A DNA stretch of 63,987 nucleotides, the filler included, from Atractiella rhizophila (lineage: Eukaryota): NCBI GenBank assembly GCA_021432655.1. It is 5 parts of 4 records of this genome, joined end to end, with 100 filler letters (N's around TTAATTAATTAA, not from the genome) between each part and the next. Parts side by side here need not be neighbours in the genome. Positions count along the whole stretch, not along the records: positions 30,924 to 43,532 come from MU271277.1; 4 more parts are not named here. One strand, given 5' to 3'. The stretch's first letter is position 1. Every line of letters begins with the position of its first letter. Below are positions 1 to 63,987 of the stretch, in pieces. The position numbers and the translations under genes were made by a program. The notes below the pieces were generated by a model. The model made no database searches and was not told where the DNA came from. It saw only the letters and a list, made by a program, of their open reading frames with translations.

Positions 1-259
1 CCCCTGTCTGATTGCAGTCAGTGCCATACCTGCGCAAGACGGAGCACCTACCATACTCAGACCGTGTTAGAAACATTGTGAAGCTGCAGGCTCAGTTGGT
101 GGGCTCGATTTGTGGACGCGTACTCTCGCGTTGCAAACCTTAGTGCTCTAGATGGCGCCGTGATTGCTGCTGATGGGCGTGAGTCAGAATGATACTGATC
201 GGGCCAATCAGCAAGCAGCTAAAAACAACCACCTATCTGCGTTTCTGCGATCGAAAGCT

Positions 260-2818
260 ATGGTAGGTTCAACACTCTCATGTAATTGCTTTCTGAAGCG
301 ATGTTCAGGCTCCCCAAACACTCTATGACAAAATATTCCAAAACCACATCGTGGCAACTCAGCCAGATGGCCAAACTCACCTCCTCTACATCGACCGCCA
401 CATCGTGCACGAAGTGACCTCCCCTCAGGCTTTNNNNNNNNNNNNNNNNNNNNNNNNNNNNNNNNNNNNNNNNNNNNNNNNNNNNNNNNNNNNNNNNNNN
501 NNNNNNNNNNNNNNNNNNNNNNNNNNNNNNNNNNNNNNNNNNNNNNNNNNNNNNNNNNNNNNNNNNNNNNNNNNNNNNNNNNNNNNNNNNNNNNNNNNNN
601 NNNNNNNNNNNNNNNNNNNNNNNNNNNNNNNNNNNNNNNNNNNNNNNNNNNNNNNNNNNNNNNNNNNNNNNNNNNNNNNNNNNNNNNNNNNNNNNNNNNN
701 NNNNNNNNNNNNNNNNNNNNNNNNNNNNNNNNNNNNNNNNNNNNNNNNNNNNNNNNNNNNNNNNNNNNNNNNNNNNNNNNNNNNNNNNNNNNNNNNNNNN
801 NNNNNNNNNNNNNNNNNNNNNNNNNNNNNNNNNNNNNNNNNNNNNNNNNNNNNNNNNNNNNNNNNNNNNNNNNNNNNNNNNNNNNNNNNNNNNNNNNNNN
901 NNNNNNNNNNNNNNNNNNNNNNNNNNNNNNNNNNNNNNNNNNNNNNNNATCCAAGTCGATGGTACTCTAGGAGAAGGTGTTAGCTCAAAGGACGTTATAT
1001 TGCACATCATCGGCGTCATTGGAACCGCTGGAGCTACAGGATGCGTCGTCGAGTATTGCGGAACGACGTTCGAAGTCTGTATTTCCAACATCTTACTGAT
1101 CCGATTAGCTGATATCAACGCAGAACATGTCGATGGAAGCTCGAATGTCAGTCTGCAACATGTCTATCGAGGCCGGAGCTCGAGCAGGTCTTGTTGCCCC
1201 TGATGAGACAACCTTCGCTTACCTCAAAGGACGCCCCATGGCGCCGAAGGGAGATGAATGGGACAAAGCAGTCGAATGGTGGAAGGTTTGTTTATCTCTT
1301 ATACCATTCTCTTCAACTCAGACGAGCACCGGATAGTCTCTACGTACCGATGCTGGAGCACATTTTGACAAAGTGGTCCTGATTAAAGCGGAGGACATCG
1401 AACCCACTGTTTCCTGGGGAAACTCTCCTCAAGACGTCGTTCCTATTACTGGAAATGTGCCGAGGCCGGAGGAGGCCACGACTGAAACTCGGAAGCAGGC
1501 GATTATTCGTGCCTTGAAGTACCAGGGTCTCGAGGCAGGCATGAAGATGGAAGATGTGAAGGTGGACAAGGTCTTTATTGGCTCATGTACCAACGCTCGA
1601 ATTGAGGATCTCCGTTCTGCTGCCTCCGTCGCCATCAATCAAAAGGTTGCTCCCAACGTCTATGCCATGGTTGTTCCTGGCTCTGGACTGGTCAAGCTTC
1701 AGGCAGAGAAGGAAGGATTGGACAAGATCTTCAAGGCTGCTGGTTTCGACTGGAGGGAGGCTGGTTGCTCCATGTGCTTGGGCATGAACCCTGACAAGCT
1801 AAAACCTGGGGAACGTTGCGCCAGCACTAGCAACAGGAATTTTGAGGGTCGGCAGGGACCTGGTGGACGGACGCATCTGATGAGCCCTGCAATGGCTGCT
1901 GCTGCCGCAGTTAAGGGCCATCTTTACGATGTCAGGAAGATGACGATCGGTGCTCTACCTTCGACGAAAGGAGAGACAGCTATCGAAGTACCAACCACTA
2001 CCACCGCCGCGGCACTGCAAGAATCGAATCCCAATGCGTCGTCCAGTGCGAGATCGAAACCTGCACCTGTTACTTCATCAAAGAAAGGTGCCGGTCTTCC
2101 CCCCTTCACGGTTTGGAAAGGTGTTGCGGCTCCTCTCCACCGTGCCAATGTCGACACGGACACAATTATCCCCGCTCGTTTCTTGAAGACTATCAAGCGG
2201 ACAGGTCTTGGATCTGCCCTCTTTGATCCCATTCGATACGACCCAGAGACGAGGGAGGAAAATCCCGATTTCATCCTCAACAAAGAACCGTACAGGCAGT
2301 CAAAAATCCTAGTGGTCACTGGAGAGAACTTTGGATGCGGTTCATCGAGGGAGCATGCGCCGTGGGCTCTGCAAGATTTTGGTATTCGCAGTATCATTGC
2401 TCCGTCATTTGCAGAGATTCATGAGAACGTGAGTACCTTTCCCGGGAGCCTCGAAGCATTCTGACGGTATATGCAGAACTTGTTCAAGAACGGCATGCTT
2501 CCTATCTCTTCTCTTTCACAGGATCAGATCCAATTGCTTGCGAAAGACGCCGAAGCTGGACAGGAATTGACGATCGACCTGCCACGACAGGTCATTGTCC
2601 GTCCGAATGGGGAAGAGATACCATTTGAAGTAGAGGAGTTTAGAAAGCATTGCCTCGTCAATGGCCTCGACGATATTGGCCTGACGTTGGCAATGACTGA
2701 CAAAATCGAAGAGTATGAGTCCATGCGAGAAAAGACTTGGCCCTGGCTAGAGGGGAACGGGCATAACGGAAAGTTGATCGCGTCTGGTAAGGAAAACAAA
2801 ATTGACATTGACTGGTAA
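260..2818 (+). CDS. LEU1: 3-isopropylmalate dehydratase (fused large and small subunit), multi-exon, interrupted by an N gap
   Basis: ATG at 260, intron 263-308, then [10 protein letters not shown]...[16 protein letters not shown]. Also [52 protein letters not shown] and [15 protein letters not shown]. Confidence 0.97.
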
Positions 2819-2932
2819 AGTGTAGAGTACACTTTATAAATTTCCAGACTGCTCAAAATGTAATAACAGCATTCAGAATCGATCGTCGATCTTTCATTGA
2901 TGAAATAATACTCGCTGAAGATGAACAATCGC

Positions 2933-4486
2933 TTAGTACCAATCGGCAACATCTCCCACTTCGCTCGTCACACCTTTCCCACTTCCTCTCCAAACTTCCT
3001 TTCGTAGTAACTGCTCCACCACCTTTGCGATTGATAAGCAGCTGGTCAACCCTGGACTCTCGATCCCCAGCAAGTTGATTAGTCCATGGCGATCGTGTGT
3101 TATTGAGAAGTCGTGAAAGTTTCGACCCAGTTTTGGGCGAATACCGCAATCTGTCGTACCATTTTACTTTTGAGAAACACATAAAAAGCAGGCTTACAGT
3201 CGGGTTGAAATCCTTCCCACCGAACGTCGGGGAGATACTTCTTTACCTCCTCATACGCTTCTCGCATCCTTTCTTCATTCGGCTGCAAGTGTCTCTCCCA
3301 GAAATCTTCCTCTTCGTCCCCTTCTGCGGGCTCAATCCATTCAACGTCCTTCAGCAGTAGGCAGCGTTAGTATGGTTCTCTTGGACTGAAGGGTGGGAGA
3401 AAGCGTACGGGCCCAAACCGGATCTTCCCCTCCATGTCGAACGTCAAATGTGTACCCAAGCCGCTCAGTCCTTCTCTTGGACATGGATATAATAATTTCT
3501 TCACGCCATCTATCCCAGGGCCACGATATGAGAAGTAAGATCCTTTGGCATAGAACAATTTCTTGGTGTCGTCGTCCTTGAGAGCGAGATTCGCGATCTT
3601 ATGGGCTGAGAGTCCAGCCGCGTTTATAATGGAGCCGCAGAGGATAGCGTCACGCTCTCCCGATCCAGCAGTTTCCAGCTGCACGACCCATCCCACGTCT
3701 GTTCCGTCGCCTCGTTTGCCTTTCCCACTCTCTCCTTCCGCCTTGTCGATCCGCACGACCTTCGTTCCCACCACGACTTCTCCATATTCGCTCTCCGCGA
3801 TCTCTTGCTCTAGGGATGCCATCAGCGCGTGGGAGTCGACGATGCCAGTTTCGGGAGATAGGAGAGCGCCACAGACATTCGGGGAGAGGGAAGGTTCCAT
3901 TTCTGTCGCTTGTTGAGGGGAAAGTGCCTGAATAGGGACGCCAACGTTAGTCGCGTGGGTCAAGACGCAGTTGAGATATTGTTGTTGAGAGCGCGAGGTG
4001 GAAATGACTAGTTTCCCGCATTTTCGGTGAGGGATTGATCGGGAGGAGAGGTAGGAATAGAGGTCTTTCCGGCCTTGGATGGAGAGGCGAGTTTTGAGGC
4101 TGTTTGGTGGGTAATAGATCCCTGCGTGAATCACTGTGCCCCGTTGGTATTAGCCACGCGTTCTTTTCTGCTAAAAGGAGGGTGAAATAAAACACCTTCG
4201 CTGTTGCGAGAAGAGGTTTCCTGCCCAACGAGGGCACGCCTAGCTTCACTTGAGTGAAGTTCAGACTGAGCGGATGTGTGGACGTACCTCTCAACGACGA
4301 ATACAGGACGCTTATTCAGCCCTCTGACCAGCCTTGCTCCTATTGACAGTCCCACGACGCCTCCTCCTGGTTGCAGGTTGAATTCGAATTCAAGCTGTTA
4401 ACGGTTGTGCAAAGAAGCGACGAACCGATCACGATGGTGCCACCGGACAAGCTTTGAGACGGCGAGAGAAATGGAGGAGGACGCAT
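2933..4486 (-). CDS. FAD-dependent oxidoreductase, L-2-hydroxyglutarate dehydrogenase-like, multi-exon
   Basis: Spliced TIVIGGGVVGLSIG Rossmann motif, ETSSRNSE/VIHAGIYYP, ETGIVDSHALM, INAAGLSA, YAKGSYF, GLGTHLTFD and SPGLTSC. Ends are approximate. Confidence 0.85.
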
Positions 4487-5064
4487 TTTGCATCATTCAG
4501 TGTTCATTTCAAGTTGGAGGGATGTTGAAGTGCAGGTGATACAAGGTTTGCCATGAGCACGTGGAAAACCACGATCCCCTTGTTTTGAATCAGTTTATTG
4601 AAGCATCAAATATTTTGAGTAAGCTAGTACTATTGCATGCCAAAGTATCTAGTAGTTATCGTGTATTTACATCGCTCACCGACAGGATACTCAGCAGCTT
4701 TCCTCAAACCGATAATTTCTGATGATCTTCTCTGTTACCCATTTTATGATTGATCCGCACAAATATCTGAAGAATGAATGAATATATACTTATCAGCATA
4801 ACTTGTTTACAGTCATCTGATAATAGACTTCCATCCAGGAGCTAGCAAAGTCCCAAAAGAGAGAGAAGGTGTCCCGCTTTCGGCTAACCGTCTGTTTCAC
4901 GGGGTCTGCAAAGCACAATAAAAACGACCTCGACGTTTCGAAGCTCGAATATACGCTCTGCAGACCCGACATCAGGAGCGCCACCAACTGTACGTTAGCC
5001 TAGGAACTTCGTATTACTCACCACTAACGCGCGGGAGAAGCCAGAAACAACAATAGCCGGCTAG

Positions 5065-6629
<1,565 letters not shown>

Positions 6630-6733
6630 TAGCAGTCAGATTGATGGTTGGCGGTGCCGTCCTTCCTCTGGAAACTACATACCATTTTGGTGCCATACAT
6701 TGAAAAATGATAATTAGGGTTTGTAACGGGCAC

Positions 6734-7761
6734 ATGATGGGATCATCAAGGATGGTCTATGGGACATCTACAACGACATTCACATGGGCAACTGGTCCGT
6801 TTCTTATTTCACTGTCTCCCTTCTAGGCTAAGATGTCGGCTATAACAGCGCTGAAGAGACAGCAAAGAAGTATTCCATCACACGGGAAGATCAAGATAAT
6901 TTCGCCATCGAATCATACTCTCGTTCCACGAAGGCCTGGGCAGCAGGAGTTTACAAGAACGAGATCGTGCCAGTGACGATCCCTGACCCGCGGAAGGGAG
7001 ATGTCGAGGTTGTAGAGGATGAGGATTACAGCAAGCTGAAGCTCGACAAGATCAAGACTCTCAAACCCGTCTTCCAGAAGAACGGTGGAACCGTCACCGC
7101 TGCCAACGCGTCGAATCTCAACGATGGCGCCTCGGCTCTCGTGTTGGCGACCCAGGCTAAGGCAGACGAGTTGAGCGTGAAGCCGCTCGCTAAGATCATT
7201 GGTTTGTCTATTGTTCAAAGGCTAGAACATCGGCTGATGAAGAATCACTAAATGCAGCATACGCTGATGGCGCTTGCGCACCTATCGACTTCCCTATCGC
7301 TCCTGCGACTGCTTCTATTCCCGCTGCTCTCAAGAAGGCGGGCCTGAAGGCGGAGGACATTAACTTGTGGGAGATCAACGAGGCTTTCTCTGTCGTTGTT
7401 CCGGCTTCTTGCAAGATCCTTGGGATCAGCACGGACAAAATCAACGGTTCGTTTTCGCTCTTGGTGAAAGTCATGTTGTTGAACGTGTCTACGTGGCAGT
7501 GAATGGAGGAGCTGTTGCTCTTGGACACGCTATCGGCAGCTCCGGCAGTAGGATCGTGGTGTCCCTCGTCCACGCACTCAAGCAAGGCGAATATGGTTGT
7601 GCTGCCGTGTGCAATGGAGGTGGCGGATCGAGTGCCATCATCGTTCAGAAACTGTGATAGCAGTCAGATTGATGGTTGGCGGTGCCGTCCTTCCTCTGGA
7701 AACTACATACCATTTTGGTGCCATACATTGAAAAATGATAATTAGGGTTTGTAACGGGCAC
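6734..7761 (+). repeat. Tandem 1028-bp second copy of 5706-6733 (3' part of thiolase plus 3' UTR), lacking the 5' exons
   Basis: Direct alignment at offset 1028. The differences seen are synonymous or intronic. Confidence 0.95.
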
Positions 7762-8072
7762 TATGCTACAGATGCGCACAGCCAGGATGGTACTGCATTT
7801 GGGGTGTAGCTTTCGTTCTTGCAAACTGGAAGCAACAAAAGCTGCGAGGCAAATTGTCTCGGATTCGATAGCCAGAGTCACTTTAAGCCGAAGACGAATT
7901 TCTGGTTGTCTGACAAACCCGGAAGGAGGGTGTTGAGTACGACGTAGAGCAAGATGATTGCTAGTACTAAGAAATAGGAGCTTCTAAGAACCAGCCTTGG
8001 GAAGGGAGGTACCTGCGATAACAAAACAATTGCGTAGAATACAATCCACTAATGAAAGGCTACTAATCTCAA

Positions 8073-10573
8073 TCATAAAAATCTTGTCTTGCTTCTGCTG
8101 GCGCTCCGGATATCCCTAACGTTCCTTCGTTTCGTCCTACCGCTCCTTCCGGCTTCATCACCTTTCCATTCCTCTTGCCGCTTTCCTTTTTCCATTCCCA
8201 CGCCCATCTCCTCATTCTTCCTAATTTTCTCCTTGATTCTCTGCCGCTTCTCATCTCTTTTCTTCTCAACAAACTCCGTGGAAGGAATATATGACATCTC
8301 CATATTCCCTCCGCCGATATGCTTGACCTCCCCATCGTTATCGCGAGTATTTTCTCCGCCAGCTCTCCCACTGGATGGCTTTGTGTGGAGACGTTTCCCA
8401 AAAGACTGATCAACAGACGAATTCATATCCTCATCCCCGGAGATGAGGCGGAACCTCTCCTTTGGCTCCGGTATAGGTCTTTTTCGAACGTTGGAAGAAG
8501 AGGGATTGATAGATGACGTTAGGAAATCCTGCAGATCTGTATCCACAGCCGCTTTTCGCGGAGTTGGTGGTTCAGCTCCTTCTTCAATGTCTTCATCCTC
8601 GTCCTCATCTTCATCAGCGCTCGACTCGACATCGCGCATATGAACATCGGGTTTGGATCGCTATACCGGTCTTCAGAGCTAGGTTCTCGCTGAAGAACAA
8701 GTCAAAAGGACATACCGCTACAGTCGACGGGTTGAGGAGAGCGAACTCTCTCGACTCCTCGTCGATTTCAAAATCTTCGTCCTCGAAAAGTGCTTTAAAT
8801 CGTTCGTCCTTGAGGATGTTCTCGGCGTCTTTTGTTTTGCTCTTTCTCTTCCCTCCTTCTCCTTCCACCAATCTCTTCGCCAAGGCTCGATTGACTTTAA
8901 CCTTGGATACATCCACCGATCCCTCCTCGCTTGTTTTGATCGGTTTCTTGATACCTCGTATCCGTGACTCTTGCTCCTTTTCGAGCTTGAGAGCAGCTTG
9001 TTTCTTTTTATATTCTGCGAATTCGAAAGGTTGGGCAATGGCGCGTGCCTTGGAGTAAGTAGAGAGCGGCAGGAAGTAGCCGTGCATGTAAGGTCGCAAC
9101 GTAGGAGTCCCAAGAAGTTTTTCTAGACCAAGACTATGTCGCATAGTCAATTAATGTGCGTAATAAGTGATGGTGCAACCTACCTCTCGAGCTCAGCAGC
9201 GTCGACAAACTTGTAATCCTCCCAAATAGTTTCTTCCTGAACCCCATCTTCCATTTCCTCTGTCATGGATTCGAGGAATCGGCACCATTTAGGAGCAGGT
9301 CCCAGTTTGGGTACAAAATAGGATGTCAGGGAAGGATGGTCGTTTGCGAGAAAAATTAGACCGCTCTGAGGATATACGTGCATGTCGGTAATATTGGACG
9401 ATGGGTTTATCGAAAACATATTGGTGCCCTTGGCAGAACATTAGTGACAATAGACCAAAAAAGGGGAACCCACAGCTCTAGACTCCCACACCTTCAGCAC
9501 CTTTTCATCAACAGTCGCTAGCCAATTCGACGACTCCATATCCATTCCTTCCGCTCTCGAAACCCACTCAACCTTCTTAATAGGCATACCGTACCCCTGA
9601 TCCTTGCTCTGATAAGGTCTGTCGCTCCTCAAATCGTACAAGAAGGTATGCCCAGAGGAGGTACCAACAGCAAGGTTTAATCCATCCCATTTACTAGCAA
9701 GAGCAGTGATCCCAGAAACCTTGAGCGCTGAATGAGAAGTTGATGCGTGCGATCTTGCGCTTGACTCTATGAGAAGTCGACCAGCTTTTTCCCGTGCTCG
9801 AGGATCCCAAAACTCGACGGCACCAGCATCCTTCCCGTCTTTCTGAATGCCGAAACACACTAGCCCGTGGACAGGATTAACATCAACTGCGTTGACCCCG
9901 ACGACATCCTCTTCTTGCATCGTCCATCCTTGAAGAAAAGTGCCCCGCTCGAGATTGAAACGCCAAACTTCAGGACCATCTCCTCCAAGTAGGGCATCGC
10001 AGCTGACAAAGTGATAGGCGAGAGAACGACCAGGATGAGGTGTGCGGATGGACGCAACTTGAGACGATTGGTTATGGAAAGTTACCGTGCGAAAAGGGTG
10101 GAGATGTATCTGTTTCGTCCAGTCCTCGGAGAGAGTCTAGTACTTCCTTCTTCAACAAAAAGCTCCGAGATAAAATAAAGGAAACTGTACAACAAAATCT
10201 ATAGTCTCTAAATCTGTAACACGCTCGTTCTTCAGTCCGAGCTCAGCAAGCTCCCACACCCTCATTCTTGGCTTGTAGGTGCCAACGGAGATCAAATATT
10301 TTCCATCTCTCGTTGATTTAATCTTTTGTGAAGCAGTGGGAAAGTCGAAATCTTGCAGCAGACGTAGCTCTCCTTCACCTCCAGTTCCGCCTTGACCGCC
10401 GCGCCGTTTGCGGTTCTTTTTAAGATGCGGATTTGTGATCCAGTCTGAAGCAGACTTGGAAGTCAAAGGTCCATTGACAGTATAAACTCGAGTTGTGGCT
10501 CCCGATGAAGCGAGTGTAATGACTTTAAAAAATGATTACTCCACGAGCATACAGAGTTTCAAAACTTACCCAT
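8073..10573 (-). CDS. ENP2: Ribosome biogenesis WD40 protein NOL10/Enp2, multi-exon
   Basis: LLQDFDFPTASQKIKSTRDGKYLISVGTYKPRMRVWEL, IHLHPFRTVTFH, PKLGPAPKWCRFLE, LRPYMHGYF and NUC153-like DERFKALFEDEDFEIDEES. Confidence 0.92.
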
Positions 10574-10992
10574 CTAGCTTAACAATTTGTCTTACTGCTC
10601 GCTGGTCTGGGCTTCCAATGCAAACGTCTCTTGTCTGTAAAACAAAGTTGCACAAAAAATTGCCACCCCCAACTTTAAGAATAAAATAGCCCGAACGTTA
10701 AAAGCAGTTTATCTTAAATTTTCCGAACGTCAATCTCACGTTAACATTTTCTTCAGACTATGTATTTTCTCGTGCAGGATCCTATGGGAGCATATGTTCT
10801 TGAAACAACACTTTGACCGTCTAAAATGTTGGCTGTATAATGAAGAGAAGCATATTGAAAACTTCCATCAGGGCAAGCCAAAGATACTCCGATAGGAGCC
10901 TTTGAGAAAGACGAATGCTGGTGTAACACTGGGAGCAGCCTCACAACAAAATAAGAATAAGAGGAATCAAGAAAGAAACCAACAGAGCCATA

Positions 10993-13900
10993 TTACAGTA
11001 TATGATTGTCAAGAGATTGAAGCAAATTTCTGTTACGAGGCGTATCATCCGCAGGTTTGACAGTTCGATCGCTACCACCGCTTCCTCCTGAATCGTCCAT
11101 CTTCAAGTCTTCAGAGTATTCGACATATTGCATCATCGAAAGGGGCTCGACTTCGTCAAAGGATTCTTCGGAGACGGCAGGCGACCATTTCCGCTTACGA
11201 GGCGTTTCTCCAGTAGAGACGTCTTGAAGTTTAATGTTCTCCAAGTCGTTGCTTAAGCGATCGCTCAGTTCCTGTAGATGTGTACTTGTTCGGGAAAAGA
11301 ATTGCTCTGACGAATGCCAAAATTCTTGCGTCTGGAGATCACGGTTATCTTCCTCCTTGCATAAAACAAGCAACTTGCCTGCTCAATGGTTACTTTGGAC
11401 GTCGAGGCAACATCCGAGGCCAAAGTCTTGAGGTCGTCTAAGACCAGCTGATTGGTGTCGTGGGTGTGCGAAATTGCAGTTGAGTTGAGTAGCTCAATCT
11501 CGCGCCAATCGAGATCCAAAGATGACGAATCTTATCACCGCTTAGGCAGGGGCAGTGAACAAGGATCTGGAACTTACGAGATTGAAGGAGCTGATTCGTA
11601 CGAGACCGCGACTGTGCAAATCCCTCACTGACAACGCGGTATGCTTGAACTCGTCTTTCGTGATGAGAAGTGAGAGATGCCCGCAACGTATCCAAGGAAT
11701 CGTGGGTCTAGAACTCGCAATTAGCAACGCAAAGATGATGGCAAGGTATTGTCGTACCAATGCAGTCTCCGTGCTTCGCTCTCCCGCGACTTCTAGGCCA
11801 GATCGCAGTCCATCTAAAGCATCCTCTGTATGTTCAGATAACGCGTCAAAGGCACTGAACCGTTCTTGAGTATACCAATCTCGGCGTTCGGCAGCCTGCT
11901 CAAAAGCTTTTGACAAGTCTAGGAGAGGCGACGCGGCTTCTTCAGTCTGATCAAACTCGTCTAGTGCTTGAGAAATGAGGCTCCGAAGGCGTGAGCGGGC
12001 TTTCAACGATGAGTTGTTTTGTTCTCGAAGAAGGCGATTTTGCTCTTTGATACGATGAAGCTGCAACTTTAATCAACCAAGAACATCAAAGGAAGCGTCG
12101 CCTCACCTCTTCAGCCAAGGCTCGCCGCTCCAGCTCTCTCAACTTGTCGAGACCCTCTAGATTCGTTTGGAGATGGGAAGAGGCGTTGTATACGGCAGTC
12201 CGGATCCCAGTCAACAAGGTCTCAAGGTCTGTGTGCACCTTAGAGGGACATCAGTCCTTATTCCGTCATCAACTAGCAACATACACTTTGAAGTAGCGCG
12301 TCAATGGCAGCAATCTCAACCTGAAAAGTTGTCTGGTCTTCCTCACGAATGTCACTCAACTGTAATGCGATGGTGTTTCTGTTTAATTCTTCCCCAAACT
12401 CTCTCTTGAGCGTGTGCGAGGTACTATTGATATTTTGTAGATGCTCAGTGCAGGAATCGGCAATCTGTCGAGCCACGCGATCCCTATCAGACAGTGATTC
12501 TAAAAGTTGTCCCAAGTTGTCCATGTAGGAACGAAGGTTGGAAATGTGCTTTGAGGTCTGACTCGTAAACGTCGTTTGTGTGAGTTGAAAGGTTTTGAGA
12601 CGGCTGTCTAACTCTTTGATTAGGTCTAAAAAACTGGATTTTACGCCGGTAAGAGCCTCCGAGTTTGTAGATGCCGCGTTCGTTTTGCGCTCTGTTTAGA
12701 AGAGACGTCAATGAGGAAGTCGTAGATGGAAGTTCTAGGAAGGTGGACTTGCCAATTTTTGCCCAGAGCGCCTGATTTGTCGCCTGTTGCCCCAACGCCT
12801 TCTCCTTCCACTCCTTCCCCTTCCGCGACGCATTCTCCTTCTCCTGCCACAGCTTCTTCATCGTGCGCTTTAGGTTCTCAAGTTCATTGTTCTTGGCTGC
12901 CAACGCGGTACGATCCTCATTTGACTCTTCGGTCTTCGTCCGTAGAAGAGTTGCGTTACGTTCTACCTGGCTTTGTAATATGTCGTTCTGCCGCCTTGCT
13001 TCTTCCAATACCATTCTTTGTTGTTCACGCTCCCCATTGAGCTCGTTCCAAGACTCCGGTGAGAGAAAAATACCATTCTTCTCGCGCGCAGCCTGAACTG
13101 CCATCAGATCAGTTCATCAATGCGCCGGAAAGGAGGCGAACAAGCAAGTCAGCCTTCAGACGCTCAATCTCAAAAGCATATTGGTTGAGCAGAGCCCCCT
13201 TCGTCATTCTCTGGTTTACCTCTGGCTTATTCTTTATGGATTTCGCACGCATAGCATAGTCGAGAGTAGATAGTGTCTCTTCTAGATTCGATTTGACGGG
13301 GCTGATGGTGGCAATAATGCACGTCTTCGTTTTGCCTCCCAAAGAATCTTGAAGAAGTCGTGTAAGTTTCGATTCTCTGCCATCTTGCGTGAGCGCGGGA
13401 AGAGGGGAAGCTTGGAAATTACCGATACGGAATATGAACGCCAGCCCCTGTTTTGACACCACCTGAAGCAACCAATGCATTGATGACACGTCCAAGCGTA
13501 AGTAGAGACTGATTGATCATCCCAGCTTCTCGAGCCCGTACACCTTTATCCGCACCACTTCTCCCCACATTCTCAGAACCTGCCAAATCTACCAGGTTCA
13601 GCTTTCCGACTCGTAAAAGGTCCTCGCCTGTCGCTGATGACTCTTTGAGGTGGACTGTGATTGAGAAGACGGAATGTGAGCGCCTGTACATTCATAATTT
13701 AGTCAGCTAGAGCAGAGATCCGGGCAGTAACACACGAGCTTTGTTCATTGCATTTCGTTGCAGCTTGCACGCGAAGCGATGATCCTCTCTGGAGCACCTT
13801 AATGCCTTCGGTGGCAGAAGAAATGAGTGTCTCCTCCAATCCGGTGATCACTACCCCGCCACCCTTTTTGGGATCCTCAAATATCCTCAAAGGTTCAAGT

Positions 13901-14838
13901 TTCCCTCGATCAGCATCTGTAATGTTGAGATCTCGAAGTTCTTCGTTGTACAGTTCAACGAAGGAGACGCGAACAGTGTATTCTGAACGAATGGACTCGA
14001 GATTGTCGAATAAGTCATGCAGAGTCCGAGGGATGAGACCCGCGTCCGGAGGAACAGTGCTGAACACCGAGGAGGAAGAAGGGAACATGAAAGAAGCATC
14101 GGAAGCAGCCGCTAAGACGTCGTCTGGGAGGATTCCCTCCATGGTGTACCTGTCGAAAATGTAAATATTCTGAGTGAAGACGAGGGGGGAAAGCGTACGT
14201 CTTCCCTGTGCCAGTTTGGCCGTAGCAGAAGATTGTTCTATTCCTCGTCAACATAACTGTTCTGGCACGGAAAAGGGAGACCCACGCGTTGTATCCCATC
14301 ATGACTTCCTTGAGCAAAGGCTTCGCAACGTTCTCGTACACCTCGATCTGTTCGCTTTCAGGTCCAAAGACATGATCGAAATTCCATGTCTTGTTCGCAT
14401 GTGGCGCCGCATATGTTGACGTTGAAGCAGCGTTGACAAGAGATGGGGAGACAGAAACAGTTGAGCCCTTTCCACCAGCCGTCGTAATAGCGATAGGTGA
14501 ATTAGCGCTGATCTCATTGGGGGACCGGCCTCTGCACAACTCACTTACCAAGTCAACTTCGGATGCAAAGGAGAAGCGTACCGACACCTGATCACAACCT
14601 GAACTCTTGCCTCCTCCTCCTGTCTCTTCGCATTTGCGTTCAAGCCCGCAGTCGCAGAACCGGTATTCGAGGAAATGGAGTTAAGTCTGCCTATCCTTTG
14701 TCTCCCCACTGGCAAGCCACTAGCAGCCCGAATGCCACGTCCATTTCCAACTCTGGACTTTTCTTCAACCGACGGAGTGCTTCTACCGCTCGTACCGGAG
14801 GTGTTGGACGCCAATCTACTCGTTGGTCTTGAAGACAT
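10993..14838 (-). CDS. Kinesin-5 (BimC/Cut7/Kip1 family), multi-exon
   Basis: [18 protein letters not shown]-loop, [79 protein letters not shown], and BimC-box-like [10 protein letters not shown]. Confidence 0.93.
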
Positions 14839-15468
14839 TTCGTCGTTGGTGAACACGGTCCCGAGACGCGTTCATCCCGTTAATCAGGTGACTTGTAAAC
14901 AACCACTCCCTACTTCTGAGGATGGATCTGAGTTTCAGCGTGTCTCTCATGTACCCCTTAGATAACTCTAACTCGGGGACGGTAGCGCCATGGATGAACC
15001 TGTACCTGTTCTGATGTAACGGTCAAGAATGGATGGGACTCGTTCTGGGGCTAGAACAGAGTGGTGCGTTTCCTTGTCTGTTGCAAGGTGTGTCTATCTG
15101 CGCGCAAACACAATAGGCACTCCTCCGAATGGAGACTGGTGATTGAAGCGACAAAAGGTCATATTCCTAGTCGGATCCTGGATACATGATCGTGGTGGCG
15201 TGAATCCTGAGTACTTCCAGCCTGAGAAATACTGAGTACTGTCTACTGTCTCAATTCTACGTCATAAACGCCTATTTCCTATACTACCTTCGGCACAGTC
15301 CACGCACCTATGCTCCTGTGCTAGCTCTGACAGCATATTCAAAGTTTTGTGTCGTTTGCGTTGATGGCCAACAGGCTAACCTTCCGTCTTGCCCTGAAGC
15401 GTAAAGCCAGTATAAAACTGCTCCGAGCATAGATGCAACATGCTAGACATTGATCCAGGTCGTTTGTT

Positions 15469-16736
15469 ATGCAGTCACCACCTCCCTCATTGCCCGCAGG
15501 GGAAATACCAAGCCTATTACAGAGCTACTTCAAGGCATTTTTCAACAATCCACTGCACAGCGACGTTGTGTTCATCTTTCCAAACGACTTAGTAAGGAGC
15601 GATGAGCAAGCTTATGCCTCGAAGACTTTCTTGAGCGATCGCTGCCCACGATTTTTTGAGACCTGTAAGCTGACGATCCACTATCATTAAGCACACAACC
15701 AATGACGCTTTAGTTTCTTTGGATATGCTTACGCACTCATTCGAGAACCACAGGCCACTGTCAGTCAATTGCGCGTCTCAAAGATCTTTTTTTTGTATCC
15801 TCAGATATCTTTATACTGAGTAAGAAGAGTTCTTCAAATCTTCGGACGCAGTAACAGAGGTAGATTTCAATCAGGGTAGTCGAATTCGGCGATATTTTCT
15901 CTCACGCCATTGTCTATTCTCTCGATGAATTACCGAAACCTTTAACCTCTGAGCAATTTTTGGAGTCGTACAAGCAATGGGATGAGACACTAGAGGCTGC
16001 TGGCGAACGAAACATCTGTGATCCAGTGGAGATGTATCATCTTGCCAAAAGTGCGTTTGCGCCAGGTGTTGTTGGTTGCTGATAATGGCACAGAGCTTGG
16101 GTTGGTGGCATTGGAGGAAGTAGCATTGAGTGCAATTCCGCATTGCCTGCGTCCAGAATCCGCTTTCGACGTACTCTTTAGCCCGCCATCAATTTTGCAT
16201 AAGGAGTTGAGGTCGGAGATTGTGAAGTATATCATGGTGAATTGGGTACGCTAACACTTTCATCTGGAAGATTGATCATGACAGTAACAGAATTGCAGCG
16301 AGACGTCGTGCAAAGCCCTGCGTACCTTTATAAGGAACTCAATACTCTTCCTTACTTAACAAGGTATCACTCAGTCATTCCGAACGACTACTCGATGTCT
16401 TCGTCCCAACAGCACGCTGGTGTCGTCGAGATAAATGCTCTCTTGGCCCACAACCTTTTGCCCAATTGGCTAGGCCCTGAAAATCCCCATGTGAACACAG
16501 AAGGTAACATGCCAGCTACTACAAGTGTGATTCCAACTGCCATTGTTGGTGAAGCTTTCAGTGAAGCTGGAATCGGGCCTGCGCGATGTCATCGAACGCC
16601 TCTACGTTCATATAGCTTCGAGGAGTCTGCTGCGGGGCCGCTGGTTGAAGAAAAGCTCGAAGTCGTGGATGAGTTCCACTCATTGGGTGGGAAAAAGAAG
16701 AAGAAGCGGCTGCAATCTTGTGAAATTGGGTACTAA
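15469..16736 (+). CDS. Putative BTB/POZ-domain protein; exon structure uncertain
   Basis: FNNPLHSDVVFIF...YASKTFLSDRCPRFFET resembles a fungal BTB N-terminus. Downstream fragments are flanked by GT-AG sites. Confidence 0.45.
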
Positions 16737-16753
16737 AATTGATCAAAATGTAT

Positions 16754-18302
16754 CTATCTGCCATCTCTACGCTTCCTAGTCTCCTCCAACCTTCTCCCAA
16801 CCTCCTCCACTCTGCCTTCCAATGCCTCCAAATTGCCTTTAATGCGTTCTTCATTCTCCCGTAAACTTCCCTCCAACACACCTAAAACCTCCCTAACGCC
16901 TTTCTCACTCTCACCCAACCTCTCAGCTTCCTCCTTCAAGCTACCCACCATTTGAGAGAACGCTGAAGCGCTTTGATGCAAAGTCGCCAGCGAGCGTAAA
17001 CGAGTGAGGAGACGGGGAACAAGGGGAAGAAGAGGTTCCAGGCGAGGTTGCAGCGCAAAGAGCGTATCTATTTTGGCCAATGTGTCGGGAGGGATGTTGA
17101 CCGCCGCTCCGTTCGTGTTTGGGTTCGTGGGCGGCGCGGCGCCTTCTCGGGCATCGCCAGAGGACACAACTGTTATTCCTGATGGTAGGGCAATGTTTAT
17201 GGGCCGTGTATCTCCCAAACGCTTCCGAGATTCATGCAGGCGCTCTAAATCGGAGACGAGGACTTTGACACGGCGGGAGATCGAATCAAGATGGCGCGGT
17301 TGGGTGAGTAGCGTGAGGAGATGGTCGAGGCGGGCGAGGGTTGAGAGGAGTGGTGGAGGGAGTGGATGTGACTACAATATTTCATTACTCTATGCATCAG
17401 GAGTGGAATTCAGCGTACCTCGTCTACCTCTGCTTCATTTGCCCCGATGAAACGTTCTAATTCTTGAAGCCTCTCCTCCAGCTTCCCGACATCCATCACT
17501 GGTACTTTGAGCTTCATATCCTTTCCGTGTTCTCCCTCTGCAATAACGCCATTCTCTTTCTTTGTCGGTGCATACAGCTGACTGAGCAGTTGTCGTCCAA
17601 GGAGCTGATGCTGTTTAGAGAGAGCTTCGTCGTCGCCTTCCCCCGAGCCCTCAAATTTCTCCTCCATCCGATTCAAATTGCCTCTCATTCCCTTGATCTC
17701 CTTTAACAGTCGCTCAGCAGGTACCCCTTTCCCCTTCCGCCTCTTGACGCGCGCATTGACGACATCCCGGTCTTCCTCTTCTTCTGTAGTCGATTCTTCA
17801 TCTGCTGCACTCTTCTGAGCCGCTTCTTCACGCTTCAAATCGATCTCTAGCTCCTCGAGCTCCAAACGAAGGCGTCTGAACTTATCAAACGTCGTTTCTG
17901 GCTCCGCTTCATCCTCCTTCAAAGGGCTACGGCGAGAATCTCTTGAGGAAGAGTAACCGGGGCGTGTGCGTGGATGGAGGGTGTACGTTGAGGTTGAAGG
18001 AAGAGGTGAAACATCTACGTTGCAACACAACCTTCAACCTGCAAGCAAAGCCATAACAGGAACAAGTGCGTACCTCTGTCATCAAAGAGCTTCCTTGAGC
18101 TCCTCACATCAATTTTTGTTCGCTCGATAGTTCCCTCAGTCCCGTTCTCTACGTTTCTGGCTGCAGCTGGCGTGAAAGAAGGCTGGACCAGTTCGCTCTC
18201 TGAATCTGAATCCCTCGTACGTGCTTGCTCATCTGGGATATCTGCCGTCTCATAAATGTCCTGACCCAAGTCAATGTCTGGTAAAGACGCCCATTTGCTC
18301 AT
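16754..18302 (-). CDS. Dynactin subunit 2 (dynamitin/p50), multi-exon
   Basis: MSKWASLPDIDLGQDIYETADIP N-terminus, ETTFDKFRRLRLELEEL, LEERLQELERFIG, LPLVPRLLTRLRSLATLH and a C-terminal coiled coil. Confidence 0.85.
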
Positions 18303-18470
18303 TCTGCTTGATGTAACTGACGGCTGGTCATGGAGTCACATGACAATGAATTTAGATGGAGCCCAAACTGGGGCAATCAACCCGATCAAGTTCGAAGGAG
18401 CAACGAAAACGAATCAGAGAAATCAGCAGGTTTATCAGTTACTCGAGTTGTACAAAATCAAAGAGCAGAA

Positions 18471-21432
18471 ATGTCAAGGCATAGACTTGTAAAGAATATT
18501 GTAGCGGATGGTCCGTTTCTCTTAACGTTTCTGGCATTCAAGCTGATGACCATCCAGCGATGGATGATTATGACGATTACGATGAGGAGCCAGAACCAGC
18601 GTCTGATATGGACCTGGCACAGCTAGAATCTTCCTACCTCTCAGTCTCCAATATGCTTCCTCAGGATAGGCTTGTCACGATGAAAGAGATCAAAGATCGG
18701 TTGTGGGACTCATACTTCGATGTGGAACGTACGACGAACTGGGCATTGCAAGAAGAGAGCAAGAGGAGAGATAAATTGACTAAAAAAGGTTTGTGTTTCC
18801 CTTCTGAGCTTGAATGCGCAAGGTTCAGGGGCTTCTCTTCCTTCAAGACGACGATCACGAAGCAATGGGAGACGATCAGCCAATCTCTGCATTACAAGCT
18901 CTCTCCATTTCCAGACGGAAGGTTACAACCGCTACTTCGGGTAAACAAGTGAGCAAAGTGGCAGAAACACAAGGCACGATGCTGGATGCAAGTCCTGTTG
19001 GTGGGAAGAAGCTGTCGAAACTTCAACTGAAGATGCTTGCTTCGAAGAAGAAAGTGAACGTCGACACTCTTCCGGCAGCATCTCCGGCCTCTGGCGTTCA
19101 TATTGCTCCAGAAGAAACTGCCGAGGCTCCATTCCCACCGCTACCACCAGCTATGTTTCAGGTCTCTTCCCATGTTTGCGCCTGTGGATCCTCCTTTGCG
19201 AACACGATTAAACCTGGCTTCAACGTCTCTTCCATCCATCGTACCATTCCATCACTTGTTTCCTCTGTCCACCATACTGCGTTTGAAGGCCCTAGCCCAG
19301 ACGCTCGTATCCTCTCCGCTCGGAGCGGCACGAAGTTATCTGTTGCTTCCAAGCACTAGGGGGCTCTTTCCAACTCCCTCTCTTGTCGATTTGAAGGAAG
19401 AAGACTGGGTGGCTCTCGCATCTGAGGAAGAGAAGCCTTTGACTATTAACTTGTTTTGCTTTGGCACAGCTTCAGCTGCTGGCACTTTAACACCGAAATC
19501 GAAAGCGTCTCTTTCAAGGCAAGCGACGGGTTCGGGGTCGAATACTCCAAGAAAGAATGAAACGCCAACCATGTCTAGGACAAATAGCGGGATTGTTGAC
19601 GTATCCAAGATTAGGGAAGGAGTGGAAGGATTGAGCTTGAGTGAGCCAGTGACACCAACGAAGGCTCAGATCAGCAAAGAGAAAGTTTTGGATATTTTAC
19701 GAGGCGAGGGGCAAAATGGGAAGAAAATTTTGAGTTTAATAGTAGTTGGTTCGTCCACCTCCTCGCTTTACTGTTTGGAATAAAGGTGTTGCCAGGACAT
19801 GTTGATGCTGGAAAGAGTACCTTGTTGGGGAGAATACTGGCTGAGAGTGGGGAGTTGAGTGAAAGGGAGAAGGAGCAGAACGCTCGCCAAAGCGAGAAGA
19901 TGGGTAAAGGTAGCTTTCATTTGGCATGGGCTTTGGACGCGGATAAGGAGGAAAGGGAACGGTCCGTATTCCTGTCGTCACCAACTTAGTGCTAAAACTG
20001 AAACAGTGGGGTCACCATCAACATCGCCTTATCTTCCTTTTCAACCCCTTCACGCACCTTTACCCTCATCGATGCTCCTGGACATGCCGATTTTGTCCCA
20101 AACATGATCTCTGGAGCGTCGCAAGCAGATGTGTCGGTCTTGGTTGTGGATGCTAGCACGGGGAGCTTCGAGAAAGGGTTTGAAGGAGGTGGGCAGACGA
20201 GAGAGCACGCCCAGCTTGTGAGAAGTTTGGGCGTAAAGGAGTGCATCGTCGCGGTAAACAAAATGGACACTGTGAGTACTATCTGCTCCTGGGTTTGACT
20301 TTTGCTGACATTGGGTCGGCAGGTTGGCTGGAGCCAGGAGCGCTTTGAGGAGATAAAGGACAAACTGGAACCTTTTCTTATCGGATGCGGATACCAGAAA
20401 GACAAGCTAGATTTTATACCGGTAGATGCTTTCACAGGAGAGAATGTCATGTCACGCTCAAAAGACACAGCGCCGTGGTACCAAGGATCGACATTGGTGG
20501 ACAATCTTGGTGAGTCTGTCGCTGATCGCACTGGTTGATTGAGACTGAGGAAGAGAGTCAGACAAAATGACTGTTCCTCCTCGACCTTACGATGCACCAC
20601 TTCGTCTTCCAGCTTCGAACGTTTTCAAGGGTGGGCAGGGATCAGCGAGCTCTGGAATCGGAGTCAGCGGCAGGGTCGAGAGCGGCATCCTCATCGTCGG
20701 TTCGAAGGTGAAGGTCATGCCAGCTGACGAACTGGCTGTCGTGCGCTGTGCGTCTTCTTCTGCAGACTTAAAAAGCTGGCTTCCTGATGATTGAGAAGCT
20801 ATCGAGACGGACGGCGGCCTCGTTCAATGGGCAGCTGCTGGAACTAATGTATCCGCTTTTTTGAGCGGTATCGATCAAGTTTATTTGAGGTCAGTCATAA
20901 GTCTTCCTGGAAGCACACTTTGATCGGTCCTTGTGATGTGAAGCTCTGGATCCGTACTTTGCGAAGAGACGAACGTAATCCCACTAGCATCTACTTTTGA
21001 AGCTCAAATTGTTGTGTTCGATCTGAAGTACCCCCTCACTATTGGAGCTCAAGTAAGGCTCTATCTGCACTGTCTTACAGATGGGCTTATGGCGGAGTAG
21101 GTTGAGCTGTTCCATCATAGTCGAGACATTCCAGCGACTATCACGAAGCTCGAAGCGATTTTAGACCGCCAGACAGGTGCGGTAGTGAAGAAAAATCCAA
21201 GGTTGGTCGCTGCCCTCATCTACAAACAGATGGCTCAATTAAAAACAAGAAGGTAACCAAAAGAACCACAACAAAAGGGGGGGGCAAAGGAACGAACCAA
21301 GCCCCGGCCAAAAACCAAAAAAATTCAAAAACCCTGGAAACCGTCAACCGCAAAAAAAAGAAGGGGAGATTGCTGTTTAGACGCTCGGGGGAATCCGTCG
21401 CTGCCGGAATCGTGCTTAACATCCTTTCTTAG
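18471..21432 (+). CDS. HBS1: HBS1 translational GTPase (EF1A-like), multi-exon; predicted alternative Ski7-like isoform ends at 19359
   Basis: [13 protein letters not shown]1_N-like [75 protein letters not shown] and C-terminal GESVAAGIV. Confidence 0.92.
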
Positions 21433-22005
21433 AGTTTGTCTTGAGCTTGTTCAGCATGTATTAGAAGTAGTTTGGAAATTCGTCTCGGCCTGTCCCGCAT
21501 ATGTCATAGACCAGAATTAACACTGGTCATTATCCCTGAATCGCAGAAGCACACGATGAACTTCACAATTTGCCTGCTGTCAAGATACATTGGGCTTTGA
21601 CCAAGATTTCGGGAGTGAAGTTAGGTTAAGAATAAGGAGAATAAGGTCAGCTGATACCACGTGGGCGACCCTTCGCGATACAAGCATAAACAATAAACAA
21701 AGACGCCCTTCAACGGCGAAGGAGCTTCTTCAACAGCTCACCACCAACGACGAATGTTTCCCAGCCTCTCATGCGAATCACAAAGGCCTAACGTATTCAC
21801 TCTCCCTACTCCTTGCCATACACACTCTCCGCCATACCCTAACACCACCACCACGCCCATTTCGCATAGATCACTTGTTTACCCTTGTCCTTGTTCGCAG
21901 TACCCAAAAAAGTCCCCAGCCTGTGAGCCGTCCTTGTCCTTTACTCCTTCTCTTGACGCTTTAAAACAGCTATCGCAAGGGACTTATCGCTCCAGTCCAG
22001 CTACC

Positions 22006-24513
22006 ATGGATCGCTCAAGCGCAAGCCGCGCTTTTGACGATCTCATGGATTCCTTCGATGCTCAAGCATGTTATGATTCTACGAGTATCGATGGAATTTC
22101 GAATAATGCCAACGTCCAGCTCCAATCTCGGGATCCGGACGCCATGATTATCGATATAGATCCTCCCTCTCTCCCTCCCCAATTAACACCACCTAGACCT
22201 CGCAGACCAAGAAGGATCGAATCGGAAGCGATGGATATCGATTTCACTCGTCCTTCACTCTTGTTTCCTTCCCATCTCCCTTTCACAGCTCCAGCCCTTG
22301 TCCGGCCGCGTCAGGTCGATTCTGAAGATATGCAAATCGATCAGGAACCACAGGCTTCAACATCCGCCGTCACAATTCCATCTCCTCCTCCTCAGGCTCG
22401 AATCTCAAATGCTAGTTCTGCGATAGATTTTTCGAGCACAACGTTTGGATTTGGATTTGATCTCCCTCTTTCTCCCTCTCCTCTAAACGAGTTCGCCGTG
22501 CGGAGACAAGGTGCTGGTCCCTCTCGGACACCTCGAAGAACAGGCGGTGCACCGGCATCAACAACGATTCTCAATTCAAGACATGTCCCTTCGCCATACG
22601 CTACCTCCCGTCCGACTCCCCGTCACCTTCCTGCACGGTCTAGTCCTACTACCGGAGTGGAACGAGCTAGGAGGGCAACAGCTCCGAATCCCATGACTGC
22701 TTATCAGCTGTCGTTACAACCGGGAACGTGGGAGCAGCAGGACTTCAGACTGAAGATGGGGTTCAAGTTTCCGCGAGCAATAGAGAAGGAGGTTCCCCCG
22801 CAATGGCTCAAGTGGGGCCCGCCAGCGGCTTTTTACGAAGGGGAAACTATGGATGTCGGGTTCGATCTGAAAGTTTTTAACAAAAATGGCCTGCAGAGCG
22901 ACATTCTCGATAGTGTGCAGATTGGCTTTACTAGCCTGTTAGAACTTTTTGATGATAACGGCCAATCGATTGGCTCTCGAATAATTTTCGATATGGCTTT
23001 ACGTGCGCCACTTTCTTTATTTCATTCAGTCCCAGATTGCTAACGGTTTATTGACCAGCGACCAACGCAGTCAAGGAGTGGAAGGCCGAGCATACCCGAA
23101 GAAATTTGCAACAACGGAATGAGCGACCTCACGAACCTGAACGACTTCCTCACGGCACCTACACATGGAGATTCAGCCTCAAAGTCGGTCACAATAGTGC
23201 TCGCATGAACCACGTATTAATACCATCCCATAAAACCGCTCATTACAAGATATCGCACAAGGTGCGTAACTCTGCCCCCTTTTTCAACTCTTCAGCGGTT
23301 GAGTGTGTATGAATAGGTTTCCGTTGCATTGATCTCTTCCCGGCCAGCCGCAGCTCAAGGTTATCCTGCCATCATCTCCTGCACAGAGTTGGATTATCAC
23401 ATCCTCCCTTGCATGGCACCCGACACTCGTTCTCCACGATTAGCTAAGATCGAGCATCGGATGCCAGCTGCAACGAAAAGGCAGGCAAACGTAATGCGGG
23501 ACCGTCGTTGGAACCACTTCACCATCTCTCCCCAGCTAGAAACGCTCACATTCTCTCCTGCCGGTCGATCCAAGGTACCAATCAATCTGAAGATTGAATT
23601 CTCTTCCGGAGACCCACACGATATCTTCATTCGCCTCTCACTCGTCAAAAGAGTTTATATGCGGCGAAATCGGACCACTTCATTGGAGGAAGAAATGATG
23701 GATATCGTCGAGCCCGCCATTCCTACTGGGGATGTTGAGCAGCAGGAGCAAGGTTGGGTGGATCATATGAAAGAGGAGACTGAAGTTGTTTCTCGGTGGA
23801 CGTGGATGAATCTTCAGCGGAAGAACCTATACGACTCCTATACGACTTCCTTCAAGGATATCTGGCTCCCTTTTGTCCCCGATGTCGCTCCATGGACATG
23901 GACTCATGGGTATACCACCCGTCTCGACTTGGAGCCGCATCATGTACCCTCCAAAGCAGTCGGCGCCTCCTCCTGGTTCTCCCCATCATTCCAATCCGCT
24001 ACCCTCCTCGATGCAGATTACTCCGAGCACACTCACTGTTCCACCAGATTCTTCCTCCTCATCACCGCAGGTTTCGCCTCCCAACCCCTCCAGACAATAT
24101 TTGAAAACATCTCCTACCTCAACCCAGACATACACATTCCTAAAGCCTTCGAATGGACGGATGCTTGCGCGCCGACGTTGTCAAATATCAACGGAGCATC
24201 GCTGACAGATCCCTTCTCTCCCATCCCTCCCAACCCCAAAGTCCCAAGCTATCACACTCGTCCCTCCTTTCCCGGAGAAATGCGTACGACGCAACAGGAG
24301 CTCCTGATAAGTAGTGTGAGCGAGCCAAACCTCGCGGTGGTAGTGGATAGGATGCCAGACAGTGCGAGGAGGCAACAAGACGAGTTCCTCACGTTGGGCG
24401 AAGATGAGGATCTCTGGAGGCGGCCGCCGCCAGACTATCAGACGGCATTGAGAAGTGAGCCACAAAATGAGGTCGTCCCAGTGGCGAGGGCGATTGAGGT
24501 GCGTCAGGAGTGA
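22006..24513 (+). CDS. Hypothetical protein, possibly alpha-arrestin-like, with a disordered N-terminus, multi-exon
   Basis: Long ORFs joined by short GT-AG introns near 23003-23058 and 23262-23316. LPHGTYTWRFSL...IPSH..AHYKISHK resembles the arrestin N-domain, and there is a C-terminal PPPDY (PPxY) motif. The start could be upstream at 21754. Confidence 0.5.
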
Positions 24514-25994
24514 CACACTTTCTGTTGTCGTTGGATCTGCATCGTTCTTCCCCATCCTCCCACTACATTCTACCCTCAGCATATCTCAGTTGCAGCTGTG
24601 CCTGTCCTCTGTAATCTCCTACCGCTTATCCTTTCTCTCCCTGTTCATTGTTCTCGGTTCAACAATACTCCTCTTCTGGAGGCATACTCGTTATTTCAGC
24701 AATGTAAGTAAATAAGTCAGCGAATGATTTTCTTGTCTTTGTTGTTATTGCCTACCTTCTTTGTCTCGGATGATTGTGGTGGTGTGAAGTGGTGTGCTCA
24801 AGTGGTTAAGTTCAAGAAATACCATCAGTTGCAGTCGCAGGATTCCCATTTATATTTCAGTTTCACTCCAAATCGTTCAATAAGTTACTTCACTTCTTCA
24901 CTACTGTCCTCATTAAGTATTGGAATTGATTAAGTTGGAGTTCTTGAAATTGCAATCAAACGATATCGCTCATCTTCTCTGCACCTGCTGAACACCTCCA
25001 CGCTTCTCTGCACGCTTTTGCAGCTTCTGTTGTCTCCTACTAGTCGACCATTCCCCTTCATCCCCTCCAGCTTCAGAAGAGCGTAAGGAAGGGATGAAAT
25101 TGGACACGAAGGGGAACAAAAGAGAGGCTATCCGATAGAAGGCGTAGGCTGGGATCTACCACAAAGTATCACACACAACGTCATTGAAGGGATGAGGGAG
25201 GGACGCACAGCGAGGTAAATCCACCAAAAGCCTCGCCAGAGAGGTGTTGTGGAGTGGACAAACCACGTCACGTATATCACGTCCTGTATCAATTCCCATC
25301 ATTCAAGGCCAGGCCTTGAAAATGAAGGAGAAACCTACAAAGAAGTACCTTTGCACGGCAGCAATCAGCTAACGCAAATGAGACAGAGGGGAGGACTTCA
25401 AGCAAACGGACGATATGAATCCTGTATGTGTGTTTATGTCCACTCCAGAATTAGGGGCTCCCATCTTCTCCAACTGTTGCCAGAGCAGCAGAGCGAGGAT
25501 TTCAGTAACAATGTAGAATCCGAGGTATCTTGTGGAAAATTTCCGGAACACGTATTGCAGCAAATGCAAGAGCTAACAGAGATATTAGAGAGCTTTACAA
25601 TACGGCTGAGAGGACGATTGGCTAACATTTGAGGCTATAAAGCCTAGGCGAAGCATTTTGAGTGTCTGAGCATTGCTTGCGCTGATTCTTTTGTTCGCTT
25701 CAGGGGCATCGTTAGGCAACACTCCAAGTCAAGTACTAGTGCTCACCTTGTCCTGCCATTATTGTCTCGTCCAAGCCTGCGTGCCCTTAACTATTGTAGT
25801 TGCCTTCTGGCGGCCGGAGATGCCAATGTGTGACGTGACAAAGATAATTTTTGGTCTCATTGTTTTGAGCAACTTAATGGCAGAACATCGAATGAAGAAA
25901 TCATAACCATCCATTAGGTACTGTATGGCAAGTAGATCATAGCATAACATAAAACAGATTGTCCATATCCCCAGGTTTCCTTCAGAGTCTCACT

Positions 25995-28900
25995 TTACTT
26001 GCGACCGCGAGCACAGAGTCGTCCGATTCGGAAGAGAGTCTCGCCGCAGAGGTACCAAAGGAATCCTAAAAATCGAACGGCTGACAGGCCGAAAGTTCTG
26101 TGTGCATTGTTCAGCTTCAGCTCTGAAAGAAATACGGAGCTGCCTACATCCACAATATAGCTTGGAAGTAGATGGTCTGGCTGCCTTTACCAAGACGGCC
26201 AATTACGACACCGAGGATCGTGTTGGTGAAGAGCCAAACGCTAATGAGACGTGTTCCTATGTCGACATACATAAGTTTTCTGACACGTTATGGTTATTGA
26301 GATAATTGAACTTACGGAATGTCTTGTTCTGGTCGTCTATGTTGGGTTCTTCGATGGTCTCCTCTTCCTTGAACGGAGCAATAGCTCTGAGCACGGTAGC
26401 CTTGAACGCATTATCGATATCTTCTTGGTTCTTTGCCACATCTTCTACGACCATCTCCCCGCCCTCCTTCTTGTCCTTCTTCGTGGTAACGGATGGAAGG
26501 GCATCAGCTATCCAAGAGGTCAGCATCGGGATATACGTAAGACTATGAATGCACCTTTATCAGATCCTTTAGTACCCCAGGAGACGTCGTGCAAGTTACA
26601 GAAAGCATAGACGTTCAAGATGTTGGTGAAAGAAGGGGCAATGAGGAGGTAAGGAGGGAGCGAGGTGAAGATGTGCCATGGATCGAGAGCCAGGAAACTC
26701 GAGATAATGTAGACACCGAAAGTACCAAGGAGACCAGCGAAGATGGGACCGTATGTACTGCCAAGGTAAACATTGACAACGCTTCCGTTGTTTTGGTCGA
26801 GAAGGGTACCAATGGGACAGAATGCCTTGACGGTGAGGAGGATGGTGTTGGCGATGAGATAGAGAGAAAGTCCGGCAAAGATCCAAAAGCAGGTAGCATA
26901 TACGCTGAGAACAGTGTCAACTCCAGCTGTGTTAGTACTGGTAAATGGTCAACTTACAATCGCTCTCCTTTCGGTCTGTTTCCGAGAGCAAGAATGACCT
27001 GTAAAGAGACAGTTGAGAGATACAATACTTCGAGACCCCAACTACAACCAACTGTCAAGTTGCAACTTGTCGGTTTAGGGAGAAACCTACTTCACGTTGC
27101 AAAGCCAGCAGTGTTTCTCGCCTTCCAAGAAGCTTCCCTTCCAGCAATTGATGGTAGCCTGTTCGCCCTGAATATCATCCGGTTTCCACAAGTTCTGCGC
27201 AACAATTTCGATGATGATGGAGAAGGTGAGCCAAAAGTTTCCAATTGCGAACCAAGACATGATGAGGGTCACTAGATTGTAGATCGCTTGGACATGGAAG
27301 AAAATCATTCGAGTGATGCCGTGTCCTGATTTATACAATCGAGGGAACCTACAACCCAAATCGGATACTGTTGTTTCGCGAAGCAAATAGGCACGTACCT
27401 GACGAGGGAGTAGATAGAAGCAGCGAAAGAGCCATTCAGCCACCTTCTTCTCTGTCCAATCAACTCCGCTGCCGCCTCAGGTACGTCGGTTTCTGCCTTC
27501 GAGGGCTTGACGTATCCTAGAACCCAGCGCTCGTTCGCTTTCGCGACCAGCTCGAAACAAAGAATACGATCCTCAGCCAAGAACATGTTCTTCTTGAAGA
27601 TTCCCATTCCTAGAACACCTTTCTTGCCAAGGCGGGCAGCGAGAGTGTGATCACCGTGGAAATATTGTTCCAGAGGACGTCCTTGGATAGCCCGATAACG
27701 GTAGGCAGAGAAGGCTCCCGGAAGCACAGAGACGTAACCGAAAGAATGCTCGGTTGGCTTGTCGAGGATGTTTGACATCTTGTATTCGAAGTTCTGAGCG
27801 GCAACCAGGGGGTTCAGCAGCTTCTTTCCTTTGTCGAGTTGGGCAGTGATCTCTCCACAAGCGCCGCCCAGGTTTTTATTGTGATACATCGCTTCCCACC
27901 TATATTTCCATAAGCAGTCTAGTAAAGGGAAGGGAAGAATGGCATACAAATAGTACAGCGACCGTCCACCAGGTTTAGTACCAGCATCGATGAGGATGCA
28001 CACTTCGGGCTGTCCAACAATTATGGTAAGCATACTAATGGTGAAGAAAATAGGAGCCAGCGCACATCGAGCTGTCTGCCAACAGCATTGAAGAGCCAAC
28101 GATGTGAGTTGATTTTCTTGGTGTTTTTCTGCTTCAAACAAAGGATCAACTGCACTGGACACAGGTTGTTCGGATCTCCGGCTTGAGGTTGAATGAGCTC
28201 TGGCTTGGGTGAGACGGAGAGTTGGGTCGTGTACTGCATCCATGCAAGGTTACTGCCATTCCAGCACCATTGAGAAGGACTAACCTCAAACAAATGGGCC
28301 ACAGTCTCCTTGTCATCCACCATACCTCTCAGCACACCATCTTGATATAAGCCAATGGTAGCTAAAAGATCGAGAGCTGTGGTATTCGCTGGTTCGATAC
28401 CGTCGAAAACGAAGCAAACGACAATCCTCTTCCATGCCTGACCCTCTCCTGCCTCTCCGTCATCCTTTTCAGCCATTTTCCTGAACTCCGACCATCTGCT
28501 CTTCACAATATCTCTGATGTTCAACATGACGCCATGAAGGGTTCTGGCGACGAGAACCTTGTCTTCATTGTAATACGTGATGGCGATCAGGAGGTCGGTT
28601 TTACGATTAAACGCCTTCTGACGGAGTGTGTAACCAATATCGGGGGAGAAATCATCAGGGTCACAGGTCGCAGCCGTGTACCTCATATGGGTAAACTCGG
28701 TCCCATACGATTCTATTCCCGCCTGAGAGTCAATAGGCTATGCTTGAGAAAGGGCAAAACGAACGCGATCCGTAGGATGTTCCCATGTTCACATTCCTGA
28801 TGGGAGTAGGCACGGCATGTTCGGTGACGTAGGTTCCGTGAGAAGAAAGCTTGACCTTGACCGTCTTCATTCGCTTTGGGTTCACCTGTTGACGTTTTCT

Positions 28901-29408
28901 CCATGCCTGCGAACAAACCACTTTCACTTTTATGTTTTGATAGATTAAAAAGAATCACACCTCAGCTGAGGTCTGTTGGCGGTGCAGGGAGACTTCTGAA
29001 GGGGCGTACGAGGAGAATCGAGGTGTCTCAAAGCTGGCATTCTTCATATAGGGGCTGCTGGATCCGCCCAACGTGCTAGTTGAATCGTTTCCGAGGGTAG
29101 GGGGGTAATGAGGGTGCCTTTGCCCAAACAATACATCACAGACTATCCCAGAGCCATTGTGTGGAGAGCAAAACATACGCGAAGTCGTCCTTTAGTGGCC
29201 TACTCTCCTCCTCGTCGACAATATCGTACTCCTGGTCAGTCGTGCCTGCATTGCCGGGCCTCATCATCCCATAAACTGTGTCTCCCATTCCATAGGCCTG
29301 ACTCTGCCGAGGAGGGCTCCCAAATCGGACAGGGGGTATCCTCGGCGCAGAGGCGTCACGGTCATCGTCAGGGTCGAATGTCGCTGCTTGCTGATATGGA
29401 GAAGACAT
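25995..29408 (-). CDS. Chitin synthase (division 1, class I-III type), multi-exon
   Basis: [81 protein letters not shown] and HDVSWGTKG. Confidence 0.96.
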
Positions 29409-29733
29409 TTCGTTATGTGTATGTGTTCGTTGCGCTCGTAAAGAGTGTTCTTAGGTGTTCTATGGATTTAGGAGGGTGTTGGTGGGTGGTTGTGAGGGTA
29501 GTAAGTGATTGAAGGTGAGGTGGTGGTGGTTGCTTTTTGAGGCAAGTCCGAGTGTGTGCGATCACCACTTACACGCCCACTGCCGCACTGCGCCGCCTCG
29601 AATTTACACGTCTCTTGCAGCCTGCCTTACGCCGTGGACCAAGTCTCGATGACCACTGGAAGACATGACACTTGCGGAATCCGTTTAGATGCATCATTTT
29701 GTGAAGGGGTTGACTGAAACAATAAACATTATC

Positions 29734-30823
29734 TTACTTCTTGCTCCTCTTTCTTGGAGCAACGCTTCCTCTCCCTGTTCCTCTCCCAACACTTCGTTTC
29801 CTGTGATACGACCTCCCAGTCCACTTCTTTGTCGCTACTCCTTTGAGCACCTTTCGAGGAGGCGGAGGAGCTTGCTCGAGCCCTATTATATCCCAGTCCT
29901 CTTGCGCACTCGAAGGTTTGAGGACGGAATAGTCTATGCCAAAGAGAGCCTTAAGTCAGCTCTTGCAGTGGATGTTTGGATATGAAGGAATGAGGGTTAG
30001 GGCGTGGAGAAACTCACAAATCGCCCTGGCCGCAGGTGGTAGATCTGAAATATAAGGTCCAACATCCTTGTCGCTCTCCGTTCCCTGAAGCTCCACATCC
30101 ATCTCCTCCTCCTCATCCTCTTCTGTTACCTCCAAGTCCAGCATCTCCGCATCTGTTTCCACACCCTCAGCCATCCTCTCCTTTCCTTTCCCTTTATCCT
30201 TCTTTGACAAAGCAGGAGGAGGAGTCCAATTGAACGCGTGGTGCATCTCTTCTTCCACCCCATCCCGCCTATGCGAAACTGATGCGGAAGTCTTCCGCTT
30301 TCCGTTCCCTTTCTCATTTGTGCGCAATGCACCATGAGCTTGTGTTGATTGTTCGGCTCGAGATTGAGCGTCTAGTTCTTCCACAGCATGACGCTCGATC
30401 TCATCGACGTGAAACTGTTCCCGACTCCATTAACATGCGTCTCGCACAAGAAGAAGCCATAAACCGACTTCTTTATGACACAATGGACACTCCACCAACT
30501 CCTCCTCCCGTCTCCTCTCCTTCCCTTTCTCCTTGGTCTTCCCTCTCGACGTCATCATTAGTCTACTCTTCTCCATCTCCTCCTCTTCAGATGTATCGTC
30601 AAGGTTAACAACCACTCTTTCCGTCTCCTCCACCTCCTTCCTCTTCGGAGGTTCCCTACGAACTGTAAAATGTGGCTTAAATCTCACCCCTAGCTCATCC
30701 TCATCCTCATCCTCAATTTCCTCCCCCTCCCCACTCTCCTCCAAGCCAACCACTCTCAAGTCCCTCCTCCTCTCCTCAACACTCTTCATACCTTTCTTTC
30801 TCCCCACCTTCTCCCTCTCCGCC
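29734..30823 (-). CDS. 3' part of an acidic hypothetical protein with a possible UBZ-like zinc finger; 5' end lost in a gap
   Basis: Spliced VECPLCHKE|FHVDEIERH. Exon limits are approximate. Confidence 0.4.
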
Positions 30824-30923
30824 NNNNNNNNNNNNNNNNNNNNNNNNNNNNNNNNNNNNNNNNNNNNTTAATTAATTAANNNNNNNNNNNNNNNNNNNNN
30901 NNNNNNNNNNNNNNNNNNNNNNN
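30824..30923. other. Artificial contig spacer (N-run with TTAATTAATTAA)
   Basis: Six-frame-stop linker flanked by Ns, identical at four places in the window. Confidence 0.95.
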
Positions 30924-31314
30924 GGCAACTCTTTCTTTTTCGGATGGGGCGTCCCAAAAGACAAAAAGATGGTCCGTCTTCCTCCTTACCTTATTGCACA
31001 CCCTAACAAACACAATTCATTCGATCCACAGGCGTTAAGTTATTACGAGCTCGCAGCGACGCTCGGGGACCCAGACGCGCAACAACAGACCGGATACTGT
31101 TACGCGAACGGGAAGGGGACGAAGGTGGACAAGAAGAAGGCGGCGAGGTATTATCGGATGGCTGTGGCTCAAGGAGCGCAGACTTTTGGCTTGAGTTGGA
31201 TCCATAAGGTGGGTTTTTTCTTCCTCTCTCCCCTCTGATTGCTGTCCTGCTCTCTGTTCGGAGGATAGAGGCTGATTTGATGTTTTTTGCTTGCAGGAGA
31301 AGTACAATGAGTGA
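30924..31314 (+). CDS. 3' end of a Sel1-repeat protein (Dsf2/Nif1-like), partial
   Basis: GNSFFFGWGVPKDKKM|ALSYYELAATLGDPDAQQQTGYCYANGKGTKVDKKKAARYYRMA...GLSWIHK|EKYNE*. Confidence 0.8.
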
Positions 31315-31480
31315 TGGGGTGAAGTGTGGCGTCTTTCTTTTTGATTTTCCTTTCGTTCAAGCTTAGTATATACCCATCATACCCGATCCATCTTCTTCCT
31401 CAGTCAGTCTACATTTACGTCTACCATCTGCTGCATGGTTATTCACTGCTTCCACTTCTGTGCGTCTTAGATGCTTGACC

Positions 31481-32037
31481 TGGTTCAGTCATAGAGAAAG
31501 AGTGCAAAGTACCCTCGATGTCTCGATGTGATTATACATTATCAATCCACCTTTTCGAGTGAATTCGGTACTCTACAACGTGACGAATCGTTTCTCAGTT
31601 CGTGAGTTCAAGGTGATCGGTACATACCCTCGATTCTATACACATGATGGTGGCGAGGGATCATTCTCCGTTCCACAGCTGGTCGTGGACGTAAGTGAGT
31701 ACTAGGAAAAACCGTCAACGGACTGTCGATAGTCGCGAATGAAATGAAATAGGAAGACTGACAACTACTCCTTGATCTCGTTGGGCACGCGGATGACCTT
31801 CTCTCCCATCTCTCTCACCATCCTCTTCTCTTCCTCTATCCTCTCCCTCTCTCCATCCTCCTTTCCCTCAGCTTCCTCCATCTCCTTCACGTCTTCATCC
31901 ACCTCACTCCTACCTCACTCCCTCTTCTTTCCTTTCATCCTCCTTCATGACCACGACAGAGGGACTCGGATGCTCGGCGGAGAGAGAGAGGGAGTGCCGA
32001 TGCGAGCTACAATACGTGCAAATCGATCGGGATGATA
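31481..32037 (-). pseudogene. Left direct repeat: degenerate copy of the 3' end and downstream region of the 42417-43472 gene
   Basis: Aligns colinearly with 42133-42716. It encodes YHPDRFARIVARIG on the minus strand, followed by indels. Confidence 0.9.
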
Positions 32038-32805
32038 GCTATCAGGCTTGTGGATAGAGCGTGTTGACGGGACAGCATGATGAGATTGATCTCGGCTGGA
32101 GCATAGTCACATGATGGGAACCTTAAAATGAAGCAACGGGGAACCGGAAAGGACAGCTGAACGACAACTTGAAAGAACGCAACGAGCCCACACTCATCAA
32201 GTTTCAGAAACTCCAGCCCTCTCAAGTAATCGGAAATATTGGAGCTAGATAGTTGGAGGATAACAGCATCGAGCGAGTATTTTGCCTGAGCTGGAGCGGG
32301 TGAAAGGCGAGATTCAGTATTGTCTCTTTAAGAGGCGAGTATTTACTTGTTTTGTGCAAGAAAAGCAGGAATAGGAGCGATAAGGCCGATCAAGCTTGAT
32401 CGCTTTCGTGAAACTGCTTATCAAAATCGAGGAGGGGCTCTTGCAGTTTGATGCCTTTGAGTGTTACTGCTAGAGGTGGACGTACGTTGAAGTGTTCCAA
32501 AACGCCCTTGTTCCACTGCCCCGTCCCTGAGCTTCCATAGCTTCCATAGCTTCCATAGTTTGCATATGGCTCCAGGGGGACCTGCGGTTTGCAATGTCAA
32601 TGAACTGGCCTGCAGCTTGGCGATCATATCCAAAGTATAAGGTCCCATTGCTGATTCATTTGTTATATGGAACCCGCAGAGAGACAAAGCTGATAACGAG
32701 AAATTAGATTGCAACCATCCCAGGCGCTTTCTTCTTTCTTCAAGTTGATAGCACCATAAAACCATACGGCCCTGTTATTCAACCTTGTTCCGCAATCCAA
32801 AATCT

Positions 32806-33590
32806 TTGTTTCGCTGACATGACTACAAATCCCGTCAATGTATTCAAAGTTCTTGAAAACGTGAAGAGAGCGAATCCGCTGGGACTACGAATCCTCTGCA
32901 TAGACAATGGAGGCGTCGGCACTTTTTCAGCTCCCTACATGCTCGAACCCATCATGCGTCAAGCCGCACAACTTCTCAACGTTCCAGAGGACGAAGAGCT
33001 TCGACCTTGCGACGTCTTTGATCTCATTTGTGGAACTTCTACCGGCGGATGGATCGCACTTCTGCTGGGGAGGCTGGGAATGACCGTTCGTCAGTGCATT
33101 GCGGCATATGAAGAGATTGTGAGCAACGTCTTTCGAGACGAGGATTCAGACGCTAGCGGCGCGTTCATGTTCTCGGCGGAGAAGCTCGAAGAGACTCATT
33201 GTTTCGCTGACATGACTACAAATCCCGTCAATGTATTCAAAGTTCTTGAAAACGTGAAGAGAGCGAATCCGCTGGGACTACGAATCCTCTGCATAGACAA
33301 TGGAGGCGTCGGCACTTTTTCAGCTCCCTACATGCTCGAACCCATCATGCGTCAAGCCGCACAACTTCTCAACGTTCCAGAGGACGAAGAGCTTCGACCT
33401 TGCGACGTCTTTGATCTCATTTGTGGAACTTCTACCGGCGGATGGATCGCACTTCTGCTGGGGAGGCTGGGAATGACCGTTCGTCAGTGCATTGCGGCAT
33501 ATGAAGAGATTGTGAGCAACGTCTTTCGAGACGAGGATTCAGACGCTAGCGGCGCGTTCATGTTCTCGGCGGAGAAGCTCGAAGAGACTC
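32806..33590 (+). repeat. Apparently identical in-frame tandem duplication (393-bp period) of the NLR 5' end
   Basis: 32806-33197 matches 33199-33590, with ATGs at 32819 and 33212. Confidence 0.93.
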
Positions 33591-36500
33591 TGATTGCCAT
33601 TATCCAGCGACACACGCAATCTGCCGAAGATTCGGCCAAGTCGCTTCCAATGAAGGACCCTTCTCTAGAGCACAGATGCAGAACCCTCGTTCTATCCGCC
33701 TATCAGGCTACTGTTGTCGTTTCTACGGAGATGCGCACTTACGATATTGGTGGATCTGGCCCTCGCATCGCTTGTCCATATTCCGTGTGGGAAGCCGCAA
33801 GAGCCACCTCGGCTCATCCTCCCTTCTTTGCTCCTATGAGCAAGGACTCTACAGGCTACGTCCAGCTAGGTGACAACAACCCTGCAGCAGTAGCTTTGGA
33901 CGAGGCCATGCGTATTTGGGGTCGCAGCAATGAGATTGCTTGTCTTTTGTCTCTTGGTCCAGGCGTTACACGCGCCGTCAAGCCGGGCCACACTCGGGAT
34001 GATGTTGAACATGCGTTGAAGGCGATACTCGCAGATTGCTCAAAGGTTTCGACGGCCGTGAAGGAGAAGATGCAATTTGGTGGGATGGGCCATTGCTATC
34101 ATCGATTCTCGGTTGATACATTCGGAGGCTGCAAATGGGAGGACTGGGAGCGAAAGGAGGATGTTGTAGGCTGCACAAAGGCTTACATGGAAGCAATGAA
34201 TTATGAAGTGGTCGCCGTGGCTAAATCGCTCGTCCAAGGTATTCTCCATGACTGCATGTTGCTTCACGCTGACGTCCCCTTGTTCAGAATTTAAGGAACG
34301 CATTGCAGTACGCAGGAAGCTCCCGTTACCTCCTCCAGGGGCTTGTTACGGAAGAGGTGACGAAGTTACGGACGCGCTCAACTGCATCCTCACTGACCGC
34401 AAGCATCTTGCAATCATCGGTGGGGCTGGGAATGGGAAGTCTACTGTGGCTCTACAAGTTCTGCATGCCAAGGAAGTCAAAGATGCTTTCACAAGCACAG
34501 CGGAAGGTACCAGGCAAGATCTTCGGTTCTGGGCAAGTTGCGACGCTTTGACTACATTTTCATCCCTCTCCACGAGCCTTTGCAGACAGGTCTTCGGGAT
34601 AGCTCCTCTACCTACCGAAAGCGAACTTGCTGCTGTCGCAAGATATTTCAGCAGTCACAGATGTCTCCTTGTCTTAGACAATTTTGAGACCCCTGCGGAA
34701 TGCGACAAGGAAAACCTGCAGCCATTCTTTCAAGCTCTTCTTTCTGGCAACAATGAGTTGGGTTCCATCCTCATTGTGGCACACCGAGGTTATCAGGCCT
34801 ATCGGGTGAACGTCACAGGAGGGAAGTTTCAAAGTGTGGTGATCAGCGGCCTCAGCGACCACGGTGCACTGGAATTCTTCACGGAGGCGTACACGGGAGA
34901 AGAGGATTGTACAGAAGAGCTACTCAAGACTGTTTTCACCGCACTGGATCATCACACCTTGTCCATCAAGCTATTTGTTCTTCGTGCCAACGCAGAATCT
35001 CCCAGGAGAGTGTCGGCCCTGTTGAAGGAGTGGGAAGCGGTGAAGATAGGTGTGTTGTGGGACAAAGATAGTGACGAAACCCCAACTCTTAAGAAGTCAA
35101 TATATTTTTCACTTAGTTCACATCGTCTTAAAATGCATGAGGATATGAGCATGTTTATTCTTGCTCTCTTATCCTGGACCCCTCAAGGCCTTCTGGACAG
35201 TGACATTCGGGCTATTGTGAACAAGGCCTCTCTTCCTTCTCTGGAGCAACCTTATGTGATCATTAATGCGATTTTGTGCGTCGGACTCGCTGAGAATGCA
35301 TACGATACCCTGGCAGACTCAACACGATTTCGCATGCTGGCACCTATTCGTGAACACATTAATCACTTGGTCCTGCACTCTCTTCCTCCTTTCAACAATG
35401 CTGTTGCTTCATCCCTCCAGCCCGTAACGGACGTTCTTATCGATGTAGCTCGGGAAAATGTTCGGCGGTATAAATATGAAGGTGAACGGATAGGGTTGCT
35501 GACATTCCGCAGGGATTATCCAAACATTGAATATGTTCTTCTGGCTGCTTTGGAACATCTCCAAGACAAGACAGTTACAGTCCATTTTCTAGTGGAAATG
35601 TGGCAATTTCTCTACCAGCAGAGCCTCCTCTCAATCAAATTACTCCAGCAGGCTCTGTCCATCGCGAAATCTATAAGTTCTCCACTGGAATTTACAGCTA
35701 TTTTGACCAAGGCTCTGGGGCTTGCATTCAGACATCAGGGGACTCTAAAACAGGCCATGAAACGATTTGAGGAGGCGAAGGAGCTGTATCTGAAGGTGGA
35801 AGACAAGCAGGGGCAAGCCCACTGCATTCGGAGCATGGGGGAGATTGAGCAGCGTCACGGGCGGATGGAGGAAGCGCTGAAACAATTTGAGGAGGCAAAG
35901 GAGCTGTATCTGAAGGTGGATGATCAGCAGGGGCAAGCCCACTGCATTCGGAGCATGGGGGAGATTGAGCAGCGTCATGGGCGGATGGAGGAAGCACTGA
36001 AACGATTTGAGGAGGCAAAGGAGCTGTATCTGAAGGTGGAAGACAAGCAGGGGCAAGCCCACTGCATTCAGAGCATGGGGAAGATCGAGCAGCGTCACGG
36101 GCGGATGGAGGAAGCACTGAAACGATTTGAGGAGGCGAAGGAGCTGTATCTGAAGGTGGATGATCAGCTGGGGCGAGCCCACTGCATTCACAGCATGGGG
36201 GAGATTGAGCAGCATCACAGGCGGATGGAGGAAGCACTGAAACGATTTGAGGAGGCGAAGAAGCTGTATCTGAAGGTGGACGATCAGCTGGGGCAAGCCC
36301 ACTGCATTCACAGCATGGGGGAGATTGAGCAGTATCATGCACGGATGGAGGAAGCGCTGAAACGATTTGAGGAGGCAAAGGAGCTGTATCTGAAGGTGGA
36401 AGACAAGCAGGGGCAAGCCCACTGCATTCGGAGCATGGGGGAGATTGAGCAGCGTCACGGGCGGATGGAGGAAGCGCTGAAACAATTTGAGGAGGCAAAG

Positions 36501-38198
36501 GAGCTGTATCTGAAGGTGGATGATCAGCAGGGGCAAGCCCACTGCATTCGGAGCATGGGGGAGATTGAGCAGCGTCATGGGCGGATGGAGGAAGCACTGA
36601 AACGATTTGAGGAGGCAAAGGAGCTGTATCTGAAGGTGGAAGACAAGCAGGGGCAAGCCCACTGCATTCAGAGCATGGGGAAGATCGAGCAGCGTCACGG
36701 GCGGATGGAGGAAGCACTGAAACGATTTGAGGAGGCGAAGGAGCTGTATCTGAAGGTGGATGATCAGCTGGGGCAAGCCCACTGCATTCACAGCATGGGG
36801 GAGATTGAGCAGCATCACGGGCGGATGGAGGAAGCACTGAAACAATTTGAGGAGGCAAAGGAGCTGTATCTGAAGGTGGAAGACAAGCAGGGGCAAGCCC
36901 ACTGCATTCGGAGCAGGGGGAAGATCGAGCAGCGTCACGGGCGGACGGAGGAAGCGCTGAAACGATTTGAGGAGGCAAAGGAGCTGTATCTGAAGGTGGA
37001 AGACAAGCAGGGGCAAGCCCACTGCATTCACAGCATGGGGAAGATTGAGCAGCGTCACGGGCGGATGGAGGAAGCGCTGAAACGATTTGAGGAGGCGAAG
37101 GAGCTGTATCTGAAGGTGGATGATCAGCAGGGGCAAGCCCACTGCATTCACAGCATGGGGGAGATTGAGCAGTATCACAGGCGGATGGAGGAAGCACTGA
37201 AACGATTTGAGGAGGCGAAGAAGCTGTATCTGAAGGTGGACGATCAGCTGGGGCAAGCCCACTGCATTCACAGCATGGGGGAGATTGAGCAGCGTCATGG
37301 GCGGATGGAGGAAGCACTGAAACGATTTGAGGAGGCAAAGGAGCTGTATCTGAAGGTGGAAGACAAGCAGGGGCAAGCCCACTGCATTCGGAGCATGGGG
37401 AAGATCGAGCAGCGTCACGGGCGGATGGAGGAAGCACTGAAACGATTTGAGGAGGCGAAGGAGCTGTACCTGAAGGTGGATGATCAGCAGGGGCAAGCCC
37501 ACTGTATTCGGAGCATGGGGGAGATCGAGCAGCATCACGGGCGGATGGAGGAAGCACTGAAACGATTTGAGGAGGCAAAGGAGCTGTATCTGAAGGTGGA
37601 AGACAAGCAGGGGCAAGCCCACTGCATTCGGAGCATGGGGAAGATCGAGCAGCGTCACGGGCGGATGGAGGAAGCGCTGAAACGATTTGAGGAGGCAAAG
37701 GAGCTGTATCTGAAGGTGGATGATCAGCAGGGGCAAGCCCACTGCATTCGGAGCATGGGGGAGATTGAGCAGCGTCACTGGCGGATGGAGGAAGCGCTGA
37801 AACGATTTGAGGAGGCGAAGAAGCTGTATCTGAAGGTGGAAGATGTCGGAGGTCAACTCAACTGTCTTATCGGCATGAGTTCCATTTACGCTCAAGACCG
37901 GCAGGGCATGTCGGAGGCGATCAAGCTTTGCGAGCAAGCAGTCAATTTGAGTAAGACAGTCGGTGGCTACTACGAAGCTGTCAGCAGAGAAGCCCTGGCC
38001 AAATGCCTCTTCCAATCATCCCAGTTCTACCATGCGTCAGAGGAAACCACTCTCGCCCGTCAGATTTATGCAGATTGTTCTGCCAGCTCCGAAGTTGATG
38101 ATTGTGACACTCTACTGCAGGTGATTCAGCTCATTGAGAGTTTGCAAACGTCGTCAAAATCGTTTTGTACTTTCCCTTCTCTCCTCTTTGTAAGCTGA
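32819..38198 (+). CDS. Fungal NLR: patatin-like domain, NB-ARC and TPR array (PLP-1-type architecture)
   Basis: Patatin motifs ILCIDNGGVG, FDLICGTSTGG, ARATSA.P.FF and NNP. A 49-nt GT..CTGAC..CAG intron at 34239-34287 joins it in frame to NB-ARC (CYGR, GGAGNGKST Walker A, LLVLDNFE Walker B), followed by 40-aa TPR repeats. The 3' end may be spliced. Confidence 0.93.
35761..37843 (+). repeat. Coding tandem array of 17 complete 120-bp units plus a partial unit (40-aa TPR)
   Basis: Exact 120-bp period. Consensus KRFEEAKELYLKV(E/D)D(K/Q)QGQAHCIRSMGEIEQRHGRMEEAL. Confidence 0.98.
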
Positions 38199-38303
38199 CC
38201 TCCCAGTGCAGGATGTAATACTTGCCTAAGCAACACTTTTATCCATCATAAAATCGATGCTTTGATTACAATCTGAAATGTAAACACGATCCTCCTGATC
38301 TAG

Positions 38304-39946
38304 AAAGCTATATGCTTTTTACACGAGGTTGGGTCGTGTGTTCATGAGACAAGATCCCTAGGATTAGCGTTCAAGCTACAGAGGGATCTCCAACAGGCAC
38401 TAAAGCACCTTGAGGATGCTAAGGAGCTCTATCACCAGGTGGAAGATCAGCGGGGTGAAGCCCATTCCATTCGTGGCATAGAGGAGATCGAGCAATATCA
38501 GAGGAGAAAGAAGGAAGCACTCATGCAGTTCGAGAAAGCGAAGCAGCTGTATGTGAAGATAGGAGATAGGCTAGGGGAGGCACGCTGCGGAAGCAGCGTG
38601 GCAGAGATCAGCAACCATTGTACACAGAAGGAGGAAGCTTCGAAATAGTTTGAGGTAGCAAAACAGATGTATCTGAATGTGAAAGATCGACTAGGCCTGG
38701 CCCACTGGGCCTTCAGCATTGGGGAGATTGAATGGTTTCGTGGGCAGATTAGTGAAGCGCTGGAACATTTTAAGGAGGCAAAAGAGCTCTATCTGAAGGT
38801 AGGGAACCGATATGGGCAAGCTGCTTGCAATCACAAATTGGGGGAGATTAAGTGGCTGCATGGGCGGAATGAGGAAGCGCTGAAACTTTGGGAGGAGGCA
38901 AGGCAGCTGTATGAGGAAGCGAAGGATCAGGATGGCCAAGCACACTGCATTCGCAGCATAGGGAATGTAGAGTTCCAGCGTGGGGGGAATGAGGAAGCAC
39001 TGAAACATTTCAAAGCAGCAAACTCTCTCTATATGTGGCTGGAAGATTGGCAAGGCCAAGCCCACTGTACTTATGGCATCGTGGAGATCGAGGCATTGCG
39101 TGGGCAGAGTGAGGAAGCACTGAAACACCTTGGACAGGCCAAGGCGTTTATTTATTGGCAGATGATCAACTTGGTGTTGCTCAATCAATTCATCTCGTGG
39201 GGATTGTGAAGCTGCTTTGTAGGCAGAATGAGAAAGAGCAGAAATGGTTTGAGGAGGCAAAGGATCACTATGTGAAATTGGAAGATCAACAGGGCCAAGC
39301 CCACTGTATTCGTGACATAGGGAGGACCAAGCTGCTTCATGGGCAGAATGAGGAAGCTCTGTTACAGTTTGAGGAGGCAAAGCGACTGTATCAGTGTGAG
39401 GAAGATAAGCAAGGTCTAGCCAGCTGCCTTCGGTTCATAGGGGAGATTGAGCTGATTTACCGGCGTAACGAGGATGCGCTACAACATTTCAAGGAAGCAA
39501 AGGGGTTCTATCTTCAGACAGAAGATCCGCATGGTCAAGCCACTTGCATTCAAGGTATAGGGAAGATCAAGCAGCTTTATGCACAGACTGAGGAAGCACT
39601 GAAAAACTTTCAGGAGGCGAAGGAGCTTTTTGTAGTGGCTGAAGATCTGGGAGGTCAACTCAGCTGCCTTATAAACATAGGTCAGGTTTATACTCAAGAC
39701 TGCCAGATTTCCAAGGCGATTGAGGTTTATGAGGTAGCCGTGATTTTGAGTAGTGCAATTGGTGGCCACAATGAAGCTCGTCGCAGGAAGTCTCTTGCCC
39801 TAGCTCTCTTCCTATCATCTCAGTACTCCCGCGCTAGAGAGGAGTTTATTCTTGCCCGTCAATGCTTCGCTGATTGTTTGATATATTCCGAAGTACATGA
39901 TTGTGATGATTGGCTTCACAGGATTGATCAGGTGGGCTTCCAATAG
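38304..39946 (+). pseudogene. Headless paralogous TPR cassette (about 10 diverged 40-aa repeats with N- and C-caps), one stop and one frameshift
   Basis: TRSLGLAFKLQRDLQQALKHLEDAKELY matches TKALGLAFRHQGTLKQAMKRFEEAKELY of the NLR, and the C-cap GGQLSCLI...SEVHDCDDWL matches GGQLNCLI...SEVDDCDTLL. TAG at 38646-38648; frame change near 39150. Confidence 0.88.
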
Positions 39947-42132
39947 TTTAGTATATGTCCTTTCACACCACCTTATGCTCGCTAACATCATTTAGGAGAA
40001 TGCAAGCAATGCTGTCATCTGGAGCAAATACTGGATGTCTGGTTCATGCCTTTTAGGATGAGTGATGAAGTAATGTTACCTGCTCCTCGGCACTCTGCCA
40101 TTTCAAGGAGTTTTTGACAAAATATATGTTTGTATGCTTGGCATTGCTAAAACAACAAATACCTTGCACCAAACAATTCTGAAATCATTTTATAGCCTCT
40201 ACTATTATTCCTCTGGAATGGCACTGTTCTATCAGTCCAGCACTGCAACCAGTACAGTATATGGGTATGGCCGTAAAAATACTGGCAGTATCCACCATTT
40301 CCAATGCGGTAGGCATATGGACAACCTTATAACATCAGCTCAGTCTCTTAATACTGGTGCCGTATATGTGGTAATGGAATATCATATATTTCAAGCTTCC
40401 GAGAACCCACCCAAATTACCATTTCTTTGGCTTCTTGACACCTCACATCTGCCATGCCTTTGACATCATGGTTTCAGCAAGGGTGGATGTGTTAGGGCTG
40501 ACACTATGTGGGGTCGCCGACGGGCGATGCGTCTGTATTGGAGGTAAACCTAAGAGAATAGTATGGCATGAGAAGACTAACCTGTAGTGGAGGTAAACCT
40601 AAGAGAATACTCTGAGGTCACCACCACTACATCTCGATGTATATTACATATGTAAAGGCACTGCCATAAACCATAACATATGTTGCTTGAAACGTGCAAG
40701 ATAGCTGGATCAGGAAAGTAATAAAGGGAATACTCGGAAATAAGATATACTGGGTAGTACTAGTGCGAAAGGACAATAAGGCGAAAATGGAGACGGTGCA
40801 GACCGGCGAAAATGTATAAGGTTTGCTAAGCGGCGATTCGTGTGAGAAATGGGAAAGCGGAACAGTGCAGACATATGCAGAGCGGCGATGGTAGGCACGT
40901 GATCTCATGACGTGGTGAAGTAGGTCACGTGACTTCAAATGGTGCATTTCGGTAATGCGTAGGGGCAAGCCTGACATGTGTTTGACACAGCGAAAAAACA
41001 GATGCTGGAAAGTGAGAGTTTTTTGGATGCTTGGACGTTGGCTGAGTGCAGAGCCTCGTGGCTGATCATAAGGCAACTTTAAAAAAGTGAAAGTGCCATC
41101 CAGAAAAAGTGATGGCGTTTTTGAACAGGCCTACTAGGTGGGAGTGTAGGGTGAGAATTGGCAAATTAAGGTGAACAAGGGAGTTGTACATGGGGCCTGG
41201 GGCCTGAGATGGCATCGTAGAAGCTAAGAATGTGTTTGCAAGACTTCTTGAGCTCATAGAACGTCTGGAAGGCTTGGGATGGAAAACGGACCACTCACTG
41301 ACCATTCAGCCCTGCCTGCTTCCAGCCTATTCCAGCCGTTTCATCCGTCAGAACCGTCTTCAGAAGGATGTTGGCAGCAGACAGATGGGATTCTGCCATC
41401 CGTTTTCCCCATCCATCTCAGGAGTTGAAAGTCTGCGACGGTGATGGGACGGTTTGGCTACAAAAGCTGTCTGCCCCGGTACAAAGCCCTATATAGCTTA
41501 CAGCAGTGGCAACTGGAAAGCAGTAGAACATTCCAGAAAACTAAGGAACTTTTGCCGCCGAGTGGCTCGAAACTAGACTGCAAAATCTGACAGTTTCATT
41601 GGCCAATGCGCTTACTTCTTCGTGGACACCGTTCAAAACATGTTTTTACGGTCACAATCTCACTCTCAGATGTACACTGTGAGCTGGATCCCANNNNNNN
41701 NNTGGAATGCAATGGAAAAACATACCTGGATCCCAGTGAAGTGTGAGATGGTGGAAAAACCGCTGGGGATCCAGGTGTCCAAGAGACAAACAAAAGCAAG
41801 CACACTGGTCACATGCTAGTAACGTGACTGTGGCTAAGAAAGACAGGGATGTGCGACGTGGGCTGAGAGACAACGAGCATCCAGCTCTCAGACATGATGA
41901 GGAAGTTCATGAAAAGATAACGGTGGTGCAATTGTTCCTCTCAACAGATACCCCTTGCAACACTGGCCAAGGATACTGCAGTTCTTGCATGCCTTCCTTT
42001 TGGAGCTCTTTACCGACATACGGTTCGTCTATCTTATTCTGTCGCTGCTATGAGCAGAGATTGATTTAAGATTGCGAGGACGCAGGCTTCCTCGTAACCA
42101 TCGTCTACTGGACCATACTCTCCGACAACTCT

Positions 42133-42716
42133 TGGTTTCAGTCATAGAGAAAGAGTTCAAAGTACCCTCGATGTCTCGATGTGATTATACATTTTCAATC
42201 CACCATTTCGAGTGAATTCGGTACTCTACAAAGTGACAAACCGTTCTCAGTTTGTGAGTTCAAGGTGATCGGTACATACCCTCGATTCATACACATGATG
42301 ATGGCGATGGATCATTCTCCGTTCCACAGCTGGTCGTGGACGTTAAGTGAGTACTAGGAACAACCGTCAACGGACTGTAGACAGCTACGAATGGTATGAA
42401 ATAGGAAGACTGACCACTACTCCTTGACCTCGTTGAGCACGCGGATCACCTTCTCTCCCATCTCTCTCACCATCCTCCTCTCTTCCTCTATCCTCTCCTC
42501 CTCTGTCCTCTCCTCCTCTATCCTCTTCCTCTCTCCATCCTCCTTTTCCTCAGCTTCCTCCATCTCCTCATCCACGTCTTCATCCTCCTGTCTCACATCT
42601 CCCTCTTCTTTCCTACCGTCTTCCTTCATGACCACGACAGAGGGACTCGGATGCGTGCTGGAGAGACAGGGAGCGCCGATGCGAGCTACGATACGTGCAA
42701 ATCGATCGGGGTGATA
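42133..42716. repeat. Right direct repeat (3' end and downstream region of the intact gene)
   Basis: Colinear match to 31481-32037. Confidence 0.9.
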
Positions 42717-43472
42717 AGTCCTCCTGGCCTCTCTCAAGACACGCTTCCTCTCCTCCTTCCCCAGCCCATGAAACAGAAAGTGGGATATGTTGACTCGTGT
42801 GAGCGAGGAGAGGGTTGGGGGAAGAGAGAAGGTGATAGGCCACGGCACATCTTCTGGAAGCAAGGGCTTTGATGAAGTCGAAGACGAAGTGACCAGTAGA
42901 GAAGCCCAAGACGCGGCATAGGAAGCTCTCTCCTTCTTCAAGTCATCAAACATCTCCTCCATCTCCTCCCTCCTCCTCTCTTCCTCTCTCTTCCTCTTCC
43001 TCTCCTCCCTCGCCCCCCTCTCCTTCCTCTCCCTCTCCTCCCTCTCCTCCTCCATAACCCTCCTCCTCCTCGCCTCCTCCTCCCTAACCCTCCACCGCTC
43101 CTCCATCCTCCTCCTCCTCTCCCTCTCCCCCTTCCCTCCCCTCCCTCCCAACTCAACCTCCAAAAGCCCCTCGACAAACCGCCTCCTCTCACTCTCCTCG
43201 TAAAACATCTCCTCCAACATACCCTCCTCCGCCTCTCCTTCCACCATCTCCTCTTCTCTCTCCCGTTGGTTCACCTCGAATGATGCAGGGAGGGACAAAT
43301 CGTGCCCTCGTGTAGCGGAGAACGCGTGCGGGCCGCGGGGGACGAAGGTGTAGGAGTGGGTGTTGGAGTGGTTTGCACGTGCACGGCGATGTGAGGATGA
43401 GGACGAGGATGATGCGGAGGGAGCTTTCTTCATTCGGAGACGCCCGGGACGAGGGAGGGAGTCAGCGTCCAT
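42417..43472 (-). CDS. Hypothetical charged coiled-coil protein with an NFKBIL1-like C-terminal (V/I)PWP...HPD(K/R)F domain
   Basis: 351-aa ORF with an E/R-rich middle, DVPWP and VLREARRTYHPDRF. Confidence 0.65.
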   Translation of the reverse strand: MDADSLPRPGRLRMKKAPSASSSSSSSHRRARANHSNTHSYTFVPRGPHAFSATRGHDLSLPASFEVNQREREEEMVEGEAEEGMLEEMFYEESERRRFVEGLLEVELGGRGGKGERERRRRMEERWRVREEEARRRRVMEEEREERERKERGAREERKRKREEERRREEMEEMFDDLKKERASYAASWASLLVTSSSTSSKPLLPEDVPWPITFSLPPTLSSLTRVNISHFLFHGLGKEERKRVLREARRTYHPDRFARIVARIGAPCLSSTHPSPSVVVMKEDGRKEEGDVRQEDEDVDEEMEEAEEKEDGERKRIEEERTEEERIEEERRMVREMGEKVIRVLNEVKE

Positions 43473-43532
43473 CGTTGTTGTTGCCGTTTAGTTCTAGTGG
43501 CCTGTTCCTGGTAAAGTAACGTAAGTCGTGGT

Positions 43533-43632
43533 NNNNNNNNNNNNNNNNNNNNNNNNNNNNNNNNNNNNNNNNNNNNTTAATTAATTAANNNNNNNNNNNN
43601 NNNNNNNNNNNNNNNNNNNNNNNNNNNNNNNN
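43533..43632. other. Artificial contig spacer
   Basis: N-run with TTAATTAATTAA. Confidence 0.95.
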
Positions 43633-44970
43633 CACCTCATCCAGAAACCACAGTGGGAGCGGCAGAAGTCGACCAGCTTATAGCCAGCAGCGGAGGAGAA
43701 GTCCCCTCGATAGTGGTCGCCCTCCTCGACATCACTAGTCAGTCTAATGTAGGTGTCGCTTCCTTCCATTGCGCGGACGTCGACGATCAGGACTTCGTTC
43801 GGTACAACTTAGACAACACCACCTGTATGACCACCGGCTTAATCTTCTTTTCTTCAGATAGAACTTTATTCAGTTACTGATAACTATGCGTACGTGTCTC
43901 AAGAGCTCCATGCTGATGGCCAACCACGTCGACCCATGAATGCTTTTATGGTTTGTCGGTTCAATTACTCCTTAACATCCATATTGATACACCATGACAG
44001 ATCTTCGCACGACATCGACGACCTACCATCCAGAAACGAGAGCCGGGACTGAAGACGGGCGAGATTAGCAAACGTTTGAGCGCAGAATGGAAGAGTATGA
44101 CGGATGTACGTCCTCCCTCTCGATCTAATTCCTCAACTCATTGTTCAACAGACCGATAAGCGCTTTTACCTCGAGCAAGCGAAGCGCCTCAAAGATAATT
44201 TCCATGAGAAGTATCCTGACTACGTCTACCGACGCAAAGCAGGCAAGCCTAAGAGGAAGAGGGGTGGAAGTCAAGGAGATCCTTCGAGCCCTGAAACCGG
44301 CAATGCCCCTGATGGCGATCTATCTCCCGTCTTGGGTCCCAAGCATGATCAGCGATCTGATATGTCAAATCTCCTCCAACCGGCCTCTGGCTATCACAAT
44401 CCCATCACTTCCTACAATACGGGGGACGCTCTGCGGTCTGGACTCAACTCAGCACCGTACCGCTCTTACGCATACCCGTATCCATCCTGGTCATCAGGTG
44501 CTCCTACCGCCTATGGCTCAGGTTACCGCCCGAACGCCTACTCGAGTTCGACGATGTCGCCGTTCTCCAGCCAATCTACTACATCAGGATCGTCATTCCC
44601 ATCCATGGAGTCGCACTCGCTCGGTGCAAGTCCAGCCAGTTCGACCTACCATGCTGGGTTCTCGACCTCGCCTTCAGTGGGATACGGCAGTGGTTCCCAC
44701 CAAAACACTTCAGGTTCTGGAGGATATAATACACAGCCTCCTACCACCACTGCCGCGTATCCAACTTCTCAGTATTATCCAACTTATCCTTACGGCACGG
44801 GCACGGGCTCTTCGTATCCATCAAATTATCAACCATCTGCAGGTCCTCAGTCGTCGAACCAACCGCAATACAGGAGCTCTTACGGTTCGTCGTCCAGCTT
44901 CTCATCCAACTATCCCCCTTCTCGTCAACCTGCAACGGACAAGAAAGAAAAAGAGACAAAACCGAATTGA
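43633..44970 (+). CDS. Sequence-specific HMG-box (SOX/MATA_HMG type) transcription factor, 5' partial, multi-exon
   Basis: Spliced PRRPMNAFM|IFARHRRPTIQKREPGLKTGEISKRLSAEWKSMTD|TDKRFYLEQAKRLKDNFHEKYPDYVYRRK, followed by an S/Y/P/G-rich tail. Confidence 0.9.
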
Positions 44971-45277
44971 GGTCGCTCTTCGAACCGAGCGACTTGTGGA
45001 AGTCTCAAATGCCATAGTATCAGTGCCTTTACTTATCCTCTACCCTTGTCTCGTCTCTTCAATCGTGCTTCGCTTTGCTTCCTTTGGGTATTAAGTGGTC
45101 AGTGGTTCATGTTCAATTTGCGTGTCAGTGCAAGTGGTAGCGCAGCTGTCTATCAAATTAAGTCATGTCTTCCGTCTCAGTTCTCAACAATGGCTTGTTG
45201 TATCGGTCTCAATGATTTGAAATTATGCAGTACTGTGGAATGAATCTTAGGCGTACAAAATGGTTCCAAACTGCATT

Positions 45278-47648
45278 TCACGAGGGTAAAGGTATCGAAA
45301 CCGTGAAGAAATCACGAGTAGTGATAGCCTCACCACCTCCCCATGCAACGCTCGCTTGTCTAGCAATTTCCTTTGAAATGTCGTCATCCTCCTCTTCGCT
45401 ATCCAGTTTGTACCGCGGAGAAAGATGGTTCAACAGCAGCATTTTGGCGTCGATAGCTTTCGCCAGAGCACCAGCAACCTCTGGAGTCGAATGTCCGTGA
45501 TCCTTAGCCTTCTTCCTGACCTCCTCTGCATTGGTATCGACGTCCAAACGGGGTATGTAGGCATTAGTGCACTCGTGCACGAGGACAGAACTGTCATGAG
45601 CGATAGACACGATGTTGTTCGCATCGAACGTATCTCCCAAGATCGTCAGCTTGCGTCCAGGTCTATCTAGCGCAGGTGGTTGAAGCACGGTGCCGTCTGG
45701 GAGTTCTATCGGTATGCGATCCCTTTGAAGTTGACCTAGCAGGATGAGAGGGTTTTTGATCCCCTTCTGTTCCAACAAGGCATTCCTGTTCCTCTCAAGT
45801 ACAGGCTTGAGGGAGTCAATATCGAATTTTTGACGACGCGGTGCTTCTTTCACCACATATCCAACGCAAGGAACTAGCATTGCTATGTCAGCGGTAGTTG
45901 GCGAGAGGGGGAGGAAGAATCGATTACCACGGTGTAAAATTGTGCCAGCATCAACGGACAAAGTCTCATCGATACAAATGTCACGCCAAATCCGTCCATC
46001 AGGATCGGAACACTCGATATTCTCTCCTCTGACCTCATTATACACCAGGCTATCAGGATGACCCAGCGCCTCCAGTTCACCCGCTCGAAAGTTCTTGTGT
46101 CGAACATGCCTCGAATGTAGCTCATTCACCTGGAATCGACATTCCGGAAAATTCCAAGTGAGGCGGAAAGTGAGTCGAAGAAGCGCTCGTAAGCCTGGAA
46201 GACCGTATATTTGCACAGTTGGGACTTCCCCATCAGCGTTCTCGGGTTTTGGAATCGAGAGGAGGAGCGGTGCCTTCATATGAAAGCCTGAGCTTGAATG
46301 AACTTCGAGAACCCAGCCGGAGGGGACTTACCAGTCCTAAGACGTGATCACCTGGAAGTTATTGTCAGTAAATGTTGGCGAGCTTTGATACAGGTGCTCC
46401 TGAAAAACAGACATGCTCAACATTTCTAACCTAATACGGAAATATGTCCAGTTCAAAGAGAGAGAGCACAAGCCATTGATGAAGATCCAAATCCTTCAAA
46501 TCGATTTCATAACCCGTCTGGTTAGCAATGGTGAGGAGACAACAGGTAAAATAGCAACGGTTGCATAGAAAGCGTGTTTCCTCTCATCGAGGTTAAAAAC
46601 CGTCACTTCCTGCTCAAGATGGACAAAAAGTATTTCTTTGTCCTTAAGACCCCTCATTTTTTCCTCAAGATAAAGAAAGAGTGCTTCTATCTACGTCACG
46701 TGGACAAAGATTGGTTTTCTCTCCTCAAAGACACACAAAAAGCGGCTTATTTCTCATCAAATCAGAGAAAGCGTTTCTGTTTTCTCGACATTGGAAGAAA
46801 TTGTGAAGACAAAAACTGAGCTCGCTCATGGCGTACGGCATTTCTATGGCCAAAGCATGATCGGAATCAATTGGATTGAGCTAAGTGGGAAAGCAGACAC
46901 AGCTGGAAAGGAGCGATAAGAATGTTCGATGCTCTCTCGCATGGCACACTTGGGCATTGGTATTTTTTTTTATCCTCACTGTTTCCACTTTTGCTGTTTT
47001 CGTGCTGAGATTGATCTCGATGGTGCAAGTCTCGTTGTGAGATAATGCAGCGCAGGTGCATACATCCCGTTTTAATTTCGAAGCGGAAATGTGTGCACTA
47101 ACAATCCCAAAGAAGGCACATCGAAGGGGAGCAAGCAGATTCCCACAAATGGCCACGCATTGAAACAGAACATTCCTCACTCCTTCAGACCATCCGACTT
47201 CAATACTGCAAAAGGAAAAGGACTAACCATGCAAATGACTAACAAACACCTTCCTCACCGCTCCCAGCCTAACCTGAGCCTCTCCTCTGCTCCTCATAAA
47301 CTGCCTCTGACTCCCCTCCCCAACATCAAACACCCAAGCCTTCCCAGCCGCCTTCATCACCAAACACGACACATTCCTCTGCACAGAAGGTTTTCCCGCC
47401 GAGGTCCCAAGGAAGGAGAGGGTGAGGGAGTCTATCGGTTGCGCTTCCTTCTCTTTCTTCGATCTCGATTTGCTCGCGCTCGAGGTCGTGGTTGATGTCG
47501 TGGTGGAGGTGCTTGGGGAGGCAGGGAGCAGACGCGTCCTCTTTTGGGGGGATAGAGATGGTGGAGAAGGCCGTTTGGCGGGCTGTGACGACATTTTCAT
47601 AAAATCTTTGAGGGGAATCGCCTTTCGAAGGCAGAGTGTAAGACGCAT
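45278..47648 (-). CDS. tRNase Z (short-form metallo-beta-lactamase), multi-exon with an 876-nt intron
   Basis: FLGTSAGKPSVQRNVS, FDVGEG, spliced SHLHG|DHVLGL (HxHxDH), PCVGY, ILGDT, LVHECT, HGHST and LNHLSPRY. Alternative starts at 47600 and 47594. Confidence 0.9.
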
Positions 47649-47667
47649 CGAGGGACTTCTGCTTTAC

Positions 47668-47677
47668 ATCACGTGAT
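47668..47677. promoter_or_regulatory. Palindromic E-box ATCACGTGAT in the short divergent promoter of RNase Z and TFB4
   Basis: Perfect 10-bp palindrome between two head-to-head starts. Its function is inferred only. Confidence 0.4.
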
Positions 47678-47732
47678 CACACAAATTGCACAAGACGCGT
47701 CAAAATCGTCAGGAACTCTTTTTGAAGGAAGG

Positions 47733-49733
47733 ATGGCATCAGACTCACCCTCCCATCTGACCATCATCGTACGTGTACACTTCTTATCCTATGGTTACTG
47801 CTAACCAGAAAGATCCAAAGCTAGACCTCCACCCGCCGTCCTGGTCGCTCTCCCCACTCACCCTCCCACTCGCCCTCCGCTCCCTCCTTGCATTCTCCAA
47901 CGCCCACCTCTCCCTCCACCACACCAACTCACTCTCCTTCTACGGCGCCACTTCTCGCTCGTCCGACCTGCTCTACTCCACTGCCGTCGGTGTGCACGTG
48001 AAGCCAGTGGATGTGGTTGAGGAGGATAGGATGGACGTAGACGGAGAGGTGGTTGTGGATAATGAGGAGGGTGAAGATGAGGGAAATGAATATCGCCCTT
48101 TCAAGGTGATGGATAGGGCGGTATCGAAGGCAGTCGCACGGTTGATGAGAGAAATGGAACTGCCAGAGGAGGGAGATCCTTGTACGTCTACTTTTCATAA
48201 TTCCATGCTGTATTTGTGCCATTCTCCTATACAGAATGTCTCCGTCACATCGTGAAGGTGCTCTATGCTTCCTCTTATTACCAACCGTTCCTCCAATGTC
48301 GTGTCGTGTTCCATATTAGAATCAGGGTTTAGATGTTCCTACGCGAACTGTATCTAAACTGCTCCTCGCAAAAGCTTCTCAGTTTTCTGATTTGCTGCTC
48401 GATTCTCTCCCTTTGTGGCGATGATTTAATATTCTTGCAATCTCACTTGCCCGCAGACTTCAGAAGTGACCACTGTCGATTTTCAAGAGCAGACAATGTT
48501 TTGGTTGCCTAGTAGTAGTGAAGAGTTAGGATCAAGAAGTCCTATCTAGAATACCAAATCAACTCGTCTCCAACTCCTTCATTTTTAACTCCTACTCCTT
48601 CTTTCCCTACTTCTTGATATAAACCAACATCCTAATAGCGTCGGCGGGACACCTCATGATATGATGACTGCACCAATTGTTTTTTCTGTTCGTCTACCTA
48701 AATGCGAATGACATTAAGAAAGCCCACGAACAACGGGTTTCAGAAGATACGCCTCCACTTTGCGCGTTGAAGCACACTGACCGACAATCCCTTCTCTCCT
48801 TCTGGGAACAGTGAAGCCTATTGACCTAGTTGGCGCACTCGGAAAAGCGTTATGTCACCACAACCGGCTGTCCTCCACCAACAGTACCTCTTCATCTGCC
48901 GCTCGACGTACAGACGAGAATGGGAACGGGAATGGGACGGCTGCTGGAGCAGGAGGCGGCGCGGGAGCGAGTGCTGGAGGAGGTGGCGCAGGAGGGGGGA
49001 ACAGTGGACGGATCCTCATTGTTTCGTGTTCGCCGGATAGAGTACTTTGTAGGGATTATACGAGGTTTATGGCTTGCATTTTTAGCGCGCAGAAGTCGGT
49101 ATGTTTTTTCCATGTCTCTTTTTTCGCTCCTTTGGGCTGATCGGCCTCCTGGTGGTGGTATAGGGAATATTGATCGATTCTCTCCTCCTCTCTGCAAACA
49201 TGGAAGATTCAACCTACCTCCAACAATCGTCTCACCTCACAGGAGGAGCCTACAACCTCCTCTCCTCACCAGAAGGATTACTACAATACCTACTAGTCAG
49301 TCTCCTAACCTGTGCTGTTCTGTTGGTGTTGGAAACGGAGGCTGAAGCTCGGACAGATGATCGCCCTCCCACCAACGCACCTCCGCTCTTCCCTCAACCT
49401 CCCAGCCCAAGACTCAGTCGACCTTCGACCTACATGCTTCTGTCACCCTGGCCGAAAAGTGGAAGTGGGGTACGTGTGCAGCGTCTGTCTATCCAGTGCG
49501 TATCCGTTCCACATAGTACTTGCTACGCGGCGAACCAGCTTAACTCGTTAGGATGAATTGATGGAACAGTTTTCTGCTCACCTAAACCGGTATGCGCGAC
49601 TTGTAAGACAAAGTTCCCGCTGTCGACACTCGAGAGGTTCGGGTTCAAGTTACCAAAGCCACCGGCGAAGAGGGGAGGAAAGGCAGGCGCGGTGTCAAGG
49701 AGCGCGAGTGGGACGCCAGCGCCTAGGGCTTGA
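47733..49733 (+). CDS. TFB4: TFIIH subunit Tfb4/p34, multi-exon with a 630-nt intron
   Basis: AFSNAHLSLHHTN, GALGKALCHHNR, FMACIFSAQK, YLQQSSHLTGGAY and VDLRPTCFCH...GYVCSVCLSIFC...CATC. Confidence 0.93.
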
Positions 49734-50745
49734 CATGATTTTGACTGTCAGCCTCGTTGGGGTGACAGGTGGGAGGTGTGAATGAAAGGGAACGTCAGTG
49801 TTAATAGCTTTATAGCGTTACCCCGTTCTCATATTATGCAAGTTTGCTGGGTGGAACATCCAAATGGTCATTGAGCCTGACCCGTGTAGTGCACTGACAC
49901 AACAAGATGCAACTTTGACTCAAAGTCCTGATGGTGGGAAGGGACTGATGACTCACAAGGACTAAATTTTCTCAAACGCTGAGGAAACGGAAACGACGAA
50001 GTCGGGAACCACATCTTTTGACGACAATGGAAGGGACGCTTGTGAAGAACAGAATGGGACATAGCAGTAATAGACGGATAGAATTGGAAAGAGGCCAAGC
50101 TGTAGAACTAGTAGTGGGGCCGTGTCAGGTAAGTCAAGTTGTCGCTCCAGGAGGACACGAAGGGAACGGAGCCTCGCGTTCTTGGGAGGCGTTCTGGACA
50201 GCTTTGAGGGGTGCTTCTCACGACAGAAATGTCTGAAAGTGATATCTGTTAATCAGAGAAAAACAAAAGTCAAGTCTGCGATAATAATTAGTCGGTGGTC
50301 TCCGCTTGTTCCAGAGAGCATCGATCAGTCGTCTATCGCCATATCGAGTTTATCCTTGGTACGACCTCCGGAAGCATCCTACTTCCCTAGGTCTCATGTT
50401 GGATATCACATCTCCAGCACCATCTCAGGACAACTCGATGATTTTCCCAGGATATATGTGCCGACAATCCGTGAATATAGCGTCTTTGACCACAGATTGG
50501 CAACATAAAGATCAAAGCAAATCGTTCACTTCAATAAACGTCAGAAGAAAAAAGAAGAGGCTTTTCATAGAGGGACCTTTTGTCTTCTAACGAGTTGCTC
50601 ACATGTGGCTGCTACAGATGTCTAATTCGTCAACAGTGCACCGAAGGAGAATTGGATGCAGACGGAGATGACAGTGGTAAGACGTGAGATGATTCTGTAT
50701 TAATACATTTCGAATTTGCAATAATTAATGATGCTCGTCGCCAAA

Positions 50746-53700
50746 TCACAACCTGCTCTCCCTGTCCCTCCTTCTGCGCTCCTTATCCTCCCACACTACC
50801 TTTCCTTTACTCCCCAACTTTCCACCAAAGACGATATCGAGCACTTCCTCAACCTTCTTCACATAAATCAACTCCACCTCACCCCTAACTTTCTCCGCCA
50901 CCTCAGATTCCACTTCCCTCTTGTTCCCGAACGGGCAGATTACTTTCTTCACTCCGGCACGGTGTGCAGCCAGAATCTTCTCTTTCAGGCCACCAACTGG
51001 TGTGACAGTCCCGCGGAGCGTGATTTCTCCCGTCCTGCCAACAGAATTAGTTCATCAATCCAATTTGAGAGTGAGGGACATACATTGCGATATCTGAGGG
51101 GACTTGCCGCCTTGTCAGGAGAGAGACAAGGGCCGTGACCATGGCAATTCCTGCGACACAACAAGAATATTCAGTGACGTGCTCTGATAGGCAGATCTGC
51201 ACAGACCTGCTGAGGGACCATCTTTAGGGATGGCGCCAGATGGCAGGTGAAGATGAATGTCAAGGTTCTTCATCACGTCTTCATCTTCTTTCTCAGAGAT
51301 ACCAAGATTCCAACTATTAGCTCGCACCCAGGAATGAGCGATTTGCGCGCTTTCCTTTATGACATCACCTGTATCACATCCATCACACTTCAGTCAGCCA
51401 GTGTTGGCGCCAGAAAGGATGTGTCAACTCACCCAACGATCCTGTGAGCTTCAGGTTACCACTCCCAGGCATCCCGCGACATTCGACAATGAGGAGGCCT
51501 CCATTGCCACTCCCCATATAAGCCAGACCGTTGACAACACCAACTTCTCTTTCTCTCTCTTTAACCTCCTCTTCCCATCGTCCCGGGCCAAGAATACGTT
51601 CCAAATCTTCCTTCGTCACGACGGCATCGTATGTCTTTTGGCTACCGCTCTCCATTGCCTCGCTCCATTCCACAGTCTTCGCCCGCACAACGCTCCCAAT
51701 CTCTCGCTCAAGGTTCCTAACACCAGCTTCTCGTGTGTAATGTGCAATGAGGTGAAGAAGCGTGTCGTCGGAGATGGAAAGGTGGGAGGAAGATAGGACG
51801 TTCGCGGATAGTTGTTTTGGGAGAAGGTACCGCTTGGCAATCTCGAGCTTCTCGTCGTAGACGTAGCCTGATATTTGAATCGTCTCCATTCGATCCAGTA
51901 AAGGAGGAGAGATCGTCTCAAGAGTGTTAGCAGTAGCGATGAAAAGAACCCTAGAAAGATCCACGGGCGTGTTGATACTGTCATATCAGTCAAATAAAAG
52001 TTTGGAAGGAGCAGCGAGATGACAAACTAATGGTCGTTGAACTGATAATTTTGCTCAGGATCAAGAACTTCAAGCATAGCAGCACTGGGGTCTCCATGAT
52101 GATTGTTCATTCCGATCTTATCGATTTCATCCAAGAGGATGACAGGGTTGTTGACTCCTACCTTTTTGAGTGCTTGAACAATAAGACCGGGCCTATGGGG
52201 CATGTTAACGCTCCTAAGGCAAATGTGAGAGAAATTGCGCACATGGCAGCTACGTATGTCCTGCGATGACCACGAATCTCAGCTTCGTCCCTCACACCTC
52301 CGAGCGATATCCTAGTAAATTTCCGTCCCATACTGTCCGCCAAACTCTTCGCGATGCTCGTCTTGCCTACACCAGGGGGACCAACTAGACAGAGGATAGG
52401 ACCTTTATCTCTTGGACGTGGCGGAGCATTCTCAACCTTGATTTCTTCGCCTTCGTTCGCCTCGGATCCCTCCACAGGAGGTTCAATGAGCTTGCCTTCT
52501 TTCCCCTCCTCGGCAACTTCTGCCCGCTTCTTCTCCGCTAAACGCTCCCTTTCGGTACGTCCATCCTCGTCCATTCGAAGCTTGAGGACGGCGAGCCATT
52601 CTAAGAGTCGCTTTTTGACTTTCTCCAGCCCATAGTGGTCCGCTTCGAGTTTCTCCCTCGCTTGTGCGATGAACTCCTTCGAAAGGTTCGTCTCTATATT
52701 CGCCAACGACATTTCAGCGTGACACATCCATAAAAAGCAATGGTATTCACGCACTTGTCTCTTTGGCCCATGGGAGATCCGCCAACCATTCGAGATATGT
52801 GCGCACAACCCCATGCTCCACCGACTGGGGAGCGATCTTCTGCAACCTCTTGAGCTCGCGCATGGCCATAACGTATGCTTCTGCGTTGGCGAGCTTGATG
52901 TCCTCCAGCTTCCTCTTCAAGCCAGCAAGATCGTCTTCTTCCTCACGTTCTGGAGTGTGTCCCAGTCCAGAACCAAAGGCGAGAGGTTTCCCAGATTTGC
53001 GGTCTTTGTTCTCCATCTATCAAAATCATATATTGATCTCAATTCAGGGCAAGATAGGGAGGGATATACCTCATCTAGTTCACGTCGGATCTGCGCCATC
53101 TGGTTCCTGAGCACCCACTCCCGCCTCCTCCTTTCCACCTCCCCTTTCTTCTTCCCTTCTTGTCTTGCTTCCTCCACAGCTTCCTCCACCCCTTCCAACA
53201 TCCCTAACACAAGTCTCACCCTCGCCTCCTCATCCACCGTACTAAGCACTTCAACCTTCTCCTTCATCCCCAAGAAACCATTTGGCACCACGCTGATAAT
53301 CACATCCGCCAAAGCCCCGGCAGTTTCCTTCCTTACCTTGGCGGTGAAGGACCGAACGCGAGAAATGATGAGAGCTGAGATGAGTGGTGGCTCCGTTGCA
53401 AGAGCGTTGAGAGTTTTGCGGACTGCCTCTGAAAGAGGAGTGAGAAGCTCGGTATTGGGTAGCGCCGATGGAGGTACGACTGTGACTTCAGCCGCCAGAT
53501 GTTCCCCACCTGAAGGGACATATCGCTCGATCCGTACCCTCCTCACACCCTCCAGGACAGCGACAACCCCTTCGCCACCTCCAAGTCGCTCGACGCGTAT
53601 GATCCTTGCCGCACATCCCCAGTCACACAGATCCTCAGGCGTGACGTTGGCACGTTCCTCCTCACCCTCGTTGCCTTCAATAGTACTGGACAAAGATGGT

Positions 53701-53879
53701 TGAAGGGGAACGCAAGCGATTAGAGGATACCGCGTCACGTCCAGGTCACGGAGGGCTGTAGTAAGCACAGCACTGTGAATGCGGATTCGGAGAGAAATGA
53801 CGAGCGAAGGGAAAAGTATGGATGATGTTGGTAAAGGTAGGATAGGAAGGACGGGTGGTATGCGTGGAATCAAGGACAT
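50746..53879 (-). CDS. Lon protease, peroxisomal type (C-terminal SRL), multi-exon
   Basis: LON N-domain, [46 protein letters not shown], catalytic PKDGPSAG and PTS1 tripeptide SRL*. Confidence 0.95.
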
Positions 53880-55728
53880 CTGCAAAACAGGATCAGGTAT
53901 TAGTTGCTGCTCGGCTAATCTTTCACATATTTAATATCTGTGCCAAGGTATGCGGTATCAGTGGCCCTCATGGCATAACGCCGTGTCTGGTCATTGAGAC
54001 TCTCTGCAGCAAATTGTGTGCAACTTTCATCAACATCCGGGCCACAAAAAGGCGACGTGCGCAAACTAGCTACACAACCTAAAACTGCCTTTGCCAAACG
54101 GTTGTCAACACGGCCTCGTCCTGCAGATGAAAATGCACCTGAATCGAGCATCACCCAGCGCCTCGCTCTGGGAGAAGAGCTGCTGGGGCTCAAGAGCTCT
54201 TCACATTCCAGGCTTCACCACACACGAGGAACTCCCAATATTTATGCAAATACGAGCAGGTACTCACAATGCTGGATGATTATCAGGGAAGCTCCACTCT
54301 TGAACTAGTAGCGCGAAAGGCCAGCGATATGGGATTTAGGGTCAGTGGGGCAGATATAGGATTCCTCGTAACAGAATATTCAAGTCTAACACCACTCGCC
54401 TTTGCTTACTGATAACTTGCCTGAAATGTTGATAGGACGTGCAATTGTTGGAGGTCGTTTGTTTGTAATCTCCTGGTCCGGCTATGTCAAGCTACTAGTT
54501 CCCGCTTCAGCCGGGAGACACATCAGGGCAACCCCCACCCAACTTTTGAGGCAGTAGCCACATTGAGAGCAGCAGGTTTGTTCTAGGGTCTGTTGAGACA
54601 GCCTCAGGCATCACCAGAAGACGGTTGAACAAGCAGATCGAGTGCGAAAGTCTAGGGGGAAACCTGGAGTCGCCATCTTTCATATGGCGTTATGCAATGC
54701 ACTACTGAACGTAATGAACAAGCGTTGCTGCGTGCTAGGCGGCAGCTCTTGCTGAGATTGTTCCATGCATCTTGCTACTTTGCTACTGTAAGCTTGTGTA
54801 AACATAGTCTTGAACACCTTACACATTCCTTGCAGAATGCGCTGAGATGCAAAAGAACTCTTTCAGGTTACTGGATATAATCTGCCAAGTGCCAGAGTTG
54901 ACACGATGCTCCTGAACGTGGAAAATCAAGGGAGAGGATATGGAACAGACAGCCCAGTCAGGTGATAGAATAGATGCACGCCTGCAACGTCACAATCGCC
55001 TCGACGCGGATCGCGGCGACTTCCGAACTGCTTATCACTATAATATCCATCATGAGCTTGAATAAATCGTTGCAGCAGGAGTGACTTTTTCATTTTCGAG
55101 TCCCGAAATGCGGCATGCGTTCACATTGACATAGGGATTGGCGTGACGCGAAATGCGAGAACCTGTCCACAAAACCTCGTCGTGCTGCAGAAGCGCTCAC
55201 CGTCTAACCGTGTAACCGCAAAACAAGTGTAACCATCAGTGCGACACCACCTCTCAGCAGTTCATACTTCTTATTTCTAAGCCCAAACAAATCGTGCACC
55301 ACTTCCCGCAACTTCCCGTGTTGGCTTTGGGTGGTCGCAACATCAATTGTCGGAGCCGGCGGAACGAGAATCTTTCTCTCAACGACCACTTTGAGCATTG
55401 CGTGCACCACTTTCTTCCTATTTCTTTGCTTATAAATGATATAGAATTTATACCTTAGACTGTCATAGAATACGCTTTTTCCGTTAACCCAGCTTCAACC
55501 AACCCTGATAGAATTTTCTTTTTCTTTACAAATAAAAGTAGAATATCCAGAATCTACATAAATATCGCTTATCCCAGCTTATTCGCTAGATTATTCCAAC
55601 CGAGATATTGCTGTGAGTGCTTCTGGTGATCTGGGGAGAGCGCGGTCTTACCTACCTCCTATCGCAGGTTAACTTGAATTCATCGGAGTTCCTACCGTCA
55701 CACCGAACCCTTTTGCAGCAAGAGCAGC

Positions 55729-57165
55729 ATGTCCACAGCAGCTGTTTACACGACCACTCGAGCACGCTCCAGCTCCCGTGCCCGCCGTCCCTCCATCTCA
55801 CACCAACGAGCGCGGTCTCTATCAAACCTCTCCCTCTCCTCTCCCAAGTTCCGTCCCTCGCTCGACTTATTCTCTCCCCTTCTCGAGCGCGAAGGCCTAT
55901 CCACACTTCCCCTAGAGATATTCCAACATATTTGCTCCTTCCTTCATCCACTTGGACCTCTTGCCTCTTACACCTCAAACTCGGCAAACGACACTCGACT
56001 GGATTTACTCAACCTCGCCAGTGTGAACAAGGCGTTTTACTCCGCTTGTAGTCCTCGCTTGTTCCACACCATCGATCTGCGATACTGCTCCGTCCATCGT
56101 CTCGGCCTCTTCGTCGACTACGCGCTATATCAACATGCCTCCTCAATTCGAATACTACTCTACGACTTCTCCTCCCTCAATCTCTTCCCCGAATCCAACC
56201 CCGCGGCTCTTCGCGCGTCCTACCTTTCCAAAATGCTTACAACAGTGGAAAGGCTCGAAAGTCTATCAGTGCATTTTGGCGGCTTAGACTCGAGGAATAG
56301 GTGGATGAACGAAGGTGGAGTGCTTCAAGCATTCAGGGGACTAGTGGATGCCGTGAAGGATGTGGGAACTTCTTATTCATTGAAGCAACTGGAAATTTAC
56401 GGCCCGGCCCCACGTCCATATCCGATGGCGTTAGAAGTGCTGGATGGATTACTTGCTCGGCATGCGACAAGTTTGGAGGACCTGACTGCAGACAGGTGGA
56501 CGGAGGACTCGCCCAACGCCTCCTCCCGCCTCTCCAACCGACTCATTGCTTCCCACATCACCACTCTGACCCTCAAAGGAACCTTCACTCCATTCATCAC
56601 CCTCCCTACCAACCTCCAAAACCTTTCAATCCTGAATCCAGTCAACACAGACTTCTTCATCGATATCCTTCCACTCCTGAGCACTGTCGCGCACTCACTA
56701 ACAACTTTTGAATGGGCGGGCGACTCCGTACTCCCCGAAGGATTTGGGCTGCGTCCTCAAGCTGCAGACGAGGACGAGATCAAGGTGGAACCGATCGCGT
56801 TCGAAAGGCTCGAAACGATCAAGTTCCACCCCGATTCATTGTCGCAGCCGAGCAGTCAGTTTTGGGAGGACGAACTCGAAGCTTTGTTCTTGCGCACCTT
56901 CTCTCATCCTTCTACGCCCCTGAGAAAGGTGGAGTATTCGAGAAACAGTCATAACCTCTTCATCCGTACCATCTCCCCTCTGCTCCGTCTTTTGCAAGAG
57001 AAGAGAGTGGGAGCTGCAGGGAAGATGGGGTTGGAGGAGATCAGGATTGGGAGGAGTAGAGAGTGGAATTGGGTGATGGAGGAGGAGTGGGAGAAGGTGG
57101 AGAAGTGGAGCAAGGAGGTAGGAGTGAGGTTGGTTTGGAATGCGAGGACGTTGGGAAGACCGTAG
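55729..57165 (+). CDS. F-box-like protein, single exon
   Basis: 478-aa ORF with LSTLPLEIFQHICSFL...DLLNLASVNKAF, followed by LRR-like segments. Confidence 0.7.
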   Translation: MSTAAVYTTTRARSSSRARRPSISHQRARSLSNLSLSSPKFRPSLDLFSPLLEREGLSTLPLEIFQHICSFLHPLGPLASYTSNSANDTRLDLLNLASVNKAFYSACSPRLFHTIDLRYCSVHRLGLFVDYALYQHASSIRILLYDFSSLNLFPESNPAALRASYLSKMLTTVERLESLSVHFGGLDSRNRWMNEGGVLQAFRGLVDAVKDVGTSYSLKQLEIYGPAPRPYPMALEVLDGLLARHATSLEDLTADRWTEDSPNASSRLSNRLIASHITTLTLKGTFTPFITLPTNLQNLSILNPVNTDFFIDILPLLSTVAHSLTTFEWAGDSVLPEGFGLRPQAADEDEIKVEPIAFERLETIKFHPDSLSQPSSQFWEDELEALFLRTFSHPSTPLRKVEYSRNSHNLFIRTISPLLRLLQEKRVGAAGKMGLEEIRIGRSREWNWVMEEEWEKVEKWSKEVGVRLVWNARTLGRP

Positions 57166-58137
57166 TTGTAACGTCTCAGCGAGAGTGAGTTCTCTGTGTA
57201 ATGGAGAAGAATCTTCAATTGATGCCGTGCATAGCGCTCTTTCCTCTTCTCCATGAAGCACCTACAGGCTCTCTTACTGCCATATACATACCAGTCACGA
57301 TCTCAGTCTTTCTCCAATTAACACGGTAATATTCGACGGCGGTGCCTTGTGGTCTTTCCGGTCGCATTCAGTTTTAGTGCATAGACAACAGAGCATAGAC
57401 ACATAGAGCAGCATAGACCTCTCGCAACTTTCCCTTCTCACCAATTGCGAAGGCAAGGGCGACGACAGTTGACCGTATCCTGTTCAGAACAATATTCTCA
57501 ATGACTAAAGTACGTAAGAGGAAGTGGATTCGCATTCGTTTCATTAGTAGAGTGCAGTCAGTTTCGTAGGCTCATCGTTCTTCGTTTGGTTTCCGAATAT
57601 CTGGCTTTCGCTTCTTTTTTGGAGTTTTACATCAGTATCAACACCTAATAAATGATGAAATCAGATGCTATCATTCCTTTGAACGACCCAGTCCTTCATG
57701 CGAGCAGATGCTCGTATTACAATACAACCTCAAAGCTGACTTTCGACATAGACAAAGCGCTTTGGGCTAGGAGACAGTAATAAAGGGATCAAGAATAAAA
57801 GCCTGTGAGCATCTACTCATCTAATCCAGAGTTCGCCTCTTGTTCAGCTCGAAACAGTCAACGGTCTTTCTAATTCGTTCCTCCCGCTTCATCCTTCATG
57901 ACATTAACTCTGATGGACAGCTCTCGATATCAACGCAAACTGCGGTACTAAAGGTTACTTTCACTGACATTGACATTATAGGAGAAGAGTGCCACCATTA
58001 TGCATTTCATGAGCGACAATCCATAATGGCTAGATGACCTCGGGTCGGAGAAAATGTTAGACATAATGAATCCATGCACAATACAGACATGACTGAATGG
58101 TTAATATACAAAGTTTGCTGATACCCTAGCGGATATT

Positions 58138-60349
58138 TTATCGTCGTTCCTTAACCAGAAACACTAAAGCCAGGAAGCTCGCCAGTGTGAACCCTGCGAA
58201 GAAGACGGCTAGAACAGTGGTGTCTGGGAACCAGAATGCCTATTTACTCAGACGTCAGTTGGTGTCCGTTCAATAATAGGGCTACATACCTGCGCATTGA
58301 AGCCGAACATGCTGAGAATGGTCGCTGCTGGCACCTCAATATCCACTCCATACTGTCAATTCATATCAAAACAAATTGTGGACAGAAGAAATGCAGAGAC
58401 GAACACGATGGTCGCGAAGATGCAAGTAACGCAGTTCATTCACAAGGAGACCCTCCATTCCCGCATGGAAATAACTGACTGTCTGAAGCCATCCGAAGCC
58501 GTGAGGCATTTTCTCGGAGTTGATAAGAAGACCAGCAAATAGCAAACTGTGAAAGGTTCCCATTAGAAATGTCTTCTCTGGGTAGAAAGGCATACTTGAA
58601 GAGCATTGAGAGAGTGCCAATCAGACTCGCCACACTTTCGTTCTTCACAGCAATACCGATGAGCATAACAGAAGAAGATGCAACCAGGTTGAACAGGACG
58701 AGAACGAGAATGAACTTCCAGAACTCCGCGACTGTCGGTACCAATCCCACGGGTTTGTAAATTATTGCACCAAGGATGAACGGCGGAACGATCCTGAGCG
58801 GGAGCAGGTCGAAAAGTACCTGCCAACGAATCATCAGCGGAGATTCTCAGGTAAGTGACGAAAGGTCTGTACCTTTGCAGTAAAGTATGTAACAGGAGAA
58901 TAGTACCCATTAGCACGCTCGCGCATGAAGAGGATCCTTTCGTTTGCAAAGGTGCGCAGGGAGGTAAGACATGAGAAGCCAAAGAGCGCGAGAATGAAGA
59001 AAAAGAGCCCCATTCGGTTCTGGAATCCAGGTATGTCTTCCCTGTAGCCATATAAGCGATATTGGACTTGGGATTGATTTGCAGTACGCACGTCAAATTG
59101 CGAAAGAGGAAACTGCAAATCACTGCGGAATTGTGAGCCGTGACATGACGCTTTAGGAGAGAGACATACGAGCAAGAATGACAGAAATGAGATATTGAGT
59201 TAGCATCAACCCAGGGTTTCGATAGAGATTCTTGAAAGCTCTTCCGCTCAGAATTCTGAATTGGGTCCACAAGCTCGCTCTCCTCCATACCTTTCCATCT
59301 TTCGTATCCTCGTCAAAACTCTCGCGTCGTGTGATGCGTTTAGAGTTCTCAATCTCTTCCTGGATATCTTTCGCAATGATAGATCTCTCGTACGACGAGA
59401 AAAGATCTTTCATGCGATCGCTGAGTTCTGCTTTCGGCTTCTTCGACTTGCGTCCAAGGCTAAAAAACTTCCTACTTCGTACAGTGTTCGACGGTTCTTC
59501 ACTAATGGATCGACGAGACTCGTTATCATCACGGTCGGAGGCGGAACCGCTGACAGCGGTGCCACTACTTTCCCCACCATTGCCAGCTCCAGACTCCTCG
59601 TCGGAATAAGAAGCGCGCGACGATGGCAGTTCGTTTATGAGTGCTGACAGCTCGGGCTCGGAGTGTGTCTTGCCCTCCATTTCTTCCTGCATTGTCAGAT
59701 CAACTGGAGCTAAAATCAGCACTGTAAATTATGATCTGAGTTAAGCGTACTGAGGTAGTCTGCGATGTTAAATCCAGCAGGACACGGATACCCGATGCGT
59801 TCAAAATAATCTTGACATCTTGAGAATTCTCCAGAGTAAACGACACGTCCTTTAGCCATGAGAACAAGTTGATCAAACATCGCTACAATGTTTGATCGTG
59901 GCTGATGGATGGTGAAGATGACAGTCCTATTGTATTTCTTCGCCAACGTCACTAAACATTCGACAACGTTGAGTGCGTTGAAGGAGTCCAATCCACTTGT
60001 CGGTTCGTCAAGCATCAGGATCGATGGTGATGTGACGAGTTCGCATGCGATTGAAACACGTCGTTTCTCGCCTCCGGAAATTGCCCGTTGTCCTAAGAGG
60101 GCTTCAGCTACCTAGTTGCCATGATGAAGAAACTGTACCAGTCTCTCCGATACGCGAATCTCTGATACCCAATATTCCCAGCTCATGCAAAGTTTCTAAC
60201 GTTCTAATCTGCTTAGCTTCCAAGCTCATTCCTCTCGGTAGTCGCAACAAAGCCGAATACAAGACAGTTTCATAAACCGTCAAAGTGCCCATCAGGGTAT
60301 CCTCCTGATCGACAAACCCGACCATCCTAGAGAATTTCTCCCTTCCCAT
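58138..60349 (-). CDS. ABCG half transporter (Adp1-like), 5' partial, multi-exon
   Basis: [68 protein letters not shown] and C-terminal KERR*. Confidence 0.92.
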
Positions 60350-60449
60350 NNNNNNNNNNNNNNNNNNNNNNNNNNNNNNNNNNNNNNNNNNNNTTAATTA
60401 ATTAANNNNNNNNNNNNNNNNNNNNNNNNNNNNNNNNNNNNNNNNNNNN
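60350..60449. other. Artificial contig spacer
   Basis: N-run with TTAATTAATTAA. Confidence 0.95.
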
Positions 60450-62176
60450 CGTCTGAACCCTCCTACCTTCCGTCCATTCTCCAATTCAGCGTTGTCTCCA
60501 ACAAGCACATCATCCGCCGCTTCATCTCCCGAGGAACACGAACCAATATACTATGCCTCATACAGCGTGGCACAAGCGCGTTCCTTCATCTCTCGCCGAA
60601 TAGAGGGTACGCACTTCTCGACTCAGGAGGTAGTCAGACTAATGCCTAATACAGAAATTAAGCGGAGTGTAAAAGAAAAGGAAGAGCGAGCTCGGGTTCT
60701 TGAAAAGTCAAAGGACGAGGCTTGGTCGGTGCCGGACGACTGGAAGATCACAGCTACGGGACAAGTGCGTTGTTCTCTACTACTCGCTTCAGCTGCAAAT
60801 TGATTTTGGGAGCATAGGTACTAAACGAGGATAATCTCCCCATATTCGACATTTGTGAGGAAGAGCCACCCGCTCCATCCACTTCCGCTTCCGCTTCCCG
60901 TTCTGCAACTTCTGATGCTCTTCCCGACATGCAAATGCCAAAGAGGAACTTCTTGATCTCAAATAAAAGCGGATGGAAGCCTCCCAACAAACGTAACACT
61001 GTGAATGGAGAAGGAATACCAATCCTTGGACTACATCCTACAGGAGAGAAAGCGAGTCCTGTTGCGAGTACAAGCAGAGAGAAGTTAAAAATCTCGGATG
61101 AGACCCACAGGATGCTGGATGAGTTGGAAGTTGAGGAGGAATTGGAGGAGCTGCAGAAGAAGGAAAAAGAGGACAAAGAAGCAGAGGAAGAGAAGGAGGA
61201 GGGTGGAGAGGAAGAGGAAGGGAGAGGTGGCGGTGAAGACGAACGGGAGGAGCTGATAGAGGATAGCAGCGAGCAAGATGCGGAGGATAAAAGACGAATC
61301 GAGGAACTCAAAGCAGCCTATCTCGCAAGGAGGCGTGCCAACAAATCTGAGCCTCCCGTTTCATCCCCCGAGCCACCTACAGGAACTGATATATCCGTTC
61401 AAACGGCACCTACGGTCGCGTCGCCTCCGTCTGCGTCTGCCTCCCTCCCACGTACGTCTGAAGTTACTCCGACTTCCTCCAACTCGTCCCCAGCTCCACC
61501 AAACTCTGTCACCAGCTCCTCAATGCAAGATGAAACAGAGAAAGACGAAGCAACGCGGAAGATGCAAGCCCTGAAAGCAGCATATTTGGCACGGCGGAAC
61601 TCTGACAAGACGAGGAACAACGCCCCGTTTCTCCCGCTCAACTCCACCCCAGTTTCATCTCCAACCACTTCTCCTGCTTTGGTTTCGCCTACCTCGCCCA
61701 TCTCATCGATCCTCCCGCCATCCCCCCCTACAACTGCTTCCACACCGAGACCACAATCTCCGATCTCAGCTGTTCCCCCTTACCTTGTTGATAGCGCTGG
61801 ATCCCCCATCAAACCCGCGCTGAAGAGGAAAGGGACTGAGACGCCTCCCAAGAGAGTGAGTTTCAGCTTACCGGCCGGTAAAGTGGGTAGTGAAGGGGAG
61901 GAGAAGAAAAAAGTGAAGAAACAACCAATTATACTTGGGTGGAGAGAAGAACCGAAGGTAGAAGAGTTGACTATTGAGGACATTCAGAAGTCGGAAGATG
62001 GAGAAGACCAGCCAGCGCTCTTTGTCAGTCAAGGAAACTTTTACTCGCCCGAGAGATATAAGAAGAAGAAGGAAGATGGACCCAAAATGAAGAGAGTTGT
62101 TTTGGAGGATGTCGTGGAGAAGAAGCCTAACGGAACTACTGACGCCTCGAAAGTCAAGCAGACGTTGGAAGAGAGG
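60450..62176 (+). CDS. Possible URI1/Bud27-like prefoldin-related protein, partial at both ends
   Basis: YYASYSVAQARSFISRRIE (prefoldin-like) and spliced VLNEDNLPIFDICEE, followed by a long acidic and proline-rich region. Confidence 0.5.
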
Positions 62177-62276
62177 NNNNNNNNNNNNNNNNNNNNNNNN
62201 NNNNNNNNNNNNNNNNNNNNTTAATTAATTAANNNNNNNNNNNNNNNNNNNNNNNNNNNNNNNNNNNNNNNNNNNN
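62177..62276. other. Artificial contig spacer
   Basis: N-run with TTAATTAATTAA. Confidence 0.95.
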
Positions 62277-63987
62277 AGCAGGATGGAGAGTGGAAAGAGT
62301 TAACTTACCGCCTCGTGAGAAACTTGCTCCTTCCCTCACCACACTATCGAGTTTCTCAGGTAGGCGTTCGACAGCTTCCTTAATCTGTCGGCGCAGAAAT
62401 TTGGTCATGTCAATCTTTAATAACGACTAGGAGGTCAGCTAGCCTACCTGGCAACGCTCCAGTGCTTCCCAAATTTCTGAATCCGTCCTATGCTCCTCCA
62501 GATCAAGATTTTCTCGAAGAGTTAGCTCGAGCATCATGGGATCTGAGCCGGAGGTTCAGAAACGCTCAGACTTTTAGACATTCGATCGAGTACGGACCTT
62601 GAGGAATGATAGTCAAGTTTGAACGAAGTTGCTTCAGAGAAAGAGTTGATATATCCACACCGTCAACTTCGCCAATAAAGGTCAGCCTACCTCCGCCTCT
62701 AGAAGAAAGTAGAGAATCACCAGAAATCGAACCGCCTTGGTCGATGGGTAAAAATCTGAATAACGCGTTGAGAAGCGTTGACTTGCCTATTGTCAGCTTA
62801 CAAGTCAACACAGTAGCCGGACAATAAATGAGTACCTACCGCTACCACTTCTTCCACAGATACCTAAACTTTCTCCTCCTCTTATCCGAAATGTCAAGCT
62901 TTTTAATGTCGGGGGAAGATCAGGTCGATAACGGACTGAAGCGTTGTGAAAGAGCACAGAGCCTTCTGACGGCCAATCTTTCAGACTTGATTTGGAGGAG
63001 GTTGGACCTGAATCGGAGGAAGAAATTGGTTCTTGTTCTGGCGAGAGTTCCCTGACGCCCATTGTGAGGAAGTCTGACATTACCGAACTACTCACGCGAA
63101 GGATTTGAGTCGTTCCATGGCAATTATAAGTATCTCCGCGTCTGTCATAAAACTTGCGGCTTTGTCAGCGGCTGAATCTCCTTCAAAGAAAGCTAGACAC
63201 ACAAAAGGAGCCGGTTAAGAACATTGGTCAGGTTGGTTGCTTGCACGAGAGCAACAGCAACTAAAGCTGCGGAGCTGCTCTTCCTCAAGATAACCGCAAG
63301 GACGACCAAAGCGAGATTGATCAGCGTTGATATGAGAGATGCATTGGTGGTGAGCCATCGGCGGGCAACATTGAGAAGAAAGTAGGGTTTTTGGGAACTG
63401 TGCGTTCGGGAAGTGTTCATTCGAAGGAGAGTGTCCTCTCCAGCAAACGCGCGGATTGTTCGAAGGCCATTGGGATCAATTCTGGGAAGCCATCAGCCAG
63501 GTCGTGGGGCGATAGAAGCATAAATCACCTACGTTTCTCCGAATAAGGAGTATAGAGGTGACTTGCTTCCCATATCTAGACGTCCTTTACCAAGGGTGAG
63601 AACGGACAACAACAGTGCACAACACTTACGAAGCATGCGGCTTGTGTACTGCATTGAAGCGATTGGATCAGCACAAGCAGGAAGGTACAGAAAGAGTCGC
63701 CGCACCGCGTAGAATTTACGCATGTAGTAGAAGAGGATAGCGGCAAAGAAGAAAACGATGAGAATATAAGGTACAGAAACACTAATAAGAACGACAGAGC
63801 CGACAAGTACGAGGGCTTCGAGCGATGTATTGAGCATTGCAAGTGGGAGCTCCCAACTATTTAGAGTCTGATTTTCAGTAGCTGCGGCAGGATGATGACG
63901 CACTCGAGGACAAAAATGTCTTGACTGAACCGGTTGATGATTTTCCCAAAACTATTCGTGTCTGAAAGAAATCAGGTTTTGAACCCG
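62277..63987 (-). CDS. ABCC/MRP-type transporter, TMD2-NBD2 portion, partial, multi-exon
   Basis: GKIINRFSQDI, RLDMGSKSPLYSLFGET, GLRTIRAF, WPSEGSVLFHNASVRYRPDLP, GICGRSGSGKST and LRSNLTIIPQ. Confidence 0.9.

Follow-up and report, generated by a model that had tools for sequence, protein, structure and literature searches.

Behind the stop codon of a fungal NLR gene in Atractiella rhizophila lies a second sensor module that has no head of its own, and the explanation we favour, somewhat more probable than all others together, is that one rearrangement recently orphaned this module, which was either the gene's own old sensor, now displaced, or that of a paralogue since lost. The window, meaning the whole stretch of 63,987 nt that was analysed, holds at this locus one working-looking NLR on the + strand (32819-38198), in which a patatin effector and a P-loop NOD precede a TPR sensor of 18 units of 120 nt with a C-cap, followed on the same strand by the headless module, hereafter the cassette (38298-39946). 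The module behind the stop of the active NLR would come from another lineage of this family, one that diverged long ago; the cassette would have belonged to a translated gene for nearly all its history, until a single rearrangement removed or displaced its head, recently enough for only one premature stop, itself polymorphic, and one 1-nt deletion to accumulate.

The active NLR gene

Exon 1 of the active gene (32819-34238) encodes a patatin-like phospholipase domain (Pfam PF01734, E 5.4e-23) and contains a 393-nt head-to-tail duplication (32803-33197 / 33196-33590; TRF period 393, 2.0 copies, 100%; megablast 99.7%), by which the ATG and the first 131 codons are repeated in frame. The frame change between the ORFs at 32708-34294 and 34200-38198 is resolved by a GT-AG pair enclosing 49 nt (34239-34287, GTATTC ... 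CTGAC ... CAG) and leading from the patatin frame into the NOD frame; the spliced reading agrees with the Atractiella homologue P0001 around '...SL.Q ... R..RKLPLPPP', and this is probably the gene's one well-supported intron. The NB-ARC/NACHT-like STAND ATPase and the helical linker to the sensor (34288-35705) are assigned from Pfam matches (NACHT at 26.1 bits with a cut-off of 26.7, AAA_22 and AAA_16) and from homologues, the best being P0001 (41% identity, E 2e-103), with Mycena proteins bearing PF00931 at 25-30% identity. The active sensor (35706-37865) opens with the N-cap motif TKALGLAF at 35706 and consists, by TRF and unit register, of TPR-like units of 40 aa, from the N-cap unit A01 to the last unit A18 (period 120, 17.4 copies, 92% matches). 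These units are nearly alike, with a mean nucleotide identity of 92% (A02-A18), a mean amino-acid identity of 0.89 (A02-A17), only 12 variable amino-acid positions, and a higher-order periodicity that appears when the array is shifted by 5 or by 8 units. The C-cap and C-terminal tail (37866-38198), placed by ORF, unit register and alignment, end in the stop TGA at 38196-38198. That this sensor is expressed, as the preliminary description called it, is an assumption.

Anatomy and age of the cassette

The preliminary description had reported a same-strand copy of the sensor alone about 100 nt after the NLR stop, and this anatomy is confirmed: the cassette matches the active sensor far above chance (blastn E 6e-164, 1521 nt, 69% identity) and comprises a cut linker, an N-cap unit, 11 units in total, a C-cap and a native stop. 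The spacer of about 99 nt (38199-38297) is presumably the 3' flank of the active gene; in the alignments it has no counterpart next to the cassette's own end, and by blastn both spacer and cut linker are unique sequence. Homology to the active sensor begins at about 38298, some 50 nt upstream of the N-cap and in the middle of a linker helix, at a breakpoint that looks random. The linker remnant (38298-38348, homologous to 35655-35705) has an in-frame TAG at 38301-38303, and its translation, TAG included, aligns with the active linker just before the N-cap. The N-cap start TRSLGLAF was found at 38349, as TKALGLAF was at 35706, and the distance between them (2643 nt) places the cassette in the frame of the active gene modulo 3. 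The array itself (38349-39667, delimited by alignment and Pfam) keeps the 40-aa period previously described, though the number of units is 11 (C01, the N-cap unit, to C11) and not about ten; TPR_12 matches its three ORF pieces (E 5.8e-07, 4.5e-27 and 1.2e-16), and the wide differences noted among its repeats correspond to 40% amino-acid identity among units. The TAG at 38646-38648, in unit C03, is in frame as stated, while the frameshift put at about 39150 proves to be one 1-nt deletion at 39144-39146, leaving unit C07 with 119 nt. The C-cap (39668-39946), recognised by amino-acid identity and the ends of homologues, closes with the native stop TAG at 39944-39946, as far from the DCD motif as in the homologue P0122. 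The cassette has neither patatin nor NB-ARC, as had been observed, and tblastn found no patatin or NOD remnant elsewhere in the 64-kb window (best stray E 0.084).

Divergence indicates that the cassette is an old paralogous lineage, not a recent copy. Over 164 codons of positional homologues, dS is 1.12 and dN 0.32, giving an omega of 0.28 by NG86 (0.55 by YN00), and over the last unit and C-cap the two modules share 52% amino-acid identity, against 42-56% for the active module and 37-49% for the cassette in comparison with Atractiella homologues (45-49% for the cassette with P0048, P0122 and P0139). The preliminary description had also proposed coding constraint until recently, and the signs of past constraint agree with this: in 546 codons the cassette has one premature stop and one 1-nt deletion, whereas at 0.75-0.84 new stops per 1% neutral divergence a long silent drift would give 17 to 44, and the other five frames hold 14-41. 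One stop or none has a probability of 7e-7 under silence over half the JC distance of 0.43, and of 3.5e-18 under silence over half of dS. Every interior unit, including those past the frameshift, retains the structural residues A17, F21, A24, Y28, D33, G36, A38 and C40, and in a relative-rate test with four outgroups the cassette has 13-23 unique changes against 8-14 for the active module, a mild, non-significant excess (chi2 <=3.67).

Contigs of another sample (X1, X2) add to this picture. At 38646 the only covering contig reads C, hence CAG, in X1 (depth 172.9/172.9) and in X2 (248.9/248.9), and the premature stop is thus polymorphic between samples. Among the 15 cassette differences listed, 6 are synonymous and 9 non-synonymous, which fits neutrality or weak constraint alike; in four of these nine (38646, 38708, 39327 and 39329) the other sample has the repeat-family consensus and the window does not. 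The listed window-like contigs inside the cassette differ at 7 places in 961 nt, and the downstream non-coding contig at 10 in 398 nt with 16 gap letters, so that among the listed contigs, with the divergent contig left out, there are fewer differences in the cassette (Fisher p 0.013). The window-like contigs, having no gaps, confirm the 1-nt deletion. A further contig, at half depth and with 23 differences and 1 gap across 39070-39389 (its 321 nt facing 320 in the window), may represent an allele that lacks the frameshift. The active C-cap, the spacer and the first bases of the cassette region are covered together by one 246-nt X2 contig (38060-38305, no gaps, 4 differences); since this contig differs from the window at four places it is not the window's own data, and the adjacency of gene and cassette is thereby seen in independent data. 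From the near-intact frame together with the CAG of the other sample it follows that coding by the cassette ended only very recently or, in some haplotypes, continues.

Proposed orphaning of the cassette and its alternatives

Recent orphaning could have taken either of two forms: a tandem paralogue downstream would have lost its patatin and NOD by deletion, or the gene's old sensor would have come to lie behind a newly inserted one that brought its own stop and 3' flank. The missing patatin/NOD remnant and the mid-linker breakpoint are counted in favour of recent orphaning, and the native stop, kept where P0122 ends, in favour of an orphaned module; the rearrangement, the choice between its two forms and the present silence of the cassette are what we infer. 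A possible agent of the rearrangement is a repeat of very high copy number that lies some 450 nt past the cassette (40400-41050), recognised by summed contig depths of 27,000-174,000 (X1) and 39,000-439,000 (X2) against about 200-300 nearby, with loose contig ends at 40490, 40630, 40811 and 40890 and neither an Rfam family nor a Pfam match.

The near-intact frame fits equally well a cassette still coding in some haplotypes, either as a second TPR module or alternative 3' exon spliced past the stop at 38196 or as a separate TPR-only gene, with the TAG and the deletion as lesions of this haplotype, and we regard this as possible if rather unlikely. Such a reading would account for a frame nearly free of lesions despite a dS of about 1.1, the CAG of the other sample, the possible allele with one extra base across the frameshift site, the lower number of differences than in the downstream flank and the frame shared with the active gene; annotated headless models of TPR units plus C-cap exist in Atractiella (P0031, P0048, P0122 and P0139), and such modules could be a maintained feature, although these may themselves be annotation fragments. 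The signals for splicing into the cassette are weak. The acceptors at 38303 and 38327 can be paired in frame with two phase-0 donors, 38121 and 38190 (GTAAGC, matching the consensus at 5 of 6 positions), but chance would be expected to yield such pairs from 11 donors and 4 acceptors. The acceptor at 38303 proposed earlier has no branch-site motif at a usable distance (no CTRAY 8-45 nt upstream) and that at 38327 is GAG, whereas the well-supported intron of the gene has CTGAC 15 nt before its CAG. An exon joining the NOD to the cassette would need an intron of about 2.6 kb, where the only in-frame donors match GTAAGT at 2-3 of 6 positions. The cassette moreover begins mid-helix in the linker, after an in-frame TAG, has no in-frame ATG ahead of unit C02, and carries a deletion confirmed in the second sample.

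The preliminary description had further suggested a donor cassette, a silent module from which the active array would draw repeat variants through gene conversion or unequal crossover. In one form of this reading, an in-register unequal crossover between an active and a cassette unit would delete the stop and yield a chimeric sensor. Strand, period and reading frame are common to both modules, so any in-register crossover would stay in frame, and the active variants at positions 32-35 (EDKQ, DDQQ and DDQL) recur in C09, C08 and C07, the cassette units closest to those subtypes; these residues, however, use different synonymous codons in the two arrays, which makes the sharing old. The DNA blocks said to be shared do exist, but extend to at most 17 nt: runs of this length are common to the active array and three of the nine interior cassette units, a length that a simple null puts near its 95th-99th percentile (per-column 95th percentile 16, 99th 18), and lie in the conserved EEALK, FEEAK and QAHC codons. 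In the unit-to-unit comparison, identity between any of the 11 cassette units and any active unit never exceeds 74%, giving no sign of recent donation, and there is one cassette only, not a family. Homologous recombination drops steeply with divergence, and about 31% is far beyond its tolerance. Donation to the active array is thus not supported by the sequences compared, and we consider it improbable. Fungal NLR genes whose repeats are highly conserved are documented to exchange repeats with one another, but in the available text of that account the exchange involves identical repeats among internally highly conserved arrays, not a 31%-diverged partner (PMC13449251).

A misjoin, placing a paralogous or allelic sensor behind the gene in the assembly, is very unlikely. 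It is brought to mind by two suspicious tandem duplications in the window (5702-6736 / 6730-7765, 98.5%, in a thiolase gene, and 32803-33197 / 33196-33590, in the patatin domain), which may themselves be such artefacts, by several runs of N, by the apparent heterozygosity of the sample (differences at 99/197 depth), and by the end of the spacer-crossing X2 contig at 38305, right where cassette homology begins. That contig nonetheless links C-cap, spacer and cassette region at a depth of 288.6, against about 250-285 in other two-haplotype contigs; because the cassette contigs have the depth of two haplotypes instead of one, the cassette cannot simply be the active sensor's second allele, and the spacer and cut linker occur only here. 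Decay in place of an old partial sensor duplicate, silent since its origin, is scarcely credible: the missing head and start codon, the stop and frameshift, and the slightly longer branch would suit it, but long neutral decay, the sense in which the earlier suggestion of a decaying ancestral duplicate fails, is contradicted by the stop-codon count (P <=7e-7), by an omega of 0.28-0.55 where neutral decay had been taken to predict a value near 1, by intact structural residues in every interior unit and by the retained native stop.

Relation to known systems

Diversification from silent cassettes is known from Borrelia vlsE, Neisseria pilS, trypanosome VSG, chicken pseudo-V genes and lamprey VLR. 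By analogy, the present cassette would resemble these in being a promoter-less, headless copy of a variable module beside an expressed gene on the same strand; it differs in being single where those are many, in its 31% divergence, with no homology block above 17 nt, and in having no evidence of switching.

The patatin/NB-ARC/TPR architecture has been described for fungi (PMC13449251, PMC4986451). In the available parts of these accounts, PaPLP1 of the het-z locus of Podospora anserina and the patatin NLR of a Cryphonectria parasitica incompatibility locus have patatin, P-loop NOD and C-terminal TPRs as the present gene does, which resembles them in architecture and differs in its 40-aa unit and in belonging to a basidiomycete, one probably within the Pucciniomycotina; a headless second sensor behind the stop is not among the features described there. 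Podospora also has nwdp-2 and 'pseudogenized remains of NWD relatives', with some genes intact or broken depending on the strain (PMC13449251). The cassette is like these remnants in its few lesions, one of them polymorphic between samples, but the Podospora examples, as far as that text goes, are mostly RIP-mutated, unlinked or whole-gene pseudogenes, whereas the cassette is the whole of a sensor module and nothing else, lying 100 nt past an intact NLR in a tandem compatible in frame, at a dS of about 1.1 to it. The four headless models of Atractiella mentioned above, from A. rhizophila (KAH8930767, KAH8923568, KAH8915806 and KAH8929414), share the 40-aa unit type and C-cap with the cassette (37-49% identity over the last unit and C-cap), all four starting inside a TPR unit and lacking a NOD.

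For HIC repeats (high internal conservation) of fungal NLRs the published limit is an identity above 85% across at least 100 aa (Dyrka et al. 2014, PMC4986451; PMC13449251), and the active array, at a mean of 89% amino-acid identity over 16 units, falls in this range together with the WD40 arrays of HET-E, HET-D, HET-R and NWD and the HIC TPR and ANK NLRs, with which it also shares, so far as the available text describes them, variation concentrated at few positions. The exchange partners known from these sources are other HIC arrays with identical repeats, whereas the cassette has 40% internal amino-acid identity and no tract in common with the active array. The higher-order repeats of the active array point to unequal crossing-over, and with the cassette taking no visible part, the array would diversify by itself, through unequal exchange among its own near-identical units.

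The active NLR gene and its repeat array

The active gene, a single NLR gene on the plus strand at 32819-38198, is supported jointly by open reading frames, Pfam and repeat finders. Its patatin domain lies in the open reading frame 32708-34294 (plus strand; PF01734, E 5.4e-23, 82.6 bits with the cut-off at 27.7), and a 49-nt plus-strand intron (GTATTC ... CTGAC ... CAG) is placed at 34239-34287. A GxxGxGKS Walker A motif is seen in the translation of the NOD, for which Pfam returns NACHT at 26.1 bits, below the 26.7 cut-off, and weak matches to AAA_22, AAA_16 and nSTAND3/6. The NOD region shares 41% identity (E 2e-103) with an Atractiella rhizophila protein and 25-30% with NB-ARC-bearing proteins of Mycena, and it is clearly homologous to proteins with PF00931 / PF05729; as judged from these matches it is of STAND type, either NB-ARC or NACHT. 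The C-terminal TPR part (TPR_12, E 2.3e-95, 9 stretches) is an array of 18 units, A01-A18, each exactly 120 nt or 40 aa long, at 35706-37865 on the plus strand, followed by a C-terminal end piece (C-cap) and a TGA stop at 38196-38198. With its predicted patatin and TPR domains the gene is assigned to the fungal patatin / NOD / TPR NLRs (STAND).

Within the patatin domain, 32803-33590 is a head-to-tail duplication of 393 nt, 99.7-100% identical, in which the ATG and 131 codons are repeated in frame; if real, it is very recent and would break up the effector domain; alternatively, it arose in assembling a heterozygous sample. On the minus strand, two antisense open reading frames (709 and 756 aa) traverse the active array (35728-38015, GC skew +0.32 to +0.36) and are most likely by-products of repeat composition rather than genes.

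Mean amino-acid identity among units A02-A17 (640 aa) is 0.89, with a minimum of 0.75, and mean DNA identity among A02-A18 is 92%. This places the active array among those with 'high internal conservation' (HIC), described in passages of PMC4986451 as repeats more than 85% identical over at least 100 aa, and leaves the units of the cassette, the second sensor behind the active gene's stop, outside that class (mean amino-acid identity 0.40, maximum 0.50). Two arrays of one repeat type, one highly and the other poorly conserved, adjoin each other at this locus. Variation in the active array is confined to 12 of the 40 amino-acid positions; of its variable nucleotide columns, 11 are purely synonymous and 20 alter the amino acid. 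Units lying 5 or 8 places apart are the most alike (identity 0.949 and 0.960, compared with 0.923-0.936 for other shifts), which points to recent unequal exchange within the array. The active unit lies near the family consensus, being 72% identical to one Atractiella unit.

The neighbours of the locus have housekeeping functions (LEU1, thiolase, NOL10, kinesin, dynamitin, chitin synthase, Tfb4 and Lon), and the LEU1 piece has its best identity, 66-67%, to Pucciniomycotina proteins. The thiolase gene at 5702-7765 carries a head-to-tail duplication of ~1030 nt at 98.5% identity, forming two open reading frame pieces with identical Thiolase_N scores; since this level of identity approximately matches the ~1% difference between the window and another sample, two haplotypes placed in tandem are suggested. 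Runs of 515 N at 434-948 and 9 N at 41694-41702 may be gaps or masked stretches, and 30824-30923, 43533-43632, 60350-60449 and 62177-62276 share one pattern, two 44-N runs around 12 bases.

Structure, relatives and coding history of the cassette

The headless cassette occupies 38298-39946 on the plus strand, separated from the active stop by a 99-nt spacer without homology. From ~38298 it begins with ~50 nt that match the linker just before the active N-cap and contain an in-frame TAG (38301-38303); the N-cap unit starts at 38349 and is the first of 11 units, C01-C11, which lead into a C-cap and a stop at 39944-39946. The two lesions reported in the preliminary description are both present, as a TAG at 38646-38648 and a 1-nt deletion at 39144-39146. 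No further copy of the cassette was found elsewhere in the 64-kb window, and tblastn revealed no additional patatin or NOD fragment (best stray match at E 0.084). The cassette starts in the middle of the linker helix, at what looks like a breakpoint rather than an exon border, and its end lies as far from the DCD motif as that of the Atractiella protein P0122 (KAH8915806), so that its stop is taken to be the native one. Conserved terminal introns (38121-38211 and 39932-39995) were considered and dropped, the unspliced readings aligning with Atractiella C-termini and the cassette stop coinciding with that of P0122. Structure prediction of the second half from a single sequence gave helical hairpins throughout at a mean pLDDT of 50.8, a quality below that of use for fold searches.

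The cassette is no recent copy of the active sensor, with which it shares 69% DNA identity. Over the position-matched parts (N-cap unit, last unit and C-cap; 164 codons) dS is 1.12 and dN 0.32, with omega 0.28 by NG86 and 0.55 by YN00. Identity between the two C-cap regions is 52%; against four Atractiella sequences the active one reaches 42-56% and that of the cassette 37-49%, and the split of the two modules is therefore about as old as their separation from these Atractiella homologues. The cassette units, 40% identical among themselves, show no one-to-one match with units of the Atractiella array. For each of the 11 the nearest unit lies in the active array, not in the cassette, which is read as likeness to the family consensus and probably does not reflect exchange.

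A profile-free search of 1.84 billion representatives returned 21,946 proteins at E <= 0.001. Its best match and three short matches reaching the C-cap are all from Atractiella rhizophila, the source of 6 of the 16 matched proteins looked up by name. Four proteins of this species, P0031 (KAH8930767), P0048 (KAH8923568), P0122 and P0139 (KAH8929414), begin partway through a 40-aa TPR unit, carry the same C-cap at their end and lack a NOD; they may be more headless sensor modules or pieces of mis-annotated NLR genes. A C-cap HMM run on 303 proteins gave strong full-length matches only in its four Atractiella source proteins, a circular result, and weak ones in all TPR proteins; among the matches listed, none has an internal C-cap followed by further array. 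A first metagenome scan yielded 69 pattern matches and no relative, a second 432 matches and one locus, L001, at 32% identity; a short-protein search for fragments of the second allele gave 27 candidates, of which 0 were scored.

The coding history of the cassette can be gauged from its stops. Each 1% of neutral divergence would be expected to add 0.75-0.84 stops to its 546 codons; one is present, and the other five frames of the stretch contain 14-41. Silence for half of the Jukes-Cantor distance (0.43) would lead to ~17 expected stops (P(<=1) = 7e-7) and silence for half of dS to ~44; the 95% upper bound on the cassette's neutral time is ~6% divergence. The TPR structural residues A17, F21, A24, Y28, D33, G36, A38 and C40 are present in all interior cassette units, also past the frameshift. 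In relative-rate comparisons with four outgroups, 13-23 unique changes fall on the cassette branch against 8-14 on the active one, a difference that is not significant (chi2 <= 3.67). The cassette was thus probably translated throughout almost its entire history, and the loss of its head would be recent, the reading of a recently orphaned sensor.

Head loss could have taken either of two routes, which are the simplest and fit the data alike: a tandem paralogue lying downstream would have had its patatin-NOD part deleted, or a new sensor with its own stop and 3' flank would have been inserted ahead of the old one. A very high-copy repeat that may have been involved in the rearrangement lies ~450 nt downstream of the cassette, at 40400-41050, with a summed contig depth of 27,000-439,000 (maxima of 174,000 and 439,000 in two sequencing runs) against ~200-300 nearby. 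Direct repeats (GGAGGTAAACCTAAGAGAATA twice) lie inside this element, which shows many loose ends at 40490, 40630, 40811 and 40890; it has no Rfam or Pfam match, and an Rfam search of 30000-44000 gave no family.

Independent reads, splicing and rival readings

Three sequencing runs contain part of the locus, X1 and X2 from one sample and X3 from another organism, and their contigs were aligned on 37800-41690 only, leaving out the long tandem array. Contigs of X1 and X2 differ from the window by ~1% at full depth, and these runs therefore represent another strain or haplotype set. At position 38646 the sole covering contig reads C (172.9/172.9 in one run, 248.9/248.9 in the other), giving CAG instead of TAG. 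At the frameshift site, window-like contigs (records 5 and 14) pass without a gap; a half-depth contig over the same interval (39070-39389; records 4 and 13), either an allele or a paralogue, is one base longer, with 23 differences. Among 15 listed differences within the cassette, 6 are synonymous and 9 non-synonymous, and at 38646, 38708, 39327 and 39329 the other sample has the family-consensus residue; the three adjacent differences at 39327-39329, covered by up to four contigs, may come partly from paralogues. Listed window-like contigs show 7 differences in 961 nt of cassette; the non-coding contig downstream has 16 gap letters and, over 398 nt, 10 differences (p 0.013). This comparison is confined to listed records and leaves aside the divergent contig, and as evidence it is weak. 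In X3, 25% of sampled 31-mers of 32600-40400 were found, but 37800-41690 is nearly empty at 99% likeness; the words in common may belong to the 2.1-kb array, in which case a second organism would have near-identical repeat units.

That the cassette is still working, as the CAG at 38646 in the other sample would allow, is on balance unlikely. A more specific proposal, which we consider improbable, is that a second, anciently diverged sensor module is held in frame-compatible tandem behind the NLR stop and kept open by selection in some haplotypes at least, so that the receptor could present either a homogeneous, fast-evolving or a diverse, stable TPR array. The switch would be made by alternative 3' splicing, processing, or a one-step in-register deletion. 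The splice acceptor suggested in the preliminary description (…CTGATCTAG, ending 38303) has no CTRAY motif 8-45 nt away. In-phase pairs can be formed between the donors at 38121 and 38190 and the acceptors at 38303 and 38327, of which the last is a GAG; among 11 donors and 4 acceptors, chance would be expected to yield such pairs. Donors close to the NOD-sensor border have 2-3 of 6 consensus positions, and the intron needed would span ~2.6 kb against 49 nt for the gene's one supported intron. If the two-sensor proposal were true, Atractiella headless TPR models with a C-cap would be further instances.

The remaining readings are less likely than a still-working cassette. The proposal that the cassette acts as a donor, supplying variants to the active array, is highly improbable, and comparison of the two arrays gives it no support: their longest shared exact word is 17 nt (in four places) and no pair of units is more than 74% identical, leaving no sign of cassette input. 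All four words lie within EEALK, FEEAK and QAHC codons; under a null in which per-column match rates are preserved, the longest shared word has a 95th percentile of 16 nt and a 99th of 18 nt. At positions 32-35 the active array has three subtypes that recur in C07-C09, with different synonymous codons, so that this likeness is old. An archive of several cassettes was not found, the 64 kb holding a single one; documented repeat exchange in fungal NLRs, in passages of PMC13449251, concerns identical repeats and runs between highly conserved arrays.

An assembly artefact has very little probability; among the contigs of the X1/X2 sample, one of 246 nt links the active C-cap to the spacer and extends as far as 38305, differing from the window at 4 places. 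Many contig joints at 80% likeness (for example 37844 to 39560 or 39641, among 1027 X1, 1555 X2 and 55 X3 records) are read as paralogous TPR arrays, not recombinants. Long silent decay is scarcely credible, the neutrally decaying fragment having been rejected on lesions not proportional to divergence (1 stop against at least 17 expected) and an omega of 0.28-0.55, not near 1, which speak to the long-term history, the last ~1% of divergence being beyond their reach.

Implications for sensor turnover in fungal NLRs

Phylogenies in passages of PMC13449251 and PMC4986451 indicate that fungal NLRs have repeatedly swapped sensors relative to the NOD, and those passages do not describe the genomic steps of such swaps. 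A search of titles, abstracts and some passages found no description of a headless sensor module behind a fungal NLR, which may nonetheless exist elsewhere. Here a complete sensor with its own stop lies between the NOD and a cassette translated until about the last percent of divergence, and the locus may capture one step of a sensor swap shortly after it occurred. The side-by-side conserved and poorly conserved arrays offer a natural comparison of two evolutionary regimes. If the cassette is neither transcribed nor mostly open, it would be an unusually clean, datable NLR relic of modest interest; should it prove to be transcribed, or to have an open frame in the majority of haplotypes, a new kind of two-sensor receptor would be represented here.
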